From: a virus | IMG/VR virus record: IMGVR_UViG_3300045988_111022 | Direction: 5' to 3' (one strand) | Length of the DNA: 64,000 nt | In this document: positions 1 to 64,000 of the stretch, piece after piece | Layout of the letters: every line of letters begins with the position of its first letter | How positions within the stretch are numbered: position 1 is the first letter of the stretch | The notes under the pieces: generated by a model | The model's database searches: none | What the model saw: only the letters and a program-made list of their open reading frames with translations | What the model was told of the DNA's origin: nothing | Translations under genes and position numbers: made by a program

Positions 1-445
1 GGCCGTAGAACGTCTGAGCATAGTTGAAGAGTGCGGTCAGCTGTGCGTGGATGGTGTAGAGGTACGTTTCCGAATAGGGGAGGCCCGTGGCTTTGCCCAT
101 CTCTTTCACTCGCTGTTGCCAATCTCGAATATCAAGAGCGGTAATCTCATTCATTTTTCGATTTCCAAGAAGCGGAACGATCTTGGTGTCAAAAATATTT
201 TGCTTGGTGTCCATTGTGGTGCCACGGACATGGTGCTCTCGGTCATTGAAGTACAGCTCCACAAAGCTGGCAAGAGTCATGTCACAGCTCTTGGCTTTTT
301 GCAAATGGAATTCGCGCTCCCACTCTTGCGCTTCACGTTTGGTTTTGAAGCCGCGCTTACGTTTCTGCTTTCGTTTCCCGGTGAAATCAGCGTAGCGAAA
401 CTGGCAGTACCATGTGCCTGTTTTTTCATCCTTATAGCAGGGCAT
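1..445 (-). CDS. int: Tyrosine integrase, N-terminal part only (gene runs off the left edge)
   Basis: Reverse-strand translation from the ATG at 445-443 reads MPCYKDEKTGTWYCQFRYADFTGKRKQKRKRGFKTKREAQEWEREF... This is the arm-type DNA-binding N-terminus typical of Tn916/phage-family tyrosine recombinases. AGGAGG lies at 451-460 (rc). It is absent from the ORF track because there is no stop inside the window. Confidence 0.85.
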   Translation of the reverse strand, partial: MPCYKDEKTGTWYCQFRYADFTGKRKQKRKRGFKTKREAQEWEREFHLQKAKSCDMTLASFVELYFNDREHHVRGTTMDTKQNIFDTKIVPLLGNRKMNEITALDIRDWQQRVKEMGKATGLPYSETYLYTIHAQLTALFNYAQTFYG

Positions 446-508
446 TAGAATATACCTCCTGACGTGTTTAGAAATCCCCGACCATTTTTATAATGGCCGG
501 GGTCTTTT

Positions 509-1540
509 TTATTTGGCGATGATGGAATTGAAATCGTCGATGTGCTCTGAATTGCTAAGCATGAGACATAGATTCAAACCAGCAGGGGAAGAAATGCGCA
601 GTCGGCCGCATTCACAGATGGAGCACTGGTGATTGTTTTTATAGCGCTTATCACGGGATCCGTCTGCATTTACCTTGAGCCACGTTTTGCCGACAACCTT
701 AGCATCCGCCGGAATTTCCATTTCAGAGGAATCCATGATTGGGTGAATGATGTCGGCGCAGTAATCAACTTCATCTGCATCGTAGGCACTCAGCTTTCCG
801 TCGTGAAGATAGAATATCTTATCGGGGAGAATATAGAACGATTCCTTCTTTGACAGAGCTGCAGAAAAATATGGAACATTGGTGCTGAGGTAATAGGGGA
901 GCTTCGGCATTCCAAGGAGCTTTTTGGGGAGAGTTGCTTCGCTGGCTCCTGCATTTGCTTTAGTGTTGTGTCCCTTTTCTATCTCCGTGACATACCATGC
1001 GGCATCGCAAGCGAATAGCTTTCGCCATGCGTGATACCAGTTCTCATAAGCGGCACGTTGTTCATCGGAGAAATCGTATTCCAAATTCACTTTGGCTTTA
1101 TAGTGGACGAACAAAAACGCAGCGAAAGAAAGGATTGTCAACAGGAGCCGCTGCGGAGTGTGAAGAACAATGAAAGCCAATAGGCTGACAGTGCCAATTA
1201 TAAAGAACGCTTTGTTGAGAAAACGAACTAAGTGGATTTGTTTCATAAGCGCCGCAAAATCGGCGTCCTTGTAGCTGTTCCGATCAGTGGACTGTATGAC
1301 CTCTGTTTCAAATGCTGGAGGCTGTTTGGAAAGCCTTGGCGTCTCAGCACTACGAATAGATTCCTCTGAAACATAACTGATTCCGGTTCCGGGGATGGAT
1401 GCTGTTTGTCTGATTTTTCCGTTAGCCGTTTTGGTGATTCGGTATCCGGGAACGCCCCACGAATACCCAACTCCACTTCCTGAAATATTGATGCGAAAGC
1501 CGCCGCCAAGACGAATGCTTTTTCTGTATCTGAATCCCAT
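509..1540 (-). CDS. DUF4236-type protein with central transmembrane segments
   Basis: N-terminus MGFRYRKSIRLGGGFRINISGSGVGYSWGVPGYRI matches the DUF4236 pattern. Hydrophobic stretch FFIIGTVSLLAFIVLH...LLLTILSFAAFLFVHY. 343 aa. Confidence 0.7.
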   Translation of the reverse strand: MGFRYRKSIRLGGGFRINISGSGVGYSWGVPGYRITKTANGKIRQTASIPGTGISYVSEESIRSAETPRLSKQPPAFETEVIQSTDRNSYKDADFAALMKQIHLVRFLNKAFFIIGTVSLLAFIVLHTPQRLLLTILSFAAFLFVHYKAKVNLEYDFSDEQRAAYENWYHAWRKLFACDAAWYVTEIEKGHNTKANAGASEATLPKKLLGMPKLPYYLSTNVPYFSAALSKKESFYILPDKIFYLHDGKLSAYDADEVDYCADIIHPIMDSSEMEIPADAKVVGKTWLKVNADGSRDKRYKNNHQCSICECGRLRISSPAGLNLCLMLSNSEHIDDFNSIIAK

Positions 1541-1654
1541 AACCTCACAACCCTTTCTGTTATTTATTCACGGATTTCGGTAGATGGCTGGAATCTGCTT
1601 GTAAGCTGTCTTACTCTTTCCAGTGGCGCGCTTGCGCCGGGAAGGAGTGAGAAG

Positions 1655-1786
1655 ATGCCTGCATCGGATGAGCGCTCCAGACATGGAAATGTGCTTGATG
1701 ATGTTCTTCGGGAAGAAATCAAGGATTTAACCCCGGAACAGGTCAAGCGGGTGCTTGAGTACATCGAAACGCTGAAACAGCAGTAA
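1655..1786 (+). CDS. Small hypothetical ORF (43 aa)
   Basis: ATG at 1655 preceded by GGAAGGAG. Translation MPASDERSRHGNVLDDVLREEIKDLTPEQVKRVLEYIETLKQQ. Followed by a +strand terminator. Below the track size cut-off. Confidence 0.3.
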   Translation: MPASDERSRHGNVLDDVLREEIKDLTPEQVKRVLEYIETLKQQ

Positions 1787-1802
1787 CGAGCACCGATGGC
1801 GC

Positions 1803-1834
1803 GGACAGGCCCTCTTTGGGAGCCTGTCCTTTTG
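1803..1834 (+). terminator. Rho-independent terminator
   Basis: GGACAGGC (1803-1810) pairs with GCCTGTCC (1822-1829), followed by TTTTG. Confidence 0.6.
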
Positions 1835-2158
1835 TTATTCGCGCAGGAATTTGACGAAGCGGACGTACTCTATTACCTTGCGCATTTCATCATCTGTCAG
1901 ATCGTGCGTGGAGTCCATGAGCCGCCTCTGCAAAGCGGAAAGATTCGACTCCGGGAAATCCACCTCCCCCCGGAGATAGGCTTCAGACACGCCATAGCGG
2001 GCGGCAATAGTGGCGATGTCCGAAGCGGTAGGAACAGATTTTCCCGCTTGCCAGCTCGCAACAAGGGTTCTGCTTTTCCCGCACAGGCGCGACATAAAAG
2101 CGCCCGATGAACCGTAATGTTCCATCAAATCGACAATGCGTTGGACAGTAATCGTCAT
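1835..2158 (-). CDS. XRE-family HTH regulator (repressor-like, switch module 1)
   Basis: MTITVQRIVDLMEHYGSSGAFMSRLCGKSRTLVASWQAGKSVPTASDIATIAARYGVSEAYLRGE is a Cro/C1-type HTH. Start moved to the internal ATG at 2158. Divergent from the + operon. Confidence 0.8.
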   Translation of the reverse strand: MTITVQRIVDLMEHYGSSGAFMSRLCGKSRTLVASWQAGKSVPTASDIATIAARYGVSEAYLRGEVDFPESNLSALQRRLMDSTHDLTDDEMRKVIEYVRFVKFLRE

Positions 2159-2205
2159 CCTTTTTACCAGCTTTCTTTCTGAAATCTTGTGTAATACGCT
2201 GAAAT

Positions 2206-2263
2206 CCAACACTTGTTAGATTTGCGGTCTTGTCGTCTAACAGGTGTTGGATTATTATATAAT
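2206..2263. promoter_or_regulatory. Divergent control region: 15-nt inverted repeat pair plus candidate rightward promoter
   Basis: CCAACACTTGTTAGA (2206-2220) and TCTAACAGGTGTTGG (2236-2250) are reverse complements with 1 mismatch. TTGTCG(2230-2235)-17 nt-TATTAT(2253-2258) places the right arm in the promoter spacer. TATAAT at 2258-2263. Confidence 0.5.
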
Positions 2264-2315
2264 CACAGTCAAACATTTGTTGGACTGCATGAGCAACAAC
2301 GGAGGTCGAAAAAAT

Positions 2316-2555
2316 ATGAAAATGGTAACGTACAAAGTGCTCAGCAAAGCAATGCGGGAGCTGACAGGGCAAGTTGCAGAGCTGGATGAAGCCATTGAAA
2401 TCCGCTTGGTGTTTGGCGAAAAAGTTAAAATCACCATTTCGATGGACTGGGCAACAATGGATGCAGCACGGGCCGCAGAACTCGCTGAGCATCTGGCAAA
2501 GGCGGCGGAGCTCGTGAACAACTTCAAGTACGCTGGTTATACGATTGTTAGATAA
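2316..2555 (+). CDS. Hypothetical early protein
   Basis: ATG at 2316, 6 nt after GGAGG (2301-2305). 79 aa. No recognisable motif. Confidence 0.65.
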   Translation: MKMVTYKVLSKAMRELTGQVAELDEAIEIRLVFGEKVKITISMDWATMDAARAAELAEHLAKAAELVNNFKYAGYTIVR

Positions 2556-2560
2556 GGGGA

Positions 2561-3154
2561 ATGGCCATGAAGTATTCAGACATCAACAAGATGTTCACGA
2601 CAGAGGTGAACAAGTATTTGGCGCAGGGGTATCGCTTCAACACCGCAAGCATGAATGGGAGTCAGAGTGAACTGGCCAAGGTCGATTTGACCAACGGAAC
2701 TGAAATCATCCGCATTGTGGCCCGCACTTTTTCCAAGGAGTGGGATAAGCAGGGCGTCGAGCTGTTCGTTGGCCGCGTGGCCGAGAAAGAGGGCATTCGG
2801 CCGGATGTAGCCTATTGCGTCAACACAATTTGGAACGGACGCTTGGAACAAGTCAGCAGCCAGCGGTTCTACGAGGTGAGCGGCTACGGAGATCCCGACA
2901 AGTTCTATGGGACGGAAGCGGACGCCGAAGCGGTCAGCAAAGTCCGTATGAGCCGCTATGCGCAGAGGCCGAATCGCAAGGCTAAGGACATGACCAACGC
3001 TGAAACCATCAAAATTGCTGTGCGGTTCATTCGCCGGAAACTTGGCATCAAGAACGTGGACAAGAAGCGCATTGAAGTGTTCCGCACGCCTGACCATCGG
3101 CACATCATCAATTATCGCGGCAAAGCATATCAGCTCAACAACAAGGGGGTTTGA
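2561..3154 (+). CDS. Hypothetical early protein (197 aa; alternative start 2567)
   Basis: Long ORF tightly following the previous gene. AAGGGG upstream. No motif recognised. Confidence 0.7.
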   Translation: MAMKYSDINKMFTTEVNKYLAQGYRFNTASMNGSQSELAKVDLTNGTEIIRIVARTFSKEWDKQGVELFVGRVAEKEGIRPDVAYCVNTIWNGRLEQVSSQRFYEVSGYGDPDKFYGTEADAEAVSKVRMSRYAQRPNRKAKDMTNAETIKIAVRFIRRKLGIKNVDKKRIEVFRTPDHRHIINYRGKAYQLNNKGV

Positions 3155-3156
3155 CT

Positions 3157-3384
3157 ATGTATTGTAACAAGTTTTTCAGAACCGAAGAGGAAGCCAAGGC
3201 TTTCAAGAAGTCTCACGGCGGGGCGCTGTACAAGAACATCAAGGGGAGTCACACCCGGCAAGCGTACCGGGTAGAAGCGATGATGGCCGTGCAGGACGGC
3301 TGGCTCCGCAGCACAGAGACGGATACGTACCCGTTCTGCGTTGCATGGAATGGCAAGCCGCTGTCGGCAGGAAAGGAGATTTAA
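3157..3384 (+). CDS. Hypothetical early protein (75 aa)
   Basis: ATG at 3157, 7 nt after AAGGGGG. Packed in the operon. Confidence 0.6.
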   Translation: MYCNKFFRTEEEAKAFKKSHGGALYKNIKGSHTRQAYRVEAMMAVQDGWLRSTETDTYPFCVAWNGKPLSAGKEI

Positions 3385-3387
3385 GCC

Positions 3388-3762
3388 ATGAAAGCATTAA
3401 AAATTGAGCCGGGAAAGGCCCCGGAACGCATTGACATTGGCAACGAACTTGAAGCCCTGCAAGACGCTGTGGGTGGCTACATTCAGGTGCTTTACCCGGA
3501 CCAGCACCGCCCGGTGGGCCTGATCTGCAACGAGGAGGGCAAGTGCATGGGCCTCAAGCCAAACCGGGCCCTGTACAGGGGCGGCAAGCCTTACGACGTC
3601 ATTGTTGGCACATTCCTCGTGGTTGGAGTCGATGAAGAGGACTTCACGGATCTGCGGGAAGAGGATGCAGCGTATTTTGAGAAGCTGTTCCATTCGCCGG
3701 AGAAGTTTAAGTACTTCGCAGGGCGGCTGGTCATCTCCAAGGTGGTTTCTGGCGGGGCTTGA
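3388..3762 (+). CDS. DUF3846-like protein
   Basis: MKALKIEPGKAPERIDIGNELEALQDAVGGYIQVLYP...ICNEEGK...PNRAL matches the DUF3846 pattern common on Firmicutes mobile elements. Confidence 0.6.
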   Translation: MKALKIEPGKAPERIDIGNELEALQDAVGGYIQVLYPDQHRPVGLICNEEGKCMGLKPNRALYRGGKPYDVIVGTFLVVGVDEEDFTDLREEDAAYFEKLFHSPEKFKYFAGRLVISKVVSGGA

Positions 3763-3777
3763 TGGCCCCGCTTTTTT
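3752..3777 (+). terminator. Rho-independent terminator ending early cassette 1
   Basis: GCGGGGC (3752-3758), loop TTGATG, GCCCCGC (3765-3771), then TTTTTT. Confidence 0.75.
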
Positions 3778-3779
3778 CA

Positions 3780-4010
3780 AAACCCGAAAAACCCATTCGG
3801 TTTTTTGGGTTTTGTTCGGTTTTTTCGGTTTTGATGGGTTTTGCGAAATGCAAAATAAAAGATGAAATTTGAATCGTAACTTTCAAATTTTAGGCAGAAA
3901 AACCGAAATTCTGTTAAAACTGAAACTCGATAGAACGACAAATTTTTGAAACGTGCGTAAAATGTGAAAACCTATTGGGTTTTTCAAAAACCGAAAAAAC
4001 CCATCTTCTT
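3780..4010. repeat. AT-rich non-coding block with GGGTTTT / CGGTTTT / AAAACC iterons (candidate origin or protein-binding array)
   Basis: aaaacccgaaaaacccattcggttttttgggttttgttcggttttttcggttttgatgggtttt (3779-3842) and gaaaacctattgggtttttcaaaaaccgaaaaaacccat (3966-4004). 3788-3813 is an exact reverse-complement copy of 13325-13350. Confidence 0.6.
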
Positions 4011-4041
4011 AAGAAAAGAAGAAGAAAAAGAATAAGAAGAT

Positions 4042-4061
4042 ATGAAGACTATCGTCTTCAT
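4042..4061 (-). terminator. Hairpin terminator for the minus-strand HTH gene
   Basis: ATGAAGAC-TATC-GTCTTCAT, followed on the minus strand by a T-rich tract (rc of 4010-4040). Confidence 0.45.
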
Positions 4062-4079
4062 CACGCGCGGGCGCGCGCG

Positions 4080-4322
4080 TTATATGGCCGACGACGACGA
4101 ATCCAACTGATGAAGAACAGGGTCGTCGGTACGGCCAAGCAGGTAGTCGACGGAACAGTCCAGCCTGTCGGCAAGAAGCATAAGGGTCTTGCCCGATGGT
4201 GGATCTTCGGCGTTTTTCCAGCGTGTAACAGCGCCAGAAGAGATGCCAAGCTCTTTTGCAAGCGGATTTGGCTTCGTACCTCGAAGAACGCACATCTGAT
4301 AGAATCGCTCCCAAAATATCAA
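4080..4322 (-). CDS. XRE-family HTH regulator (switch module 2)
   Basis: ...FWERFYQMCVLRGTKPNPLAKELGISSGAVTRWKNAEDPPSGKTLMLLADRLDCSVDYLLGRTDD. TTG start at 4322 chosen, 8 nt after GGAGG. The track start at 4361 would place the operators inside the gene. Confidence 0.75.
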   Translation of the reverse strand: MIFWERFYQMCVLRGTKPNPLAKELGISSGAVTRWKNAEDPPSGKTLMLLADRLDCSVDYLLGRTDDPVLHQLDSSSSAI

Positions 4323-4355
4323 AAATAGGACCTCCTTTTTGTGCAAAAGCATGAA

Positions 4356-4408
4356 TCTCACTAAAATGAGATTATCACATTGCTATCTCACAAAAGTGAG
4401 ATTATAAT
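4356..4408 (+). promoter_or_regulatory. Two palindromic operators plus near-consensus rightward promoter
   Basis: O1 TCTCACTAAAATGAGA (4356-4371). O2 TCTCACAAAAGTGAGA (4386-4401), 30 bp centre to centre. TTGCTA (4380-4385)-17 nt-TATAAT (4403-4408), with O2 filling the spacer. Confidence 0.7.
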
Positions 4409-4410
4409 AT

Positions 4411-4441
4411 ATCTAACAAATGATTCAAACACCTGTTAGAT
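4411..4441 (+). promoter_or_regulatory. 31-nt leader palindrome ATCTAACAAATG...ACACCTGTTAGAT
   Basis: Arms ATCTAACA / TGTTAGAT, immediately downstream of the -10 and 16 nt upstream of the ATG at 4457. Related copies at 7299-7329 and 2206-2250. Confidence 0.55.
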
Positions 4442-4456
4442 AGAAAGGACAATACC

Positions 4457-4660
4457 ATGACGAATGTTTACATTGACAGCCGCCGGGATGGGTACTCTCC
4501 CAGCCAGTGCCACGACACCATGACGGTGGGGGAGTTGATTGACATCCTGAGCCAGTACGACGAAGACCAGCCCGTCTACATTCGCAACGACAACGGCTAC
4601 ACCTACGGGAGCGTCCAGATGGACAGCGTTACCGAGGGAGAGGAGGACGAGGACGAATGA
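4457..4660 (+). CDS. Hypothetical small acidic protein (67 aa)
   Basis: First gene after the promoter. GAAAGGA RBS. Acidic C-terminus EGEEDEDE. Confidence 0.65.
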   Translation: MTNVYIDSRRDGYSPSQCHDTMTVGELIDILSQYDEDQPVYIRNDNGYTYGSVQMDSVTEGEEDEDE

Positions 4661-4917
4661 GACTTCTTGTTGAGTACACATCGCATGGCCGCGGTCCAGC
4701 GGCTCCGCAGACCTACAGCACCACGCTGGACATTGTGGACGATGTAGCGGAGCGGCTGTTAAAGGCCAAGACGCCGTACACATTCCGGGAGCGGAAGTAC
4801 TGCACACGGGAAGCGCTGATTCTTGCATTCCTGATTTACGACATCGAGAACCTGCAGGAACGGAGCTTCGGAGACAACGACCAGATTTTGAGCATCCGGC
4901 GGGATAGCCGGAACTGA
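4657..4917 (+). CDS. Hypothetical protein (86 aa)
   Basis: ATGA start/stop overlap with the previous gene. Confidence 0.6.
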   Translation: MRLLVEYTSHGRGPAAPQTYSTTLDIVDDVAERLLKAKTPYTFRERKYCTREALILAFLIYDIENLQERSFGDNDQILSIRRDSRN

Positions 4918-4931
4918 GGGAGGGCCACACG

Positions 4932-5084
4932 ATGAAGTTTGTAGCACCGATGGACACATGGGAGATAGTAGGCGGGAACCTGCCACCCATCCGGGTTCGC
5001 GCCCGGTCGTTCGATGAAGCCTTGAAGAAAGCAAGGCTTCGCAACCCCGGCTATTGCGCCGGCTGGGTCGTTGAGGAGGACTGA
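4932..5084 (+). CDS. Hypothetical small protein (50 aa, not in track)
   Basis: ATG at 4932 after GAGGGAGGG. MKFVAPMDTWEIVGGNLPPIRVRARSFDEALKKARLRNPGYCAGWVVEED. Its stop overlaps the next start (TGAATG). Confidence 0.55.
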   Translation: MKFVAPMDTWEIVGGNLPPIRVRARSFDEALKKARLRNPGYCAGWVVEED

Positions 5085-5429
5085 ATGATGTTCGACAAAG
5101 AGCTTATGAAGCAGCTGGCCACCATTCCAACCCAAAATCGGGAGGAATGGTTTGCCGAGCGCGACAAGCTGGAAACGCTTGCCGTCGAAATGACCCGCAT
5201 AAATGCGAAGGATATGGTGCAAAAGTACGGCATCGCACGGGTTCTGAGGGTGCTGGCGGCGACAATCAAACAAAATCCCAAGGATTACGATGCGGATGTG
5301 GTGGAAATGGCCGGATGGGTGCCGCCCGTCCGGGCGGGTCGGGATGCGGAGATGTGGTTCTGCTCAACCATCCACCGGGCATACGTCCAAGACCTGTTTC
5401 GCCAGTATGCGAACCTGCGCAAGCTGTGA
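5085..5429 (+). CDS. Hypothetical protein (114 aa)
   Basis: Packed same-strand ORF. No motif recognised. Confidence 0.65.
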   Translation: MMFDKELMKQLATIPTQNREEWFAERDKLETLAVEMTRINAKDMVQKYGIARVLRVLAATIKQNPKDYDADVVEMAGWVPPVRAGRDAEMWFCSTIHRAYVQDLFRQYANLRKL

Positions 5430-5445
5430 GAAAGGAGCCTAAACC

Positions 5446-5697
5446 ATGAAGTACGTCATTTTTACCTACGACATCCGCATGAAAGGCAAGGAAGACGAAG
5501 CCTGCATGACCGTCCTGCTGGATGATGACCGAGCAGCGGTCGTTAAGGCTGCATACGATAACCGGCAGGGGAGCAGCGAGATTGAGGACATCCTCTTGCG
5601 GTGCAAGGTCGATGACCTGTGCGCCGCCTGTGAAGCGCTCCGGGGGCGGAAGTACCTTCGCAACAGCATCAAGTGCGTGGAGATCGAGGAGGCTTGA
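5446..5697 (+). CDS. Hypothetical protein (83 aa)
   Basis: AAAGGAG RBS before the ATG at 5446. Confidence 0.65.
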   Translation: MKYVIFTYDIRMKGKEDEACMTVLLDDDRAAVVKAAYDNRQGSSEIEDILLRCKVDDLCAACEALRGRKYLRNSIKCVEIEEA

Positions 5698-5700
5698 GCC

Positions 5701-5892
5701 GTGAACATTGAAATTCAGTATCAGGCCGAGGATGGCGAGATTCAGTATTACCACTTTGAGTCGTGGGAACTGGCTGAAGACGATGCCTTTCGGGAGGCCA
5801 TGCAGGCATTCCGCAGCACTCGCACAGGAAAGAATAGGATGCTCTCTATCCGGGATGCATCGATTGGCGCAGGCCGCAACTGGAAAGAATAA
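5701..5892 (+). CDS. Hypothetical protein (63 aa, GTG start)
   Basis: GAGGAGG upstream. Packed in the operon. Confidence 0.5.
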   Translation: MNIEIQYQAEDGEIQYYHFESWELAEDDAFREAMQAFRSTRTGKNRMLSIRDASIGAGRNWKE

Positions 5893-5994
5893 CCCGCCTG
5901 ATGATGGCCGCTGGTATCGGCCGAAACCATTTTCGTGGCATCACGAGGATGGTCGCGGGAACCAACACCGCAAACCAAGGAAAGGAAGATTCAC

Positions 5995-6327
5995 ATGAAG
6001 TATGAAATCTACCAGCTGAAAGAGGACACCATGGAGCAGGTAAAACTGCGGTTCATGGCGTCCGATCAGGCCGCACAGCTGGGCGGCATCCACCGGGAGA
6101 ACTACCGTCTGGTGTACGAGGGTAATGTGGAAACCCGAAAGGACGCACAGCAGACGCTTGATGGCTTGTTCCGCAAGTTTAACATCGACAGGCCCGCAGG
6201 CTTCGAGGGCCACAGCTTGAGCGTGTCGGACATCATTTACCTCGCCGATGGGGAATCCTCCGACTGGTGGTTCTGCGATGCTTACGGTTGGAAGCTTCTG
6301 AGTGGAGAAGAATGGGGGCAGACCTGA
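5995..6327 (+). CDS. YodL-like small domain protein (tentative)
   Basis: MKYEIYQLKEDT...RFM...ENYRLVYEG...LDGLFRKFNIDRPAGFEGHSLSVSDIIYL...WWFCDAYGWKLL resembles the YodL-like domain seen on Firmicutes conjugative elements. ATG at 5995 after GGAAAGGAAG. Confidence 0.45.
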   Translation: MKYEIYQLKEDTMEQVKLRFMASDQAAQLGGIHRENYRLVYEGNVETRKDAQQTLDGLFRKFNIDRPAGFEGHSLSVSDIIYLADGESSDWWFCDAYGWKLLSGEEWGQT

Positions 6328-6530
6328 TGCGCCACTACACAAAAGCGGAGTGGGGCAAGATCCCGGAGGCCTACAAGGGCCGCTGGGAGCCGACGCCGTT
6401 CAACCTTGAGCGGGTGAAGAGCGGGGAGCTTCCGGCAGAGTACATCGGCAAACGGAACACCATCGTCAATGACGAGCATCACGGCACGGTGCTTATCACC
6501 GAGGACGCGCACTTCGTAATCGACGAATGA
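6327..6530 (+). CDS. Hypothetical protein (67 aa)
   Basis: TGATG overlap with the previous gene. Confidence 0.55.
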   Translation: MRHYTKAEWGKIPEAYKGRWEPTPFNLERVKSGELPAEYIGKRNTIVNDEHHGTVLITEDAHFVIDE

Positions 6531-6637
6531 GTACAATCGCTCAAAGAGGCGATTTGAGCCGCATTTTGCATCAAACGACAAATTCCTTGCGGAAGAATCA
6601 AAAACGCAAAATAGAGCCATCTGAGCAGCTCTAAGAA

Positions 6638-6949
6638 CTATTTCCGCTGACTCAGAATGAACTGAAGATAATCTGTAACCTTTTGGCGTTCATCATCTGT
6701 CAGATTCATCCGTTTCACGGCGGGGTCAACAGTGCGCCCCATGAGGAAGTCCATGGAGCAGTCGAGGTAGTCAGAGATGCGGGCAAGGCTATCAGCCGCC
6801 ATCATGCGGCCAGTGCGTAAGTTGGAAAGGGTGCCTTTGCTCATTCCGAGTTCGGCAAACATATCTTTCAGCTGGACATTGCGAGCTTTTGCTTGAAGCT
6901 TGATGTTTTCTGCAAGGGTTATAGAATCATACAAATTTTGGGTCGGCAT
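6638..6949 (-). CDS. XRE-family HTH repressor (CI-like, switch module 3)
   Basis: MPTQNLYDSITLAENIKLQAKARNVQLKDMFAELGMSKGTLSNLRTGRMMAADSLARISDYLDCSMDFLMGRT. Internal ATG at 6949 chosen. Divergent from the Cro-like gene. Confidence 0.8.
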   Translation of the reverse strand: MPTQNLYDSITLAENIKLQAKARNVQLKDMFAELGMSKGTLSNLRTGRMMAADSLARISDYLDCSMDFLMGRTVDPAVKRMNLTDDERQKVTDYLQFILSQRK

Positions 6950-6970
6950 TTTGTGTATCCTCACAAAACC

Positions 6971-7021
6971 TTGCAATCGCAATGATTTTGCCTTGAAATA
7001 TTGCAATCGCAAGATTATAAT
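6971..7021 (+). promoter_or_regulatory. Two TTGCAATCGCAA operators plus consensus-like rightward promoter
   Basis: TTGCAATCGCAA at 6971-6982 and 7001-7012 (30 bp apart). TTGAAA (6993-6998)-17 nt-TATAAT (7016-7021), with the second operator in the spacer. Same geometry as 4356-4408. Confidence 0.7.
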
Positions 7022-7027
7022 ACACTT

Positions 7028-7298
7028 GTACAAAACAAATGTCAGATTGAAAGGGTCAGCGCTTTCCATTCAGCGCGTTCCCCGAAGCCCCTCTGCAAAG
7101 GGGCTTCAACGTACCACGCAGTACAAACCATGCAAGTTGATTCCTCCTAATGACAGGCATCGCTGCAAAGCGCAGCGCCGATACTGCAAATCGGCGGTGC
7201 GCAGGTAAAGCGATTACTCCCCAAGAGCTTCTGCTTAACAGCTTAAAGGCGGGGGAACGCGTTGAATGGTGGGTACTGGCCCTTTTAGTCTATCAAAA
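7028..7298 (+). other. Long structured 5' leader or possible ncRNA between the promoter and the Cro-like gene
   Basis: No RBS-preceded +ORF. Hairpins: GAAGCCCCT-CTGCAA-AGGGGCTTC (7085-7108) and GCGCAGCGCCGAT-ACTGCAA-ATCGGCGGTGCGC (7170-7202, 1 mismatch). Confidence 0.4.
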
Positions 7299-7329
7299 AT
7301 CAAACAAGTGTTCAATACATTTGTTAGAT
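7299..7329 (+). promoter_or_regulatory. 31-nt leader palindrome ATCAAACAAGTG...ACATTTGTTAGAT
   Basis: Same length and arm sequence family as 4411-4441. Lies 28 nt upstream of the ATG at 7357. Confidence 0.55.
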
Positions 7330-7356
7330 AAATCTTTGTCTGGAAGGAGAAAAAAC

Positions 7357-7554
7357 ATGAAGAAAGTTCCGCTGCCAGAGTGGTGCGTGTCAGTCAAAAA
7401 AGCGATGGTTGAGCGCGACGATATGAGCGTCACCGAGCTGGCAAAAGAAATCGGGTACTCCCGCGCACACGTCAGCCAGGTCATCAATGGTACGATGGTG
7501 CCGTCTGCGAACATCAAGTCCGCGATTGAGTCCTGCCTGAACCTGCGGGCGTGA
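7357..7554 (+). CDS. Cro-like HTH protein (65 aa)
   Basis: MKKVPLPEWCVSVKKAMVERDDMSVTELAKEIGYSRAHVSQVINGT. GGAAGGAG RBS. Confidence 0.75.
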   Translation: MKKVPLPEWCVSVKKAMVERDDMSVTELAKEIGYSRAHVSQVINGTMVPSANIKSAIESCLNLRA

Positions 7555-7596
7555 TTTCTTACATCATAAGTTTACCAGAAAGGAGAGTTGTGCGAA

Positions 7597-8046
7597 ATGG
7601 CGGTTGATTGCCAGAATATCTACAAAAACGCGCGGAAATCTGCCGGAATGACGCAGGAAAAAGCCGCACAGCTTTTGAACGTGTCAGTTGATTCTCTGCG
7701 GGATTATGAGCAGAGCCAGCGCCCGGTACCCAGCGACGTGGCAAGCGCCATGTGCGATGTATACCAAGCCCCGTATCTTGCAGTTCAGCATCTGCGCCGG
7801 TCCTCAGAGCTGGGCAAGCGGGTGGTCCCGGAGATTCAGTTAAAGGACTTGCCGGAAGCTGTTCTCAGCGTTCTGGCGGCGGTTCAGAGGTTTATCGTAA
7901 AGCGCGATGCGATGATAGAGATCGTCGCAGATGGAAAAATCGAAGAGGACGAACAGGCTGAATGGAATGAGATCATGGATCGAATGAACAACCTGTTCGT
8001 GGCGATGGCCAATATGCGTTTTTCGAAAGGAGGGCGTCGGACGTGA
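7597..8046 (+). CDS. XRE-family HTH protein with C-terminal helical extension
   Basis: IYKNARKSAGMTQEKAAQLLNVSVDSLRDYEQSQRPVP. ATG at 7597, 9 nt after GGAGAG. Confidence 0.75.
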   Translation: MAVDCQNIYKNARKSAGMTQEKAAQLLNVSVDSLRDYEQSQRPVPSDVASAMCDVYQAPYLAVQHLRRSSELGKRVVPEIQLKDLPEAVLSVLAAVQRFIVKRDAMIEIVADGKIEEDEQAEWNEIMDRMNNLFVAMANMRFSKGGRRT

Positions 8047-8363
8047 AAGAATCGTACTTTATCGGCGTGAGCGAAGTGCAGGAAATTGTCGGATGCAGCA
8101 AATCCAGAGCCTATCAGTTTATCCAGCAGATGAACAAAGAGCTGGAAGCAAAGGGTCTGCTTACGTTTCCGGGCAGAGTGCCCCGGCGGTATGTGTTCGA
8201 GCGGTTCGGCATTACGGAGGTTCAGGATGATGCAAAAGGCAATAATCCCGCTGGTGGCAACAGCGGCGGCGCAACTACTGGTAATCGGAAGCATCGCCGC
8301 GGCGTTCGCTTTCCAACCGAAAGAAACGCAGCTCCCGATAGCGATGATTCCTGTGCAAGCTGA
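8043..8363 (+). CDS. Excisionase/MerR-type small HTH (Xis-like N-terminus, low-complexity tail)
   Basis: MKESYFIGVSEVQEIVGCSKSRAYQFIQQMNKELEAKGLLTFPGRVPRRYVFERFGI is an HTH_17/Xis-like pattern. The last ~45 codons overlap the next gene in another frame. Confidence 0.55.
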   Translation: MKESYFIGVSEVQEIVGCSKSRAYQFIQQMNKELEAKGLLTFPGRVPRRYVFERFGITEVQDDAKGNNPAGGNSGGATTGNRKHRRGVRFPTERNAAPDSDDSCAS

Positions 8364-8844
8364 CATCGAGCAGGGCGAGTGTATCCGGCGAGACCCGGCT
8401 CCCTATGAGCCGATTACATACCATGTGCCGCTGGATGAGGATTTACAGCAGTATACAGCCGAGATGTGCGACTTGTACGAAGTTCCGCTGGAGCTGGCCT
8501 ACGCCGTCATGCAGGTCGAGAGCGGCTATACGGTGAGCGCTACCAGCTCAACCGGGGATTATGGTCTGATGCAGATCAACAGCATCAATGCCGGATGGCT
8601 CAAAGATGAGCTGGGAGTCACGGATCTGTTGGATGCCTGCCAGAACATCAAGGCTGGGTGCTATATGCTCGGAAGCTATCTTGCCCTGTACGATGGAGAC
8701 ATCAAACGAACGATGATGGCGTACAACCTTGGGAAGAGCGGGGCAGAAAAGGCTTGGAATGCAGGAACCCGCAGCACTGCCTACACCGACAAGGTGTGGA
8801 GCGCAATGGTTGGCCTTTTGGAGGAAGAAAGGGATGTTTCGTAA
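8227..8844 (+). CDS. Membrane-anchored lytic transglycosylase (SLT domain)
   Basis: N-terminal anchor AIIPLVATAAAQLLVIGSIAAAFAF. SLT motifs AYAVMQVESGY...GDYGLMQIN...AYNLG. GGAGG 7 nt before the ATG at 8227. Confidence 0.8.
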   Translation: MMQKAIIPLVATAAAQLLVIGSIAAAFAFQPKETQLPIAMIPVQADIEQGECIRRDPAPYEPITYHVPLDEDLQQYTAEMCDLYEVPLELAYAVMQVESGYTVSATSSTGDYGLMQINSINAGWLKDELGVTDLLDACQNIKAGCYMLGSYLALYDGDIKRTMMAYNLGKSGAEKAWNAGTRSTAYTDKVWSAMVGLLEEERDVS

Positions 8845-9145
8845 GGTGATGCAAATGATTCAGGATTACGCGGAGAAGAAGCTGCTGGATGAAGTCTTTG
8901 CTACATACCTCGATGTGCAGGATGCCGCAGCTGAGATGGCGCAGGTGCTCCCGTGTCCCCGGTGTGGGAAGCTGACCATGAAGATGCGCTTGCACAGCAA
9001 CGCTCTTTCCCGTCAGGTTCCGGGCATCACGATTTGTGACCAGTGCGGAACCGAAGAAGCGCTGGATGCAATGGCGGGGAAGCCAAAGGATGCCCATGAA
9101 TGGGCGCTGGTCAAAGCCTACATGAAAGGAGCAAACCTCAAATGA
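8834..9145 (+). CDS. Zinc-ribbon protein (CPRC...CDQC)
   Basis: MFRKVMQMIQDY...LPCPRCGKLTM...ITICDQCGTEEALD. ATG at 8834 after GGAAGAAAGGG. Confidence 0.6.
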   Translation: MFRKVMQMIQDYAEKKLLDEVFATYLDVQDAAAEMAQVLPCPRCGKLTMKMRLHSNALSRQVPGITICDQCGTEEALDAMAGKPKDAHEWALVKAYMKGANLK

Positions 9146-9528
9146 AGCGCAGGGAAAAGAAGCTGAGCGTGATGGATTGGGTTCTAGTGGGCCTGCTGGA
9201 CACGCTGGCCGGGGTCGTAGCTGGAGGGCTGATGGCAATATGGCAGTTGCCGAGCGCCTACCGCTGGCGTGGCTACTGGGCAATCGGCGGCGAATGGCTG
9301 CTTGTCATCATTGCAATCATCATGGCGGTGCGGCTGACGCACGCATTCCAGATGTTCATGATTTTCGGAGGAAAGAAGCATGGTAAGATGCGCTCGGTGT
9401 CACAGGGTCATTACAGATCCGGCGGCAATCGATGCGGGGTACGGCGCAAAGTGTTACGCCAAGGAGTTCGGAAAGAAGCTGAAATCGCCCGCAAGACCTC
9501 GCAAGGGAAAGACCGCTACACAGCCTAA
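9142..9528 (+). CDS. Small membrane protein (3' end uncertain; overlaps the next gene)
   Basis: ATGA overlap with the previous gene. Two hydrophobic helices: VLVGLLDTLAGVVAGGLMAIW and GEWLLVIIAIIMAV. Confidence 0.5.
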   Translation: MKRREKKLSVMDWVLVGLLDTLAGVVAGGLMAIWQLPSAYRWRGYWAIGGEWLLVIIAIIMAVRLTHAFQMFMIFGGKKHGKMRSVSQGHYRSGGNRCGVRRKVLRQGVRKEAEIARKTSQGKDRYTA

Positions 9529-9634
9529 GAGCACCGCTGAGCGCCAAATCATCGGCCAACTCACGGTATATGACATACTCGCCGCACACGAAAAAAGCAC
9601 CGACCAGAACGGCCGGTGCGCTACAAATGGATAG
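9380..9634 (+). CDS. DUF6011-like protein
   Basis: MVRCARCHRVITDPAAIDAGYGAKCYAKE matches the CxxC...L/ITDP.S...G.G..C pattern. GGAGG RBS. Confidence 0.55.
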   Translation: MVRCARCHRVITDPAAIDAGYGAKCYAKEFGKKLKSPARPRKGKTATQPKSTAERQIIGQLTVYDILAAHEKSTDQNGRCATNG

Positions 9635-9751
9635 AGACCCGCACATTCCGTTGGCGCTTGATGCAGGAACATCAAGCCGGAAAATACAGGTCTCCACCAC
9701 ACACAACCATATTGTAGCATATTCGGTTGGATTTTTCAACAGGTACGAAGC

Positions 9752-9784
9752 GGCGAGAAAGGACTATCCTTTCTGCCGTTTTTC
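9752..9784 (+). terminator. Rho-independent terminator before the recombination operon
   Basis: GGCGAGAAAGGA-CTA-TCCTTTCTGCC followed by GTTTTTC. Confidence 0.6.
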
Positions 9785-9808
9785 TATGCAAAAATTAGGA
9801 GGTACAAC

Positions 9809-10798
9809 ATGGAAAAAGAACTTACTACCGCCACAACCACGCAGGAGCCGATGTTGGCCGAGAGTCTGATTGTGGTGCAGCAACTTCCTGTTATCAAAGA
9901 GCAACTGCACAGCATCAAGGCTCAGGCACAGGCGTCCGTGACGGAAGCGCTGGCGCTGGTTTGCACGGAAGAGACGCTCAAGGTCGTTAAGGAGCAGCGG
10001 GCAAAACTGAATCGTGACCGCAAGGATTTGGATGACCGTCGTGCAGTCGTTAAGAAGCAGATCATGAAGCCTTTTGAGGACTTCGACAAGGTTTACAAGG
10101 AATGCGTCACCGATGTCTATGGCCCTGCGGATGAAGCGCTGAAAGGTAAAATCACGGACGTGGAAGCCGGCTTGAAAGCTGACAAGGAGAAGAAAGTGGT
10201 CGCTTACTTCGACGAGCTGGTCAAGGCAAACGGGGTCGAGTGGGTCAGCTATGGGGACGTCGGCATTGCCGTTACCATGACGGCGAGCCTGAAATCTTTG
10301 AAGAGCAAGGTCAAGGATTACGTTGACCGCGTAGTGGCTGATGTGAACTGCATCAATGGCATGGAGAATGCCCCGGAGGTCATGGCCGAGTATAAGCAGT
10401 GCCGCAATCTGGCCGTTGCGATTAACAGCGTGAGCCAGCGCAAAGACCGTGTGGCCCGCGAGGAAGCTGAACGGAAACAGCGCCTTGAAGCCCAGCTTCG
10501 TGCGCAGGAAGCAGAGTCGGCGGTGCTGGATGCGGTAGAAGAAGAGCTGGCCGCGCCGCAAGTCATGGGCGCCGAGCCTCCGGTTATGGATGAGCAGGAG
10601 GTCGAAGAAACCCAACAGGAGAGCGAGGAACAGGTCATGACGGCCCAATTTGCTTTCATGGGCCGCACGTTCCAGTGCCGCGGTACATTGACCCAGCTCC
10701 GGGAGCTGAAGTCTTTCGTAAATGAAAAAATCGACGAGATCCAGAAGCATATGGATTCCGTCGGCATCGAGAATGAGGAGGTAAGCGACAATGGCTAA
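9809..10798 (+). CDS. DUF1351-like protein (RecT-associated)
   Basis: AGGAGG RBS. 329 aa, coiled-coil rich. LIVVQQLPVIKEQL... N-terminus and a position immediately upstream of recT, as in many Firmicutes phages. Confidence 0.6.
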   Translation: MEKELTTATTTQEPMLAESLIVVQQLPVIKEQLHSIKAQAQASVTEALALVCTEETLKVVKEQRAKLNRDRKDLDDRRAVVKKQIMKPFEDFDKVYKECVTDVYGPADEALKGKITDVEAGLKADKEKKVVAYFDELVKANGVEWVSYGDVGIAVTMTASLKSLKSKVKDYVDRVVADVNCINGMENAPEVMAEYKQCRNLAVAINSVSQRKDRVAREEAERKQRLEAQLRAQEAESAVLDAVEEELAAPQVMGAEPPVMDEQEVEETQQESEEQVMTAQFAFMGRTFQCRGTLTQLRELKSFVNEKIDEIQKHMDSVGIENEEVSDNG

Positions 10799-11750
10799 AG
10801 CAGTACAGCCGAAGAAATTGTACTTCTCTCAGGCAATGCAGACCGAGAAATACAAGAAACTCATAAATAATACCCTAGGCGATCCGGTACGCGCGGCACG
10901 ATTCGCTGCAAATATCACTTCTGCTGTGGCAGTTAACCCTACCTTGCAGGAGTGTGATGCAGGTACTATTTTGGCGGGTGCCCTTTTGGGTGAAAGCCTG
11001 CTCTTGCAGCCTTCCCCGCAGTTGGGCCAGTTCTACTTGGTGCCGTTCGAATCCAAAGCAAAACGTGACCGGCAGGGTAATGTGATTAAGCCGGCGTGTC
11101 TCAAGGCGCAATTCGTTTTGGGTTACAAGGGATACATCCAGTTGGCTCTGAGAACGGGCCAGTACAAGCGCCTGAATGTTCTGGAAGTCAAATCCGGGGA
11201 ACTGGGCGGTTGGGATCCCTTTGAAGAGCGTTTCCATGAAATGCACTTCATCGAAGATTTTGAAAAGCGTGCAGCAATGCCGACTGTGGGCTACATTGCC
11301 CATTTTGAGTATATCAATGGTTTCCAGAAAACGCTGTACTGGACGGCAGACCAGATGATGTCTCATGCGGACAAATATTCCCCGGCATTCAGCGCCGCCG
11401 CATATAAGAAGCTGCTGAATGGTGAGATTCCGCAGAATGAGTTGTGGAAGTATTCGAGCTTCTGGTACAAAGACTTCGACGGGATGGCCAAAAAGACCAT
11501 GCTGCGCCAGTTGATTTCCAAGTGGGGCATTATGACGGCAGAAATGACGATGGCCTATGAAAGAGACGGCCATGTGATGATGCCGGACACCGCGAGCGGA
11601 GACCTGTTGCCGGAAGTGACCGATACCCCGGAACTCAGCCAGCAGGATGAGCAGGAACAGCCCAAAATCGAGCGGACGGCCAAAACTATGGACTTGCCGG
11701 AGCCGGAAGCAGACGAAGTGAAAGCGGCTGTTGATTTGGCGACACTCTGA
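10791..11750 (+). CDS. recT: RecT-family single-strand annealing recombinase
   Basis: ...AANITSAVAVNPTLQECDAGTILAGALLGESLLLQPSPQLGQFYLVPF...FVLGYKGYIQLALRTGQYK are typical RecT core motifs. Confidence 0.85.
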   Translation: MAKAVQPKKLYFSQAMQTEKYKKLINNTLGDPVRAARFAANITSAVAVNPTLQECDAGTILAGALLGESLLLQPSPQLGQFYLVPFESKAKRDRQGNVIKPACLKAQFVLGYKGYIQLALRTGQYKRLNVLEVKSGELGGWDPFEERFHEMHFIEDFEKRAAMPTVGYIAHFEYINGFQKTLYWTADQMMSHADKYSPAFSAAAYKKLLNGEIPQNELWKYSSFWYKDFDGMAKKTMLRQLISKWGIMTAEMTMAYERDGHVMMPDTASGDLLPEVTDTPELSQQDEQEQPKIERTAKTMDLPEPEADEVKAAVDLATL

Positions 11751-12418
11751 TGGTCAAGTACAACATTATCAGCACCGGAAGTGACGGCAACGCTACGATT
11801 TTGGAAGATTTTGTGCTGATAGACTGCGGGGTGCCTTACAAAGCGCTGGAGCCATATGTGACGAAGCTGAAACTTGTGCTTTTGACGCATATTCATTCAG
11901 ATCACTTCCAAAAGCGCACCATCAAGCGGCTTGCCGAAGAACGGCCAACGCTGCGCTTTGGGTGTTGCCGCTGGCTGGCACCGCCGCTTCTGGCCGCAGG
12001 GGTGCCGGAACGTCAGATTGATGTGCTGGAACCCCGGACCATGTACGGATACGGCCTGTGCAATGTGATTCCGTTCATGCTGGTGCATAACGTGCCGAAC
12101 TGCGGGTACAAGGTGCATTTTCCATCTGGCAAGGCGATTTATGCCACTGACACCAACAACCTGAACGGGGTGCAGGCACTCGGATATGACCTCTATTTGA
12201 TAGAAGCCAATTACAGAGACGAGGACATTCAGGCCAAAATCGCAGAGAAAAAGGCTGCTGGACAGTATGCCTATGAGATGCAGGTGCTCAAGAATCACCT
12301 ATCGGAAGCAAAGTGCAATGATTTCTTGGTGAGAAATATGCAGGCGAACAGCGTGTATATTCCTATGCACGTTCATGTTGACAAGGAGAAAACGGATGGT
12401 CGTAACGGCGAAAATTGA
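11750..12418 (+). CDS. MBL-fold metallo-hydrolase (probable recombination exonuclease partner)
   Basis: VLLTHIHSDH (HxHxDH) motif. ATGA-type overlap with recT. Confidence 0.75.
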   Translation: MVKYNIISTGSDGNATILEDFVLIDCGVPYKALEPYVTKLKLVLLTHIHSDHFQKRTIKRLAEERPTLRFGCCRWLAPPLLAAGVPERQIDVLEPRTMYGYGLCNVIPFMLVHNVPNCGYKVHFPSGKAIYATDTNNLNGVQALGYDLYLIEANYRDEDIQAKIAEKKAAGQYAYEMQVLKNHLSEAKCNDFLVRNMQANSVYIPMHVHVDKEKTDGRNGEN

Positions 12419-13064
12419 AAAGCTGGAAGATGGAAAGCTCGTCCTGAAGCCCGATACGGACATCAGCCGCTTTGTGGAGCAGAAACGCCCCCGGCGGGTG
12501 GAAGTTCGGCTGGATGATGGACGCACGATTTCCGTTGACCAGCGCCGAAAGATTTTTGCCATCATCCGTGACATTTCTTTGTGGTCCGGCCATGAGCCGG
12601 AAGAACTTCGGCAGTATTTGGAATGGGATTTCTGCTCCCGCGCTATGCGGGAGTGGTTCTCCCTCTCAGACTGCGACATGACGACAGCACGAGAATTCAT
12701 TACTTACCTGATTTCGTTTTGTTTCCACTGGGGCGTTCCGACCAAGGATAGTCTGCTGACGCAGACGGACGACATTGGAAAGTACCTGTACCTGTGCCTT
12801 GAAAATCGCCGCTGCGCAATTTGCAACCGTCCGGCGGAGGTGCATCACGTTGACCGTATCGGCATGGGTATGGACAGAGAAAAGGTCGTCCACGTTGGCC
12901 TGAACGCAATCGCACTTTGCCGAGCACATCACGAGGAAGCGCACCGCCGGGAGAATGCGTTGTTCGCTGAGTACCACATCTATGGAATCAAGCTGGACAA
13001 GCACCTGTGCAAAGTGCTCTCCCTCAATCAAAAGCCGAAAGGGGAGGTGAAGCGTGGCGAATGA
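12396..13064 (+). CDS. HNH-like nuclease / DUF968-like protein
   Basis: C-terminal CAICNRPAEVHHVDRIGMG...ALCRAHHEEAH (CxxC...HH...HH..H). ATG at 12396 after AAGGAG. Confidence 0.55.
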   Translation: MVVTAKIEKLEDGKLVLKPDTDISRFVEQKRPRRVEVRLDDGRTISVDQRRKIFAIIRDISLWSGHEPEELRQYLEWDFCSRAMREWFSLSDCDMTTAREFITYLISFCFHWGVPTKDSLLTQTDDIGKYLYLCLENRRCAICNRPAEVHHVDRIGMGMDREKVVHVGLNAIALCRAHHEEAHRRENALFAEYHIYGIKLDKHLCKVLSLNQKPKGEVKRGE

Positions 13065-13779
13065 CTACATAAAGCTATGGGTGAAAGACTACCGAGCGCT
13101 ACTGGAACCGTTCAGTGAAGCAGAACGGGGGCGCATTTTGTGGGCGATGATGGACTACAAGGAATCGGGGACTGAGCCGAGCTTTTTAGGAAATGAACGC
13201 TTCGTCTGGGCAGCTATCAAGGCAAAGATTGATGCTTCCAATGAAGCCTACGAGCGACAAGCGGCGGCTAATCGTGCCAATGGTGCAAGGGGCGGAAGGC
13301 CGAGAAAAAATAAAGAAACTCCAGAAAACCCAAAAAACCGAATGGGTTTTGAACCTGCCAAAGAATCAGAGGGCGCAGACGAACAACAGGAGACATCAAC
13401 CGGCCCGCCCGACGGAAAGCCGGAATCCTACTGGATCTGGGCTGGGTGCGATAAGGTGCTCACGCCTTATATGGCCTCAGAATTCCGGGGCCTGCGGGAA
13501 GCAGGCGTAGAGGATGCCTTAGTGGTGGCCGCGCTGAAAGAAGCGATGCGCCATCAAGCAAAGTATCCTTGGGTCTATGCCAAGCGTCTGCTTGACCAAG
13601 CAACAGCACAAAAAATCACAACGCTGGAAGCGTGGGAAAAAGTACATATCACATACAAAGGAAACCGGGTTGACCGGGAGACGCCGAGTGGAAATAACTT
13701 CCTTGGCCTTGATAACAGCTTGAATCTCCTGAAAAGGAGACCTCTCAAAAAGCGGGCGGAGGAAGTTCCGCCAGACTAA
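13054..13779 (+). CDS. DnaD-domain replication organiser-like protein
   Basis: GTG start after GGGGAGGTG. N-terminal phage replisome-organiser-like region, a low-complexity linker, and a C-terminal DnaD-like segment (ALVVAALKEAMRHQAKYPWVYAKRLLDQ). Confidence 0.6.
   Translation: MANDYIKLWVKDYRALLEPFSEAERGRILWAMMDYKESGTEPSFLGNERFVWAAIKAKIDASNEAYERQAAANRANGARGGRPRKNKETPENPKNRMGFEPAKESEGADEQQETSTGPPDGKPESYWIWAGCDKVLTPYMASEFRGLREAGVEDALVVAALKEAMRHQAKYPWVYAKRLLDQATAQKITTLEAWEKVHITYKGNRVDRETPSGNNFLGLDNSLNLLKRRPLKKRAEEVPPD
13325..13350 (+). repeat. 26-nt element AAAACCCAAAAAACCGAATGGGTTTT inside the DnaD-like gene linker
   Basis: Exact reverse complement of 3788-3813. Its ends AAAACCC/GGGTTTT are self-complementary. 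Confidence 0.8.
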
Positions 13780-13791
13780 GGAGGCTTTCTA

Positions 13792-14736
13792 ATGGGAAGC
13801 GATATTCGCCATGTCCGCGGCGAGGCCCAGAAAGAGCTTGTGAAGAAGTTTGAAGTATTTACAAGCAAGGGGCGATCAAGGTGGCAGGTTTGGAGCGATT
13901 GGATTACGATAAGCGCCATCGCCGTGTCCAATGCGACGGACAAGAACCACTTCGATGAACGAGAGCGGCAGTACATGACTATCGTGAAAAAGTACACGAA
14001 GCAGGAAACAGATACGTTCGCAGATATGCTTTCGCTTCTGGTTATGGCGCTGGAGGATGACCCGGAACAGGATTTCCTTGGCGAGTTGTATATGCGCTTG
14101 GGGCTTGGAAATGACCATGCAGGCCAATTCTTTACGCCCTACCACCTGTGCGAGTTTACGTCAGCAGTAACGACCCCTGCGGAAGAGTTTCAGCAGAAAA
14201 TCGGAGACAGGGGATGGGTTGCAGTCTGTGATCCGACCTGCGGCGCTGGGGCCTTGCTGGTGGCGTTCGCAAACAAATGCAGAAAGAAAGGCATCAATTA
14301 TCAGACGGATGTGCTGTTTGTGGCGCAGGACATTGACTACATCGTGGGTATGATGTGCTATCTGCAAATGAGTCTGCTTGGAATGCCGGGATACGTCGTC
14401 ATCGGTGATACGCTTGCAAGCCCGTCTACGTCTTATGACAAAAGAGGGCTGATTCCAGTTGACAAAGGGAACGTCTGGTACACGCCGCTGCTCAGGATCC
14501 CGGTTTGGCAGTATCGAATCTTTATGGCGCAGATGGAGCTGGTCACTCAGCCGATAAAGGAAGAGCGTGCTGCGGATGCGCCAAAATCCGAACCACAGAA
14601 AGCCCTTGAAGCCACAAAAAAGAGTAAGCAACCAAAAGATACGGAAAAGCCAAAAGCCGCTAAAATGCCGCCCAAAGAGCCGGAGCAGGAACCGATATTC
14701 TCTGAGGGTAAGGGCGGGCAGTTGAGCTTTTTCTGA
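13792..14736 (+). CDS. HsdM/N6-adenine-methylase-like protein lacking the NPPY/F catalytic motif
   Basis: GQFFTP and CDPTCGAGALL (SAM motif I) are present, as is IGDTL. No NPP[YFW] or DPPY anywhere. C-terminal K/E/P-rich tail. Confidence 0.6.
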   Translation: MGSDIRHVRGEAQKELVKKFEVFTSKGRSRWQVWSDWITISAIAVSNATDKNHFDERERQYMTIVKKYTKQETDTFADMLSLLVMALEDDPEQDFLGELYMRLGLGNDHAGQFFTPYHLCEFTSAVTTPAEEFQQKIGDRGWVAVCDPTCGAGALLVAFANKCRKKGINYQTDVLFVAQDIDYIVGMMCYLQMSLLGMPGYVVIGDTLASPSTSYDKRGLIPVDKGNVWYTPLLRIPVWQYRIFMAQMELVTQPIKEERAADAPKSEPQKALEATKKSKQPKDTEKPKAAKMPPKEPEQEPIFSEGKGGQLSFF

Positions 14737-14748
14737 TAGGAGGACAAT

Positions 14749-15285
14749 ATGGATTCCACCACACACACCACAACCACAGTAGAGTTCGTCGATTGGCGGA
14801 CCAAGGCAAAAGAGAAGCTGGAGGCAGAGGACAAGTTGTTCAAAGGCGGGCGCGCCGCCGCGAGCGTTCAGAGCTATGTGCTGCGGGCACTGCTGAACTT
14901 TGCAGATCAGGAGCCGCGCTTCGCTGAGGTCGTTTGTAACACGGAGCGCACGTTCTCTGAATGCTGCGCGGCAGTCGTGCACAATGCGGGAGAGGTTCTG
15001 TCTGACCTTGAAGCGTATCGCAAGGCCGTGCAGTTCTACTTCCCCAATGCTGAAATCTCGTTTTCGATGAACATCAATCTTACCGGAACGCCGCCGACGG
15101 AAGAAGAGATGCGGGCGCCGGCAACCATTAAACCGGAGAACGCCACCCCGAATATTCCGAAACCGCAGGAGCCGGCAAAGGAAAAGCCCGACCAAAAGAA
15201 GCCGAAACCGGAGAAAAAGCCTGCAAAGAAGAAAGAGAAGCAGAGCGAGGATTCGATGCAGCTTTCCTTGGAGGGATGGTTCTGA
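14749..15285 (+). CDS. PcfK-like / AcrIIA9-family-like protein
   Basis: ...SVQSYVLRALLNFADQEPRFAEVVCNTERTFSECCAAVVHNAGEVLSDLEAYRKAVQFYFP fits the PcfK-like pattern. Lys/Pro-rich tail. Immediately upstream of the PcfJ-like gene. Confidence 0.5.
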   Translation: MDSTTHTTTTVEFVDWRTKAKEKLEAEDKLFKGGRAAASVQSYVLRALLNFADQEPRFAEVVCNTERTFSECCAAVVHNAGEVLSDLEAYRKAVQFYFPNAEISFSMNINLTGTPPTEEEMRAPATIKPENATPNIPKPQEPAKEKPDQKKPKPEKKPAKKKEKQSEDSMQLSLEGWF

Positions 15286-15824
15286 TGATTTTGGGATTCA
15301 AGGGATTCAAGCCGGGGCTGGTCGCAACGCTTGGAAACGGAAAATTCCAGTATGTTCCGAACGAGCTGAATGAGACGAAAAAGGCCATGTGCGCCAGCAC
15401 CGGGTTCCATTATTGCTTAGACCCGTGGGATTGCCTGAATTGGTACACATGGAACGGCAAGAATGAGTTTTGGGCAGTTGCGGCCGGGGGCGATGTTGAC
15501 GAGGATGGCTACGGAAGCCGGAGCAGCTGTACGAAGCTGGTTCCTCTCCGCAAGCTGACAGCAGAAGAATTTTTGCTGATGCACGCCAACTATGTGTTTG
15601 AGCATCCTGCGGAGAAGTTTGAGGACAGCTATAAAGGGCCATTTCATGTCGCATATGGCCGGGATAAGAAGCTGGCCGGAGAACTGGGAGAATGGCTCTG
15701 CTTCATCATCCAAGATCAGCAGGAGTCCATCTGCATTGCACAGCCGATTGACGGCGTGAAGATTTTGCCGGGGAAGAACTACACGGCAGAGAGCTTGGAG
15801 GCGGCACACAATGAAAAAGGCTGA
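15285..15824 (+). CDS. DUF7666-like protein
   Basis: MILGFKGFKPGLVATLGNGKFQYVPNE...CASTGFHYCLDPWDCLNWY. TGATG overlap with the previous gene. Confidence 0.45.
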   Translation: MILGFKGFKPGLVATLGNGKFQYVPNELNETKKAMCASTGFHYCLDPWDCLNWYTWNGKNEFWAVAAGGDVDEDGYGSRSSCTKLVPLRKLTAEEFLLMHANYVFEHPAEKFEDSYKGPFHVAYGRDKKLAGELGEWLCFIIQDQQESICIAQPIDGVKILPGKNYTAESLEAAHNEKG

Positions 15825-18006
15825 AGAATTGAAACTTTATGCGCCGGAACCGAAACGGCCAGAGCTGGATGCGGCACTGTGTATGTCAGTTGCCGAGGGG
15901 CAGGGCATGGGCCGCTACATCGAGGGAAAGGTGCTGACGGTGGCCGTCTGGGACAAAAAGGAAAAGCCGCTGGTCGTGTGGCGCTTTTTCGGGGATTACT
16001 GGACGGGGGAGCTTCGCGGGAACGAGAACCCGACTAAAGGCGAGCTTTCGCCGCGTCAAATTGAGGTCAAGCCCTGCCAGTGCTTGACATGGAGGACCGA
16101 AGTGCCGGCCACAAAAGGAGAATCGGAGCTCCTGCAGAACTATTTTAATGACTGCAGACCGGGATATCTGATTGGCATTGTAGAAGATGCACTGTCGGCT
16201 CATGCCAGGAAGAAGCGCGAAGAGCGCAACGCACGACAGGCGGCTGAGACCAAGAAGCTCTTTGAGAATCTGCCGGAGCCGCCGGAAGATCTCAGTAAAC
16301 AAGTTTTGAAAGTGTGCAGTGATGCGGGCTTTCTCTGGGTCACCAATGATAAACAGAACGTAATCGAACCCGGCGGCGTTGAGAAGAAAATCTCGATTCA
16401 GCGGGCAAGGTGCGATAGCTGCGGTGGTGAATATACGCTGTCGGAACTGCTCAAACACAAGAGCACAGCGACGTGCGAATGTTGCGGGGAGAAAATGCAG
16501 GTTCGCAATACCCGCTATTCGGTCAAAAGGTTATGGGCCGCAAGGACATTCCTTTGGAGCAAGCCGCAGGGGGATGGAGTCTGGATTCGCCGCTATCTGG
16601 TGTATTTCGATTTCAGAAATCATCGGGCAGAACCGGAATTTCACGGCCGTGGAATCTGGTGGACGGACGGAAAGACCATCAAGCAGTGGAAACGCGACTG
16701 GGGCGAAAAAGCTCAGTATATCATGTGCCAGCGCCCGAAGCTGTCCGCGATGCTGCTGGCCCCCTCTGGCCCGTATCAGCCGTACACGCTGGCATCCCAC
16801 ACTGACCAATTTGAGAGTGATGTTCGGAAAGTGTTGAAATCTGAATGGATGTACCAGTACGATAATCACCTCAATTTTCCGTGGGAAGTTCGGCAGTGGG
16901 AAATCGTGAATCGGTATCCGATGGCCGAAAGCCTTGTAAAAACGGGCTGGGCTGATGCGCTGTGCTCTCAGGTGTACGACGAATATGAACACAGCACCCG
17001 CATCAATCTTCGAGCAAAGACCTATTACGACGTGTTTGGCTTAAATCGTCAGGAGCTGGCTGTGGTCGCACAAAGCAAAAAGTCGTTCCGCGAGGTGGAT
17101 GATGCGTTGAAGTGGAAAGAAGCCGGCCTTGCAATCAATGACAAGAACATGAAGATGACGGCTAACATCCGAAATCTCTCAGGAATGGCCAAGACATTGC
17201 GGGAAAGCGGAATGACACGGAGCTTGAAATATCTACGCCAGCAGACAAGGCGAGTCACCGGAAGCTACAACGGTCAGATTGCTCTTCAAGTTGCATCGGT
17301 CTGGTTGGATTATATCGATATGGCCGGGCAGATGAAGATGAACTTGAATCTTGAAAAGGTTCGTTTTCCGCTGGATCTCAAGCGTCGCCACGATGATTTG
17401 GTTCTGGAGCGAAATAAGCAATGTCGAAAGGACGCCTTGAGAGGTGCCGCAAGCAGCATCAAAAAGGAAGCCAAGGAGCTGGAAAATCAGTTCCACATCG
17501 AGAACATCTACAAGAAAATCCGCAAAATCTACGAGTACGATGGAGCGGAATACATCATTCGGGTGCCGGATGGGGCAAAGGCCATTTTGGAAGAAAGCAG
17601 GTTTCTTGACCACTGCATCCAGCGCGGAACTAGGTACTTTGAGCGTATTGCCAAACGTGAGAGCTACATCTTCTTCATGCGGCGCAAGGCTGACCCGAAT
17701 ACCCCGTGGTATACCTTGGAGGTGGAGCCGGGCGGCACTGTCCGCCAAAAGCGCAGCTATAACAACGACCAGTACGCCGATTTGGAGGATGCGAAACCGT
17801 TTATTGCGGAATGGCAACAGGTCGTGCAGGGCCGCATGACAACGGCGGAAATTGATTTTGCACGGCAGTCCAAGGAAATCCGCGCACAGGAGTTTGCGGA
17901 ACTCAAGGAGAACGGAAACATTATCCGCACGGGTACGAATGCTGGCAAGCTGCTGGTTGACGAACTGATGCACGACTTGATGGAGGTGGAAAAGCGTGTC
18001 GGCTAA
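15811..18006 (+). CDS. PcfJ-like protein (731 aa)
   Basis: C-terminal LEESRFLDHCIQRGTRYFERIAKRESYIFFMRRKADPNTPWYTLEVEPGGTVRQKRSYNND matches the PcfJ-domain pattern. Internal CDSCGG...CECCG zinc ribbon. Confidence 0.6.
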   Translation: MKKAEELKLYAPEPKRPELDAALCMSVAEGQGMGRYIEGKVLTVAVWDKKEKPLVVWRFFGDYWTGELRGNENPTKGELSPRQIEVKPCQCLTWRTEVPATKGESELLQNYFNDCRPGYLIGIVEDALSAHARKKREERNARQAAETKKLFENLPEPPEDLSKQVLKVCSDAGFLWVTNDKQNVIEPGGVEKKISIQRARCDSCGGEYTLSELLKHKSTATCECCGEKMQVRNTRYSVKRLWAARTFLWSKPQGDGVWIRRYLVYFDFRNHRAEPEFHGRGIWWTDGKTIKQWKRDWGEKAQYIMCQRPKLSAMLLAPSGPYQPYTLASHTDQFESDVRKVLKSEWMYQYDNHLNFPWEVRQWEIVNRYPMAESLVKTGWADALCSQVYDEYEHSTRINLRAKTYYDVFGLNRQELAVVAQSKKSFREVDDALKWKEAGLAINDKNMKMTANIRNLSGMAKTLRESGMTRSLKYLRQQTRRVTGSYNGQIALQVASVWLDYIDMAGQMKMNLNLEKVRFPLDLKRRHDDLVLERNKQCRKDALRGAASSIKKEAKELENQFHIENIYKKIRKIYEYDGAEYIIRVPDGAKAILEESRFLDHCIQRGTRYFERIAKRESYIFFMRRKADPNTPWYTLEVEPGGTVRQKRSYNNDQYADLEDAKPFIAEWQQVVQGRMTTAEIDFARQSKEIRAQEFAELKENGNIIRTGTNAGKLLVDELMHDLMEVEKRVG

Positions 18007-18190
18007 AATTGAACTTTCTCTCGCGCCCGCCAAAGCAAAGGGCCTTTCGGAAGATGAACGTCTGGATTTGGGGCGGCTGCTCCTGAAAGCGGGATACCGA
18101 GTTGATATTGTACGCCGCCGCCCGAATACCAATCCGGGCACCCAGTACGAATATTTCATGGTTTTGGACAAAGGAGAGAATAATGCCTGA
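17996..18190 (+). CDS. Hypothetical protein (64 aa, GTG start)
   Basis: Overlaps the previous stop. No motif recognised. Confidence 0.5.
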   Translation: MSAKIELSLAPAKAKGLSEDERLDLGRLLLKAGYRVDIVRRRPNTNPGTQYEYFMVLDKGENNA

Positions 18191-18383
18191 CACCCGGAAG
18201 AATCACAACCCCAGCGGCGCGCCGGATCCTACACGGGTTCGGGCAGAGAGCAACATCCAGAGGGAAGAAGCTCGTGTGAGCGAGCTTGTTCACGTTCTGC
18301 GTTATGTGGCAGGTGCCGCCGGGTTTGAAATTGTGGAGCGAATTGTTCTCGTGGATAACCAGACGGGGAGGATTTATCGGTGA
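18183..18383 (+). CDS. Hypothetical protein (66 aa)
   Basis: ATG at 18183 after GGAGAG. Confidence 0.5.
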   Translation: MPDTRKNHNPSGAPDPTRVRAESNIQREEARVSELVHVLRYVAGAAGFEIVERIVLVDNQTGRIYR

Positions 18384-19366
18384 ACAGAACAAAGAATGAG
18401 TTGGCCGATTATGCTTGGAATCCGGTGACAGGGTGCCTGAAAGATTGTCGGTACTGCTATGCAAGGAAAAGCGCGATACGGTTTGCAAGCGATTGGCGCC
18501 GAAATTTGGCAGAGAGACCGAAAGTTCAGCAGGTGGGAGAAAAGCTCTTTGAGCTGGATACCCCGTGGGAAACGAAAAACAAGCACTTCCTGAACAGTCC
18601 AACGGGATTTCTGCCCACGATGCACAAATACCGTTTCGACTGGCCGCAAAAGGTCAAAGTTGGCTCAAGCATTATGGTATGCACAGACGGCGATTTATTC
18701 GGGCCGTGGGTTCCTGAAGAATGGATTCTTCAGGTGTTTGCGGCGGCTGATGAAGCACCCCAGCACCAGTACATTTTTCTGACGCAGTATCCGGAACGCT
18801 ATAAGCAGCTTGTGAATCACGAGAAGCTGCCCCAAAACAAGAATTTCTGGTACGGTTCGACAGCGACGGTCAGAGAAAGCAGCGTATGGGCGAACGAACA
18901 CTATAATACGTTCGTTGCGATAGAGCCGCTCCTTGGCCCGTTTGAGGGCGACGTGACAAAAGCGTTCCAGAAGTTGAAGTGGGTCATCATCGGCGCGGAA
19001 ACAGGCCGAAATGCAGGAAAGGTCATTCCTAAAGCGGAGTGGATTAAAGACATTCTTGCGTCAGCGGATGCAACCGACACACCTGTTTTCATGCGGAGCA
19101 GCATGGAAAGCGTGGTGGGCGCTGAGAATATGCGGCGCGAGAAACCACAGCCGCTTCTTCAGAGAGTTCCCAGCGACGTGCAGAAAGAGCGTCTGTGGGA
19201 GTATTGCACGGTCTGCGGCAAGTACAGACCGATGAAAGAAATGTACGCGCTGCTCTTGCGCAGAAAACGTGGAGATAGCCCGGAGCGGGTGGCTTATATG
19301 TGCCCGGAATGCTATGAGCAGTTCAGCAGAGACAATTTTGAGAAAGGAAAAGACGATGAAGTTTGA
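18380..19366 (+). CDS. Phage Gp37/Gp68 family (DUF5131) protein
   Basis: YAWNPVTGCLKDCRYCYA N-terminal signature. C-terminal CTVCG...CPEC zinc ribbon. Confidence 0.7.
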   Translation: MNRTKNELADYAWNPVTGCLKDCRYCYARKSAIRFASDWRRNLAERPKVQQVGEKLFELDTPWETKNKHFLNSPTGFLPTMHKYRFDWPQKVKVGSSIMVCTDGDLFGPWVPEEWILQVFAAADEAPQHQYIFLTQYPERYKQLVNHEKLPQNKNFWYGSTATVRESSVWANEHYNTFVAIEPLLGPFEGDVTKAFQKLKWVIIGAETGRNAGKVIPKAEWIKDILASADATDTPVFMRSSMESVVGAENMRREKPQPLLQRVPSDVQKERLWEYCTVCGKYRPMKEMYALLLRRKRGDSPERVAYMCPECYEQFSRDNFEKGKDDEV

Positions 19367-20441
19367 ACGAAGCGAAATTGGAGCGCTGTTCTCCAAGCTC
19401 CGAACAGCAGTGCCGGAAGTTCGCGCAGTGGGCAACGATAGCACGGGAATCCTGCTGAGTGGCCCGGATGCGTTCGCAACGAATTTGGAACTGAGCATTC
19501 GGGCAGAACTTTCCAGCCCGGTTCCGCAGGGCGTCGTTATTCCACCGCGTGGAGTGGATTTTATCAGCGGAGCAGTAGCCCCTGAAATCAACATCAACGT
19601 GACAAAGAGCGGGTTGGTCATAGAGTCCGGCACGGCGCGGGCACGGTTGAGCACGACGCCGGCAGAGAATTACCCCACATTTGATGGTCCGGGAAAGGAT
19701 GCGAAGCGCTGCGTGGTGAGAGCGAACGATTTGAGCTGGGCCATCTCAAAGGTTCTATACGCTGTGTCCAAGGAGGATCGGCATCCGGCGCACAAAGGGC
19801 TGTGCTTTTCCCACAACGGCGACGATACTTTGGAAATCTGCGCCCTGGATGGGTACAGAATGGCCATCAGCCGAATCGACTGCACCGCCGATGGCGATTT
19901 CAAGTTTGTGCTTCCGGCGGCAACGGCAAAGGCGATTGATACGCTGGGCCTTGATGGGAGCGTCAGTATTGAAAGAGACCGCAAAAAGGCCGTTTTCAGT
20001 GACAACAATTTTGAGGTAAAGTCTCGCCTGATCGCAGAACCGTTTCTGGATTATAGCAAAATTGCAGCCCAAAAGAGTGGGGGAACCAGAATCGTGCTTG
20101 ACAGAAAAGAATTGCTGGGCGTTCTGGGACGCGTCAAACTTGCTCGGTCTGCAGACGCAAAGGAAAAGAGCACCTTGGTGATGGATCTGGAACCCGGCGG
20201 CACAGGTAGAGCATCGATGCGTAGCACGATTGCGCAGATGAATGAGGAGTTTTCCTTCAACGGAAAGCTGGATGAGCGCCTGCGAATCGGCTTTAATCTG
20301 GAGTTCCTGAGCGAGGCATTGAAGTCGATGGAAGGAGACGAGGTCAGCGCATGGGTGGTCGGTCCTCTATCCCCCGTAAAGCTGATTGAGCCGCAGTATG
20401 AAGCGCTGGTGCTTCCTGTCAAGGTCAAGGAGGAAGCATGA
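19356..20441 (+). CDS. dnaN: DNA polymerase III beta sliding-clamp homologue (phage-encoded)
   Basis: ~360 aa. Clamp-like pattern: ...NLELSIRAEL..., ENYPTF, LDGYRMA, FLDYSKI, IGFNLEFLSEALKSM, SPVKL. Confidence 0.7.
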   Translation: MKFERSEIGALFSKLRTAVPEVRAVGNDSTGILLSGPDAFATNLELSIRAELSSPVPQGVVIPPRGVDFISGAVAPEININVTKSGLVIESGTARARLSTTPAENYPTFDGPGKDAKRCVVRANDLSWAISKVLYAVSKEDRHPAHKGLCFSHNGDDTLEICALDGYRMAISRIDCTADGDFKFVLPAATAKAIDTLGLDGSVSIERDRKKAVFSDNNFEVKSRLIAEPFLDYSKIAAQKSGGTRIVLDRKELLGVLGRVKLARSADAKEKSTLVMDLEPGGTGRASMRSTIAQMNEEFSFNGKLDERLRIGFNLEFLSEALKSMEGDEVSAWVVGPLSPVKLIEPQYEALVLPVKVKEEA

Positions 20442-20896
20442 TGCAGGGTAGAACTTTTCGTGGGCAGTCCCCAGATGGCACTTGGCATGAGGGATTCTTG
20501 ATTCGCTCCCCGGGTGTGAAGAACAGTCGCCCGGGTGAGGGCTGGTACATCAACTCCGAGCAAGAGCCGGCATACGCCCATCTCGTCAAGCCGTTTACGA
20601 TCGGCATGAACACGACTCTGACGGACGGAAACGGGGCACCTGTTTTTGAGGGGGACATTTTGAAAGACGATCGATGCGGCAAAGATGTGATTTTTGCCGT
20701 AAGATACGGCGAATACATCGACTACGGCGTAGGCCATATCGGATTCTACGCAGAATTTTCGGAGAACCGAAAGGAGTTTGTCGAGCATGGTCTTGCAAGC
20801 TTGGTTCTGACCGCAAAGGTGGTTGGAAATGTAGTGGACACGCCGGAGCTGATGGGCATGAGCACTGGAAAGGAGCAGCAACATGAAGTGGATTGA
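20438..20896 (+). CDS. YopX-family protein
   Basis: W.EG.L...TIGMNTTLTDGNGAPVFEGDILK...VVGNVVDTPELM. Confidence 0.7.
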   Translation: MMQGRTFRGQSPDGTWHEGFLIRSPGVKNSRPGEGWYINSEQEPAYAHLVKPFTIGMNTTLTDGNGAPVFEGDILKDDRCGKDVIFAVRYGEYIDYGVGHIGFYAEFSENRKEFVEHGLASLVLTAKVVGNVVDTPELMGMSTGKEQQHEVD

Positions 20897-21437
20897 GACG
20901 ATTACCCCGAAACAGGCGGTTGAAGAGCTGGGAGTACCTTATCACGGCTGGATGAGGGAGATGGATCGGGCATGGATCAGCGAAGACCAGAAGTACAGCG
21001 TGATGTCTCGTTTGCTCCGCACGGAATGGGGCAAGGTCGAACACGTCACGATTACGGCGGCAGAGGGCGTTGGCCGGAGTGACGGCAGCGGGGATATCCC
21101 GTGGGCCGTCAAGATGGAAATTAAAAACGACCTGTTCGGCGAGAAGCGAGTTGCCGTCGAGGTGTTCCCGACGCAGGACAGGTTGGTGGATGTCTGCGAC
21201 TGCTATCACCTCTGGGTGTTCGAGAAAGGATTCCAGCTTCCGTTCGGTATCCACCCGCGCGATAAGAAAACGGTGACGGTCAATCGCGGCAGTACCAGAG
21301 TCCGAGCCATTGACGGCGCAGGGCGTGAACGCAGCATCAAAGAGCTGCTGGAAGAGAATGGCGCGGCGGACGTTCCTAAACAGGCATATGCACAGGCTAT
21401 GGCCGGATATATGATGAAAAATCTTCTGGGAGGGTGA
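20883..21437 (+). CDS. Conserved phage protein (DUF7694-like, tentative)
   Basis: EWGKVEHVTIT...IPWAVKMEIKNDLFGEKRVAVEVFP...CYHLWV. Confidence 0.5.
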   Translation: MKWIETITPKQAVEELGVPYHGWMREMDRAWISEDQKYSVMSRLLRTEWGKVEHVTITAAEGVGRSDGSGDIPWAVKMEIKNDLFGEKRVAVEVFPTQDRLVDVCDCYHLWVFEKGFQLPFGIHPRDKKTVTVNRGSTRVRAIDGAGRERSIKELLEENGAADVPKQAYAQAMAGYMMKNLLGG

Positions 21438-21506
21438 TGCAAGTGGATGGCGATATAGACCGCCAGAGCGAAGCGCACCCGCCGAAACCAGAGAAGGGGC
21501 GAGACG

Positions 21507-21692
21507 ATGGCAAAGTATGAGATGCTTATCGCTGCATCCGGGAAACATGGCTCTGCACTCCTGCCGTATGTGCTGGTTGACGATAGAAGCGGTAAAAGCG
21601 CAGCGGCGCGGGCAAAAGCGATGGCCAAGGCTTGTTACCCGGAGTATGAGAAATTCGACGTGGCGAAGATGGAGGTGATTTCAGATGAATGA
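21507..21692 (+). CDS. Hypothetical protein (61 aa)
   Basis: Packed same-strand ORF. Confidence 0.5.
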   Translation: MAKYEMLIAASGKHGSALLPYVLVDDRSGKSAAARAKAMAKACYPEYEKFDVAKMEVISDE

Positions 21693-21936
21693 AAAGGGAT
21701 TGATGGAACAGTCGAACGCAGCGATTAAAGCGGCGCTAGAGCTGTACGCGGCTGACCATGGGAAGTTGAACGATGGTGACAGCTTTACGACAAAGCTCAA
21801 TAACTGTGTGCTCACCATTTCGCTGAAAGATGGGAGCTTGGACGTGCAGTTTGACCCGGACGCAGACGTCGCGGTGGACACCCCGTACACACTGGACATG
21901 AAGCTCGACATTTATAAGGAGGAAGACAATGGATGA
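21685..21936 (+). CDS. Hypothetical protein (83 aa)
   Basis: Overlaps the previous stop. Confidence 0.55.
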   Translation: MNEKGLMEQSNAAIKAALELYAADHGKLNDGDSFTTKLNNCVLTISLKDGSLDVQFDPDADVAVDTPYTLDMKLDIYKEEDNG

Positions 21937-22399
21937 GTACATCAACCGTGAGGACGTATTGAAATGCCTGGAGTATAACACGATTCAGAAGCCGAGTGCG
22001 AATGATGTTGTTTCTGCGACTCTCCGGGTAGCGCGGGAAAAGGTCGAGAAACTTCCTGTTGCACAGGAAGAAGCGCTCTTTTCTTTCTGGCGCGACCCCG
22101 ACAAGGATCCTCCGAAAGTTGAGACGGAAGTGCTGATTCTGTTTGAAACAGCCTGCGGCGGATATGGGATTACGACAGCGCACTATGAAGACGGGAGCGT
22201 TTTTTTACAAGATAGCGTATGGTATTGGGAAGACCTTCCCGATTGGGGGACATACGACGAGGAGCGGGACGACTACAAAATCCCGAAAGGCTGGTGGGAA
22301 TACCGCCACTTCAACCAGGATGACGTTTACAATAACCGTGTAGATTCTCCCGTGGTTGGGTGGATGCCTTTGCCGCCGAAGGAGGTAGTGAAAAAATGA
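21929..22399 (+). CDS. DUF551-like protein
   Basis: C-terminal ...VVGWMPLPPKE and the W..DPPK...VLILF pattern. Confidence 0.5.
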   Translation: MDEYINREDVLKCLEYNTIQKPSANDVVSATLRVAREKVEKLPVAQEEALFSFWRDPDKDPPKVETEVLILFETACGGYGITTAHYEDGSVFLQDSVWYWEDLPDWGTYDEERDDYKIPKGWWEYRHFNQDDVYNNRVDSPVVGWMPLPPKEVVKK

Positions 22400-22908
22400 G
22401 AACGCTTAACGCTGACCAGCTGAAAGCTGTGCTGAGCATGGAAAGTTCACTGGGACATATTCACACGCTGGCAGATGTCGAAAATACGATTGACTTTCTT
22501 GCCAAAGAAGAACAGGAAGTCACAAACGGTGTAGAAAAATTCAACATTTTCGATACCATGTGGTCAAGGAAAATTCAGGCGGCGTTTCCGCAGTCGTTCG
22601 TGAATATGCAAAATGAACTCATTTTCAGCCTGAGAACTGATTCCGGCTTCAGTCTGAAAGATGTGACCGACGAAACCCAGCTGAAAGCAAAAATTCTGGA
22701 GTGGCTTACGCGGACTGCAATTAAGGCAGTTTCGCCCAAGGAAAGAAAACTTCATTTTGAGGGCATCAACAAGCTGCTGGGTACGAATTTTACGTTAGAG
22801 GAAATGACGGACATCTATACATATCTCGGAAATGGAATCAATCACGACCTTTGCGTGAAGTTTGTGGAGAGCGGCTACGACATGACGATGATTCAAAAAG
22901 AAGGGTGA
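22396..22908 (+). CDS. Hypothetical protein (170 aa)
   Basis: ATGA overlap with the previous gene. No motif recognised. Confidence 0.6.
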   Translation: MRTLNADQLKAVLSMESSLGHIHTLADVENTIDFLAKEEQEVTNGVEKFNIFDTMWSRKIQAAFPQSFVNMQNELIFSLRTDSGFSLKDVTDETQLKAKILEWLTRTAIKAVSPKERKLHFEGINKLLGTNFTLEEMTDIYTYLGNGINHDLCVKFVESGYDMTMIQKEG

Positions 22909-22912
22909 GCAA

Positions 22913-23584
22913 ATGGATAAGCAAAAGATTAAGAGTGTTCCGAGGCTGACGACCGACAACCCGGTGGACAATTTTCAGACTGCCCTCAACTTTACTGACG
23001 TCAGCGAGGACGGCTGGGTATGGCTGCGGCAACCTGAAATGGCACTGACCGAGTATGCGCGGCAGCTCGTCAAGGGGCATGGCAGCAGCATCGATCTGGG
23101 CTGCAACGATATGGAGCTCTCCGAAAGTCTGACCGATCACCTCTTCGACGACCCGAAGCAGAGCATTGATGGACTGATCGCAGAGCACTACACGATTTTG
23201 TGGGCCTACGCGACCCTGCGGGAAAAGCTCAAATGGTACGAGGATGCAGGAATCCCGGTCATTCCTAATTACGGTCTGAGTACCATCCGGCGGGCGATCA
23301 ATCGGTACGGCACCGCCCCTCAGCTCCAGATGGCGATCAAGGAAATGTCAGAGCTCACGAAGGCAATCTGCAATCTCCAGCGGGCCGTAACCTTCAACTA
23401 CCGCAACGGTGCGAAGATCAAGGTCGCCCACGAGAGCGTCAGGGAAGAAATCGCGGATGTCTATGTTATGCTGGCACAGCTTGTGGAAATCATCGGAAAG
23501 CCGGAAGAAGTACAGCAGATTGTGCTCGAAAAGCTCGACCAGCTCAAAGGCTGTTTAGACGACGGGGAGGTACGCAGTGAGTAA
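22913..23584 (+). CDS. Protein with C-terminal MazG-like NTP-pyrophosphohydrolase-like helix bundle
   Basis: QLQMAIKEMSELTKAICNLQR...VREEIADVYVMLAQLVEIIG resembles the MazG EExxE/D core. Confidence 0.45.
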   Translation: MDKQKIKSVPRLTTDNPVDNFQTALNFTDVSEDGWVWLRQPEMALTEYARQLVKGHGSSIDLGCNDMELSESLTDHLFDDPKQSIDGLIAEHYTILWAYATLREKLKWYEDAGIPVIPNYGLSTIRRAINRYGTAPQLQMAIKEMSELTKAICNLQRAVTFNYRNGAKIKVAHESVREEIADVYVMLAQLVEIIGKPEEVQQIVLEKLDQLKGCLDDGEVRSE

Positions 23585-23888
23585 AGAAATCTTACTTATA
23601 CGCAATGATGATGGCGAATTCGAGCTGTACGATGACACCTACGATGTGGTCATTCATTGCAAAAATCGGCAGGGCATGAAAGAAACCTGCGAGATTCTGC
23701 GCAAGGTAGGCACCGACGAGAAAGCACCCAACGCTTTATTGATGGATCCTGTTGATATGGCGATTGCCATAAGGAACCATTGTAAATCACGCACAGGTGG
23801 GTGCGAGGGCTGCTGCTTTGACAGGCCGACCAGCGATAACGGGGATGGTGAATGCGTTTTGGGCTGTCCTGAAGATTGGGAGGTGTGA
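23577..23888 (+). CDS. Cys-rich hypothetical protein (GTG start)
   Basis: CKSRTGGCEGCCF...GECVLGCPEDW. Confidence 0.5.
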   Translation: MSKEILLIRNDDGEFELYDDTYDVVIHCKNRQGMKETCEILRKVGTDEKAPNALLMDPVDMAIAIRNHCKSRTGGCEGCCFDRPTSDNGDGECVLGCPEDWEV

Positions 23889-24165
23889 GACTGAGGAGCG
23901 TCTGAACGAGTATACAATTCAAAATCCACAGACGGTGAGTTGGGAGAACTTTGCAAAACTGCCGCCGAAAGCTGCTCTGAAGCTAGTATCAACTTTTGGG
24001 CGGCTGCTGGATACATGAAAGCCTACATTCAGAACCACCTCGATGACTCGGTATGGGAAAGCGTTGACACTCCAAGCCCACTGAGAGCCGATTTCAAAAT
24101 TCACTTTTTGGGTGGCCGATGCTTTATGTGTTCGGTAACTGGTGAGCAGTAGAAAGGTTTTAGCT

Positions 24166-24414
24166 ATGGCAAAAATCATCTGGATATGTCCTTTTTGTGG
24201 GGCGACTACGGAAGAGGTTCGCGAAACTGACCTTGTCCCGTTCCACAACCACCCCATCACCCTAAATAGGGAGTGTCAAAGGTGCATATACAGGCAGCAC
24301 TGGAATGACCTTTCCATGCTGGGGGTTCTTCCTTCTATTGGTAGCGGCGAAGAAGTTCGTAGCGCAGAGTATTATCACGATGTATGGGGGTTTGATTATT
24401 ATGGTCCAGGGTAA
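24166..24414 (+). CDS. Zinc-ribbon protein (82 aa)
   Basis: MAKIIWICPFCGATTEE...ECQRCIY. GAAAGG RBS. Confidence 0.55.
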   Translation: MAKIIWICPFCGATTEEVRETDLVPFHNHPITLNRECQRCIYRQHWNDLSMLGVLPSIGSGEEVRSAEYYHDVWGFDYYGPG

Positions 24415-24955
24415 AGCTGTTTTGCTGAGCGTCCGTCCAAACTGGTGCAAGCTGATTTGGGCCGGGATGAAAACGGTTGAAGTGCGCAAGACCTGCCCAA
24501 AGCTCGAAACGCCGTTTAAGGTGTACATTTACTGTTCCGGCAATAGCGGATGGCTAATGAGGTTACCAAAGGGCTTGCGGAAGATGGACAGAAAAGTAAT
24601 TGGTGAGTTTGTCTGCGATGAGGTTTACAAGGTCGATAGAGATAGCGTGGGGTTCAATTTTACAGCCCCAAGTCTGGATTTGCCGGTTTACACCATGCCA
24701 GAAAATAACGATGAGTACCGAAATGTCCAGCGAGAGGAACTTACTACTTGCCTGACCGACGAACAGCTCTCTAAATATCTTGGGATACACCCCGGCTGGG
24801 GATGGCACATTTCCAACTTGAAAATTTATGACCGACCACTCGGCCTGCGAGAACTCACTGGCTTGCAAGAGACACGGTTTGGTATGCGGCCTGTGGAAAT
24901 TACCAGCCCGCCCCAGAGCTGGCGCTATGTGGAGGATGCAGAATGTACGTCATGA
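24401..24955 (+). CDS. ASCH-domain protein
   Basis: AVLLSVRPNWCKLIWAGMKTVEVRKTCPK...FKVYIYCS...IGEFVCDEVY is a typical ASCH/PUA-like N-terminus. Confidence 0.65.
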   Translation: MVQGKAVLLSVRPNWCKLIWAGMKTVEVRKTCPKLETPFKVYIYCSGNSGWLMRLPKGLRKMDRKVIGEFVCDEVYKVDRDSVGFNFTAPSLDLPVYTMPENNDEYRNVQREELTTCLTDEQLSKYLGIHPGWGWHISNLKIYDRPLGLRELTGLQETRFGMRPVEITSPPQSWRYVEDAECTS

Positions 24956-25254
24956 ACAAAAAATGGGACTCCATCACGAACATTGCCCAGTGCACCAGCG
25001 TGTATGTGAGTCCCGAACACGAAATCAAAGCGGTTCCTACCGGTGGCGGCGCGGTATATCGTCTGGGTCAGTACGAAACGGCGGAAATTGCCCGCGCCGT
25101 TCTGAATGATTTGCATATTCACGTTGCGACTGGCTGCACCTACCAGATGCCGAACGACCAGAGGGCGCTGGTTCTGGCTCGCGGCATGAGTGATGAACGG
25201 CCTGAAAAGTTTGCCGGGAATGGCAAGAAGCCGGTGCGCAGGGGAGGATCCTGA
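24943..25254 (+). CDS. Hypothetical protein (103 aa)
   Basis: Overlaps the previous stop. Confidence 0.55.
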   Translation: MYVMNKKWDSITNIAQCTSVYVSPEHEIKAVPTGGGAVYRLGQYETAEIARAVLNDLHIHVATGCTYQMPNDQRALVLARGMSDERPEKFAGNGKKPVRRGGS

Positions 25255-25457
25255 TGGAGAAAACAGGTGCGGTTCTCCCGTGTCCTAAATGCGGAAGCAG
25301 ATTTCTGGCATGGGGAAAACCTTTTAGAAGTACGACGCCAAGGCTTATCGTATTGCTGGGGAGCCGTCGCAGAATTGTCTGCTGCATGATGTGTGGGTAC
25401 TATGCACCCGTAAAAGACTGGAACAGAGAGGAGCAAGCAAATGAAAGCACACGTTGA
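25254..25457 (+). CDS. Lar-family-like restriction-alleviation zinc ribbon (copy 1)
   Basis: LPCPKCGS...VCCMMCGYYAPVKDWNRE (CPxCG ... CxxCG ... WN.R). Confidence 0.5.
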   Translation: MEKTGAVLPCPKCGSRFLAWGKPFRSTTPRLIVLLGSRRRIVCCMMCGYYAPVKDWNREEQANESTR

Positions 25458-25647
25458 ACCTAAGAGCAAGGAATGCCCGTTCTGCGGCGCATCTACCTAT
25501 GAAGTTATGAGTGGTACGGGCGTGAAATGTATTCGGTGCACCAATAAGAGAACTTGCGGTGCAATCGTCAGTTTTAACAACAAGGGCTGTGATGAACGCG
25601 GTGTTTCGCCGGTGGTGTATTTCAATCGGCGGGCAGGAAAGGAGTGA
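25441..25647 (+). CDS. Lar-family-like restriction-alleviation zinc ribbon (copy 2)
   Basis: KECPFCGASTYEV...VKCIRCTNKRTCGAIVSF...YFNRR. Confidence 0.5.
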   Translation: MKAHVEPKSKECPFCGASTYEVMSGTGVKCIRCTNKRTCGAIVSFNNKGCDERGVSPVVYFNRRAGKE

Positions 25648-25653
25648 ATAAGG

Positions 25654-26058
25654 GTGCCGTGCTATGAGGTCGCAATCGAAGCAAGAAAAAATGATACGGC
25701 AGAAAAATGTATATTTTCTGCATGGATTCGTGGAGAAAACACTCCGAAAGCTGTAGAAGAAGCCTTGCAGAAAGTAGCTTATGAGCACCCCGATTTTGGA
25801 ATGCTGCGCCCGGTATGCGTAGAAGAGCAAAAATCGGTAGCAGCGTGTTGGCAGGAAGCATCGGCACCTCGCCGGCAGTGGAAAATAGTTCATAAGTACA
25901 AAGTGGAATATAGATCCCCAGTGAGTAATAGGAAACTGCTCAAAAAATCTTATGTGTGGGCAGTATCCGCAGAAGAAGCTGTGGGCTATGCAAAAGAGAA
26001 TGTTGGAATTTCGGGACTTATAGTGAATGCGGAGGAATCTAATGAATCTGATTCGTGA
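25654..26058 (+). CDS. Hypothetical protein (134 aa, GTG start)
   Basis: Packed ORF after AAGGAG. Confidence 0.55.
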   Translation: MPCYEVAIEARKNDTAEKCIFSAWIRGENTPKAVEEALQKVAYEHPDFGMLRPVCVEEQKSVAACWQEASAPRRQWKIVHKYKVEYRSPVSNRKLLKKSYVWAVSAEEAVGYAKENVGISGLIVNAEESNESDS

Positions 26059-26194
26059 AATTTTCTTTAGTCCGATGGTCGTGGATGCGGCCGGAATTAT
26101 CCTGATCGCGGCCGCATTGCCCATGGCGGGCTGGTCCTGGGCCGTGAATCACATGGCGGGCCCGAAGGTCAAAAATGCAAAGGAGGGCACATGA
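26042..26194 (+). CDS. Small membrane protein (50 aa, not in track)
   Basis: ATG at 26042 after GGAGG. MNLIREIFFSPMVVDAAGIILIAAALPMAGWSWAV... Confidence 0.45.
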   Translation: MNLIREIFFSPMVVDAAGIILIAAALPMAGWSWAVNHMAGPKVKNAKEGT

Positions 26195-26322
26195 AAGCAC
26201 ATCTGGCGTTCCTGTGCAATGGCCGGTGCCAGTGGTGTAAGAACTATTGGAACTGCAGCAAAACAAAAAGGCTCTTGGCAAAAATTTGGGGGTGCAAAGA
26301 TTGGAGATGGCAAAACAGATGA
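26191..26322 (+). CDS. Small Cys/Trp-rich ORF (43 aa, not in track)
   Basis: ATGA overlap with the previous ORF. AGGAGG 4 nt upstream. MKAHLAFLCNGRCQWCKNYWNCSKTKRLLAKIWGCKDWRWQNR. Confidence 0.35.
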   Translation: MKAHLAFLCNGRCQWCKNYWNCSKTKRLLAKIWGCKDWRWQNR

Positions 26323-27011
26323 AGAACATTCGCCAGCAGCGGGCCGATGAACGGGATAAGACGGCGCAGATCTTCACTTGGTGTATGGTAGTGGCCATGC
26401 ACCAGGAAGAGGGCATTGGAGCTACGCGCCTAGAGCGGGCCTGTAATGAAATGCACGAGTTTCAGCAGCGGTACAAAACAAAAATCCTGACCGAGAACCG
26501 CAAAAGCGCAACAGATGCTATGCGGGAGGACTTGAAGGGCATCTGCGATTTCGAGATCCGGCTTCCGCAGACTAAAGCTCCGCGCAACCGCAGGGAAGAA
26601 CAGATTCGCATGGCTCAGAATGAGGGGGCGGAAATTGCATGGTTGGTTATGGCGGCGACAACGCACCTGACCTTCGGTTTCGGTAAGGAACGGCTTGCCC
26701 GCCTGAAGCGGGAAACGCTGGATAATTACCGGCAGTACATCGGATGGGTAGAGCAGGACGGTGAAGCCTACGCAATGGAGCTGCTTCGCCGCTGTTCGGA
26801 GCAGGCTTTGCAGGAAGAACTCAAAGTCAACGATATGCGGGAAAGCAAGAATCATATCCTGCCCGGTGGCTTCGCAGAGACCCAGAGTGCGGATATGCTG
26901 TGGGCGATGGAGGCCGTATCGGCTAAGATGGCGGCAGAGCGGGGCATCAAGCGTGTGCCGCTGGCGGTTCTGAGTCAGAGCGAGGTGACCCGCAGGATGA
27001 AATCTATCTGA
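26307..27011 (+). CDS. Hypothetical protein (alternative start 26319)
   Basis: 234 aa ORF. No motif recognised. Confidence 0.6.
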   Translation: MAKQMKNIRQQRADERDKTAQIFTWCMVVAMHQEEGIGATRLERACNEMHEFQQRYKTKILTENRKSATDAMREDLKGICDFEIRLPQTKAPRNRREEQIRMAQNEGAEIAWLVMAATTHLTFGFGKERLARLKRETLDNYRQYIGWVEQDGEAYAMELLRRCSEQALQEELKVNDMRESKNHILPGGFAETQSADMLWAMEAVSAKMAAERGIKRVPLAVLSQSEVTRRMKSI

Positions 27012-27112
27012 GTAATAAAAAAGAGGATCGCTTGCGCAATCCCCCGATAGAGCAAGTCTATTATACCTAAATTGATGTATTTTGGCAACGATAGAACAGG
27101 AGGGTACGCAAA

Positions 27113-27679
27113 ATGACTATCCCGGAAGAAATGATGGCCGTTATTCAGGAAACTGCAAGAAAGGCTGCTCGTGAGGGCGCCAAGGAAGTTATCGCAGAAC
27201 AGACCCGCAAAGCCGCAGGCCGCTGTGACCGCCGACTTCGGAACACGAAGCTGTTGCTGAAAAACTATCGGATGTTCAAGAAGCACTGCACGGGCGCGGT
27301 CTATACGGACGAAACGGGTGACCATGACGGCAAGGAAGAAGAAACTGCGCTGGAACTGCTTGATATGATGCTTCAGCGCAATAACGCGATTACGGTCGAA
27401 TCGATCCGCAACTCCTGCCGCCGTACAAAAATCATGGTTCGTCATATTGATTCGATGCTGGCCCTGTACGAGACGTACTGCGAACAGAGCAAGAATGAGG
27501 CCCATAAGCGCGGCTACCGCATCATCAAAGCGATGTACATTGACGACGAGGCCAAGTCCATTGAGCAGCTTGCGGCGCTGGAGGGCGTGAGCACCCGTCA
27601 GGCATACCGAGACCACGATGCAGCCGTTGAAAAAATCTCGGCGCTCATGTTCGGCATTGATGCCTTGGACATGGAGTAG
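27113..27679 (+). CDS. Sigma-70 region-4-like / ArpU-RinA-like late transcription regulator
   Basis: LLLKNYRMFKKH... and C-terminal HTH SIEQLAALEGVSTRQAYRDHDAAVEKISALMFG. Sits immediately upstream of the late/packaging genes. Confidence 0.5.
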   Translation: MTIPEEMMAVIQETARKAAREGAKEVIAEQTRKAAGRCDRRLRNTKLLLKNYRMFKKHCTGAVYTDETGDHDGKEEETALELLDMMLQRNNAITVESIRNSCRRTKIMVRHIDSMLALYETYCEQSKNEAHKRGYRIIKAMYIDDEAKSIEQLAALEGVSTRQAYRDHDAAVEKISALMFGIDALDME

Positions 27680-27684
27680 GCCGA

Positions 27685-27729
27685 TGTCAAAATCATGTCA
27701 TTTACACGGCATGAAAAATGTGGTAGAAT
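27685..27729 (+). promoter_or_regulatory. Candidate late promoter with upstream TGTCA-N6-TGTCA element
   Basis: TGTCAAAATCATGTCA (27685-27700). TTTACA (27701-27706)-17 nt-TAGAAT (27724-27729), with TG at 27721-27722 (extended -10). Confidence 0.55.
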
Positions 27730-27760
27730 AATACCGTAAAATTCTAATCATAGCGCATTG

Positions 27761-27794
27761 CCCGCCCGGTTTCGCCACCGAGCGGGTATTTTTA
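27761..27794 (+). terminator. Terminator-like hairpin inside the operon leader (possible attenuator)
   Basis: CCCGCCCGG (27761-27769) / CCGAGCGGG (27778-27786), 1 mismatch, followed by TATTTTTAT. Located between the promoter and the first gene. Confidence 0.45.
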
Positions 27795-27873
27795 TGCCCG
27801 GAAAGGAGGCAGAAAACCGCCGCTCCCCAATTTGACCCGCAACGCCAGCGGGATAGCAAAGAAGGGAGAAAAA

Positions 27874-28461
27874 ATGAATCAGCAAGTAGTGTATCAGGAT
27901 ATTTCGCAGATCCATCCCTATGAGAACAATCCCCGGAACAACGAAGCGGCCATTGAGCCTGTTGCGCAGAGCATCAAGCGGTTTGGCTTCCGTGTCCCCA
28001 TCCTCATCGACGGAAAAGGAACTATCATCGCAGGACACACCCGCTATGAGGCCGCAAAACGGCTTGGCATGGACAAAGTGCCGTGTATTCGGGTCGATGA
28101 CCTGACGGATGAGCAAATCCGCGCATACCGCATCGCAGACAACAAGGTGGCCGAGGCTTCTTCGTGGAATGATGATGTTCTCCGCGCCGAAATGGACGCG
28201 CTGAAAGCCTTGGACGTTGATTTGACGGACACGGGTTTCAGCGAGGTGGAGCTTGATGGGCTTCTTCGGGAAGTGGAGGATGCCGACTTCGAGGAGTTCT
28301 TTACGGAACCCGTCCAACAGCCGCCCAAAGCGGCCGATGCAGAGCAGAGCGCCGAGACCCAGCAATCTACCCAACCGGAATCTTCTCAGCTCGCTGTGCC
28401 GCAGCAGAGCGGCTCTAAGCTCATCCAATGTCCGCATTGCGGAGAATGGTTTGAGACATGA
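27874..28461 (+). CDS. ParB N-terminal-domain protein with C-terminal zinc ribbon (DpdB-like role possible)
   Basis: ISQIHPYENNPRNN...VPILIDGKGTIIAGHTRYEAAKRLGMDKVPC...LTDEQIRAYRIADNK are classic ParB/Srx-fold motifs. CPHCGEW at the C-terminus. Confidence 0.75.
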   Translation: MNQQVVYQDISQIHPYENNPRNNEAAIEPVAQSIKRFGFRVPILIDGKGTIIAGHTRYEAAKRLGMDKVPCIRVDDLTDEQIRAYRIADNKVAEASSWNDDVLRAEMDALKALDVDLTDTGFSEVELDGLLREVEDADFEEFFTEPVQQPPKAADAEQSAETQQSTQPESSQLAVPQQSGSKLIQCPHCGEWFET

Positions 28462-29207
28462 GGCTATGTCTGGCAGGTACATTCCCGGCCGAGAAGATTG
28501 TGAAAGAGTACCATCCAGAATATGTTCTGGAGAGCTTCTTTTACATCCGACCATGGCAAATCGAAGAAATTCCAAAATGGAAAATGTTCCTGCTCGACAG
28601 CGGGGCATTTACTTTTATGCACGGTATAGAAGCGTCTTCAAAGCCGGTAGATTGGGATGGATACCTGAGTCGGTACATCGACTTTATCAACCGCAACAAC
28701 GTGCAGCATTTCTTCGAGCTGGATGTGGATTCCATCGTAGGTTATGACGCTGTAAAACGCATGAGAGCGCGCCTTGAAGCAGAGACAGGAAAGCAAAGCA
28801 TTCCGGTCTGGCACCGCTCCCGTGGTCTGGACGAGTTCAAGCGCCTGTGTAGGGATTATCCCTATATCGGCATCGGCGGCTTCGCAATCAAGCACATACA
28901 GCCCAGCGAGTACGGCTATATCCGTCGTTTGGTGCAGTATGCAAATTCTTGCGGGGTGCGGGTGCATGGTCTGGGGTACACCAAAAAGGATGCAGTGAGT
29001 TTCGGCTTTTACAGCGTGGACAGCACGACATGGACCACACAGGTCAATTTCGGAGGGCTGTCATACTTCAATGGCACAGAGATGGTCGTGGTCAGACCGC
29101 CCAAGGGGATGATCGGCGCAGACTATCGCCGCCGCCGGGAGTACTCGTTGAGAGAGTGGATAAAGTACCAGAAATACCTTGATACGAAAGGAAAATGGCG
29201 TGGATAA
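28458..29207 (+). CDS. dpdA: TGT-fold DNA-guanine transglycosylase-like protein (DpdA-like)
   Basis: FLLDSGAFTF aligns with the TGT DSGGFQ catalytic-Asp motif. YSVDSTTW aligns with the second Asp motif (FDCV/FDS). IGIGG barrel strand. ATGA overlap with the ParB-like gene. Confidence 0.6.
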   Translation: MRLCLAGTFPAEKIVKEYHPEYVLESFFYIRPWQIEEIPKWKMFLLDSGAFTFMHGIEASSKPVDWDGYLSRYIDFINRNNVQHFFELDVDSIVGYDAVKRMRARLEAETGKQSIPVWHRSRGLDEFKRLCRDYPYIGIGGFAIKHIQPSEYGYIRRLVQYANSCGVRVHGLGYTKKDAVSFGFYSVDSTTWTTQVNFGGLSYFNGTEMVVVRPPKGMIGADYRRRREYSLREWIKYQKYLDTKGKWRG

Positions 29208-30042
29208 AGAAATCGTCTACCGCGTCGAGGATGGCATGGACAGGGAAAAGATTCTCTGCACCACCTACCAGATGCGGAATTTTTATATGCAGTTCAGAGA
29301 CGGATTTTTCACCAATCTGGACGTTATGAACTATATCCAGCACCTCGCCGCCGCCCATATGGCGAAAAAAGGGATGAACGTGCTGGATGTGTGCTGTGGG
29401 CGCTCTCTGATGCTCCCGCTGCTGCGCTACTACGCAAAGGACATTGCATCCTACACTGGAGTGGACATCAGCAAGGCGAACATCAAGGAAGCGATGCGCG
29501 GCGCAACTGCAAAGAACCTCGAACCCAAGGATTTGGCCTCCTACTACCCGTTCCGGGTGGGCTGGAAGCTGGGCAACGTCGCAGAGATGTCTAAGGTCAT
29601 CCCGGCGGGCTTTGCCGACTTCGTGATTTACACCTCCGCCATCGAGCATATGCACCCTACGGACGGCGCAAAAAGCCTTGTAGAATGCTACAAGGTGATG
29701 AAGCCGGGTGCAAAGATGTTTCTCTCCTGTCCGAACACCCCAGGCAATGGGTATCAAACCCAGTACCGCGCTCATGTCTATGAGTGGGGCTACGATGAAC
29801 TGAAAGCCAAGCTGACCGAAATCGGATTCAGTATTGTGCAGGAGGTCGGTTTGGTCACCAGCGTCCGCGAAATGGACGAGTTCTATTCCAAACAGCCGTC
29901 GGCGCTCAAGGATTTCTATGAACGCATGAAGTCCTATGTCCCGTCTGCATTTCTCACAGCGTTTATGGCTATCCCATTCCCGCGTGAGGCGAAAGAGCTG
30001 TTGTTCATCGTCCAGAAGCCGAAAGGAGAGGAAAATGCCTAA
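29179..30042 (+). CDS. Class I SAM-dependent methyltransferase (start uncertain: 29179, 29200 or 29233)
   Basis: VLDVCCGRS motif I, then VDIS, then FVIYTSAIEHM. No DNA-MTase DPPY/NPPY or PC motif. Confidence 0.75.
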   Translation: MIRKENGVDKEIVYRVEDGMDREKILCTTYQMRNFYMQFRDGFFTNLDVMNYIQHLAAAHMAKKGMNVLDVCCGRSLMLPLLRYYAKDIASYTGVDISKANIKEAMRGATAKNLEPKDLASYYPFRVGWKLGNVAEMSKVIPAGFADFVIYTSAIEHMHPTDGAKSLVECYKVMKPGAKMFLSCPNTPGNGYQTQYRAHVYEWGYDELKAKLTEIGFSIVQEVGLVTSVREMDEFYSKQPSALKDFYERMKSYVPSAFLTAFMAIPFPREAKELLFIVQKPKGEENA

Positions 30043-30346
30043 GTTCAAGAATGAGTATGGGGTGTCGAAAATCAAGTACACCCAGAAGTGCAGATGCTTT
30101 TGCCCTATCGGAAAGGCAGACTACACGAACAACTTCACCGTGACTATCACTCCGAAGAAGTGGATCCCGGACTACTGCGAAATCGACAAGTTCATTCGTG
30201 AGCAGCTGGATGGAAAGAGCCTTGTCATTGAGGACGCCGCCTGCAAGCTGAAGCAGTGGCTCACGGGGGAGATTCATCCCTACTGGGTCGAGGTCGAGTC
30301 GGATGTGACCGACGGTGTGCACGGCCATGTAACGGTAACAGTATAA
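30035..30346 (+). CDS. QueF-like T-fold protein (preQ0 reductase/amidinotransferase family)
   Basis: CFCPIGKADY aligns with QueF LCPxTGQPD (catalytic Cys/Asp). ...VIED... and PYWVEVESDV...G align with the QueF core. The E-x-K-S-x-K NADPH motif is not conserved. GGAGAGG RBS. Confidence 0.6.
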   Translation: MPKFKNEYGVSKIKYTQKCRCFCPIGKADYTNNFTVTITPKKWIPDYCEIDKFIREQLDGKSLVIEDAACKLKQWLTGEIHPYWVEVESDVTDGVHGHVTVTV

Positions 30347-30360
30347 GGGAGGGGCGCAAG

Positions 30361-30822
30361 ATGAAAAATACTCGTGCTCTTTGCCAGACCGCCGTTGTTG
30401 CAGCATTGTATGTGGCGCTGACCACCTTGAACCCCCTGTCGTGGGGTGCAATCCAATTCCGGGTTGCAAATATGCTCTGTGCACTCCCGTTCAAGGACAA
30501 GAAATATGCCCCGGCGGTTCTGCTGGGAATCGCAATCGCAAACGCAACCAGCCCGTTTGGGCCTGTCGATGTGGCCTTTGGTCTGATGGCTGAGGGCGTG
30601 GCGTATCTCCTTGTTGTTTGGGGGCCGTGGAAAAAGCTGGGGATTTTGTGGAAAGCTGTTATCCTCTCTTTGTCCGTGGCTCTGTTCATCGGGGTGGAGC
30701 TGTACGCAATGGTGGGAGCGCCGTTCCTGCTGACGGCCGCAGGGCTGTTCGTTGGCACTTTCTTGGCCGTGGAACTCGGCAACATGGTGATTTCTAAAAC
30801 CGCTCTTGCAAGAATCGTGTAA
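30361..30822 (+). CDS. queT: QueT queuosine-precursor transporter (ECF S-component type)
   Basis: AVVAALYVALTTLNPLSWGAIQFRVANMLCALPFKDKKYAPAVLLGIAIANATSPFGPVDVAFG closely follows the QueT signature (AALYV.LT...S.G.IQFR..E.L..L.F..KY...G..IAN..S.FG..D). Confidence 0.8.
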   Translation: MKNTRALCQTAVVAALYVALTTLNPLSWGAIQFRVANMLCALPFKDKKYAPAVLLGIAIANATSPFGPVDVAFGLMAEGVAYLLVVWGPWKKLGILWKAVILSLSVALFIGVELYAMVGAPFLLTAAGLFVGTFLAVELGNMVISKTALARIV

Positions 30823-30936
30823 GAGGGGGCGCGGCGCTGGCTCTGCAAAGGGTCGGCGCTTTTTCTTTGGAACAACATAACCGTCAGGCCAAATACCGGG
30901 CGAGCAGAACAAAGAGGGATAGTGGTGGCGATGTAG

Positions 30937-31791
30937 ATGGAAACGCGAGACAAGGCGTTCACCCTTTATAAGAAAGGGATGGGATGCACCGAAATCTCAA
31001 AGAAGCTGGGCGTATCGCTGAACACGGTCAAGTCTTGGAAAAAGCGGTATTGGGATGCACAAAAGGGTGCACCCAAGAAGCGCACCCCGTCGCACCCAAA
31101 GGGTGCATCTTCAAAATGCACCCAGCAAGACCCGGCGGCTCAGCCTGAGAAGAAACCGAATCTCGGCGGCGCGCCGAAAGGGAACGTCAATGCTGTTGGC
31201 AATCATGGCGGGGCACCGCCGGGAAATCAGAACGCGCTAAAGCACGGCGGTTGGTCTGCTGTGATGTTTGGCGCGTTTTCCGAAGAAAACCAGAAAGCTA
31301 TACAGGACTGCACGAAAGACGTGGATGCAGAGGACCTGCTGATACAGGAGCTTCAACTGCTGACCGCCCGCGAAGCATTTCTGCTCCAGCGCATTACGGC
31401 GGCTCAGGAAAAGAAGCAGCACATCCAGTCGGTGCATACATCAAAATCCAGCAGGTCTTTTACCCGGCTGGATGAGGATAAAGAAAAAGAGGCCCACGAC
31501 AAGGAGGTTTACATTGAGCGGATAGATGCAAAGGTGCAAAGGGAAGAGCGCCTTCCTGGCACCAGCGTTGAGACATCAACCACCACCGAATCAAGCTACC
31601 TTATCGTGGAGCGCTTAGAGCGGCTGTTGACCGATGTACAGCGCCAGAAGTCTAAGGTGATACAGCAGCTTGCCGACCTGCGCAGAATGAGCAACAGCGG
31701 CAAGAATGAGCTGGTAGACGACTGGGTAGCGGCAGTCGAGGCGGCGGACGCAGAAGTGGAGGGTGAAGACGATGGCGCTGAGACAACGTGA
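30937..31791 (+). CDS. Terminase small subunit
   Basis: N-terminal HTH (MGCTEISKKLGVSLNTVKSWKKRY) and GAPKGNVNAVGNHGGAPPGNQNALKHGG repeats typical of TerS/YjcR-like proteins. Precedes TerL. Confidence 0.75.
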   Translation: METRDKAFTLYKKGMGCTEISKKLGVSLNTVKSWKKRYWDAQKGAPKKRTPSHPKGASSKCTQQDPAAQPEKKPNLGGAPKGNVNAVGNHGGAPPGNQNALKHGGWSAVMFGAFSEENQKAIQDCTKDVDAEDLLIQELQLLTAREAFLLQRITAAQEKKQHIQSVHTSKSSRSFTRLDEDKEKEAHDKEVYIERIDAKVQREERLPGTSVETSTTTESSYLIVERLERLLTDVQRQKSKVIQQLADLRRMSNSGKNELVDDWVAAVEAADAEVEGEDDGAETT

Positions 31792-33169
31792 AGTCTTCGC
31801 CAAACGGCTCCCGCTGTACCGCAAAGACCCCTGCTTGTTCTTCAAAGAGGTCACACGCTTCAAGCCGGATAGATGGCAAAAAGAAGCGGCCACGGCCATT
31901 GCACAGCACCGCAAAGTTTCCATCCGTTCAGGACAGGGCGTTGGAAAAACAGCTTTTGAAGCAAACTTGGTGCTCTGGTTTTTGGCTTGCTTCCCGTATC
32001 CCCGCGTCGTGTGCACGGCACCGACCCGCCAGCAGTTGAACGATGTGCTCTGGGCTGAGATTGCCAAGTGGCAGGAGCGCAGTCCTGTCTTGCAGGCCAT
32101 GCTTGTATGGACAAAGACCCGCGTCTACATGAGGGGGCACGAGAAGCGCTGGTTCGCCGTGGCCCGCACGGCCACGAAGCCGGAAAATATGCAGGGCTTC
32201 CATGAAGACAATATGCTTTTCGTGGTGGACGAGGCATCTGGCGTTGCCGACCCCATCATGGAGGCTATACAGGGTACGCTTTCCGGAGACAACAACCGCT
32301 TACTGATGTGCGGAAACCCAACGCAGAACACTGGCACATTCCACGATTCGCACACCGTGGATGCCCAGTCCTACTACTGCATGAAGGTGTCCAGCAGGGA
32401 CAGCCCCCGCACGAATAAGCAAAATATCGCTGACTTGGAGCGAAAGTTCGGCAAGAACAGCAATGTGGTCCGCGTCCGTGTTGACGGCGAGTTCCCGGAA
32501 AATGAGGACGACGTCTTTATTCCGATGGCGCTTGCCACAAAAGCGGTCAATACTGAACCGCTTGAGCACAGCACTCCGGCCAGAATCTCCATTGGGTGCG
32601 ACGTGGCCCGCTTTGGCAACGACGACACCGCCATTGCGAAGAACATTGACGGGGACATTAAAAAGCTGGTCACGCGCCACGGCCAAGACCTGTACGCGAC
32701 AGCCGATGACATTATCGAAATGTACAAGGCCCTGCGCACAGCGTATCCGCAGTATCGCGGTCTGATCTATGCGATTATTGACGATACGGGTGTGGGCGGC
32801 GGAGTGACGGATATTCTCAACAGGGAGAAGATTCGGCAGAAGCTGAACAAACTCATGGTTGTTCCTGTCAATTTCTCGTCTGCTGTTCCTGACAAGGAAG
32901 CCGCCGGGAGATATGCCGATATTTCAACATGGATGTGGGCTGTCCTGCGCGACATGGCGGCGTCTGGTCTCCTGCATTTGCCGGATGACGCGACCTTGAT
33001 AGGTCAGCTCACGACCCGCAAGTACATCTTCAGCGGCGCGCCCTCCAAGCTGAAACTTGAAAGCAAAGAGGCTCTAAAGAAGCGCGGCCTGACCAGCCCG
33101 GACCGGGCTGATGCAGTTGCGCTGGCATTATACGAGGGCGGAATTTTTGATGTCCACAGCCTGATTTAA
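31772..33169 (+). CDS. Terminase large subunit
   Basis: Walker A-like SGQGVGKT, Walker B LFVVDEA, and a C-terminal nuclease-like region. Sits between TerS and the portal. Confidence 0.85.
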   Translation: MALRQREVFAKRLPLYRKDPCLFFKEVTRFKPDRWQKEAATAIAQHRKVSIRSGQGVGKTAFEANLVLWFLACFPYPRVVCTAPTRQQLNDVLWAEIAKWQERSPVLQAMLVWTKTRVYMRGHEKRWFAVARTATKPENMQGFHEDNMLFVVDEASGVADPIMEAIQGTLSGDNNRLLMCGNPTQNTGTFHDSHTVDAQSYYCMKVSSRDSPRTNKQNIADLERKFGKNSNVVRVRVDGEFPENEDDVFIPMALATKAVNTEPLEHSTPARISIGCDVARFGNDDTAIAKNIDGDIKKLVTRHGQDLYATADDIIEMYKALRTAYPQYRGLIYAIIDDTGVGGGVTDILNREKIRQKLNKLMVVPVNFSSAVPDKEAAGRYADISTWMWAVLRDMAASGLLHLPDDATLIGQLTTRKYIFSGAPSKLKLESKEALKKRGLTSPDRADAVALALYEGGIFDVHSLI

Positions 33170-33190
33170 CGTAATCGGAAAGGAGAAAGC

Positions 33191-35539
33191 GTGAAAAAAG
33201 TTATTCCCGGAAAAATTAAAACACAGCTGCGCCTTGACGGTTACTATAATGTGCTGAACAAGTACGGCACCCAGCACGACAGCACGGAGTACTACCAGTG
33301 GGCGTCTGGCTCTGCGGTAAGCGATACGGAGCTGGCTGATCTCTATGCAGGAAACGGGTTGTTCTCAACCATTATTGATGCCCCGGCGGACGACGCAACC
33401 AAGAACGGCATCGACCTCGGCATCAAGGACAAAGACTTGCAGAAACAGCTCGACAACCACTTGCAGACCATCCGATACCAGAGCAAATTCGCCAAGGCTT
33501 TGCGCTGGGCGCGGCTCTTTGGCGGTGCTGCTGTGGTGATGCTGGTTGACGACGGGCGGCTCCTGCAGGATCCTTTGAACTGGCGTGACGTGCACGGCGT
33601 CGAAGAGCTGTTGGTATATGGCCGCAACGAAATGTATCCTCTTTGGGTCAATGGGTATGAGAACAACCCGGACGATGAGGATTACCGCCGGGGAGGCACT
33701 GGCATCCCGGAGTACTACCAAGTCAACAGCGTGTACGGCAACTATGTTGTGCATTCGTCCAGATGCCTTGTTTTCCATAACTCGGACATCCCGGAAAGCT
33801 CCACTATGGCTAATCTCTACCGCACATGGGGCATCCCGGAGTATCTGCGCATTCGTGAAGAGCTGAGAAATGCCAGCATAGGCCCCGGCTATTCTATCCG
33901 CCTGCTGGAGCGGCTGTCGATGGTGACCTACAAGATGAAGAATCTTGCTGGTGTGCTTTCCACGGCAGACGGCGAGGATACGGTTCTTCAGCGTATGGAA
34001 ATGCTTGACCTTGCCCGTAATCTGCTGAACATGGTCATTATTGATGCCGACGGCGAGGATGTGGGCGTTCAATCCCTGTCTGTTGCTGGCGTTAAGGACA
34101 TTCTGGACAATGCCTGTGCGATGTTGTCTGCTGTATCTCATATCCCACAGACGCGGCTTTTTGGGCGTTCCCCGGCGGGCGAGAATGCCACTGGAGAGAG
34201 TGACCTTGAGAATTACAAGGAATTCGTCGGAGGTCTCCAAAACGGTGACCTCCGCGATAACACCCGTACCCTCGTTGAGCTGATTCTTCGCGGCATGGTT
34301 TGGAACAGGGAAGTCGAGGAGATACCTGAGTACACCGTGACCTACAAGAGCGCGTGGAGCCCGTCTGACGATGAAAAGGCAGCACAAGACCAAGCTGCCG
34401 CAGTGGCACAGCTCACCAGAGCGCAGACCGCTGGCACATACGTCACAAATGGAATTGTCGAAGCTGAAGAAGTTCGCCGTGCGATGGTTCGGGACGAACA
34501 GTTTGACCCGGAGAATATTCTCACGGAAGCGGACATCCACCAAGACTGGGGTCTTGGCGGAGCCGATACCCAGCAGGAAGCCGCTGATGGTCAGCAACAG
34601 AACGTCGCGGACGCAAGCGGTCTTGTTACCGATGAGGGAGACTGCGGCTATGTGGCGGGCTTTGTCGTGCAGGATGGCAAGATCCTCTGCGGGCGTCGCT
34701 CCGATGGTCAAGGCTGGTGTGGCCCCGGTGGGCATATCGAGCCGAAAGAAACGCCGGGGGTGGCCTTCCGCCGGGAAGCCAAAGAAGAGTTTGGAATTGA
34801 CGTTGGGAATATTACCTATCTTGGTAACTGCAAAGGAAAACCGGATGAAATCCTCCCTGTGCAGATATACCGCGTCAACGACTATGCAGGTATCCCGGTG
34901 TGCGATCAGGAAGAGATGTTCACCGCCACATGGTTCACCCCGGAACAGATTCTTGCCCAAGAGGTCCCCGGCGGGCTGGTGTTCGACCCATTCCGCAGGA
35001 GCGTGGAAGAATACCTCGACCAGCTGGGCCTGACGCTGGATGACTTCGACCCCAATAAGCACAAACGCGATGAGGACGGAAAGTTCTCCAGCATGGGGAA
35101 CACAACATCAAAAGATGAATCGGGCAAGGAAAATTCGTCAAAAGACTTGAATGATTCCCAAAGTCATGCTAAAATAAATTCTAACGCAGTTTCGGCAAAA
35201 GGCGCAAACGCTTTCAAAGTGAAAGGGTTTCCCAACAAGCAGAAGCTGAACAACCACTGGCAGAACGGAAGAACCCACGCCGCTGAGTACGCTCCCGATG
35301 GCATTACAACAAAGGAGCAGTACGAAAAGCGGGCGGTTCAACTTCTGGAAAGCCCCTGTGGGAACGGTATCAAGGGCTATAAGACAAAAGATGGCCTTAT
35401 ATGCCGATACGATACGAAGAAAAATGACTTTGCGAAAGGTTCCCCGGAGAAAGGCGTAAGAACGATGTTCAAGCCCGATGATGGGGAAGAGTATTATAGA
35501 CGCCGACTTGAGGCCGAGGGAATAGAGAACGATGAATGA
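33191..35539 (+). CDS. Portal protein (DUF1073-type) fused to a NUDIX hydrolase domain and a C-terminal nuclease-toxin-like domain
   Basis: N-terminal ~470 aa are DUF1073 portal-like. NUDIX box GGHIEPKETPGVAFRREAKEEFGI is at nt 34727-34798. The C-terminal ~140 aa (HWQNGRTHAAEY...ICRYDTKKNDFAKG...RTMFKP) resemble BECR-type nuclease modules of polyvalent phage proteins. Confidence 0.75.
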   Translation: MKKVIPGKIKTQLRLDGYYNVLNKYGTQHDSTEYYQWASGSAVSDTELADLYAGNGLFSTIIDAPADDATKNGIDLGIKDKDLQKQLDNHLQTIRYQSKFAKALRWARLFGGAAVVMLVDDGRLLQDPLNWRDVHGVEELLVYGRNEMYPLWVNGYENNPDDEDYRRGGTGIPEYYQVNSVYGNYVVHSSRCLVFHNSDIPESSTMANLYRTWGIPEYLRIREELRNASIGPGYSIRLLERLSMVTYKMKNLAGVLSTADGEDTVLQRMEMLDLARNLLNMVIIDADGEDVGVQSLSVAGVKDILDNACAMLSAVSHIPQTRLFGRSPAGENATGESDLENYKEFVGGLQNGDLRDNTRTLVELILRGMVWNREVEEIPEYTVTYKSAWSPSDDEKAAQDQAAAVAQLTRAQTAGTYVTNGIVEAEEVRRAMVRDEQFDPENILTEADIHQDWGLGGADTQQEAADGQQQNVADASGLVTDEGDCGYVAGFVVQDGKILCGRRSDGQGWCGPGGHIEPKETPGVAFRREAKEEFGIDVGNITYLGNCKGKPDEILPVQIYRVNDYAGIPVCDQEEMFTATWFTPEQILAQEVPGGLVFDPFRRSVEEYLDQLGLTLDDFDPNKHKRDEDGKFSSMGNTTSKDESGKENSSKDLNDSQSHAKINSNAVSAKGANAFKVKGFPNKQKLNNHWQNGRTHAAEYAPDGITTKEQYEKRAVQLLESPCGNGIKGYKTKDGLICRYDTKKNDFAKGSPEKGVRTMFKPDDGEEYYRRRLEAEGIENDE

Positions 35540-35729
35540 CGAAACCATTTGCCCGCTGTGTGGGCAGCATCACTTTGAAGAGAACGACGATTTTGAGGAA
35601 TGCCCTGTGTGCGGTTGGGTGAATGACGGCGTACAGCGCGCAGATCCCGATTATCGCGGCGGGTATAACCGCATCAGCCTGAACGAAGCAAAAAAGAAAT
35701 TTGCCGCAGGCAAAAAGGTGTTTGATTAA
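35532..35729 (+). CDS. CPCC-family cysteine-rich protein
   Basis: ICPLCGQHHFEENDDFEECPVCGWVNDGVQRADPDYRGGYNRISLNEAKKKF. Confidence 0.7.
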   Translation: MNDETICPLCGQHHFEENDDFEECPVCGWVNDGVQRADPDYRGGYNRISLNEAKKKFAAGKKVFD

Positions 35730-35743
35730 CAATAACGGCGTTG

Positions 35744-35792
35744 AGAGCCTTTGCAGGTGACGCGAGAGCGTCCTTTGCGAAGGCTCTTTTTG
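35744..35792 (+). terminator. Terminator-like hairpin
   Basis: AGAGCCTTTGC (35744-35754) / GCGAAGGCTCT (35777-35787), 1 mismatch, followed by TTTTT. Confidence 0.5.
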
Positions 35793-35795
35793 TTT

Positions 35796-35871
35796 GCAGT
35801 CATAGCTCAGTTGGTAGAGCGCCTGCCCTCCAAGCAGGATGCCGCGGGTTCGAGCCCCGTTGACTGCTCCA
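35796..35871 (+). tRNA. tRNA, probable Gly (anticodon UCC) with C at position 33
   Basis: Hand-folded cloverleaf: acceptor GCAGTCA/TGACTGC, D arm GCTC-AGTTGGTA-GAGC, anticodon arm CCTGC-CCTCCAA-GCAGG, T arm GCGGG-TTCGAGC-CCCGT. CCA is encoded. Confidence 0.75.
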
Positions 35872-35874
35872 TAT

Positions 35875-35947
35875 CGAGGGTTGGCCAAGTTGGATAAGGC
35901 ATGGGCCTTTGACTCCCAGACCGCCGGTTCGAGTCCGGTACCCTCGA
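35875..35947 (+). tRNA. tRNA-Gln (anticodon UUG)
   Basis: Acceptor CGAGGGT/ACCCTCG, D arm GCC-AAGTTGGATAA-GGC (Gln-like), anticodon loop CTTTGAC, T arm GCCGG-TTCGAGT-CCGGT. No encoded CCA. C31-U39 mismatch. Confidence 0.7.
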
Positions 35948-35952
35948 CTTAT

Positions 35953-36029
35953 GCTGGTGTAGCTCAGTTGGACAGAGCAGTTGATTTGTAATCTTCAGGT
36001 CGTGGGTTCAAATCCCATCCCCAGCTCCA
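35953..36029 (+). tRNA. tRNA-Thr-like (anticodon UGU) with weakened stems
   Basis: Acceptor GCTGGTG/CCCCAGC (one U-C mismatch). Anticodon arm GTTGA-TTTGTAA-TCTTC (two U-U mismatches). T arm GTGGG-TTCAAAT-CCCAT. CCA is encoded. Confidence 0.55.
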
Positions 36030-36232
36030 TCCGCAGTACACCGTAATCGGCACCTCGATGGCATGAGGAAGCGCCGACCCCGCTCCCAACAGACCGCTGC
36101 GAAGTGTTCTGGCCTGTTCCATGACTGAGCCAGCGCGGATCCATATGCCGCGTTCCTTCCGCTTCGCCTTGGACGGATGCGCGCTGTAAGCAAAAGGTCA
36201 AACCCATTCAAGTGCTGCATGCCATGAACGTA
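36030..36232 (+). other. Unassigned ~200-nt segment between the tRNA cluster and a terminator (possible ncRNA or tRNA remnant)
   Basis: No RBS-preceded ORF. Bounded downstream by a strong terminator, so it is probably co-transcribed with the tRNAs. Confidence 0.3.
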
Positions 36233-36267
36233 AAGGCCCTGTATCTTCAATGATGCAGGGCCTTTTT
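36233..36267 (+). terminator. Rho-independent terminator
   Basis: AAGGCCCTG (36233-36241) / CAGGGCCTT (36256-36264), followed by TTTTT. Confidence 0.75.
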
Positions 36268-36311
36268 GATGCCGGCAGAGGGAAGATTCCCGGAAAGATA
36301 AAGAGGTGTTT

Positions 36312-37232
36312 ATGCCAGTGAGAAACAACGGCCCCGGCGAATACAGTCGGGCTTCTACGACAAGAAAATCAAAGGTCGAGCCGGAATACCCGCAATGGGC
36401 AGAAAGTAAGATGCGAGCCATTGAGAACAGGCGCTTAAAAGAGCTTCAAGCTGTGGTGCGCGATTCAATGCCTGAGATACTGGCCATCGCTGCGGATGAA
36501 ATGGATACGGCTTCTGAAAGCATCAGAAAAGATGGATACAGCGACATGGTGCGCCGCATCCAGAACAGGTTCCGCATTATGCGTGATCGGCTCAGTCGGC
36601 GGCTGAAAACCGACCCGTTGGAACGTGATGTCCGCCGCTGTGCGGATTATACAGACCGCCGCCAGCTCCAAGAATGGCAACGCAGTGTCCGGGCCACACT
36701 CGGCATCGACATCAGCAAGGACTTCTTCATTGGTGAGCGGTATGAGCAGATGCTTTCAAGGTGGGTGGAGCAAAATGTTTCTTTCATAACCAGCATCGAG
36801 AGCGATTGCTTTGATGATATGGAGAAAATCATTATTGACGGCTTTACAAAGGGCCGAACACCCGCCGCAATTTCAAATGAGATACAGCGGCGCTTCGATG
36901 TGACCAAATCGAAAGCGAACCTTTTGGCTCGCGACCAGATTGGAACATTGAGCGCAGACCTGACTCGTACTCGACAGGAGTCCGCCGGGGTAAAGGAGTA
37001 CATCTGGCGTTCGTCCGGCGACGAACGTGTGCGCGCGTGCCATCGTGAACTTGATGGTAAGACGTTTCGTTATGATGACCCGCCAGCAATGTGGTACATG
37101 ACGAAGCGAGGGAAAATCTACACCGGGAGACACTGCAACCCCGGCGAGGATTACCAGTGCCGCTGTGTTGCAAAACCCGTTTTTGACTTTAATAGGCTCA
37201 ATTCTCAAGCCTTTAAGGAGAAGAAACAATGA
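36312..37232 (+). CDS. Minor head protein (Mu F / SPP1 gp7 family)
   Basis: ...KANLLARDQIGTLSADLTRTRQESAGVKEYIWRSSGDERVRACHRELDGKTF...HCNPGEDYQCRC is the typical Phage_Mu_F C-terminal core. Confidence 0.8.
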   Translation: MPVRNNGPGEYSRASTTRKSKVEPEYPQWAESKMRAIENRRLKELQAVVRDSMPEILAIAADEMDTASESIRKDGYSDMVRRIQNRFRIMRDRLSRRLKTDPLERDVRRCADYTDRRQLQEWQRSVRATLGIDISKDFFIGERYEQMLSRWVEQNVSFITSIESDCFDDMEKIIIDGFTKGRTPAAISNEIQRRFDVTKSKANLLARDQIGTLSADLTRTRQESAGVKEYIWRSSGDERVRACHRELDGKTFRYDDPPAMWYMTKRGKIYTGRHCNPGEDYQCRCVAKPVFDFNRLNSQAFKEKKQ

Positions 37233-38599
37233 ATCAGAAAAATCCGCCGCAAGTCCTTCGGAGCGAAATGCGTGCTGACAGCGTGCCTGTCGATGAGCAT
37301 TACAGCACCGAGGGATATTTTTATGATAACCCCATCCTGACCCGCACCGGCATCTTCAAGTACAAGCTGGAAGATGGTTCGGAACGTCGAGAACTGCGCA
37401 GGCCGGAAGATGTGTTTGACCCGGCGAGCCTTGCAAGCTATGAGGGAAAGCCCATCATCATTACCCACGATGCGCAGGTGATAGACAAAGACAATGCCCG
37501 CCGGGAGAGAGTGGGAACAATCCTGACTCCCGGACAGCAGGAAGGCGAGACCGTCCGTGCCAAAATCGTCATTGACGACCCCGATGCTGTAAAGGCGTCG
37601 GGCCTGCGCGAGCTGTCCGTTGGATATTATCAGGATCTTATCATGGAACCCGGAGAGTGGGAGGGAGAGCCTTACGATGCAATCCAGACCCACATCCGCG
37701 TGAATCATCTTGCGCTGGTTGCCGTCGCCCGCGCCGGAGATGATGCAAGACTGAATATGGACGGCCAAGACAATGGAGGTACTGACCCTATGGATGACGA
37801 GAACAAGAAGACCTGCACCACCATGGACGACGATACTACCGTGGAACCCGATAAGCAGACTGCGGATGATGGCGAAGGCGCTTCCCCTGCGACTTCGTCC
37901 CTTGACCCTGCCGGCATCGAGGCGGCTATCAAGGCATATCTGGCCGCTACTGGCGGTGCAACTGCTGACGATGAGAACGACCCGGCGGCGGGTGGTGACC
38001 CCACCAAGCCGACTGAGGACGATGGTGAAGATGATGCCACCACACCCGACGTTCTGGCGGACATTACGGCCCGCCGGGATGCAATGGAGGATGGTCCCGC
38101 AAAGTCCGACATCAACACCCTGCTGTCTATGCTGGAGGCTGAGAAAGCCCGTGCGGATGCCGCTGAAGACGATGTCAAACAGCCGCCCACAGAAGATGAG
38201 GACGACGCCTCTGACAATGACAGAGGCCAGCTGAACCATGACAGTCTCGACGCCATCGTCAAGAAGAAGGTCGACCAGCGCATGGAGCTGTGCCGTCTGG
38301 GCGACAAACTGCATCTGGATGGCATGTACACCCTGCCTGTGATGCAGGCAAAGAAAAAGGTCATCAGAACTGTTCTGCCCGGTATGCGTCTGGACGGGAA
38401 AGGCGACGCATACATCAACGCAGCTTTTGACATTGCCAAGGGCAAGGTCGATGGCCGCAAGACCGTGAACGATCAGCGTCGGCAGGTGTTCAATGCGGAT
38501 TCCGCAAATGCGGCGACCCGTAACGCGGGTGCCAAGAACGACCCCGACACCGCTCGTACCCGCATGATCCAGCGTCACGCTGGCGAAAAGGAGGACTAA
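37229..38599 (+). CDS. DUF2213-type prohead scaffold/protease-like protein
   Basis: N-terminus TRTGIFKYKLEDGSERRELRRPEDVFDPASLASYEGKPIIITH...ELSVGY...VNHLALV. Acidic low-complexity centre. Confidence 0.7.
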   Translation: MNQKNPPQVLRSEMRADSVPVDEHYSTEGYFYDNPILTRTGIFKYKLEDGSERRELRRPEDVFDPASLASYEGKPIIITHDAQVIDKDNARRERVGTILTPGQQEGETVRAKIVIDDPDAVKASGLRELSVGYYQDLIMEPGEWEGEPYDAIQTHIRVNHLALVAVARAGDDARLNMDGQDNGGTDPMDDENKKTCTTMDDDTTVEPDKQTADDGEGASPATSSLDPAGIEAAIKAYLAATGGATADDENDPAAGGDPTKPTEDDGEDDATTPDVLADITARRDAMEDGPAKSDINTLLSMLEAEKARADAAEDDVKQPPTEDEDDASDNDRGQLNHDSLDAIVKKKVDQRMELCRLGDKLHLDGMYTLPVMQAKKKVIRTVLPGMRLDGKGDAYINAAFDIAKGKVDGRKTVNDQRRQVFNADSANAATRNAGAKNDPDTARTRMIQRHAGEKED

Positions 38600-38602
38600 G
38601 CT

Positions 38603-39091
38603 ATGAGCAATATGGCTGTACAGATGAATTACGGTGAGCCGAGCCGCGGCATGCCCGGTGGCCTTTATGACCGGGCCGAGTATGAAGCTGTGACCCGCCG
38701 CAATAGCGCTGAGGATAAGGCGCTGTGCTTTGGATACGGTGTCGTGCAGGGTGCAGAGCCGGGAAAGGACATTGCGCTTCCTGCAACGGACGTAACTGCT
38801 GACAAGTTCGAGGGCGTTGTGATGTACAGCGCCAATGTCGAGATGGACGATGATGGTGCCGTACTCCTGCGGAAGAACCAGATCGTCGATGTCTGCCAGT
38901 CCGGCAAGCTGTGGGTGCAGCTGGTCGATTCGGTGGAGCCTGCCTATGGCCAGCCCGTGTACCTTGTGACCACTGGCGCTGACGCCGGAAAGTTTACCCC
39001 GACCAAGGGAACCAATCTGGCAGTGAAGGCGCGCTTCATCGGCGCGGCTGTGAACGGCATCGCCCCTGCTCAGTTCGTGACTCAGCTTTAA
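38603..39091 (+). CDS. Capsid cement/decoration-like protein
   Basis: Sits between the DUF2213 and major capsid genes. 162 aa. Pattern recalled from cement-protein (Gp24-like) families. Confidence 0.45.
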   Translation: MSNMAVQMNYGEPSRGMPGGLYDRAEYEAVTRRNSAEDKALCFGYGVVQGAEPGKDIALPATDVTADKFEGVVMYSANVEMDDDGAVLLRKNQIVDVCQSGKLWVQLVDSVEPAYGQPVYLVTTGADAGKFTPTKGTNLAVKARFIGAAVNGIAPAQFVTQL

Positions 39092-39105
39092 GGAGGTAGA
39101 AATCT

Positions 39106-40170
39106 ATGTCTAAATTCAATCCTTTCGACCCCGCAAACGGCTACAGCGAGGAGGACCGCGTCGCTCTGGAGACGAAGTGCGCTTCGCTGATTAACCGCGC
39201 CTATCGCAACCCGTTCCCCGGTGCTTCGCTTCGTCACGACGGCGCGGACAATGCGGGCATCTTCTTTGCCAAGCAGCTGGCGCACATCAAGACCAAGGCA
39301 TACGACAAGGAGTTCCCGGAGCTGTCCGGCCTGAAGCTGTTCCCCCAGACAAGCGATACGGATGAGGGTGCAAGCTACACCGAGTACTACTCCTATGAGC
39401 CTGTCGGCTTCGCTGCTATCATCGCGAACTACGCTTCGGATCTGCCGCGTGTTGACGTGAAAGGCACTCCCCATCGTGCCGAAATCGTCAACATCGGCGA
39501 CAGCTATGGTTACAACGTGCAGGAGCTGCGCGCATGCCGCCGGAACGCCGTTCTGGGCATCATGAAGTCTCTGGATGCTGTCCGTGCCGAAGCCGCCCGC
39601 CGGGTTTATGATGTCAAGGTGAACCACCTGATCTGGAACGGCGACGAGAAGGCAAAAATCGTTGGTATCCTCTCTTCGGATAACAATATCCCCGTCTACA
39701 CACTGCAGAACGGTGCTGGGGGCAAGGCTGACTGGGCAAACAAGACTGCCGATGAGATCGCCGCTGACATTGCCGGCATCCTGAACTACATCGACACTCT
39801 GACCCAGAGCGTTGAGCACCCGGACAGCTGGGTTATGCCGAACGACCTGTACACCGCTCTGAACCTGCGTCGCATCGATGGCACTGGCGAATCCGTGCTG
39901 TCCTACATCAAGGAGCACACTCCCCAGATCAAAAACTGGGAGACTGCTGGCGAGCTGTCCAAGAGCAACAAGGACTACAACACCACCGGAAAGAACATCG
40001 GCCTGCTGTACACCAAGGATGCCGATAAGATGTACCATGATGTGCCTATGGCGTTCCTCCAGCATGCGCCGCAGGACCGCAACCTTGAAATCGTCATCAA
40101 CTGCGAGGGCCGCGACGCCGGCATGGTTATTCCTTATCCGCTGTCCGCCTGCCTCGTCTACGGCCTGTAA
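39106..40170 (+). CDS. Major capsid protein (DUF2184 / encapsulin-like family)
   Basis: FFAKQLAHIKTKAYDKEFPELSGLKLFPQ...YYSYEPVGFAAIIANYASDLPRVDV...YGYNVQELRA. AAGGAGG RBS. Confidence 0.8.
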   Translation: MSKFNPFDPANGYSEEDRVALETKCASLINRAYRNPFPGASLRHDGADNAGIFFAKQLAHIKTKAYDKEFPELSGLKLFPQTSDTDEGASYTEYYSYEPVGFAAIIANYASDLPRVDVKGTPHRAEIVNIGDSYGYNVQELRACRRNAVLGIMKSLDAVRAEAARRVYDVKVNHLIWNGDEKAKIVGILSSDNNIPVYTLQNGAGGKADWANKTADEIAADIAGILNYIDTLTQSVEHPDSWVMPNDLYTALNLRRIDGTGESVLSYIKEHTPQIKNWETAGELSKSNKDYNTTGKNIGLLYTKDADKMYHDVPMAFLQHAPQDRNLEIVINCEGRDAGMVIPYPLSACLVYGL

Positions 40171-40185
40171 GAAAGGAGCCTGCTT

Positions 40186-40410
40186 ATGAAAATCAAGAAT
40201 ATCAGCGTAAAGCCGATTTGCATTGGCGATGTCTCTCTGCTTCCTGGCGAAACTGCGCAGGTCGAAACCGTCTATGCCGATGCTGTGGCGTTCTACATCA
40301 GCATGGGCTATGTGCAGGAGGTCGCAGAGAAGAAGACCCGCGGCAAGGCAAAGGCTCCCGATACGGAGCCTAATACCGTTGCAGAGGAAGCCGCAGAGGA
40401 CGAGTCCTGA
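40186..40410 (+). CDS. Hypothetical head-associated protein (74 aa)
   Basis: AAAGGAG RBS. Packed in the head module. Confidence 0.55.
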   Translation: MKIKNISVKPICIGDVSLLPGETAQVETVYADAVAFYISMGYVQEVAEKKTRGKAKAPDTEPNTVAEEAAEDES

Positions 40411-40793
40411 TGGACACCGTCGATGTTGCGGCGGTCACCAAAATCGTGAAGATGGTGGGAGCGGAGTTCAAAGAGGTGTCCGATGATGACATCGGGTTTT
40501 GGATTGAGCTTCAAGCCCCTGTTATTTCCAGAAAGAAATTCGGCACTGATTATAATCTGGCGCTGGCTCTTTTGGTGTGCCATGCTATGAAAATGGCTGG
40601 CAACGGTGACAACTCGCTGGGGACAATTTCCGATACGGGACGGCTTGCTAGCGTATCAGAGGGCGGAGTAAGCATTTCCTTTGCGACGTCTACTGCGGGA
40701 ACAGCGGGGGACGCAGCCTATCAGCTCACATCGTATGGGTTGCAGTTCATCGAGATTCGGAACAGGCATATCGTTCCCATTATGATTCGGTAA
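40410..40793 (+). CDS. DUF4054-like head-tail connector protein
   Basis: ...LALALLVCHAMKMAG...GRLASVSEGGVSISFA...LTSYGLQFIEIR. Confidence 0.6.
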   Translation: MDTVDVAAVTKIVKMVGAEFKEVSDDDIGFWIELQAPVISRKKFGTDYNLALALLVCHAMKMAGNGDNSLGTISDTGRLASVSEGGVSISFATSTAGTAGDAAYQLTSYGLQFIEIRNRHIVPIMIR

Positions 40794-40805
40794 GAGGGTG
40801 AATGT

Positions 40806-41336
40806 ATGGCTATTGCCGGAGAATTTGGGCTCGACCTGACCCCGGAGGGAAGAGCGGCACTGTCATTGCTGGATGAACTGGAGGACATCGTTGTTGAGGT
40901 CGGATACCAAGCCGATCAAATGGCGATTGACGGCGAGACCTCGCTGGCAGAGATTGCCTATTGGAATCACTATGGGACTTTGCATAAGGATGGCTCCGTG
41001 ATGATCCCGGCACGTCCATTCATGGATGCACTTCAAAAGCACCCCGATGAATTGGCGGAGTTCTCACAGAAAGCGGCGTCGAACCTCAATACCGCCGAAA
41101 CTGTAGCGAGTGCAATCGGCGCTCAAGCTAGTTCTATGATTCAGGACGCTATCAGAGACGAAGATTGGACGCCTAATGCGCCGATTACGGTTGAGGGTGG
41201 ATGGATGGTAAACGAGTACGGCAAGAATGGCCCTGTCCCAGTCCATATTGACGGAAAAGGCTCTACAAAGCCTTTGATTGACACTGGAACCATGAGACAG
41301 CAGTGCGGATTTCGCCTCGTGAAAGGGGAAAAATGA
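40806..41336 (+). CDS. Head-tail joining protein (HK97 gp10-like, tentative)
   Basis: Position in the module. ...IAYWNHYGT...IPARPFM... Confidence 0.45.
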   Translation: MAIAGEFGLDLTPEGRAALSLLDELEDIVVEVGYQADQMAIDGETSLAEIAYWNHYGTLHKDGSVMIPARPFMDALQKHPDELAEFSQKAASNLNTAETVASAIGAQASSMIQDAIRDEDWTPNAPITVEGGWMVNEYGKNGPVPVHIDGKGSTKPLIDTGTMRQQCGFRLVKGEK

Positions 41337-41701
41337 ACATCTTCAAACGGTCTTACAAAGTGCGGCGGTACGGAAGAACCAGCTGGGAAGATGGTGTGGC
41401 GTCCGCCGGGTATGAGGATGTGCAGCTTATGCTGGATGTTCAAGCCAAGACGAGACGGAACCAAGATGACCCGGCGGGCAGGACGACCGCGGGAACGCTG
41501 ACGGTGTACAGCGACATGGAGCTTCACCCGGCGGAGTCTGACGATCAGACGGACGGTGACCGCTTGTTCTACATGGGCAAGTGGTACGTCTGCAAGTCGT
41601 CGATTTACTGGGGGAACACTATTCTGTCGCACTGGATTTCGGAGTTTGAGGCGGTCGATGGCGAGAATGAAAGGGGGAAGAGGGACGATGACGGAAGCTG
41701 A
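41333..41701 (+). CDS. Hypothetical neck/tail-completion protein
   Basis: ATGA overlap with the previous gene. 122 aa. Confidence 0.5.
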   Translation: MNIFKRSYKVRRYGRTSWEDGVASAGYEDVQLMLDVQAKTRRNQDDPAGRTTAGTLTVYSDMELHPAESDDQTDGDRLFYMGKWYVCKSSIYWGNTILSHWISEFEAVDGENERGKRDDDGS

Positions 41702-42278
41702 GTGCAGGGCCGAGATTCGTAAGTTTTTCATGGAGCTTTACCCTGCCTGCACGGTCATTTACTCTTACCCCGGCAATGCGGCCCGCCCGCCTGCGCCCTA
41801 CGTCGTGCTTGACTTTGATGCCGCCGACAGTTTTCAAATTGACGAATACGTAGATGATGGGATTTTGCAGCAGACATGGTACATGAGCATGCCGTTTTCT
41901 GCGGAGCTGGTTGCGCAGAGCAAGGTGGTTCATGGCGGCGGAGTAAAAAAGGCTCTTCTGTCAACGGCTGTTGATGACCTTGCCCAGAGTATCCGCTTTT
42001 TCCAAAGCTCCTACGCAGAAGATAAAATGCGTCTGCTGAACATTTCGGTAACGGCCACAGGAAACCCAGAGCAGATCCATAACAGCGTGTCCGGTGTGGA
42101 ACGGGCGCGCTGTTCTTTTTCTGTGGATTTCGTTCAGAACACGAAGGAGTATGCAGCACTGCATCCACAGGACGGTGAGTACATTGCCGACCACGACAGC
42201 GCGGCATCGAAAGAACTTGCAGATATGCAGGCTGGATATTTCACAGAAGTTGAAATTGAACCACAAATCAAGGAATAA
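41688..42278 (+). CDS. Hypothetical tail-terminator-position protein
   Basis: ATG at 41688 after GGGGGAAGAGGG. 196 aa. Precedes the sheath gene. Confidence 0.5.
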   Translation: MTEAECRAEIRKFFMELYPACTVIYSYPGNAARPPAPYVVLDFDAADSFQIDEYVDDGILQQTWYMSMPFSAELVAQSKVVHGGGVKKALLSTAVDDLAQSIRFFQSSYAEDKMRLLNISVTATGNPEQIHNSVSGVERARCSFSVDFVQNTKEYAALHPQDGEYIADHDSAASKELADMQAGYFTEVEIEPQIKE

Positions 42279-42290
42279 AGGAGTGAGAGC

Positions 42291-43337
42291 ATGACCATTG
42301 ACCAAATCATCAAGGTCGATATTGCCATTTCGGAAGCAATGGCAATCGACGGCGGCTATGACACCATTCTTATCATCGGCCCCCTGCCGAAAACTCCCGG
42401 CGGTCATATGACTCCCGATGTTGCTGGTTATACCGGTACGCAGGATCTGAAGAGTGCCGGCTTCTCGACGGACGACCCGGTTTATATCGCCGCATCCAAG
42501 GTCTTTGCCCAGTCGCCCAAAGCTACCATGGTGATGGTGGCTGTTCAGAAGACAACTTCCGGATCGGCGGAAAAGGTAGATGTTACTCTTGACCGCGCAA
42601 AGGCGGTTCCGGGCTGGTACTGCATCTGTCCGGCAGGCATCAAGGAGGATTTTTACCAGAGCATTGCAGACTGGACGGAATCCAATGAGAAGTTCTGCGT
42701 CTGTGAGACTACGGGAATTTCCGCATCGCCTGTCTCCGATGCGATGTTCCGCACGGCCGTCATTCATGCAACGAAAGAAAACGACTGCGTGAATGCGGCA
42801 TATGCGGCCAAGTTCTTGTCGTATGAGCCGGGCAGCGAACTGTGGGCGTATAAGTCCCTCAGCATGGTCGAGGCGCAGAGCCTGTCCACCACGGACATCG
42901 CCAGCTTGGAAAGCCGCAATGTCTCGTACTACACCACCATCGGCAGTCAGGCAATGGTACAGGGCGGCAAGGTGTCCGCAGGCGAGTGGATTGATACTAT
43001 TCGCTTCCGTGACTGGCTCAAGACTCAGATTCAGCAGAATGTTATCAATTTGATGCTGTCTTTGCCCAAGGTTCCTTATACGGATCCCGGTATCGGGCTG
43101 GTTCAGAATGCCGTGACTGCGGCGTTGGATGCAGGCGTGGAAGCGGGTGGCATCGCACGGCCGTCTAGCGACGAAGCAACTGGAACTATTACCCCGTCCT
43201 ATACCATTACCGTTCCGAAAGCTGCAGAGCTGGATGCGGCAACACGCAAGACCCGCGTGCTGCCGAAAGTGAAGTGGTCGGCACAGTTGGCTGGTGCGCT
43301 GATTGCAACGGAAATTGGCGGTACGTTGAACTATTAA
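42291..43337 (+). CDS. Tail sheath protein (DUF3383 family)
   Basis: 348 aa. ...DTILIIGP...AAYAAKFLSYEPGS..WAYK.L......YYT.IG...GG.VS.GEWID.IRF.DWL pattern. Followed by the tube gene. Confidence 0.7.
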   Translation: MTIDQIIKVDIAISEAMAIDGGYDTILIIGPLPKTPGGHMTPDVAGYTGTQDLKSAGFSTDDPVYIAASKVFAQSPKATMVMVAVQKTTSGSAEKVDVTLDRAKAVPGWYCICPAGIKEDFYQSIADWTESNEKFCVCETTGISASPVSDAMFRTAVIHATKENDCVNAAYAAKFLSYEPGSELWAYKSLSMVEAQSLSTTDIASLESRNVSYYTTIGSQAMVQGGKVSAGEWIDTIRFRDWLKTQIQQNVINLMLSLPKVPYTDPGIGLVQNAVTAALDAGVEAGGIARPSSDEATGTITPSYTITVPKAAELDAATRKTRVLPKVKWSAQLAGALIATEIGGTLNY

Positions 43338-43356
43338 GCGAAAGGAGATGTGTTAA

Positions 43357-43782
43357 ATGGCTCGTGCCGATGTTCACGTTTATTCTTTTAAGAATGTCAT
43401 CTGCGCAATCGGCTCCCATATGCCGAGCGGCTTTGCAGGTGATAACTGTATCACTATTACGCCGCAGGGTGACGGTATCACCGATGAGGCGGGCGCCGAT
43501 GGCGAAGTCGTAGTCTCCAACTCCGATGACCCTCGCTATGAAGTTAAGATGATTTTTGTGTATGGTTCCAAGTCAAACGCAGTTCTGCGTAAACTCTACA
43601 ACCTGCAAAAGCAGTCCTCTGGAGGCTATTTCTTCCCGCTGATGATTCGTGATTTGGGAGATAACCCCCAGTTTACGGCATCTAAGGCATGGGTGTCCAA
43701 GCCCGCGCCCATCATGTACGGCGCAAAAGGCGGCAATCAGGAGTGGACCATCCGGTGTGTGGGCGAGTTTGCCCCGGAATAA
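43357..43782 (+). CDS. Tail tube protein (DUF3277 family)
   Basis: MARADVHVYSFKNVICAIGSHMPSGFAGDNCITITP...YEVKMIF. Confidence 0.65.
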   Translation: MARADVHVYSFKNVICAIGSHMPSGFAGDNCITITPQGDGITDEAGADGEVVVSNSDDPRYEVKMIFVYGSKSNAVLRKLYNLQKQSSGGYFFPLMIRDLGDNPQFTASKAWVSKPAPIMYGAKGGNQEWTIRCVGEFAPE

Positions 43783-43799
43783 GGAAAGGATGATGTAAC

Positions 43800-44333
43800 A
43801 TGAAAATGAAACGGATGGAGATGCGCGATGTCTCCATTGGCGAATACCAGTTCAAGATTCGCCCGTTTGGAGCTAAAGACGCCCTCTATATTTTTGGTGA
43901 CGTGGCATCTATTCTCCTGCCCATCCTCGGCTCTGTGGCTGTGGCAAGCGATGATAAGGATGCCGTTGAAATGGAAATGTTCGACGGTGTGGATTTGGAC
44001 ACGGAATCCTTGACGAAAGCGCTGGGACGCATTAACGGAAAAGCGCTTTCTAAACTGGTTTCTGAGCTTATCATGGAGCACAGCAATGTGAGCTATCGAG
44101 ACCCGGACAGAGGGTCTTATCAGCCTGTCACTGAGGATGAGTTCGATGAGATTTTCTGCCAGTACCTTGCAGGAGTGTTCTCGCTTTGCGCTGAGATTAT
44201 CAAACTGAATTTCAGCGGTTTTTTCAAAGATGCGAGCACCCTCTTTGGAGGCCTTATCAAAGTGCGCCGGGGGGATCGCTCGAAGAATACGGAGAATTCG
44301 ACAACGAACGAGTTACAGACCTCGAATGGGTAA
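43800..44333 (+). CDS. Tail assembly chaperone (0-frame product)
   Basis: Sits between the tube and tape-measure genes. 177 aa. Confidence 0.65.
   Translation: MKMKRMEMRDVSIGEYQFKIRPFGAKDALYIFGDVASILLPILGSVAVASDDKDAVEMEMFDGVDLDTESLTKALGRINGKALSKLVSELIMEHSNVSYRDPDRGSYQPVTEDEFDEIFCQYLAGVFSLCAEIIKLNFSGFFKDASTLFGGLIKVRRGDRSKNTENSTTNELQTSNG
44219..44225 (+). promoter_or_regulatory. Candidate -1 programmed frameshift heptamer T_TTT_TTC
   Basis: 0-frame codons are GGT TTT TTC. The -1 frame is open from ~44193 to the stop at 44480-44482. Confidence 0.5.
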
Positions 44334-44482
44334 TGTATACCCTAATTCGTGAACGGGTCGCATCCATGTATGAGCTGACCTATGTTTACAATCTGGATGA
44401 GATGCTGAAGCTGTATGACCTGATTATGATGCAGCGCGACATTGAGTACAGTAGGAGCCAAAAAGAGAGAGGGGGTGAGTAA
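44333..44482 (+). CDS. Tail chaperone -1 frame extension (or independent 49-aa ORF)
   Basis: TAATG overlap. MYTLIRERVASMYELTYVYNLDEMLKLYDLIMMQRDIEYSRSQKERGGE. Ends 1 nt before the tape-measure start. Confidence 0.55.
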   Translation: MYTLIRERVASMYELTYVYNLDEMLKLYDLIMMQRDIEYSRSQKERGGE

Positions 44483-46390
44483 GTGCCAGCGGCAAGAGAG
44501 ACGGTCATCGGAAAGTTTGTAAACCAGATTCTGTTCAAAGTTGATAAAAGCTCCATCAACGAGGCGAAAAGCGCCATTGGTGAGGTGAAAAGCTTTGCGG
44601 CTAAGGCTCTTGGCGTCATCGGAATTGGATTCTCTTTTACGCAGCTGAGCAGCATAGCAGAAGAATTTGGCGGCATTAACGATGTAATTCGCGGAGCAAC
44701 CCGCGAGTTGGGAGACCAAGCGGAAATCCAGCAAAAGATTCTGCAAGGGGCTCAGGATTGCCGTGAAGAATACGGGGTTATGGCGGGGGACGTGACAAAG
44801 CTGGTGCAGCTGAACAGCAAACTGTTCCCGGTTGATGATGCCGTAAAGTTTGTTTCGCTTGTCGAAAAACTGGAAAAGGGATCCGGCAGAGAGACGAATC
44901 TTGACAGCACCATGAGCGTGCTGCAAAAGGCCATCTCTTCGGGCAAGCTGGACAAGTCTGGCTTTTCCAACTTAAAGACAGCAGCCCCAGAGGTTGTAAA
45001 AGCCATTTCGTCTGCAATGGGGGTGTCCGAAAAGCAACTTCAAAATCTGGCAGAGAGCGGAAAACTTTCCGCAAAGCAACTGAAAGAAGCGTTTTTCGCG
45101 GCGGAAAGTGACATTCAAAAGAACTTTGATGAACTTGGCTTTGGAATTGGAGACGCTCTTACCTATGCCAGAAATCAGTGGGGACTTTGGATTGCGAGCA
45201 TGGACGATATGCTCAATATCACGACCCGCATTGGAACCGAAATAAAAAATATAAGTGATTTTCTGATAGGGAAAGCACAAAAATTCACATCGTGGCTCAA
45301 GAGTGTTTCGGATAAGCTGGGCGGCGTGGAACAGCTACTGAAGTTAATTGCGCTGGCAGCGACGGCACTTTTTCTCGCAACAAACGGGAATAAGGTGCTG
45401 TCGTTCCTTGGCGGGGCCGTAAAGTTGCTAAAAGGATTTAATGTCCAAACGGCGCTCGCAGCCGCAAAATGGCTTCTGTTGTTCCTTGTGCTGGAAGATG
45501 TTTTTACTTTCCTGCAAGGCGGAGACAGCGTTTTTGGGCGACTCTTAAGCGATGCTGGCGTGGATGTCGATGCGCTCAGAGAAAAAATCTCGAATTTCTT
45601 CTCTGATGCAAAACAATTCGGAAAAAATGCCCTTGATAGTCTGAAGCAATTCTGGAGTGAGCACGGCGATAACGTGCTTGCAGTTCTGCAATGGCTGTGG
45701 CAGGGATGCGTTGACCTGACGGCGGATATTGTTACTTTGGGTGGCCACTTGTTCGACCTTCTGGGCGGTCTTATCACTGGATTTCAGACAGGAGATTGGA
45801 CACAGTTTCTTCAAGGTTGCAAAGAGCTGTGGCAAGATTTTCTCGATATTTTGAACGGCATTGGACGAGCAGTTTTTGGTGAGCTGTGGGATCCGTTGGT
45901 GGGTTCCATGAACGACGCATGGAATCTGCTGAAAGGATTCTTTAGCTGGTTTGGAGACAAAATTCAGTGGGCGAGAAATCTCTGGAGTGGCGTTAAAGAA
46001 TTCTTTAATGGTGCTGATTCTGATGACGAAGCGGGTGATAGCCAATCTGTAAAGCCAAAAGGTTCTGGAAGGGCAACTGGCGCAGGAACGGAAAGAAGAC
46101 CTGCCAACAACACAGGAAATCCCGCGAAAAGCACGAACACGGAAGCAAATCGGAAAGCCACGAATGCCTTTATTTCTGGAGGCCGTCCAGTGTCTACCAG
46201 AACAGCGGCGCAGAAGCCTATATCCCAGACCACCAACAATAAGTCAATCAACGTGAAGCAGGAAAATAAGCAGCAGTACACATTCCAAGTCACGGAAAGA
46301 GCTGCTGCTGACCGTTTGAGTACTACGGTTCGTTCGCAGGAAACGCAGTCCACGGATGAATTGGCGAGAGCGTTGAATTACGGGAGGTGA
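44483..46390 (+). CDS. Tail tape measure protein
   Basis: 635 aa (GTG start), helical and repeat-rich with hydrophobic central segments. Canonical position. Confidence 0.85.
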   Translation: MPAARETVIGKFVNQILFKVDKSSINEAKSAIGEVKSFAAKALGVIGIGFSFTQLSSIAEEFGGINDVIRGATRELGDQAEIQQKILQGAQDCREEYGVMAGDVTKLVQLNSKLFPVDDAVKFVSLVEKLEKGSGRETNLDSTMSVLQKAISSGKLDKSGFSNLKTAAPEVVKAISSAMGVSEKQLQNLAESGKLSAKQLKEAFFAAESDIQKNFDELGFGIGDALTYARNQWGLWIASMDDMLNITTRIGTEIKNISDFLIGKAQKFTSWLKSVSDKLGGVEQLLKLIALAATALFLATNGNKVLSFLGGAVKLLKGFNVQTALAAAKWLLLFLVLEDVFTFLQGGDSVFGRLLSDAGVDVDALREKISNFFSDAKQFGKNALDSLKQFWSEHGDNVLAVLQWLWQGCVDLTADIVTLGGHLFDLLGGLITGFQTGDWTQFLQGCKELWQDFLDILNGIGRAVFGELWDPLVGSMNDAWNLLKGFFSWFGDKIQWARNLWSGVKEFFNGADSDDEAGDSQSVKPKGSGRATGAGTERRPANNTGNPAKSTNTEANRKATNAFISGGRPVSTRTAAQKPISQTTNNKSINVKQENKQQYTFQVTERAAADRLSTTVRSQETQSTDELARALNYGR

Positions 46391-46396
46391 TGCGCT

Positions 46397-46966
46397 GTGC
46401 TGGCAAAGCAACCTGCATCCCTCGGCGGATTTGAGTTCGATGCAATCGTCAAAAGGTCAGAAACGATGACCTGTGATGTGCCGGAGTATGCAACAGAGGA
46501 AGGATACTCCATTACGGACAACATCTGCCTAAAACCCCGTGAGCTGGAAATCGAAGCTATCATCACCAATAGCCCTGTCACATGGGCTGAGCAACACGCG
46601 GCATCATCGAGCCGTGTTGAGACGATGGTTGAAGAACTTCGCCAGCTGTGGCTGAAAAAGACTCCGGTTTCGTTTACCGCGGCTGGCGACAGCTACGAAA
46701 ATATGTGCATCACGAGCATTACCGCCCCTCGAACGGTTGAGGACGGCAGTAGTACCCGGCTGACCATCAAGCTGAAGCAAGCGTCTATCAACTCCACCGA
46801 TATGGCAAATATCAGCGTGAAGTACATTCGCGGAGGAACATCTAAGAAAAACACGGGCGCTGGACAAAAAAGCTCATCGTCTACATCTGGCACCCAGAAG
46901 GACGAAAAGGCCACAAAATCCAGCATTTTGTGTTCTGGCGCAAAAGCTATTGGCCTTTTCAAGTGA
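46397..46966 (+). CDS. Tail/baseplate protein (Mu gp43-position)
   Basis: GTG start after GGGAGGTGA. 189 aa. Confidence 0.5.
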   Translation: MLAKQPASLGGFEFDAIVKRSETMTCDVPEYATEEGYSITDNICLKPRELEIEAIITNSPVTWAEQHAASSSRVETMVEELRQLWLKKTPVSFTAAGDSYENMCITSITAPRTVEDGSSTRLTIKLKQASINSTDMANISVKYIRGGTSKKNTGAGQKSSSSTSGTQKDEKATKSSILCSGAKAIGLFK

Positions 46967-46975
46967 GGTGTGCAA

Positions 46976-47302
46976 ATGGAATACTACGAGATTTCCGTGC
47001 CGGATCGCAATGATTCGGTGATGCGCGTAAACCTTGACGGCACATACTACTACCTCCGGGTTACATGGAACGCTTACGGAGAATTTTGGATGCTGAGTAT
47101 CTACGATGCAGATATGCAGATGAAAATCGGCATGGCAAAGCTCGTGCCGGGAGCGATCTGGAACTTCTACTATCTCAACTCGAACGGTCCGCCGGGAATC
47201 CTTGGCGTTCAAACAGACAAGGAACGCATCGGCAGGCAAGATTTCGTTGATGCGGTGGCTCACCTGTACTATCTGCCGGCTGAACAGATGGGGGTGCAGT
47301 GA
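46976..47302 (+). CDS. Hypothetical baseplate-module protein
   Basis: ATG at 46976, 6 nt after GAGGTG. Confidence 0.5.
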   Translation: MEYYEISVPDRNDSVMRVNLDGTYYYLRVTWNAYGEFWMLSIYDADMQMKIGMAKLVPGAIWNFYYLNSNGPPGILGVQTDKERIGRQDFVDAVAHLYYLPAEQMGVQ

Positions 47303-48180
47303 TGGAAGAATTTGGCCGTCAGTACAGAGTACGAATCGGAAAGAACAACTCCACGGGCCGAGAACTCGGCAAGCCAAATGAGGCAACGGGCAGAGCGCTT
47401 CGGTGTCAATTCTCCTGCGAAGTTGGTGACAGCTCAAGTTCCAACACCGGAAAAATTACGTTGTGGAACTTGGCAGATGAGACCCTGCGCCTGTTGGAAC
47501 AAGAGGATTGCTTGATTGAGCTGAGTGCAGGGTACAAGGACGACCTGCCCACGATAATGGGCGGAACTCTGACGTACTTTGAAACTGAGCAGAGTGGCGC
47601 AGATCAGCAAACTACAATAGAGTTTGTGGATAGCTTTACATCGTGCCGAGACAACACAGTAAGCCTCAGCTATTCCGGCACGGTTTCAGGAGATAAAATC
47701 GTGCGCGACGCGGCGCAGATTATGGGTTGTGAGGTTAAATTCTCCAAGTCTGCTAAGTTGATAGACTTCACGAATTTTGCGTTTGTAGGGGCAGGAAAAA
47801 CTTTGATTGAAAGGGTTTGCAACCGCAGCAAAATGCGCTGGAGCCTGCAAAACGGAATTGTCCAAATCTGCGCATTGGACGAGCCAATAACAATGGCCGC
47901 TTATGTGTTGTCCGCAAGCACGGGCCTTATCGGTTCCCCGAAGCCTGTCTTTGAGTCTGCATCTACGAGCGATAAAAAGAGCAGCAATGCTTCCAAGCGC
48001 AAGGCGAAAAAGGGCATCGAAGTCACCTATGTACTTAATGGCCATATCCAAGTGGACGATTATGTAAAAATTGACTCAAAATCGTACAAAGGCAATTATA
48101 GAGCGTCCAAAATTAAATTTACCGGCGACACAGAGGGCGACGACTGGAAATGTGTAGCGCTGTTTGTGGAGGTGAAGTGA
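47299..48180 (+). CDS. Baseplate hub protein (Mu gp44 / gpD-like position)
   Basis: 293 aa. ATGA overlap with the previous gene. Sits upstream of the spike gene. Confidence 0.55.
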   Translation: MMEEFGRQYRVRIGKNNSTGRELGKPNEATGRALRCQFSCEVGDSSSSNTGKITLWNLADETLRLLEQEDCLIELSAGYKDDLPTIMGGTLTYFETEQSGADQQTTIEFVDSFTSCRDNTVSLSYSGTVSGDKIVRDAAQIMGCEVKFSKSAKLIDFTNFAFVGAGKTLIERVCNRSKMRWSLQNGIVQICALDEPITMAAYVLSASTGLIGSPKPVFESASTSDKKSSNASKRKAKKGIEVTYVLNGHIQVDDYVKIDSKSYKGNYRASKIKFTGDTEGDDWKCVALFVEVK

Positions 48181-48181
48181 T

Positions 48182-48877
48182 ATGAAACAGGACTTCCTTG
48201 ATGCAGTATCTTCCCTTGTTGGGCGGCTGATGGAAGATTCGATTCATACATCTGCACCCTCCAAGGTCGGAAAGGTAGAGAATAACCATACTGCAAAGCT
48301 TACCCCGAACCTCAAGGTGACGACAGATGATGGCCGAGAAGTTCCTTACCCGGAAATATCAGGCACTATCATTCTGATGCCCTGTGGAGCAGGTGGGACG
48401 GTTGGTTTTGCCTTTCCGGTGAAGTCGGATGACGGGTGCCTTGCTCTCTTCAACGAGGGCGGCTCAGGAACAGACCTCAAATGGGATCTTTCGAATGCAG
48501 CTTTGCTTCCGGGCCTTTACCAGTCGCCGGGTGAGCAGGTAAAAAAGGCCGGGAGCGAAGAAGCGGCCATCATGTTTGCGCCGAGCTCTACTATCACGGT
48601 CACGAAAGACAAAATCGAAATCAAAAAGGATGATACCAAAATTACGGTGACATCTGATTCCATAAAGATGGAAAAAGGCAGCACGACTGTTACAGCATCA
48701 ACTTCGAGTGTTGATGTGGTGTCTCCGAGTTTGAGCATCAAGGGAAACACCAAGGTGAATGGCAATATCTCGGTGACGGGAAACGTGACAATTTCCGGCA
48801 CATTGACGCTCGGCGGAATTGTGATGAATACGCACACGCACGCCGGCGTGCATGGACAAACTGGAGGACCTGTATAA
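48182..48877 (+). CDS. Baseplate central spike (gpV / Gp138-N-like)
   Basis: C-terminal beta-helix repeats and ...GGIVMNTHTHAGVHGQTGGP, a typical spike tip. Confidence 0.7.
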   Translation: MKQDFLDAVSSLVGRLMEDSIHTSAPSKVGKVENNHTAKLTPNLKVTTDDGREVPYPEISGTIILMPCGAGGTVGFAFPVKSDDGCLALFNEGGSGTDLKWDLSNAALLPGLYQSPGEQVKKAGSEEAAIMFAPSSTITVTKDKIEIKKDDTKITVTSDSIKMEKGSTTVTASTSSVDVVSPSLSIKGNTKVNGNISVTGNVTISGTLTLGGIVMNTHTHAGVHGQTGGPV

Positions 48878-49254
48878 TGGCTTTAAGAGACCTTGCGCTC
48901 TCCAAAAGCGGAGACCTGCTGATAAACGAGAGCGGAGATTTTACAATCATCGACTCGGTTCGACAGGGCATCCAAATCAAATTGAGGTGGATCAAGGGCG
49001 AGTGGGTCTTTAATCCTGAGATGGGCGTTCCTTATTTTGAATCGATTTTAGTGAAGACGCCAAACCGAGCGCTTATCGAAAAAACGCTGCGTGACCAGAT
49101 TTTAAGCGTGTCTGGAGTTACAAGCGTTGGCTCGATAAACCTTGTGATGAATAAGAAAAAACGAACTCTCTCTGCAAAATTTACCGCAAAAACGATAGAG
49201 GGAGTGCTGGAAAGCGAGGTGAACCTTTCGCATGGAATACGGAATAACGGCTAA
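48877..49254 (+). CDS. Baseplate wedge protein (gpW/gp25-like)
   Basis: DLALSKSGDLLINESGDFTIIDSVRQGIQIKLRWIKGEWVFNPEMGVPYF. Confidence 0.6.
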   Translation: MALRDLALSKSGDLLINESGDFTIIDSVRQGIQIKLRWIKGEWVFNPEMGVPYFESILVKTPNRALIEKTLRDQILSVSGVTSVGSINLVMNKKKRTLSAKFTAKTIEGVLESEVNLSHGIRNNG

Positions 49255-50743
49255 TGGATTTTCGATGCGGCGACTGGATGAAATTTATAATGCTTCCTGT
49301 AAGAGATTTGAGGATGAAATTGGAGTGAATCCGTCCGAGAATCCGCAAAGTGTTATGAATGTGCTTTTTACAATTTTTTCTGATGCCCCGGCGGAAATGT
49401 GGGAAGCGTTTGCGGCAAGTTATCAGCAACTCTATCCGAACACTGCGGAGGGGATTGCACTGGATAATGCTATGCAGATCGGAGGTGTCAACCGCATTGG
49501 ACAGGCACGCACAAAGTATACGTTGTCCTGCACTGGGCGAGAGGGAACGATAATTCCTGCAGGTGCGCTGGTTCAGTCGAGTACGTATCCACAACGTCAA
49601 TTCCGAGCCAAAGGCGTATCCACGATTTCAAGTGCAAACTGGAAAAGAATTGGAATCCGACCAATCGAGAGCGTGAGTGGAACGATTACGTTTGAATTTG
49701 GCGTGTCCAGAAATGCGACTTCGGGTGAAGTTGGCAGCTATTCCGAGTCGGCCAGCATCACAAAACAGCTTTCGGTGAGTTCGTACAGTGATGCTTACAC
49801 AAAAATCCTGGCAGAGCTTCAGAAATTCGATGCGCTCACCAAGTTTGGCATCAAAGTCGAAGATTCCGCGGATGAACAGGGAAAGCATACGATTGTGCTG
49901 TCGGCCTCTGGCGCGGCCGACAGCTTTTCTGCATCTCTTTGCAGGTACATTACGGTTGTTGACGTGACCAGCAACATCCTTTTTGAGAGCGTCGAATACG
50001 GAAACTATGTGCAGGCAGATAAGACCATCGACCAAATCGTGACTTCTGTTGACGGCTGGGACTCCTGCATAAATGAAATTCCACCCATAAAGGGCAGATT
50101 GACACAGAAAGACTCTGAGGCTCGTGCTAGTTATACTAATCGCGTGGCAAGCCGCGGTACAGGAACAGTCAATGCTATTGTGTCATTGCTTTATAGTGAT
50201 GTTGAGGGTGTGACATTCGCCGCGGGCTATCAAAATGACAACGACGAGAAAGATACGGCTGGGCGCCCGCCACACTGCATTGAGATAATCGTGCAAGGTG
50301 GTTTGGATGAGGACGTTTCGGATATTATCTGGAAAAATAAGCCCGGTGGAATTCGAGCATACGGAAGTCATTACGCATATGCTACAGATATAAATGGAAT
50401 TCGGCAGTATGTCGAATTTACACGTGTCAAGGATGTCTATTTGCTTCTGTCTGTTAAGGTCACGAGCAATGATGAACTGGATGCAGATTTTGAGACTAGA
50501 ATCAAGTCACTGCTAATGGCGGAAAAACTCTTGGTGGGATCTCCTATTCGATTGCAAAAGTTTATTAGACCCATTATAGAGAATGTGTCTGGCGTTGATT
50601 ATATCGAAATTCGAGGAATTCTTTCGGAAAAGCAGGATATTGAAGATGTAGAGGACGGTGCTATGCTTACAGGGGCTGTTCCGGTCAGCATCAGCCAGCA
50701 ACCAGTTGTTACAATGGATGGAATTCGGGTGGTAAAAGCATGA
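49232..50743 (+). CDS. Baseplate J-like protein
   Basis: 503 aa. ...LYPNTAEGIALDNAMQIGGVNR...A...L...G..GT.IPAG is the Baseplate_J pattern. Confidence 0.75.
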   Translation: MEYGITANGFSMRRLDEIYNASCKRFEDEIGVNPSENPQSVMNVLFTIFSDAPAEMWEAFAASYQQLYPNTAEGIALDNAMQIGGVNRIGQARTKYTLSCTGREGTIIPAGALVQSSTYPQRQFRAKGVSTISSANWKRIGIRPIESVSGTITFEFGVSRNATSGEVGSYSESASITKQLSVSSYSDAYTKILAELQKFDALTKFGIKVEDSADEQGKHTIVLSASGAADSFSASLCRYITVVDVTSNILFESVEYGNYVQADKTIDQIVTSVDGWDSCINEIPPIKGRLTQKDSEARASYTNRVASRGTGTVNAIVSLLYSDVEGVTFAAGYQNDNDEKDTAGRPPHCIEIIVQGGLDEDVSDIIWKNKPGGIRAYGSHYAYATDINGIRQYVEFTRVKDVYLLLSVKVTSNDELDADFETRIKSLLMAEKLLVGSPIRLQKFIRPIIENVSGVDYIEIRGILSEKQDIEDVEDGAMLTGAVPVSISQQPVVTMDGIRVVKA

Positions 50744-50985
50744 TTTCAGCCTATAAAGAGCTGTATGCCAAACTCCCAACGCAATTTCAGCTTGAATCGT
50801 ATGAGGAAAGCTGTCTGGGCGACTATGTGTGCGATACACAGGAAGATTTGAAAAATCTTCCTAACAACTGCACGATGGGGAGTACTGCAAGAGTGATTAG
50901 TCCTCTGGCTGTCTATAAAAGGAACTCTACGGGAAAATGGGTTCTGCAAGAGACGATAAACGGGGAGCAAAGCGATGGCAGTTGA
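50740..50985 (+). CDS. Small fibre-associated protein (81 aa)
   Basis: ATGA overlap with the previous gene. Motif DTQEDLKNLP...GSTARV...G.WV is shared with the N-terminus of 55968-56873. Confidence 0.5.
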   Translation: MISAYKELYAKLPTQFQLESYEESCLGDYVCDTQEDLKNLPNNCTMGSTARVISPLAVYKRNSTGKWVLQETINGEQSDGS

Positions 50986-51556
50986 GACATTGAACGAAAA
51001 AACAATTAAAGTGGAAAAAATGTCTGTACTCGACGGAGTTGTTTGGGCATTTGCCCCTGAGTATGAGTACTTGTCTGCGGCACTGGAAGGATTTGAGTGG
51101 ATTAACAACATTGATATATGCAATGGCGTTTTACTTGACCGAATCGGCCAGTTGGTATGCCTTACTCGTCAGCAGGCTGGGACGATGATTGGAAGCCGCG
51201 AATTGGCAGACAACGATGATGTTTATCGCATTTGCTTGAAGTACAAAGCTTATGTTAATTCATGTCATTGCACACCGGATGAAATAATCGAGGCCACTAT
51301 GATTATTTTTGATGCAACAGAGGTCGTTTATAGTGAGCGACGTGACATCCCGGCAACAATTTACCTTTCAGTTTCGGCGCCATTCTCCGATTTGGTTCTG
51401 GCGATTCTTGGCACACATGACTTGGTGGTACATCCTGCTGGAGTGAAGGTCAGAATTAACTGCTCAACTGAAGACGCAGAGACATTTGGTTTCACAGACT
51501 TGAATCCGCGAGTTGCTGGATTTGGTAAAGGAATATTTGCCCAATCAATCAATTAA
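50975..51556 (+). CDS. Baseplate protein (gpI / DUF2313-like position)
   Basis: 193 aa. Follows the J-like protein, as in Mu/P2 baseplates. Confidence 0.5.
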   Translation: MAVETLNEKTIKVEKMSVLDGVVWAFAPEYEYLSAALEGFEWINNIDICNGVLLDRIGQLVCLTRQQAGTMIGSRELADNDDVYRICLKYKAYVNSCHCTPDEIIEATMIIFDATEVVYSERRDIPATIYLSVSAPFSDLVLAILGTHDLVVHPAGVKVRINCSTEDAETFGFTDLNPRVAGFGKGIFAQSIN

Positions 51557-51570
51557 CAGGGGGTGATTCT

Positions 51571-52605
51571 ATGGCGGATGCACGTTCGGGAGCGGAACTG
51601 GCCGACTATTCCAAGGTGGCATTTTCGGTTGGGGGCGTTCGGCAGGAAATTTCGATTGACGATTGGCGAAATGGATGGGCCGCAATCGTTGGCGGCTTGA
51701 ACGGAAAACCGACAAGTCAACAGTTTAACATGGTGTTCTATATTCTGTCTGTGTTGCTAAATCAGAACATTTCGGATGTTTCGGCGGTTAAGAGTACGGC
51801 AAACGCAGCATTGCCGAAAGAAAGCTTTACGGCGGAACAGATTGTGGCGCTGCTTTCTGAGTATGGGCGTATGTCTGGATGCAATGCAGATATGCTGGAC
51901 GGAAAGCACGCGGACGCATTTGCTGCGGATAAGCACAGCCATTCGGCAAGTGACATTACAAGCGGGAATTTGCCGATTGAACGCGGCGGTACTGGCGCTG
52001 GCACCTCTGCTGATGCGTGTCGTGCTCTTGGCGCTATGCGGAACACAGGCGGTACCTTTACGGGAACGGTCTATTTTGCAAATGGCACAGCGCACTACGT
52101 CAGCTCTGCGGGAGATGCGCATTTTAGATCGGTGACTGCGAGCGAGGACATTCATGCAAAACGAGTGTTTGAAGCGGTCTACAACGACTACGCGGAGCTG
52201 ATGCCCCGCGGCGAGGACACCGAACCGGGTGATATTATTGCGCTGGATACTAACAGCCGGCAAGAAAAATATGTCAAAGCAACCAATCTTTCGAGCCGGA
52301 TTGCTGGAATCCATTCGGACGAATACGGAATGCTGATCGGCGGAGAGCGGGTCAATGATGGGGAGGATTTCTTGAAAAAGAATCTTCCCCGTTTTATTCC
52401 TGTTTCGCTTGCCGGACGTGTCCACACAAAGGTCATTGGCCCGGTAAACACGGGAGACTGCATTGTGCTTTCCCATATTCCGGGGGTTGGCCGTGCGGCA
52501 AAACCGTGTGAATATGTTGACCCGTGCAAAGTGGTTGGTTATGCGGTTGAGGGTGACAATTTGACTGAACAGCGTCGGCTTAAAGTCAGAGTGAGAGGTG
52601 CTTAA
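51571..52605 (+). CDS. Tail fibre protein
   Basis: ADMLDGKHADAFAADKHSHSASDITSGNLPIERGGTGAGT is a signature fibre motif. The C-terminal domain has a GD.I pattern. Confidence 0.75.
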   Translation: MADARSGAELADYSKVAFSVGGVRQEISIDDWRNGWAAIVGGLNGKPTSQQFNMVFYILSVLLNQNISDVSAVKSTANAALPKESFTAEQIVALLSEYGRMSGCNADMLDGKHADAFAADKHSHSASDITSGNLPIERGGTGAGTSADACRALGAMRNTGGTFTGTVYFANGTAHYVSSAGDAHFRSVTASEDIHAKRVFEAVYNDYAELMPRGEDTEPGDIIALDTNSRQEKYVKATNLSSRIAGIHSDEYGMLIGGERVNDGEDFLKKNLPRFIPVSLAGRVHTKVIGPVNTGDCIVLSHIPGVGRAAKPCEYVDPCKVVGYAVEGDNLTEQRRLKVRVRGA

Positions 52606-53717
52606 TGGCTAACTGGGGGCAAAAAGTCTATCCCTCGGACTACTCCGAAATCAAAGCCTTGCTCAAGGCTGAGATAGGGAGACGCGGGAAAACGGAGGGA
52701 ACAGCGCGAGGGCAGAGCGTCGGCAGCATGGCGAGCTATAACGACTCTGCATACGACTTCTCGACACAACCGAAAGCAGGCGCGTACATCAAAAACGAGC
52801 ACATCCAAAAAATTACGAAGCCTTTGGATGCAATCAAAGGAACATCGACTACGCCCGGGAATGGGGTGCAAATCACAGCGAGCAGGCTGAGTCAAGCAGC
52901 GGCGGTGTTGAGTGAGCTGAGCGCAATCCCGGAAACCGCTACATCAAGCGGGTGTGCTGGCCGCTGTTCAGGCCTATGTTCTACGGGATGCAATACGGCT
53001 TGCACGAGCTGTACAGGCTCCTGTACTGGGAGCTGCACAGGGTCTTGCGTGGCATCGTGCGCCAATGATTGCGCTGGCGGATGCAAGGGAAGCTGCCAGG
53101 GAACGTGCATGGGGTCCTGCACGGGAACCTGCACTAGAGCGTGTGCAAATAACTGCTCCAGCACTTGCACGGGGTCCTGTACGGGGTCCTGCACGGGTTC
53201 GTGTACGGGAACGTGCACAAAGGCGTGTGCGAATGATTGTGCCGGCACTTGCGCGGGGTCCTGTACGGGAAGCTGTACGGGAAGCTGCACTGGAAGTTGC
53301 ATCGGAGGCTGTAACACAACTTGCACGAAGAATTGCGCAAATAACTGTTCTGGTTCCTGCTCCGGCGGATGTTCGGGCGGCTGCTATGGTTCGTGTGATG
53401 GGTGCTCTTCGACTTGTGAGGGCGGCTGTGGAAGCAGCTGTTCTGATAATTGCTCAAGTAAATGTATCCAGCAATGCAGTTCGACGTGTGCGAATGACTG
53501 CTCCGGCAGCTGTGTGAACCTTGGTTGTGCATTCAACTGCGGAAGTGACTGCTCTAACCATTGCTCCGGCGGCTGTTCTGGAGGCTGTGGTTCTCAATGC
53601 AGAAGCGGCTGTGACGTCTTTTGCACGGGGTGCAGTTCAACGTGCGCAGATGACTGCTCCGGATCCTGCAGCGGTGGTTGTAGTGGCTGCTCTGGCTTCC
53701 TGTGGAGCAAATCGTGA
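52605..53717 (+). CDS. CXXX-repeat cysteine-ladder protein (putative rSAM substrate; fibre-module protein)
   Basis: 370 aa. After ~110 N-terminal residues there are 63 Cys, and 57 of the 62 Cys-Cys intervals are exactly 4 residues (CTGS, CSGG, CAND...). TAATG overlap with the fibre gene. Confidence 0.85.
   Translation: MANWGQKVYPSDYSEIKALLKAEIGRRGKTEGTARGQSVGSMASYNDSAYDFSTQPKAGAYIKNEHIQKITKPLDAIKGTSTTPGNGVQITASRLSQAAAVLSELSAIPETATSSGCAGRCSGLCSTGCNTACTSCTGSCTGSCTGSCVASCANDCAGGCKGSCQGTCMGSCTGTCTRACANNCSSTCTGSCTGSCTGSCTGTCTKACANDCAGTCAGSCTGSCTGSCTGSCIGGCNTTCTKNCANNCSGSCSGGCSGGCYGSCDGCSSTCEGGCGSSCSDNCSSKCIQQCSSTCANDCSGSCVNLGCAFNCGSDCSNHCSGGCSGGCGSQCRSGCDVFCTGCSSTCADDCSGSCSGGCSGCSGFLWSKS
52940..53700 (+). 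repeat. Degenerate 12-nt-period tandem repeat (coding, TGC-NNN-NNN-NNN)
   Basis: For example tgcacggggtcctgtacggggtcctgcacgggttcgtgtacgggaacgtgcac. Encodes the CXXX ladder. Confidence 0.85.
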
Positions 53718-53734
53718 TGAAAGGAGAAATCCAA

Positions 53735-54316
53735 ATGGAGACAACGCTTCATTTTGCACAGAATGCAGATGCAGGAACGGAAGAATCCTATCTCAGGAAT
53801 CTTCCGCTTCTGAAGCTGCTTGCAAAAGAGAACATTGAAGCAGACGATTGGAGCGTCCTGCTTGCGGCAACGCCGAATAATGAGGACAAGTTGTTGTGGT
53901 GTCTTGGTTACACGGGTACCCTCTGTGCGCTGGACGCAACGGACTTTGATGATTGGGTGGTTTACTGCTCTACGGTGGTTCTGTCTGCGCTGGAGGCGTG
54001 CGGGGTTGAAGCGCCCGATGAACGGAAGAATCTTCTGTCCATCGGGCTGGCGGCGCGCACATTCAATTTTTCTGGCAACCCGGTGACAAAAAATCTGAAA
54101 TGTGCAGAAACGATTCAAGGCGCGGCAAGCTATAACTGCACTGAGGATGCCGACATTTTTTCGATGTGGTATCTTTTGCAGGTGCTTACTGAGTATCTGC
54201 GGCTGGACTTCAACGGCAATCTCCGGGAACTGATTGACGCCATGAAAACCATGAACAAGATTCGTGACCGTTACCGTCAGATCGCAGACCGCCTCCCGAA
54301 GATGGATGCCTGCTAA
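53735..54316 (+). CDS. Hypothetical protein of the CXXX cassette (193 aa)
   Basis: ATG at 53735, 7 nt after AAAGGAG. No motif recognised. Confidence 0.65.
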   Translation: METTLHFAQNADAGTEESYLRNLPLLKLLAKENIEADDWSVLLAATPNNEDKLLWCLGYTGTLCALDATDFDDWVVYCSTVVLSALEACGVEAPDERKNLLSIGLAARTFNFSGNPVTKNLKCAETIQGAASYNCTEDADIFSMWYLLQVLTEYLRLDFNGNLRELIDAMKTMNKIRDRYRQIADRLPKMDAC

Positions 54317-54326
54317 GGAGAAGAAT

Positions 54327-54629
54327 ATGAAAGCCATTAAATTGACCACGGCGGAAAGCGAAGCGGTGGAGCGAGCTTACTATGAAGCAAGCTCTTTTGA
54401 AGCGCTGATGGCGGTTCTGTGCCGCCAGCTTAACGCGGATGCAAATCCGGAAACCGCAAAGGTGATCCGCCATTATGCAGAACTGTGCCGTGCGGCTCAA
54501 ATGAAGCTGAAGATGGTACAGGAAATGGTGATCTCCCGGTATCTTGACCATCAGACGTCGGCGGGTGTGCAGTACAGGTTTGATTTTGTTCGAGAGGAGG
54601 TCGTTCTCCTTGAAGCAACGGCGAATTGA
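54327..54629 (+). CDS. Small helical protein of the CXXX cassette (100 aa; possible modification-system partner)
   Basis: ATG at 54327, 6 nt after AAGGAG. Immediately upstream of the rSAM gene. Confidence 0.65.
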   Translation: MKAIKLTTAESEAVERAYYEASSFEALMAVLCRQLNADANPETAKVIRHYAELCRAAQMKLKMVQEMVISRYLDHQTSAGVQYRFDFVREEVVLLEATAN

Positions 54630-54642
54630 GGATTATGGAAAC

Positions 54643-55953
54643 ATGGTCCAAAGGCTGTATGCGCGCGATACTGCGGCTGAGAACCGCGTCTGTTGCCGGA
54701 ACATTACGTTCCAAGTGACAAGCGGGTGCAATCTCAGGTGCTCATACTGCTATGAGCACCACAAGAGCGTTGAGCGAATGAGCATCGAGACCGGGCGAAA
54801 GGTCGTAGATTACATCCTTGACCTGTACGAGAAAAATGAGTCCGATTTCGTAAATCAGAATACGCGGGCAGTTGTGCTGGATTTTATTGGCGGAGAGCCA
54901 TTGCTTGAAGCCGAACTGATTGAGCACATCTGCGACTACTGGTTCTCAGAGTGCTACCGCCGAGAGATTCCGCTTGCGCCGTTCACGAGGATCAGCTTTG
55001 CGACGAATGGCAAGTTGTGGTTTTCTTCGGCGGCGCAGCACCTGTTCGCAAAATACCATGAGATGATGTCTGTGACTGTCAGCATTGACGGCGTTCAAGA
55101 GTTGCATGACAAGTACAGAGTGGATGAGCATGGGATTGGCAGCTTTTCGCTGGCATGGAAGGCATTTCAGGCAGGAAAAAAGGATTTTGGGTGGCTTACG
55201 TCCAAGATGACCTTTGTTCCGGGATCTTTTCAGTACATTGCCGACAGCATCAAAATGATGCTGGATGAGGGATGCGTGGAAATCGCTTGCAACTACGCTT
55301 ACGAACCTGTCTACACTCCCGAAGATGGCCGTACACTGTATGAACAGATGCAGATGGTCTCTGACTACATTATTTCCCGACGAATGGATGTCACGATTAC
55401 GATGCTGGACGACCTTTTGGGCGGACAGGCTAAGGATGACAATAATTTCTGCGGCGGTACGGGAGCGATGCTGTCGTTTGCACCGGATGGGAGTGCCTAT
55501 CCCTGCATTCGGTACGCTCCGATTTCCATTGGCGAGGAAAAATCGCAGAAAGTCCGTTTCGGCAGCATCTATGATGGACTGTATGCCACGGATGCCCAGC
55601 GTCAGGCAAAAGCGGAATTGGATGCCATCACCCGTACATCTCAATCTCCGCAGGAGTGCTTAGAGTGCCCTGTATCAGCTGGCTGTGGCTGGTGTAGCGG
55701 CCTTAACTATGAATTATTCGGTACGGCCAATAAACGCTCCACAGCCATTTGTTGGGCGCACAAAGCGCGTGTTCTGGCAAGCTGTTACTATCACAATCGC
55801 CGTTATCTGGAAATCGGAGACCGTCTCCCAATCGAGGTGAGGCTTCCGGCCGAAGATGGGCTGAAGATTCTGCCCGCCGAGAAATGGGCGGAGCTGATGC
55901 ACATTGAGACAGCGGCGCTCATGAAGTTTGCTGATGAAGTCGGGATTAGTTGA
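54643..55953 (+). CDS. Radical SAM / SPASM-domain maturase (anSME-like architecture)
   Basis: TSGCNLRCSYCYEHH (CX3CX2C). C-terminal Cys clusters CGGTGAMLSFAPDGSAYPC and CLECPVSAGCGWCSG. Confidence 0.85.
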   Translation: MVQRLYARDTAAENRVCCRNITFQVTSGCNLRCSYCYEHHKSVERMSIETGRKVVDYILDLYEKNESDFVNQNTRAVVLDFIGGEPLLEAELIEHICDYWFSECYRREIPLAPFTRISFATNGKLWFSSAAQHLFAKYHEMMSVTVSIDGVQELHDKYRVDEHGIGSFSLAWKAFQAGKKDFGWLTSKMTFVPGSFQYIADSIKMMLDEGCVEIACNYAYEPVYTPEDGRTLYEQMQMVSDYIISRRMDVTITMLDDLLGGQAKDDNNFCGGTGAMLSFAPDGSAYPCIRYAPISIGEEKSQKVRFGSIYDGLYATDAQRQAKAELDAITRTSQSPQECLECPVSAGCGWCSGLNYELFGTANKRSTAICWAHKARVLASCYYHNRRYLEIGDRLPIEVRLPAEDGLKILPAEKWAELMHIETAALMKFADEVGIS

Positions 55954-55967
55954 AAGGAGGGAGCGCA

Positions 55968-56873
55968 ATGGCAATCCTCATTGCCGATACCAAGTTGGAG
56001 ACCGAAACCGATGCTTGGTATATGTTCTATGCTGACACAAAGGAAGACATACAAACATTGCCGACGAGTACATCTACAGGATCTTCTTATCGGGTAAGAA
56101 AGTATGCTCGACCGACGAGCGTTGCATACTGCATAGAAGAAGCAAGGCAGTATATGCTGGATAGCAAAGATCGGTGGCGCGCAATGTGCGGTCTTTCTGA
56201 TAGCGTTTTGGATGCCTTGAGTAAAAGTGCTGCAGAACTTTTGGCTATATGCAAGGACACGGAGAACTTTCGGGATGAAGCGGTGAAAAGTGCTGAAAAG
56301 GCAGAGAAAGATAAAGAAGCATCTGCTGCCAATGCTCTCGCTGCAGATAGAAGCGCGAAAAAAGCCAGTGAGAGCGAGGGCGTTGCTTCTCAAAAAGCAG
56401 AAAATGCGAAAGAAGCAGCAGAAGCTTCAAACAAATCCGCTGAAGAAGCATCGAAAAGTGCGGCAGGTGCACTTGCAAGTGAGCAGGCTGCGTCTGAGAG
56501 CGCACGACTTTCCTCTATTAGCGAAGCCGCTTCAAAAGATGCAATGAATGAGGCTAAAGATTTTTCAAATTCAGCGTCGAAATCTGCTAGAGAGGCTCTT
56601 GAATCAAAACGTGCTGCAGAAGACGCTGCCAATAGTGCCTCCGAATCCAGCCTTGCCGCCGCAAGTTCGGAGAGAGCGGCAACAGAAAAAGCGGCAGAAT
56701 CATCTGAACTGGCAATAAGGACCGAAAAAAATGCAGAGTTATCAAAAGAAAGCAGTGAAACGGCTATTAAAGCAGCTGCAGAAGCAAAGAAAGCTCTGTC
56801 AATGCTGTCATTCGCTTTTGGAATCGATGATGAGGGCCGTTTTTCGCTGTTTGCGAAAAAATCTATAACATAA
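55968..56873 (+). CDS. Ala/Ser/Glu-rich coiled-coil fibre-like protein
   Basis: GAAAGGAGGGAG RBS. Long SAxxA/KxAxEAxxS heptad-like low-complexity region. The N-terminal motif is shared with 50740-50985. Confidence 0.65.
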   Translation: MAILIADTKLETETDAWYMFYADTKEDIQTLPTSTSTGSSYRVRKYARPTSVAYCIEEARQYMLDSKDRWRAMCGLSDSVLDALSKSAAELLAICKDTENFRDEAVKSAEKAEKDKEASAANALAADRSAKKASESEGVASQKAENAKEAAEASNKSAEEASKSAAGALASEQAASESARLSSISEAASKDAMNEAKDFSNSASKSAREALESKRAAEDAANSASESSLAAASSERAATEKAAESSELAIRTEKNAELSKESSETAIKAAAEAKKALSMLSFAFGIDDEGRFSLFAKKSIT

Positions 56874-56888
56874 ATGGTTATAATCTAA

Positions 56889-56908
56889 CAAAAATGATAC
56901 GAACAGAT
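56889..56908 (+). promoter_or_regulatory. TATAAT followed by the ATCTAACAA half-site (internal promoter candidate)
   Basis: TATAAT at 56889-56894. ATCTAACAAAAATGAT at 56893-56908. Same -10/CTAACA juxtaposition as at 4403-4420 and 62399-62411. Confidence 0.35.
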
Positions 56909-56948
56909 GTTTTGTTGATATAATCGGCAATGGAAAGGGGAACGAGCA

Positions 56949-58679
56949 ATGGACGGTTGGGATTTTGTTGGTCATCCGGTGACGGATGAATCGGCAAAGG
57001 AAGCAATCGAGCAATTAAAAAGGCAAAACGACATTCTGACTGGCATAGCTGCCGGTAATGCTGGTGCTGAGTTCGTTGACGCAATCTTCGATGGCCTGTT
57101 GGATGGTCAGAACACGAGTGAGGTGTTCTGGAATTGGTGGCCACTGTCTACCGGAAACGGCGCGACAAAATACCAGCGCTTGGAGCGTTTCGCCAAGATG
57201 CTGGCCAAGTATACAAAAGGCAAAACCTACACCGTGCGCTTTTACGGCGATGATGTGAGTAGCGACTATACAGGCACTCCGCTGGATGACTTGGCGGACG
57301 GCCGTGAAGCTGCGCCGCTCCTGACGGATACAAGCCCTGAGACAGCGGATTGGTCTGAGGAAGACCCGTTTACATGGTATATCCGTGCGAATGCGCTTTC
57401 TCTGGAAGATGGCACCATGAATGTGCTGGCGCTGGAGGGCGAAGCAGAGTTTGACCTTTCGGGCGAGACGGCTCCCGTCTACTGCTTTGCGCTGGCGTTG
57501 ACCATGAAAGAATGGGAGGACGGCACCTATATCTATAACAGTTGGCGTACCTTCTCCGGCGGTGGCTATGAACCTATGGCTGGTGATGTAGCCCCGGACA
57601 AGAGCCGCCGCTGGCTGACATGGCACCCTGCGTTCCATGGCGGTAAAAATTCCAAGGGCGGCATGACCAGCGGTGCCGGACTGCCCCCGATGCCGTGGAC
57701 AAGCGCCAACGATGCCATCACTCTGGCTCGTAAAATCACGGCTTATGATGCCTTGTGGACTGACTGCGACCAGCAGTATGTTTTGGCTCAGTGGCGGCTG
57801 CGCCATTGGACGCTGAGCAACAGCGGCAAGCTGGAGGGCTGCACGTCCTACAATTACCAGTATACCCCGGCGGTGGCCGAGACCGGAGTAAAGCGTGTGC
57901 TTGCGACGAAAGCGCAGGGCGCAAACTTCCTCGTGGGTTCTGCGGTATGTATGGGCGAGCGCGGCGAAAATACCAGCACAGACCGCAATTTGTCCTATAA
58001 CCATGACATTTTCAACTGGGCCAAGATTTCCAGCATTACCAATGTGACCGTGAACGATACGGAGTATGTGGCTCTGAACCTTGAGCTGGATGCTCCCATT
58101 GACACCACAACCACAATGCTGGTCTCTACTATGCCGTGGGAGTCCGGCACGACTGAGGTGGTTCCGGGTCACAGCGATGGATGCCGTGGTAATCTGACGA
58201 ATGGCAAATATCCGTACCGCGTGGCGGGCATCGAGATGCAGATTGGCGCATACGTCGAGCAGCTGGACCCTCTGTGGAAAGCAAGCCTCGTCGATGATGA
58301 CCATTGGCATTACGATGTGTTCTCCTGCAAGAGCGGTGAGAAGCAGGTCGGTTCTATTTCTTCGGACTATGCCCAGACCGGCTCCTTCGACCTGAACGAC
58401 AAGGCAACTTGGTCGTGGCATTATATCCGCAAGCTGGGCAAGCTTGGCGCGGAAGCCATGATGTATGAAAAGTTCAATGGCAGTGGCTCCACCTATGTAC
58501 GGGCTGCGTTCATTTCGCCCGGTTCGGCGGGCGTGTACGCCCCTTGGCGCGGTGGCAACCTGGATGACGGTGCTAACTGCGGCCTGCCTTGTGCGAATGG
58601 CAACAATGGCCCCGGCACGGCGAACTGGAACGGTGTGCCTCGGCATGCTGATGATAAAATAGCCCTCAAAAGGGCATAA
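56949..58679 (+). CDS. Large distal fibre / receptor-binding-like protein (576 aa)
   Basis: Position in the module. C-terminus PWRGGNLDDGANCGLPCANGNNGPGTANWNGVPR resembles the Gly/Asn-rich lectin-like tips of phage fibres. Confidence 0.55.
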   Translation: MDGWDFVGHPVTDESAKEAIEQLKRQNDILTGIAAGNAGAEFVDAIFDGLLDGQNTSEVFWNWWPLSTGNGATKYQRLERFAKMLAKYTKGKTYTVRFYGDDVSSDYTGTPLDDLADGREAAPLLTDTSPETADWSEEDPFTWYIRANALSLEDGTMNVLALEGEAEFDLSGETAPVYCFALALTMKEWEDGTYIYNSWRTFSGGGYEPMAGDVAPDKSRRWLTWHPAFHGGKNSKGGMTSGAGLPPMPWTSANDAITLARKITAYDALWTDCDQQYVLAQWRLRHWTLSNSGKLEGCTSYNYQYTPAVAETGVKRVLATKAQGANFLVGSAVCMGERGENTSTDRNLSYNHDIFNWAKISSITNVTVNDTEYVALNLELDAPIDTTTTMLVSTMPWESGTTEVVPGHSDGCRGNLTNGKYPYRVAGIEMQIGAYVEQLDPLWKASLVDDDHWHYDVFSCKSGEKQVGSISSDYAQTGSFDLNDKATWSWHYIRKLGKLGAEAMMYEKFNGSGSTYVRAAFISPGSAGVYAPWRGGNLDDGANCGLPCANGNNGPGTANWNGVPRHADDKIALKRA

Positions 58680-58895
58680 GCGTTTCATTGCGCCTGTGGC
58701 TTGACCACTAAGATCATGTTATACCGACACCATGCAGCTGAGCGTTTCGAGAGATACGGACGCATTGGTGAGAGCGTGGCCGCAGTTTTTGGGACTGCGT
58801 GGCGGCGAGTAGTAGAAATCCGTTCTGCCTGATTTAAGGCCGGGGACGGCAACCGAAAGTCGTTGAACATCAGCAAGTTTGGAGGCTTTAAGGAT
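58680..58895 (+). other. Structured non-coding leader upstream of the RT (candidate ncRNA)
   Basis: 216 nt without a credible ORF. Imperfect hairpins: ACACCATGC...GCATTGGTG (about 58726-58772), GGCCGCAG-TTTTTGGGA-CTGCGTGGC, CCGTTCTGCC...GGCCGGGGACGG. Confidence 0.35.
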
Positions 58896-60140
58896 ATGAA
58901 AACAAAGAGGTTCTTACAGCTCACGCACGCAATGTGTGAGCAGGCTGTCCTTGAAGCGTTTGATAAAAAATGGTTCCGCCGGGATTACCTCGCCACGGTG
59001 GAGAAATATGGAGGTGTGAGCCGTGCAGAATTATCGCGCGCCGCCCGGTTAAACGACTGGAATCTGCGTTTGGAAGTAGTGAACAGCATTGCTCTCGAAA
59101 TGGAACAACGCGTGGAAGACCTTGTGGAAGGCGAGACGGACGACCTCGACCTTGAACCTGTGAGCGTATTTTATCGAATTGATGGGATCAGCATGAAACG
59201 GCGTGAGCTGTCCAACTGCTGCCCGATGCACCAAGCCTTTGGACATTTGGCGGTGATTGGACTGCGGCCGCTGCTTCGCGCAAAATTGCTTCCGTATCAA
59301 TTCGCCAGCATCCCCGGAAAGGGGCAGATTGCTCTAAAACGTCAGGTTGAGCGTTGGCTTCGCAGGAAAAGCCTTGGAATTCAACACGCAGTCAAGCTGG
59401 ATGTGCAGGGAGCGTATGCCCATACGAAACAGGCTGTCGTGATGGATATTCTGCGGCGTGAGATTCCGGGTGCGACATGGTTGCTGGCGGTCATCAAATG
59501 CTTGCTAGCGATGGCACCGGGCGAGGGACTGCTCATTGGCGGATACCTCGAAGCGTGGCTTTTCAACCTTGTTGCCAGCTATATGCTGGTAAAGGTGTTG
59601 AGCTATGCAAAGACTCGCCGAGGAGCGTCTACGCCGTTTGTGACCCGCAGCGGCAGCTATATGGACGACCTTGTTCTACTTGGGCGACGATGGGCCGATA
59701 TACAAAGTGCGGCCCGGAAATTGACTAAGTGGGCGCTGGCTGAATTTGGGCTGACCATAAAAACCGAGTGGGTTCGGGTGGATTTTCTAAGCGCGGCTGA
59801 AGAACATCAGCGCCGACACATGACTGGAGCGGCGAAAGGGTGTCCGGGCTTGGATATGGCTGGCTATGTGATGCACCGTACCTACACCACGATACGCCCC
59901 AGAATTTTTCTGAGGGCTCGGCGGCAGTACATTCGAGCCAAGGCTGATGTTTCACGAAATGGATATGTGCCGGTCTGGCGGTCATACAAGCTGGTCAGCT
60001 ATAACGGCTATTTTGACTGGACAAAATCTCGTGCAATCAGCGAAGCCCTAAAACAGAAAAAGCTGTTCACGGCCGCAAAAGTAGCAATCCGCGTAACGGC
60101 ACAAAGAAATGCAATGAAGAAAGTGAGGATAGCAGCATGA
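58896..60140 (+). CDS. Reverse transcriptase (unclassified; non-canonical motif 4)
   Basis: RT motifs: SIPGKGQIALKR (1/2), KLDVQGAYAH (A/3), GLLIGGYLEAWLFNL (B/4; no SQ), SYMDDLVLLG (C/5, YxDD), GLTIKTEW (D/6). GGAGG RBS. ATGA overlap with the next gene. Confidence 0.8.
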   Translation: MKTKRFLQLTHAMCEQAVLEAFDKKWFRRDYLATVEKYGGVSRAELSRAARLNDWNLRLEVVNSIALEMEQRVEDLVEGETDDLDLEPVSVFYRIDGISMKRRELSNCCPMHQAFGHLAVIGLRPLLRAKLLPYQFASIPGKGQIALKRQVERWLRRKSLGIQHAVKLDVQGAYAHTKQAVVMDILRREIPGATWLLAVIKCLLAMAPGEGLLIGGYLEAWLFNLVASYMLVKVLSYAKTRRGASTPFVTRSGSYMDDLVLLGRRWADIQSAARKLTKWALAEFGLTIKTEWVRVDFLSAAEEHQRRHMTGAAKGCPGLDMAGYVMHRTYTTIRPRIFLRARRQYIRAKADVSRNGYVPVWRSYKLVSYNGYFDWTKSRAISEALKQKKLFTAAKVAIRVTAQRNAMKKVRIAA

Positions 60141-60469
60141 TTTTTATCGAGAACCTTGACCATAATCCGCAGGCAGTAACGCTGGAAAAACTGCCGGATG
60201 GTACGGCTTGGCTGTACCTGCGTAAGGACGCTCATGAGGTGCGAACCGAGGCTCCCGAAGGAGAGCAGGGCGGTACTTCGTGGGAATGCACCACGGCGCT
60301 TTGTAAGTTGGGCGCTGATTATACGGAGGAGACCGAAGAGAGCATCACGGCTGCAGCTGATGATTGGTGGGTCTATGCAGAAGCGTGGACGACTGCCGAT
60401 GACGCTGCGCCCTCTCTGGAAGAGCGAGTGAGCGTGCTGGAAACCATGTTCATGGGAGGTGAGCTGTAA
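60137..60469 (+). CDS. Hypothetical protein (XkdW-position)
   Basis: 110 aa. Translationally coupled to the RT and to the XkdX-like ORF. Confidence 0.55.
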   Translation: MIFIENLDHNPQAVTLEKLPDGTAWLYLRKDAHEVRTEAPEGEQGGTSWECTTALCKLGADYTEETEESITAAADDWWVYAEAWTTADDAAPSLEERVSVLETMFMGGEL

Positions 60470-60609
60470 TGGGCAAGGAGCAATTTTATCGCACCATGTA
60501 TCGCATGAAGAAAATCACCGCCGTTGGCGTATGGGAAAAAGTGGATGAGGGCGAACTGACGAAAGCTCAGGCACTCCGCATCTGCGGCCCGCGTCCGAAA
60601 GAGTCCTGA
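60469..60609 (+). CDS. XkdX-like small protein (46 aa, not in track)
   Basis: TAATG overlap. MGKEQFYRTMYRMKKITAVGVWEKVDEGELTKAQALRICG fits the XkdX pattern. Confidence 0.55.
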   Translation: MGKEQFYRTMYRMKKITAVGVWEKVDEGELTKAQALRICGPRPKES

Positions 60610-60625
60610 CGGGAAGGTGCTTTGA

Positions 60626-60781
60626 TTGAGCCGAGAACAAAAGCTCGAAGCTCTATTGGCATCTGCGGTTCATCTTCTGGATTGCTGGGAGGATATTTCA
60701 GTTGAGACAGGAGAAGAGCCGGAAAATTATGGTGAGCAGAGAGCAATCCTGCAAGCCGAATACGATGCTATAAAGTGTTGA
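60626..60781 (+). CDS. Small ORF (51 aa, TTG start, not in track)
   Basis: GGGAAGGTG upstream. MSREQKLEALLASAVHLLDCWEDISVETGEEPENYGEQRAILQAEYDAIKC. Followed by a terminator. Confidence 0.35.
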   Translation: MSREQKLEALLASAVHLLDCWEDISVETGEEPENYGEQRAILQAEYDAIKC

Positions 60782-60785
60782 GAGA

Positions 60786-60816
60786 AGCCGTGCTGATGGT
60801 CAGCACGGCTTTTTTG
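60786..60816 (+). terminator. Strong rho-independent terminator before the lysis genes
   Basis: AGCCGTGCTGA-TGG-TCAGCACGGCT (11-bp stem) followed by TTTTTT. Confidence 0.85.
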
Positions 60817-60833
60817 TTTGAAATGGAGGTGGA

Positions 60834-61502
60834 TTGATTTTGATTTCCCCGTATAAGAACACTTTCAGAGTATCGCAAGCGTATAGGCATCTGAGGTCGG
60901 ATGGCACATATCACCAAGGCTATGACCTCGTGGGCATCGGAGACAAGCACATTTACTCTCCTGTATACGGTACGGTTATTCGTGCTGGATGGGAGTGTGC
61001 AACGCTCCCCAAAAAGGGTTTTGGTCAGCGCGTTGTGCTTAGGGTGGGGTGCACGAACTACTATATGTACTTTGGGCATCTGTCGCAAATCAATGTGGCC
61101 GCAGGTCAAAAGCTGAAGCCGGGTGACCTGATCGGCGTTGAGGGAAGTACGGGACACAGCACCGGAAGTCACCTGCACTGGGAAATCCGTATCAACGACA
61201 TTAAAACGGGCTATGTGTCGGTGTATCATTATGCAGGAATCCCCAACATGCCCGGTTCGGCATCGTATACGTCTAACTGGGCGGCTGAAATCTTCGGCCC
61301 CGGAAATCTGATAAAGCCGACCAGCGGTTATCCGCAGCGGCTGTATAATTCCGCGCTTCAAGGGGCGCTGGGCATCAACCAAGACGGCGTCTTTGGTGCA
61401 AACACTGAAAAGGCCGTCAAAGAATTCCAGACGGCGCACGGCCTGACTGCGGATGGTATCGTTGGAACGCAGACAAAGGCGGCGCTTTCCAAGCTGTTTT
61501 GA
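60834..61502 (+). CDS. Endolysin: M23 peptidase domain plus PG_binding_1 domain
   Basis: HQGYDL...GTVIRAG...YFGHLSQINVAAGQKLKPGDLIGVEGSTGHSTGSHLHWEIR (LytM/M23). C-terminal LQGALGINQDGVFGANTEKAVKEFQTAHGLTADGIVGTQT. TTG start after GGAGGTGG. Confidence 0.85.
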   Translation: MILISPYKNTFRVSQAYRHLRSDGTYHQGYDLVGIGDKHIYSPVYGTVIRAGWECATLPKKGFGQRVVLRVGCTNYYMYFGHLSQINVAAGQKLKPGDLIGVEGSTGHSTGSHLHWEIRINDIKTGYVSVYHYAGIPNMPGSASYTSNWAAEIFGPGNLIKPTSGYPQRLYNSALQGALGINQDGVFGANTEKAVKEFQTAHGLTADGIVGTQTKAALSKLF

Positions 61503-61517
61503 GAAAGGGGATAAGGT

Positions 61518-61826
61518 ATGAATACTGCTACTATCATTACGGTTGCCATTATGGCCGTGGCGCTGGTCGTTGTTGCGGCCTGCATGATTCGTTTGGGGTA
61601 CAAAGCACTGCTGGCCGAATGGGCGATTGAGGCCATCACCAAAGCTGAAAAAGAGTTCGTCGGCACCAAGCTGGGCGAAGCCCGTTTGGCGGTTGTCGTG
61701 TCGTGGCTGCGCGCAAAGGTTCCCGCTCCCCTGCGCTTTCTGGTTACGGACAGCATGATTCAGAAAGTGGTGCAGATGACCTTTAATGCAGCCAAGGCAG
61801 GGCTGGAGGTGCTGAAGGATGCTTAA
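61518..61826 (+). CDS. Holin-like membrane protein (LL-H-like)
   Basis: N-terminal TM IITVAIMAVALVVVAACMI and a helical C-terminus. Adjacent to the endolysin. Confidence 0.6.
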   Translation: MNTATIITVAIMAVALVVVAACMIRLGYKALLAEWAIEAITKAEKEFVGTKLGEARLAVVVSWLRAKVPAPLRFLVTDSMIQKVVQMTFNAAKAGLEVLKDA

Positions 61827-61915
61827 ACGGTGCGTGGAATGGCTCTTAGACCGTCTCCCCGTCACGAGATGGATCGAATTGCTGACACTCACCGACGACT
61901 GAAAGGAGGATACAG

Positions 61916-62308
61916 GTGCTTGCAGGAACAGCCGAAGTGTTTACTGTCACCGTTCCGGCGTGGATCTTGGCGGCGCTGGCGTTCTTAGGAACTGTTTTGG
62001 GCGGCGCGATTTCCTTTGCCGTGAATCAGCTTCTTATCAAGGGCGCGGCGGACCGTGCGGCAAAGAAGCGCGAAAAGGAAGATGAACAACGCCGTGAACG
62101 GTATATTTTGCAGATGGACAGCCGTAAGGCTACATTCGACCTGCTATCCTGCATTTGTGCCGGCATTGAGCGGATGGAAACGGAAACTGGGCAGATTTAC
62201 TGGAACGGAGAGCTGAAACGCTGTCTCTCCCATTTGGAAGGCGTGGATGAACGGTACAGAGAATCAGACCAGCGGCAGCTTGCTGAACTGAATACTCGGA
62301 ACAAATGA
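61916..62308 (+). CDS. Membrane-anchored protein (lysis accessory?)
   Basis: GTG start after AAAGGAGGA. TM WILAALAFLGTVLGGAISFAV, then a charged coiled coil. Confidence 0.5.
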   Translation: MLAGTAEVFTVTVPAWILAALAFLGTVLGGAISFAVNQLLIKGAADRAAKKREKEDEQRRERYILQMDSRKATFDLLSCICAGIERMETETGQIYWNGELKRCLSHLEGVDERYRESDQRQLAELNTRNK

Positions 62309-62310
62309 CA

Positions 62311-62366
62311 ACACCCCCGTCACCTGTCAGATGAAAAGTCGAAACAGGTGACGGGGGTGTTTTTTG
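62311..62366 (+). terminator. Very strong rho-independent terminator (provisional right end of the phage late region)
   Basis: ACACCCCCGTCACCTGT (62311-62327) / ACAGGTGACGGGGGTGT (62344-62360), followed by TTTTTT. Confidence 0.9.
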
Positions 62367-62385
62367 CTTTTTATGCAATAAAGAA

Positions 62386-62411
62386 TCACAAAATTCGTGA
62401 TAATCTAACAA
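62386..62411 (+). promoter_or_regulatory. Palindrome TCAC-N7-GTGA overlapping GATAAT and an ATCTAACAA half-site
   Basis: TCACAAAATTCGTGA at 62386-62400. GATAAT at 62399-62404. ATCTAACAA at 62403-62411. Upstream of the XRE gene. Confidence 0.35.
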
Positions 62412-62468
62412 TCCCCTGATTTTTCCAGAAGAAAAGAATATCTTTTATTGTAAGGAGCGAGCGAGTAT

Positions 62469-62738
62469 ATGATTAGAATTTTACTGTCCAAGAAGCTAGG
62501 CGAGCTGAAATGGACGCAAGCAGATCTGGCACGCGCTACAGGCATTCGGCCGACTACAATCAGTGATTACTACAACGAAATTGCAGAGAGAATGAATCTG
62601 AATCATTTGGACCTCATCTGCGAAGCGCTGGATTGCGAACCGGACGAAATACTTGTACGTGTTCCAAATCCTGAACCAAGGGTAAGGAATCGTACTGGCT
62701 TTGAGAAACCCGCGACGGAATCAAAAGTCGGTATATAA
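62469..62738 (+). CDS. XRE-family HTH regulator
   Basis: LGELKWTQADLARATGIRPTTISDYYNEIAERMNLNHLDLICEALDCEPDEIL. Confidence 0.8.
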   Translation: MIRILLSKKLGELKWTQADLARATGIRPTTISDYYNEIAERMNLNHLDLICEALDCEPDEILVRVPNPEPRVRNRTGFEKPATESKVGI

Positions 62739-62946
62739 GGGAAAGGGCGGCTTTCGGGTCGTCCTTTTTCTGTTGCGTGACATTTGTATGAAACAAATGT
62801 ATTATAATAATGTATATGGCAGTTGAATGGAGCATTTGATGGTCCGCCGGGGTGAATTTTGTGCCACCTTGAAAAAAGTGCGGTTTTGTGGTATTCTTTA
62901 TGTGACAAATGATTCATTCAAGTGTTATATAAAAGTAGGTGAGCCG

Positions 62947-63762
62947 ATGGGAGAGAATAAGACGCCGCAGGAGTTGGACTTTGAGCGGAAGCATGAAGAG
63001 TATCTGCATCGGATTCAGAATCTTCGCCTTATCGACGATAACTTTATGACGAAAGTTTTTGAAGATAAAGAGTGTTCGGAGTTTCTGCTTCAGGTGATTT
63101 TAGACCGTGATGACCTGACAATTCGTGAAGTTCACAGTCAATACGGCTTGAATAATATTCAAGGTCGCTCGGCCCGCTTGGATATTCTAGCCGTGGATGA
63201 GCAGAATAAAGCCTATAACATTGAGATCCAGCGCAACGACCGCGGTGCAGAGGTCAGACGAGCTCGTTACAACAGCGGTTTGATGGATGCCAATATTACG
63301 GAGCCGGGTGATCGTTACGACCAACTATATGAAACCTATGTGATATTTATCACTGAAAATGATATTTTGAAAGCCGGTCTCCCGATTTATCATATCGAAC
63401 GGACAATCCAAGAAACGGGAATGCCGTTCGGAGATGGAGCACATATTATTTATGTGAACTCTCAAATCAAGGATGATACCAAACTGGGCCGTTTGATGCA
63501 GGATTTTACCTGCACAAACCCGGATGATATGAATTATCCGGTACTGGCGCAGCGGGTACGCTATTTCAAAGAGGACACGAAAGGAGTGGCAACTATGTGC
63601 AGAGCTTTTGAAGAAGTGAGAGAAGAAGGCATGCGGGCAAATGCACTTGAGGCGGCCAAGCGGTTGCTCTTAGGCGGCAAGTTGTCCTATGAGGAAATTG
63701 CCGAAGCTCAAGGGCTGACCGTCGAGGAAGTCAAGGCGCTTGACGCAAAGCGGTCCGCCTGA
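62947..63762 (+). CDS. Rpn-family / PD-(D/E)XK nuclease-type putative transposase
   Basis: RLIDDNFMTKVFEDKECSEFLLQVIL...RSARLDILAVDEQNKAYNIEIQRND...YVIFITENDI... is the typical Rpn/YhgA-like core (D...E.Q). ATG at 62947 after AGGTGAG. Confidence 0.75.
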   Translation: MGENKTPQELDFERKHEEYLHRIQNLRLIDDNFMTKVFEDKECSEFLLQVILDRDDLTIREVHSQYGLNNIQGRSARLDILAVDEQNKAYNIEIQRNDRGAEVRRARYNSGLMDANITEPGDRYDQLYETYVIFITENDILKAGLPIYHIERTIQETGMPFGDGAHIIYVNSQIKDDTKLGRLMQDFTCTNPDDMNYPVLAQRVRYFKEDTKGVATMCRAFEEVREEGMRANALEAAKRLLLGGKLSYEEIAEAQGLTVEEVKALDAKRSA

Positions 63763-64000
63763 TGCTGTGACATCATTTTGACAGCAATTTTCGTTGTAGT
63801 CAAAAACACACAATGAACGGAGTGGAAAATACACTCCGCCAAATCGGAAAATTGTACCTGTTACAACCAGAAAACAGCTTTCCAGAATCGAGCTCGAGTA
63901 ATGGAATATGAGAAAATAAAACGTGTCTACGACTGAAAAATGATAAATTTCGGAAGAATGACATCACTTTGACATCACCTGCGGCAAAAAGCACCTGCTG

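Follow-up and report, generated by a model that had tools for sequence, protein, structure and literature searches.

The window analysed here, a stretch of 64,000 nucleotides of the virus record IMGVR_UViG_3300045988_111022, encodes a protein with a long ladder of regularly spaced cysteines, whose gene lies amid those of the tail fibre and is accompanied by that of a radical SAM (rSAM) enzyme, and this raises the question of what a phage makes of such a pair. The family names given for them in an initial annotation of the sequence do exist—TIGR04115, TIGR04116 and TIGR04119—and yet, to our knowledge, the CXXX-repeat rSAM family has stood for years in the curated HMM libraries without known chemistry or biology; a search of the literature found no paper on the present system or on the chemistry of any TIGR04115 member. 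The best explanation, to which a probability of about 0.55 is given, seems to be a phage-adapted CXXX-repeat radical SAM/SPASM maturation system that belongs to the tail-fibre module and yields a virion-associated product.

Organization of the cassette

The genes are arranged in the order tail fibre, ladder, ~190 aa, ~100 aa and rSAM (Table 1). The ladder ORF (52605–53717, 370 aa) starts, as originally described, at a TAATG overlapping the stop of the preceding fibre gene, and the three genes placed behind it are present, with gaps of 10–17 nt and the ribosome-binding sites AAGGAG or GAGGA. Across the cassette the intergenic gaps range from −1 to 17 nt, and a search for terminators inside it gave nothing beyond what chance would yield. 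The ladder protein, acc193, acc100 and the rSAM form a single close-packed operon segment, translationally coupled to the tail-fibre gene and inherited as one unit in many phages; these four genes are also the minimal expressible unit.

Table 1 Features of the cassette and of the genes flanking it
Feature	Position	Strand	Basis
Tail-fibre protein, 344 aa	51571..52605	+	HxH fibre motif; 6CL5 profile match
Ladder protein, N-terminal helical domain, aa 1–116	52605..52952	+	AF2 model, pN/pS
Ladder protein, Cys ladder, aa 117–362, then short tail and stop	52953..53717	+	Cys spacing, TIGR04114, phrog_6085
acc193, all-alpha accessory protein, ~190 aa	53735..54316	+	alignment A2
acc100, small beta-alpha-alpha-beta-beta protein	54327..54629	+	alignment A1, AF2 model
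Radical SAM/SPASM maturase	54610..55953 (TTG, probable) or from ATG 54643	+	TIGR04115, phrog_1802, CteB match
Ala/Ser/Glu-rich protein, 301 aa	55968..56873	+	N-terminus conserved in related phages
Receptor-binding or fibre protein, 576 aa	56949..58679	+	phrog_17147, 709 bits

The ladder protein

The ladder holds 63 cysteines, with 57 of the 62 intervals between them being of exactly four residues, as had been counted before, and the remaining ones of three (four cases) or five (one case). By comparison, when the ladder region was shuffled 20,000 times, the four-residue intervals numbered 6.6 on average and never more than 17. The division into an ordinary N-terminus and a Cys ladder also stands, but the two parts measure 116 and 246 residues instead of the ~110 and ~255 first claimed. 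At the DNA level, the proposed 12-nt period was recovered by TRF together with a higher-order period of 84 nt, i.e. seven units. The ladder begins with GCxxSC[ST]GLCxxGC, a motif found throughout the family, and reaches 27.3 bits with TIGR04114 (cutoff 20), the protein matches phrog_6085, and the PF27846 repeat is present in its homologues. The units include CAND, CANN, CADD and CSDN, Asp occupying only about 5% of the X3 positions.

The N-terminal domain is hydrophilic and helical, without a Tat export signal; its AF2 model (pLDDT about 90) places helices at residues 10–27, 64–78 and 92–107 and has no fold match in the PDB. Wherever this domain is found in a full-length protein, a ladder is present, too, and it may occupy either end of that ladder (L092, L097, P0082). 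Its pN/pS is 0.09, that of the ladder 0.06, with the length and all the cysteines invariant in 10 variants. Strong purifying selection acts on the ladder, which rules out a hypervariable ladder of the kind that a receptor-contact surface might show, and the low pN/pS and the invariant length and cysteines point to a specified structure. AF2 did not fold the unmodified ladder, as would be expected if its structure depended on crosslinks. Between lineages the size of the ladder varies about five-fold (13 to 95 Cys), whereas within each lineage it is exactly fixed.

The radical SAM/SPASM enzyme

The last gene of the cassette encodes an rSAM, as annotated, although its start is more likely the TTG at 54610, which has GGAGG 9 nt upstream and takes in an EDYGN motif conserved among the homologues. 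The CNLRCSYC (CX3CX2C) motif reported earlier was confirmed, and all seven SPASM cysteines are present; C29, C33 and C36 as well as C270, C288, C339, C342, C348, C351 and C370 are the same in all of 13 sequences compared, from phages and from cells. The expected CXXX-repeat-target family, TIGR04115, is by far the best match, covering model positions 2–359 of 359 with 308 bits, a score that lies below the curated cutoff of 350. The other phage members score 301–385 and the canonical member of L002 630. Since TIGR04115 ranks first by a factor of two in bits, the enzyme can be assigned to this family of SPASM enzymes, as had been proposed. It is followed by the PapB family (NF047865; 145 bits versus a cutoff of 340) and by the CcpM and SCIFF families at 81–91 bits (SCIFF 81 versus 425). 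An anaerobic sulfatase maturase was rejected, TIGR03942 giving 58 bits against a cutoff of 349 and no sulfatase being encoded among the neighbouring genes. The closest solved structure is that of CteB (5WGG; E 1.3e-16), with the alignment beginning at CteB residue 95, past the RRE.

Ladder ORFs adjoin the rSAM in nearly all viral loci with sufficient DNA, and in genomes they adjoin rSAMs of at least 31% identity, not the more distant ones. This obligate pairing argues for the cysteines as the reactive groups, and the ladder is very probably the substrate of the rSAM in a CXXX-type system.

Comparison with known systems

The cellular CXXX-repeat system of the Bacteroidota-like L002 shares with the phage one the rSAM clade (colinear full-length TIGR04115 matches), identical CX3CX2C and 7-Cys SPASM patterns, a substrate consisting of a long Gly/Ser/Thr-rich CXXX run and a partner protein of ~90–100 aa encoded alongside. 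It differs in having a twin-arginine signal directly before the ladder, where the phage protein has the 116-aa helical domain, and in possessing TIGR04116 and, as a further maturase of the SPASM-only type, TIGR04119, with TatA and TatC encoded next to them. Cellular versions export through Tat or ABC systems, whereas no signal peptide, transporter or leader peptidase was found in the phage cassette, which instead lies in a tail-fibre operon, contains acc193 and acc100, both unseen by the curated models, and has its rSAM below the cutoff. Judged by these sequence features, the cassette is a phage-adapted variant of the catalogued CXXX-repeat system.

Of the characterized enzymes, CteB, the sactipeptide or ranthipeptide synthase acting on CteA (SCIFF, thermocellin), has the same 7-Cys SPASM motif, which leaves an open auxiliary-cluster site that binds a substrate cysteine. 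CteB carries an N-terminal RRE; the phage rSAM does not, and an RRE (PqqD-like)-dependent maturase was dismissed, since no RRE is fused to the rSAM and the acc100 fold matches no RRE or PqqD structure of the PDB. PapB, the maturase of PapA (freyrasin), is likewise a SPASM rSAM without an N-terminal RRE and installs repeated thioethers from Cys to nearby residues in CSAND-like units (PMC12373016), reminiscent of the Asn- and Asp-containing units of the phage ladder. PapA is, however, a short peptide that depends on a leader and contains six Cys-X3-Asp motifs, and most of the phage units are devoid of the Asp/Glu acceptor that PapB uses. Together with the low score, the rarity of Asp and the length of the substrate led to the rejection of a PapB-type ranthipeptide maturase.

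The accessory proteins

acc193 has no invariant residues and no conserved cysteine and is confined to the myo-like and sipho-like lineages considered here; it has no match in NCBIfam, Pfam, PHROG, PADLOC or the PDB, and a leave-out HMM did not reach the proteins at the same position in L003 and L008. The model of acc100 (pLDDT 87.6) is without fold relatives in the PDB, and its orthologues occur in other gut phages. A leave-out HMM of acc100 matches the extension that the L008 rSAM carries at its N-terminus (E 7.9e-6) and also finds the small-peptide cluster L095. Given this fusion and this co-occurrence, acc100 is, at the level of sequence comparison, a partner that this rSAM clade has conserved, and in one lineage the two are joined, with acc100 at the N-terminus of the enzyme. 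The two small genes were also considered as the canonical TIGR04116 and TIGR04119 partners, neither of which is detected by the HMMs: TIGR04116 hit none of 16 acc100 members even at E 10, nor did BLASTP, and no cassette protein matches TIGR04119. With hhalign, acc100 and TIGR04116 align colinearly end to end, a weak and only suggestive match (E 0.003, probability 10.6%).

Distribution of the cassette

About 70 viral contigs keep the unit from the fibre gene to the rSAM, as do all 46 related phages sampled independently via their baseplate gene. The unit also adjoins tail or fibre genes in phages with unrelated backbones, podo-like or sipho-like, and in gut Bacillota prophages; in four other backbones the upstream neighbours are tail or fibre proteins. 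Both related and unrelated phages thus keep the cassette beside fibre genes. Ladders of the phage type amount to more than 1,400 protein clusters from tail modules of human-gut phages, which gives the CXXX-repeat rSAM family a defined and abundant biological setting; none of the cultured phages in the collection carries the cassette. Members of this rSAM clade, along with acc100, also work in classic clusters for small peptides that have ABC exporters (L095, L096, L098) and on ladders exported through Tat (L002, L111).

An association with the tail is suggested by the overlap with the fibre gene, the tight gaps, the tail and fibre neighbours, the retention in 46 of 46 relatives and a co-inherited C-terminal domain of the fibre, and also by the lack of a signal peptide, transporter or leader peptidase, unlike in the cellular versions. 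The lineage carrying the cassette probably comprises myophages that infect anaerobic gut Bacillota and have the cassette fixed in their tail-fibre module.

Proposed mechanism and alternatives

The maturation would take place late in infection in the cytoplasm of the anaerobic host, where the rSAM would employ, besides its SAM cluster, two auxiliary [4Fe-4S] clusters, with acc100 acting as the subunit that presents the substrate in place of the missing RRE domain. Moving along the ladder, the enzyme would convert the Cys thiols into many short-range covalent crosslinks, most likely thioethers to the alpha or beta carbons of nearby Ser, Thr, Gly, Asn or Asp. The product would be a compact rod or knot, insensitive to redox conditions and resistant to proteases, that may substitute for disulfides in a phage whose assembly and action both take place under reducing conditions; the helical domain would bind it to the adjacent fibre, so that it may be carried with the virion in the distal tail. 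From homology and gene position, thioethers are somewhat favoured as the crosslinks, in line with the chemistry of the nearest characterized relatives (PapB, CteB, QhpD), while the odds that the product is virion-associated are about even. As a more tentative generalization, phages of strict anaerobes may build a fibre-associated virion rod by RiPP-type rSAM chemistry, turning dozens of cysteines into a ladder of thioether staples with a length set per lineage.

If true, a phage structural protein would for the first time be seen to receive radical crosslinks from an enzyme, and the CXXX-repeat rSAM family would gain its first function. A structural product would add radical post-translational crosslinking to the repertoire of virion assembly and explain how thin extracellular structures of the phages of anaerobes are stabilized without disulfides; a virus may thus use this chemistry to build part of its host-recognition apparatus. 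A processive maturase with at least 60 sites per substrate would be unusual enzymology, useful for peptide stapling. The predictions are a change of about −2 Da per Cys, a loss of free thiols and the presence of the protein in virions.

The foremost alternative, although unlikely, is that the ladder protein is modified but does not join the virion and is set free at lysis—a very large RiPP-like factor that could, for instance, act as an antimicrobial, scavenge metal or bind a matrix—with the helical domain being what the maturase recognizes, in the manner of a leader or follower. The ABC-exporter clusters and Tat-exported ladders mentioned above, as well as the leader-like restriction of the helical domain to ladder proteins, are compatible with it, and a transporter would be unnecessary if the host lyses. 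A leader is, however, difficult to reconcile with a domain found at either end of the ladder and with a cassette devoid of a leader peptidase; neither does a released product account for the translational coupling to the fibre gene, the retention in all 46 relatives and the constant position in the tail/fibre module, never at moron positions.

Clearly less probable is a fibre assembly factor or scaffold that would aid fibre folding or trimerisation and be lost from the mature particle. The position directly 3' of a coupled fibre gene is that of Tfa (Mu, P2, lambda) and gp38 (T2-like, S16-like); tail-fibre chaperones at this position are often absent from virions, and gp38 adhesins have Gly-rich repeats forming an unusual compact fold. 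The ~170-aa C-terminal domain of the upstream fibre is conserved and travels with the cassette, whereas the N-termini vary (338 to 537 aa), and it resembles intramolecular-chaperone domains: in the only fibre–ladder fusion, P0015, from a single 1.9-kb contig, the part homologous to this fibre matches Peptidase_G2 IMC (PF11962). Yet no sequence or fold similarity connects Tfa or gp38 with the ladder protein, and they need no dedicated radical enzyme. A transient chaperone would not obviously require 13 to 95 crosslinkable cysteines and a three-cluster enzyme, and a length variable between lineages but fixed within them fits a structural ruler better.

Slightly weaker still is the view that the cysteines are not thioether-crosslinked but bind metal or Fe-S clusters, or that the enzyme acts on them in another way, by oxidation to formylglycine, by epimerisation or by forming C–C or C–S bonds of a different kind, which would suit the chemical diversity of the SPASM families matched, the rarity of acidic acceptors and a TIGR04115 family without a chemically characterized member, but disagrees with the closest characterized relatives all being thioether-forming, with the distance to the sulfatase maturases and with the obligate rSAM–ladder pairing.

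Flanking fibre genes

The assignment of the flanking genes to fibre or receptor-binding proteins was borne out on both sides, except that the downstream region 55968–58679 consists of two ORFs, not of one gene. The upstream fibre has the HxHSAxDITSG..RGGTGA motif of R-pyocin tail fibres and matches the R1/R2 pyocin structure 6CL5 (E 7e-6). The 301-aa protein, with a ~98-aa N-terminus conserved among related phages, is probably part of the distal fibre. The 576-aa protein is the target of a diversity-generating retroelement (DGR) in close relatives, the VR/TR pair of L011 showing adenine-specific mismatches in 12 of 12 cases.

Genomic setting of the cassette

The window represents a phage genome or prophage of the myovirus type, in which genes encoding the portal, major capsid protein, sheath, tape measure, and baseplate hub and wedge follow one another in order. 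The cassette within its tail-fibre module comprises the genes for a Cys-ladder protein, two small accessory proteins (acc193 and acc100) and a radical SAM/SPASM enzyme (rSAM). As reported in the initial annotation, the ladder ORF starts by a TAATG overlap with a tail-fibre gene and is followed by three same-strand genes with ribosome-binding sites, the gene gaps being 10–17 nt. Promoter-like and terminator-like matches in the cassette region did not exceed shuffle expectation, and none of them represents a convincing promoter or terminator interruption of the cassette. The fibre genes initially described on both sides were also recovered, the upstream one by its R-type pyocin fibre match and the downstream one as a target of a diversity-generating retroelement (DGR) in close relatives, so that host-recognition genes flank the cassette on both sides; the downstream region, however, previously read as a single gene (55968–58679), consists of two ORFs.

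Coordinates of the cassette and neighbouring genes in the window
Feature	Position	Strand	Remarks
Tail fibre	51571-52605	+	HxHSAxDITSG..RGGTGA motif; R-type pyocin fibre match (6CL5, E 7e-6)
Ladder ORF, 370 aa	52605-53717	+	TAATG overlap with 51571-52605
acc193, 193 aa	53735-54316	+	all-alpha; RBS AAGGAG or GAGGA
acc100, 100 aa	54327-54629	+	RBS AAGGAG or GAGGA
rSAM	54643-55953, or from TTG 54610	+	CNLRCSYC; complete C-terminal SPASM Cys set
ORF downstream of cassette	55968-56873	+	split from former single fibre gene
576-aa gene	56949-58679	+	DGR target in close relatives
Reverse transcriptase (RT), 425 aa	within 58863-60469		phrog_1423, 212 bits; Pfam RVT_1 and PADLOC matches weak

Elsewhere in the window, three clustered tRNA genes (Gly-TCC, Gln-TTG and Thr-TGT; 35796–36029) are located between the portal and head genes, imperfect 58-nt direct repeats, 72% identical, occupy 56834–56891 and 62354–62411, and a PD-(D/E)XK-family transposase-like ORF (phrog_3300, PF12784) is found near the window end (62827–63762).

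The radical SAM enzyme

The identification of the last cassette gene as a radical SAM enzyme with a SPASM domain was borne out. Its start codon is ambiguous: translation probably begins at TTG 54610 rather than at ATG 54643, the former having GGAGG 9 nt upstream, overlapping the end of the acc100 gene by 20 nt and adding the N-terminus MKQRRIEDYGN, whose EDYGN motif is conserved in homologues. The best NCBIfam match, over the full length, is TIGR04115 ('radical SAM peptide maturase, CXXX-repeat target family') with 308 bits, which does not reach the curated cutoff of 350, followed by PapB (145 bits), CcpM (91 bits) and the SCIFF maturase (81 bits). Grouping with sulfatase maturases, the reading raised at the outset against a crosslinking role, was rejected, the anSME model scoring 58 bits versus 308 for TIGR04115.

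The family is already present in PHROGs (phrog_1802). Among solved structures, that of the thioether synthase CteB comes closest (5WGG, E 1.3e-16); the similarity starts at CteB residue 95, i.e. after its RRE, and the phage enzyme thus has no built-in RRE. Three SAM-cluster and seven SPASM cysteines are invariant when 12 phage enzymes are aligned with a canonical cellular one. The same clade also serves small RiPP-like precursors (52–73 aa, 8 Cys) at three comparison loci (L095, L096 and L098); in L095 (1166–6513), the precursors are accompanied by a 720-aa fused rSAM, an acc100-like protein and an ABC exporter.

The ladder protein

The count of 63 Cys in the ladder protein was upheld, all lying within residues 117–362, as was the spacing: 57 of the 62 Cys-to-Cys intervals are of four residues, four of three and one of five, whereas 20,000 shuffles of the same 246 residues gave a mean of 6.6 four-residue intervals and a maximum of 17. 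TRF likewise recovered the 12-nt tandem period noticed in the DNA, together with an 84-nt super-period corresponding to seven units. With the TIGR04114 repeat model the protein scores 27.3 bits, above the cutoff of 20; PF27846 (tSAM_targ_Cxxx_rpt) is present in its homologues, and the family is already in PHROGs as phrog_6085, annotated as of unknown function.

In a comparison of ten variants belonging to the window's clade (synonymous divergence ~0.20), all 63 Cys and the ladder length are unchanged, and pN/pS is 0.06 for the ladder and 0.09 for the helical N-terminal domain. The low pN/pS of the ladder and its fixed length rule out both a hypervariable receptor surface and a drifting low-complexity sequence. 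Between lineages, the size varies from 13 Cys (locus L058) to 95 Cys (locus L086). The phage-type family covers at least 1,411 protein clusters, a typical member having ~220 aa and ~27 Cys; family-wide, 83% of the intervals are of four residues and 13% of three, Gly occupies the X2 position of the CXXX units in 51%, Ser, Thr or Gly occupies X1 and X3 in most, and every ladder begins with GCxxSC[ST]GLCxxGC. It should be noted that many database 'homologues' (P0002, P0006 and several of P0121–P0149) are artefacts, among them frameshifted translations of the 12-nt repeat and one chimera of a ladder with an rSAM C-terminus, which indicates that assemblies are prone to errors in this repeat.

Concerning the structure, AF2 did not fold the ladder region (pLDDT 30–65) and modelled the helical domain with pLDDT ~90, for which no fold relative was found in the PDB. 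Among 1.84 billion representative proteins, this domain was never found without a ladder, and the idea of an attachment module that is also used by other proteins was therefore rejected. The domain order is inverted, i.e. ladder first and helical domain last, in loci L092 and L097 and in the homologue P0082. The corresponding prophage genes are at 11906–12904 in L092 and at 11187–11933 and 19080–19682 in L097, the second of the latter pair being directly 3' of a 1144-aa fibre-like gene.

The accessory proteins

The search of the cassette against NCBIfam and Pfam yielded the anticipated CXXX-repeat-target family for the rSAM (TIGR04115), and the CXXX-repeat model for the ladder (TIGR04114); acc193 and acc100 matched no curated model. 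They were not recovered as the canonical partners TIGR04116 and TIGR04119, there being no HMM match at E 10 (singly or for 16 family members); BLASTP gave no match either. In hhalign, acc100 and TIGR04116 are colinear, a suggestive but weak similarity (E 0.003, probability 10.6%).

The acc100 family shares the pattern T.EES..VERL.Y ... AQ..V ... F.FDF...EV.C.W, and it matched nothing but uncharacterised orthologues of ~90 aa, encoded by other gut phages. The AF2 model (pLDDT 87.6) consists of a strand, two long helices and a hairpin, with no fold relative found in the PDB; as this fold also differs from that of a PqqD-like RRE, the latter assignment was discarded. When 13 members from myo-type and sipho-type phages were used for a leave-out HMM, it detected the N-terminal extension of a 550-aa rSAM in locus L008 (residues 4–90, E 7.9e-6), the equivalent genes in L003, L082 and L086, and one gene of the small-peptide cluster L095. 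On these matches, acc100 is a general partner of the rSAM clade and is physically associated with it.

The acc193 family is restricted to these myo-like and sipho-like lineages; it has no invariant residue and no match in PDB, Pfam, NCBIfam, PHROG or PADLOC, and its leave-out HMM did not reach the proteins of L003 and L008. In locus L075 (7024–7914), one 296-aa ORF spans both acc193 and acc100, being either a real fusion or the result of a frameshift error; in the near-identical L076 (7020–7914), they are separate, overlapping ORFs.

Distribution and relation to the catalogued system

A scan of IMG/VR with the rSAM as query retrieved 76 loci (48–99% identity), in which the order fibre–ladder–acc193–acc100–rSAM is kept wherever the upstream DNA is included; the conserved part of the fibre gene is its C-terminal ~170 aa. 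In an unbiased sample of phages, chosen by the baseplate-wedge gene (58–99% identity) with 5.3 kb or more of DNA downstream, both ladder and rSAM are present in 46 of 46 loci, in agreement with the proposed conservation of the cassette beside fibre genes in related phages. In a phage with a P22-type portal (L003), the cassette follows an 843-aa collagen-like tail fibre, and in a siphovirus-like phage (L006) it precedes the holin. Prophages of Oscillospiraceae, Lachnospiraceae, Flavonifractor, Christensenellaceae and others carry it as well, always adjoining tail or fibre genes. Ladder and rSAM are also both present in locus L103 of the cultured isolate 'Bacterium D16-76'. No cultured phage with the cassette was found in the collection; the nearest cultured backbone, Faecalibacterium phage FP_Brigit (portal 38% identical), was matched by neither the rSAM nor the ladder search.

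The system type itself is already known from NCBIfam, Pfam and PHROGs. The canonical version, as seen in the Bacteroidota-like contig L002, has a ladder with a Tat signal and an rSAM scoring 630 bits with TIGR04115, and also encodes TIGR04119 (SPASM-only 'CXXX repeat peptide maturase'), TIGR04116 (91 aa), TatA and TatC. The phage cassette, in contrast, possesses none of these last four, and no signal peptide, exporter or peptidase was found in it, whereas related cellular clusters export by Tat or ABC systems, some of their substrates being 52–88-aa peptides. The phage system is shown to be a branch of the CXXX-repeat rSAM system that is divergent, specific to phages and fixed in tail-fibre modules, its novelty being its own domain architecture, accessory proteins and obligate tail-module position. 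Literature searches found no paper that deals with CXXX-repeat systems or with rSAM enzymes encoded in tail modules.

Proposed role

The rSAM probably installs many short-range Cys-derived crosslinks in the ladder, with acc100 as the proposed substrate-presenting partner. Since the nearest characterised relatives are PapB, the chemistry of which has been described (PMC12373016), and CteB, these crosslinks would, by analogy, most plausibly be thioethers; a less probable alternative is a non-thioether or metal-binding role of the ladder cysteines. Once crosslinked, the product would become associated with the adjacent fibre. Less probable rival explanations are that the modified ladder is a factor set free at lysis, or that the ladder protein serves as an assembly chaperone.

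A collapsed diversity-generating retroelement

The window contains no TR/VR pair, and hence no canonical DGR. In six related loci (L011, L018, L026, L035, L042 and L051), the 576-aa fibre gene carries a 149-bp VR at its 3' end, and the RT is preceded by a TR; in L011, all 12 VR/TR mismatches fall at TR adenines. A comparison of the window (58480–60140) with L011 (11838–12660) revealed that a 298-bp segment, comprising the VR and spacer, is absent from the former. This collapse accounts for the missing pair, the 576-aa gene of the window consequently ending in a TR-type copy (58502–58650) with no second copy, and was caused by either VR/TR recombination or assembly collapse. The 110-aa ORF following the RT (60137–60469) could be a candidate Avd-like accessory protein.

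Follow-up and report, generated by a model that had tools for sequence, protein, structure and literature searches.

The reverse transcriptase (RT) gene that lies directly downstream of the tail-fibre-like gene in the window (the whole 64-kb stretch of viral DNA analyzed here) encodes a member of a clade of diversity-generating retroelement (DGR) RTs and is neither an orphan nor a defence RT. We consider it very probable (roughly 95%) that the locus is one half of a DGR, comprising the RT and the template RNA, from a Faecalibacterium prausnitzii prophage. The RT was described as an orphan in a first-pass annotation made from the sequence alone, and yet 82 of 102 related loci carry an adenine-biased pair of variable repeat (VR) and template repeat (TR) directly upstream of the RT gene; the RT only appears orphaned because TR and VR are merged into one repeat in the window. 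An apparent orphan RT beside a tail-fibre gene can therefore be a normal DGR RT with merged repeats, whether the merger is of biological or of assembly origin, and one genome alone can mislead in such a case. The features on which the analysis is based are as follows.

56949..58679 (+), tail-fibre-like DGR target gene, 576 aa; matches phrog_17147 (1e-212) and phrog_5302 “tail protein”
58502..58650 (+), single VR/TR hybrid repeat, 149 nt; aligned with the VR and TR of loci L001, L025, L030, and L048
58651..58895 (+), DGR spacer (Sp-like) RNA region from TR to RT; 25-locus alignment, RNAalifold, and pair counts
58896..60140 (+), DGR RT, 414 aa; profile searches, family alignment, and AF2 model
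60137..60609 (+), downstream phage genes of 110 aa and 46 aa, called XkdW/XkdX-like in the first-pass annotation; context only

RT gene and its motifs

The RT open reading frame (ORF) starts at either TTG 58863 or ATG 58896 and ends at 60140. A GGAGG lies some 10 nt 5' of the ATG, from which 414 aa are encoded, and the RT stop codon overlaps the start codon of the next gene (ATGA, 60137 to 60140). The first-pass description was accurate in these respects, as the ORF, its motifs, the leader, the coupling to the next gene, and the absence of a repeat pair were all recovered in our analysis. All five of the RT motifs that it quoted are present in the translation, in which motif A reads KLDVQGAY and motif C reads YMDD.

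As had also been noticed, motif 4 lacks the canonical SQ and reads LIGGYLEAW (I214-G215-G-Y-L-E219-A220-W). Across the RT family, the motif is I-G-(G/S)-Y-(L/M)-(E/D/S/K)-(A/S/G)-W with an invariant I and G, and the sister RTs in the alignment have (I/L)GxYxSQ(W/Y) at this place. Variation at SQ is seen in about 10% of working DGRs, with loss of both residues not among the variants given in that report (PMC3521204); hence, the missing SQ is atypical and still allows DGR membership. Two other residues, R103 and I214, are invariant throughout the family and are equivalent to R74 and I181 of the Bordetella DGR RT (bRT), which were shown to promote adenine mutagenesis (PMC7826257). The SQ pair has been lost naturally in this family, with adenine mutagenesis evidently retained, and this combination provides a useful data point for DGR RT enzymology.

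The window RT matches PHROG 1423 “reverse transcriptase” (3.6e-62). When the profile of the RT family was searched against the whole PDB, the single match was bRT (8ub7; E = 5.6e-8). The AF2 model of the window RT (pLDDT, 90.7) also had bRT 8ub7 as its top Foldseek match (E = 4e-14; TM of 0.79, normalized to the target), with G2L4, DRT9, group II, retron, DRT2, and Abi-P2 RTs ranked below it. Sister RTs with 25 to 30% identity are encoded by Butyrivibrio phage Arawn and two gut phage scaffolds, all with an A-biased VR-TR-RT layout. The canonical SQ is present in the RTs of Arawn and of one of the scaffolds (L147), and these SQ-bearing sisters are DGR RTs with their own TR/VR pairs.

TR/VR pairs in related loci

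A comparison of the fibre protein with the flanks of the 102 related loci gave two matches in most loci, the second being a copy of about 80 codons of the fibre C-terminus located between the fibre gene and the RT gene. Self-alignment established the intact layout as fibre gene (VR)-TR-spacer-RT. The VR, of about 149 nt, falls within the ~60 codons that close the fibre homologue, close to the gene's 3' end; the TR begins about 150 nt past the end of the VR, and a second gap of about 245 nt separates it from the RT ATG, both gaps being too short for a gene. In the 82 loci whose fibre homologues carry a VR, mismatches between TR and VR occur 1,239 times at TR adenines versus 36 times elsewhere, and in the complete isolate chromosome among them (L001), all 14 of 14 fall at adenines of the downstream copy. 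In the closest subfamily, the TR adenines are mostly found in AAC or AAT codons, in frame (...AAT...AAC...AAC...AAT GGC AAC AAT...AAC TGG AAC). As for other loci in the set, 12 contigs, and likewise L017, have too little upstream sequence to judge; L065 and L066 have a repeat pair with no clear A bias (2/102); and five loci from distant subfamilies (L026, L039, L068, L083, and L096; 5/102) are collapsed like the window.

The closest subfamily contains 17 distinct VRs in 17 loci, with 244 substitutions at 22 TR-A sites versus 21 elsewhere. Among contigs encoding an identical RT, the 10 with the longest contexts are all intact (10/10), and the VR differs in each. The end of the VR in intact relatives is GC-rich and is followed about 25 nt downstream by a 7-bp hairpin (ATGTGCC-GTA-GGCACAT) that is absent from the window; the sequence of the VR 3' flank or hairpin is ATGTGCCGTAGGCACAT. 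On the basis of these sequence patterns, the RT family is an apparently active DGR lineage aimed at the tail-fibre tip.

An AF2 model of the fibre C-terminus has a pLDDT of 47, falling to about 25 over the VR, and is too poor to use, and profile searches of the fibre C-terminus against PDB and Pfam gave no match that would point to the C-type-lectin (or Ig) fold expected for a DGR target. Downstream of the RT gene, no Pfam XkdW match was obtained over 60137..60609. The XkdW/XkdX-like genes do not belong to the DGR cassette; both L016 and L020 have them on the other side of the TR, where they separate it from the fibre gene.

Merged repeat in the window

A generic repeat search, an adenine-tolerant scan of both strands, and self-BLAST of the 64 kb all found no TR/VR-like pair, in agreement with the first-pass annotation. 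The repeat pair named there as the mark of an ordinary DGR is present in the orthologues and absent in the window itself, and given that absence, this copy is at most a putative DGR as far as function is concerned. What the window contains instead is a single 149-nt repeat, which we compared with the VR and TR of the four loci listed above and also with the TR of identical-RT loci. On its 5' side it is flanked by the fibre gene, as a VR is, and its first variable positions show two A-to-N changes of VR type (T at 58513 and G at 58521). Starting at about 58557, the repeat matches the TR throughout and keeps all TR adenines, including the TR-specific A at 58645, and its 3' flank is the TR flank, CGGCATGCTGATGATAAAATAGCC... 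The crossover lies within an A-poor stretch of 35 nt (58522 to 58556) over which TR and VR are perfectly alike. The window lacks about 298 nt that intact loci have; this segment runs from the VR, of which the 3' part is lost, through the original fibre stop codon and the hairpin beyond it into the TR, of which the 5' part is lost.

This hybrid structure has consequences for the fibre protein. The last ~59 codons of the window fibre consist of the hybrid repeat plus the TR 3' flank, and for this reason the protein ends ...GVPRHADDKIALKRA; the fused, TR-encoded end reads ...NGNNGPGTANWNGVPRHADDKIALKRA. As written, the window locus would comprise a template and an enzyme with no acceptor VR, and the fibre tip would be frozen in a TR-encoded, Asn-rich state. 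Of the two readings offered in the first-pass annotation, that of a degenerate DGR once targeting the adjacent fibre tip is the one that agrees with orthologues having both VR and TR and with the VR/TR hybrid in the window.

Real recombination between the repeats and collapse during assembly are roughly equally likely explanations for the fusion. We give even odds to an assembly artefact, in which the assembler skipped the 298-nt loop between 149-nt repeats sharing the 35-nt core and the genome itself is intact. A scan with a degenerate junction pattern found 8 of 19 metagenome contigs to be collapsed, the VR-type 5' part and the crossover point differing in each of the eight, and six of these are low-coverage SPAdes contigs (cov of 0.9 to 4.1); the collapsed-to-intact ratio in IMG/VR is 1:7, and the layout is intact in all 10 of the long identical-RT contigs as well as in the complete isolate chromosome. 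Further, five contigs (L023, L024, L035, L041, and L043) start 400 to 530 nt 5' of the RT gene, in or just before the repeats, which would fit assembly trouble in the repeat region. However, the contig that contains the window is at least 64 kb long, and its fused fibre protein is also encoded on Logan contig L103 (SRR22135731), in which 16 of 5,825 positions differ. The k-mer length of Logan contigs is 31, at which a contig should end at the shared 35-nt core instead of bridging it.

The presence of one allele in two slightly diverged sequences (the window and L103) likewise speaks for a true deletion, caused by homologous recombination between VR and TR or by replication slippage, after which the DGR would no longer diversify its target and the fibre would be fixed in its TR-encoded form. 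Direct repeats of 149 nt with about 90% identity and a spacing of 298 nt are natural substrates for deletion, the crossover falls inside the longest identical stretch, and collapsed alleles also occur in the five loci from distant subfamilies. The chance of such a deletion falls a little short of even, given that low-coverage metagenome contigs are enriched for collapsed alleles, which are missing from the best assemblies, and that the conserved C-terminal tail of the fibre, ...PRLAGSGKKRG, would be replaced by ...PRHADDKIALKRA. As this replacement may be deleterious, a natural collapse frequency of 42% seems implausible.

Spacer RNA upstream of the RT gene

The distance from the fibre stop codon (58679) to the RT ATG is 216 nt, and this leader is part of the spacer at 58651 to 58895. 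The spacer could be aligned among 25 loci whose RTs span 33 to 100% identity, and three conserved blocks and three helices were recognized in the alignment.

58708-58727 (+), conserved block with invariant positions, CTAAGATCATGTTATACCGA
58808-58816 (+), conserved block with invariant positions, AGTAGTAGA
58850-58858 (+), conserved block with invariant positions, CAACCGAAA
58782-58788/58792-58798 (+), predicted helix H1, hairpin (RNAalifold)
58802-58806/58859-58863 (+), predicted helix H2, enclosing and long-range (RNAalifold)
58827-58830/58837-58840 (+), predicted helix H3, inner hairpin (RNAalifold)

Over the 16 pairs of these helices in the 25 diverged loci, 90.2% of the cells pair, compared with 70.0 ± 1.5% in shuffled controls (0 of 500 reached 90.2%) and 31 to 53% with slid partners, and changes on both sides of a pair were seen in 80 cells versus 27 expected. 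In contrast, folding of the leader as a single sequence gave a nonsignificant minimum free energy (z = −0.88). The 216-nt leader of the first-pass annotation is correct, and its “several imperfect hairpins” find no backing in thermodynamics but do find it in covariation across the 25 loci. The alignment indicates that the leader is the spacer (Sp) part of the DGR RNA, with three covariation-supported helices, and it offers a testable structural model for the RNA of an Avd-less DGR. Further hairpins located just 3' of the TR appear, on inspection by eye, to keep their shape and not their sequence, and they were left unaligned by MAFFT. The leader also carries two short unconserved ORFs, one of 43 aa and one of 79 aa on the minus strand.

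Alternative identities of the RT

The other reading in the first-pass annotation was an RT-plus-noncoding-RNA module for superinfection exclusion, that is, an RT of a defence type (DRT/UG/Abi class) that acts with an upstream RNA and is carried as a prophage moron. A structured, conserved RNA is indeed present upstream of the RT gene, DRT9 and DRT2 are among the lower-ranked fold matches, and PADLOC reported a generic RT model (2.3e-6) and RT_UG4 (2e-4), both marginal and confined to the palm region. Nevertheless, the conserved RNA is found directly 3' of the TR, which is the expected place of a DGR spacer RNA; the orthologues carry the A-biased TR/VR pairs; and bRT was the only sequence match in PDB, although DRT2, DRT9, AbiK-like, retron, and group II RTs have all been deposited there. 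The RT gene is also situated inside a same-strand run of tail-fibre and lysis genes, with its stop codon overlapping the next start codon. In view of this evidence, we regard a defence RT as highly improbable.

An origin in a group II intron or a retron has, in our judgment, next to no likelihood. Some public records of relatives bear the label “retron-type,” and the NCBIfam model of group II RT/maturases, TIGR04416, matches the window RT at 20 bits, a score far below its cutoff of 300 bits. Rfam, run over the window, found only three tRNAs and, near the RT gene, no group II intron, retron, or other RNA family, as the first-pass annotation had stated for intron and retron RNA. The RT is without a maturase or endonuclease domain, its fold match to RTs of these classes is weaker than that to bRT, and retron RTs were unmatched by the sequence profile. 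We thus rejected this identity on the basis of the NCBIfam score and the Rfam result and assign the RT to the DGR clade.

Comparison with known DGRs and proposed working of the intact element

Among the closest known systems is the DGR of Bordetella phage BPP-1, which has the order mtd-avd-TR-brt and for which structures of the bRT-Avd-RNA complex are available (8ub7 to 8ubf). The two systems are alike in having the VR at the 3' end of a tail-fibre or receptor-binding gene, in having the TR upstream of the RT gene and followed by a structured spacer, in confining variation to TR adenines in AAY codons, and in the equivalence of bRT R74 and I181 to the invariant R103 and I214. They differ in motif 4 (IGGYLEA-W in the window versus IGSLTSQ-L in bRT), in RT size (414 aa versus 328 aa), in the conserved blocks that are particular to the present spacer, and in the merging of VR and TR in the window. 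Further, unlike in BPP-1, no Avd gene was found; consistent with the first-pass annotation, none of the 66 plus-strand ORFs of 85 to 190 aa in the window has a Pfam match to the Avd family (PF05635).

DGRs are unusually common in F. prausnitzii prophages, where Avd homologues are found only in Mushu and Lagaffe and several targets have no assigned function (Cornuault et al. 2018, PMC5883640; PMC11792537). DGRs that lack Avd were thus on record for phages of Faecalibacterium before this analysis (PMC5883640). These elements share the host genus with the window DGR. Their RTs were marked by the Pfam profile RVT_1 (PMC11792537); in contrast, the window RT reaches only 16.8 bits with this profile, under its 29.6-bit cutoff. 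The first-pass annotation considered the element to be poorly described for its position in the genome, an assessment that is not supported, as tail-fibre DGRs include the founding example and are documented in Faecalibacterium phages in the same two reports. The nearest relatives from cultured phages are the DGR-type RTs of Arawn and of Lactobacillus phage LBR48 (both annotated “putative reverse transcriptase”), with 21 to 24% identity in the alignment and 25% by tblastn. Both phages have the RT gene just upstream of lysis genes, as in the window, and both keep the (I/L)GxxxSQ motif that the window RT lacks. In Arawn, the order is again target(VR)-TR-RT, with 9/9 mismatches at A; no TR/VR repeat was found in the stretch of LBR48 examined, in which just ~820 nt lie between the beginning of the record and the RT gene.

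By analogy with BPP-1, the RNA consisting of TR and spacer would be bound by the RT, and cDNA synthesis would be primed from the spacer. The TR would then be copied with random misincorporation opposite adenines, and the resulting cDNA would replace the VR, thereby re-coding the receptor-binding tip of the fibre. We tentatively hypothesize, while thinking it rather less likely than not, that this clade of gut phage RTs performs efficient, adenine-specific mutagenesis with SQ changed to E/D-A, independently of Avd and with its own spacer RNA only, and that recombination between TR and VR is a real and recurrent means of switching the element off. If so, the element would be a minimal, Avd-independent DGR.

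Spread of the RT family

The RT family, of about 410 aa and well conserved, had 155 matches in a large protein database, and a confirmed RT relative was present on 222 viral contigs in IMG/VR. GTDB genomes with the family include Faecalibacterium, Subdoligranulum, Oscillospiraceae, Lachnospiraceae, and other Clostridia. The RT region of the window is 99% identical to an F. prausnitzii chromosome, and its exact RT protein is indexed in 2,689 blocks of an assembly collection, the family being extremely widespread in data from the human gut. Megablast of 14 kb of the window against 50,697 phage records gave no match. Because members of the family are labelled “hypothetical protein” in the records and score under the Pfam RVT_1 cutoff, DGR finders based on RVT_1 or on SQ may miss them. 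The RT clade is very common and previously unlabelled, and the element is of a known kind, namely, a tail-fibre DGR.

Several in-frame fusions at the RT C-terminus were also observed, joining it to an integrase, ParB, an HTH protein, a Dit-like protein, or a radical-SAM enzyme. The integrase fusion was considered as an RT-linked rearrangement and rejected; its gene order, guaA-repressor-int'::'RT-lysis genes-host genes, is instead that of an ordinary cryptic-prophage remnant.

Annotation of the RT family in public databases

The diversity-generating retroelement (DGR) reverse transcriptase (RT) of the window and its relatives are poorly served by public annotation. In those sources that name the family at all, JGI/IMG proteins are called "hypothetical protein" and MGnify entries carry only "FL=1"; a precomputed Pfam domain is absent from most of the family's clusters, and with 16.8 bits the window RT itself falls short of the 29.6-bit RVT_1 cutoff. 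DGR finders keyed to RVT_1 or to the SQ motif may fail to detect this abundant RT clade.

RT fusions and the repeat region in relatives

The fold of this RT was also found inside a long fiber protein, the 1,061-aa "tail collar fiber protein" of an uncultured siphovirus (BFVD A0A8S5L8F2; TM 0.69), and in the phrog_1423 profile the RT occupies positions 107 to 452 of 1,040. The length of both may reflect either a true RT-fiber fusion or read-through in gene calling. Four loci (L114 to L117) encode a 467-aa hybrid in which the N terminus of a tyrosine integrase is fused in frame to the C terminus of the RT, the RT part beginning directly after motif A; the hybrid is represented by protein P0052 and by some 15 clusters nearly identical to it. 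In the host chromosomes, these loci represent cryptic prophage remnants that have lost the entire phage interior, leaving the layout guaA-repressor-int'::'RT-lysis genes-host genes. Comparable RT fusions involve ParB, an HTH/TerS-like protein, a Dit-like protein, and the radical-SAM gene (P0022, P0056, P0063, and P0120).

Two IMG/VR loci (L065 and L066) have the repeat pair in its usual position, and only 6 of 10 mismatches fall at adenines of the template repeat, suggesting that their DGR may be decaying or inactive. Five further IMG/VR contigs (L023, L024, L035, L041, and L043) start only 400 to 530 nt upstream of the RT gene, inside or just ahead of the repeat region, which would fit assembly breaks at a variable repeat that is hypervariable within the sample.

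Other features of the window

The tail-fiber module also holds a RiPP-like gene pair, which is kept in the window's close relatives:

52605-55953, RiPP-like gene pair

The product of the first gene is 370 aa long, consists of CxxxCxxx repeats (CTGSCTGS...) over its C-terminal ~240 aa, and matches TIGR04114/TIGR04117 and phrog_6085. After two small ORFs comes the gene for a radical SAM/SPASM peptide maturase of the CXXX-repeat-target type (TIGR04115, 308 bits versus a 350-bit cutoff). A phage-tail structural protein crosslinked by a radical SAM enzyme would be unusual, if true.

Three tRNA genes lie within a run of plus-strand genes, apparently the prophage, and two families of direct repeats (43 to 58 nt) are dispersed in intergenic regions:

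35796-36026, three tandem tRNA genes, mid-run
56834-56891 and 62354-62411, dispersed direct repeats
4403-4445, 7291-7333, and 62892-62934, dispersed direct repeats

One repeat family, ending in ...ATAATCTAACAA, lies just 5' of two genes, one for the fiber and the other, at 62469, the HTH gene; the dispersed repeats may be common promoter or operator elements.
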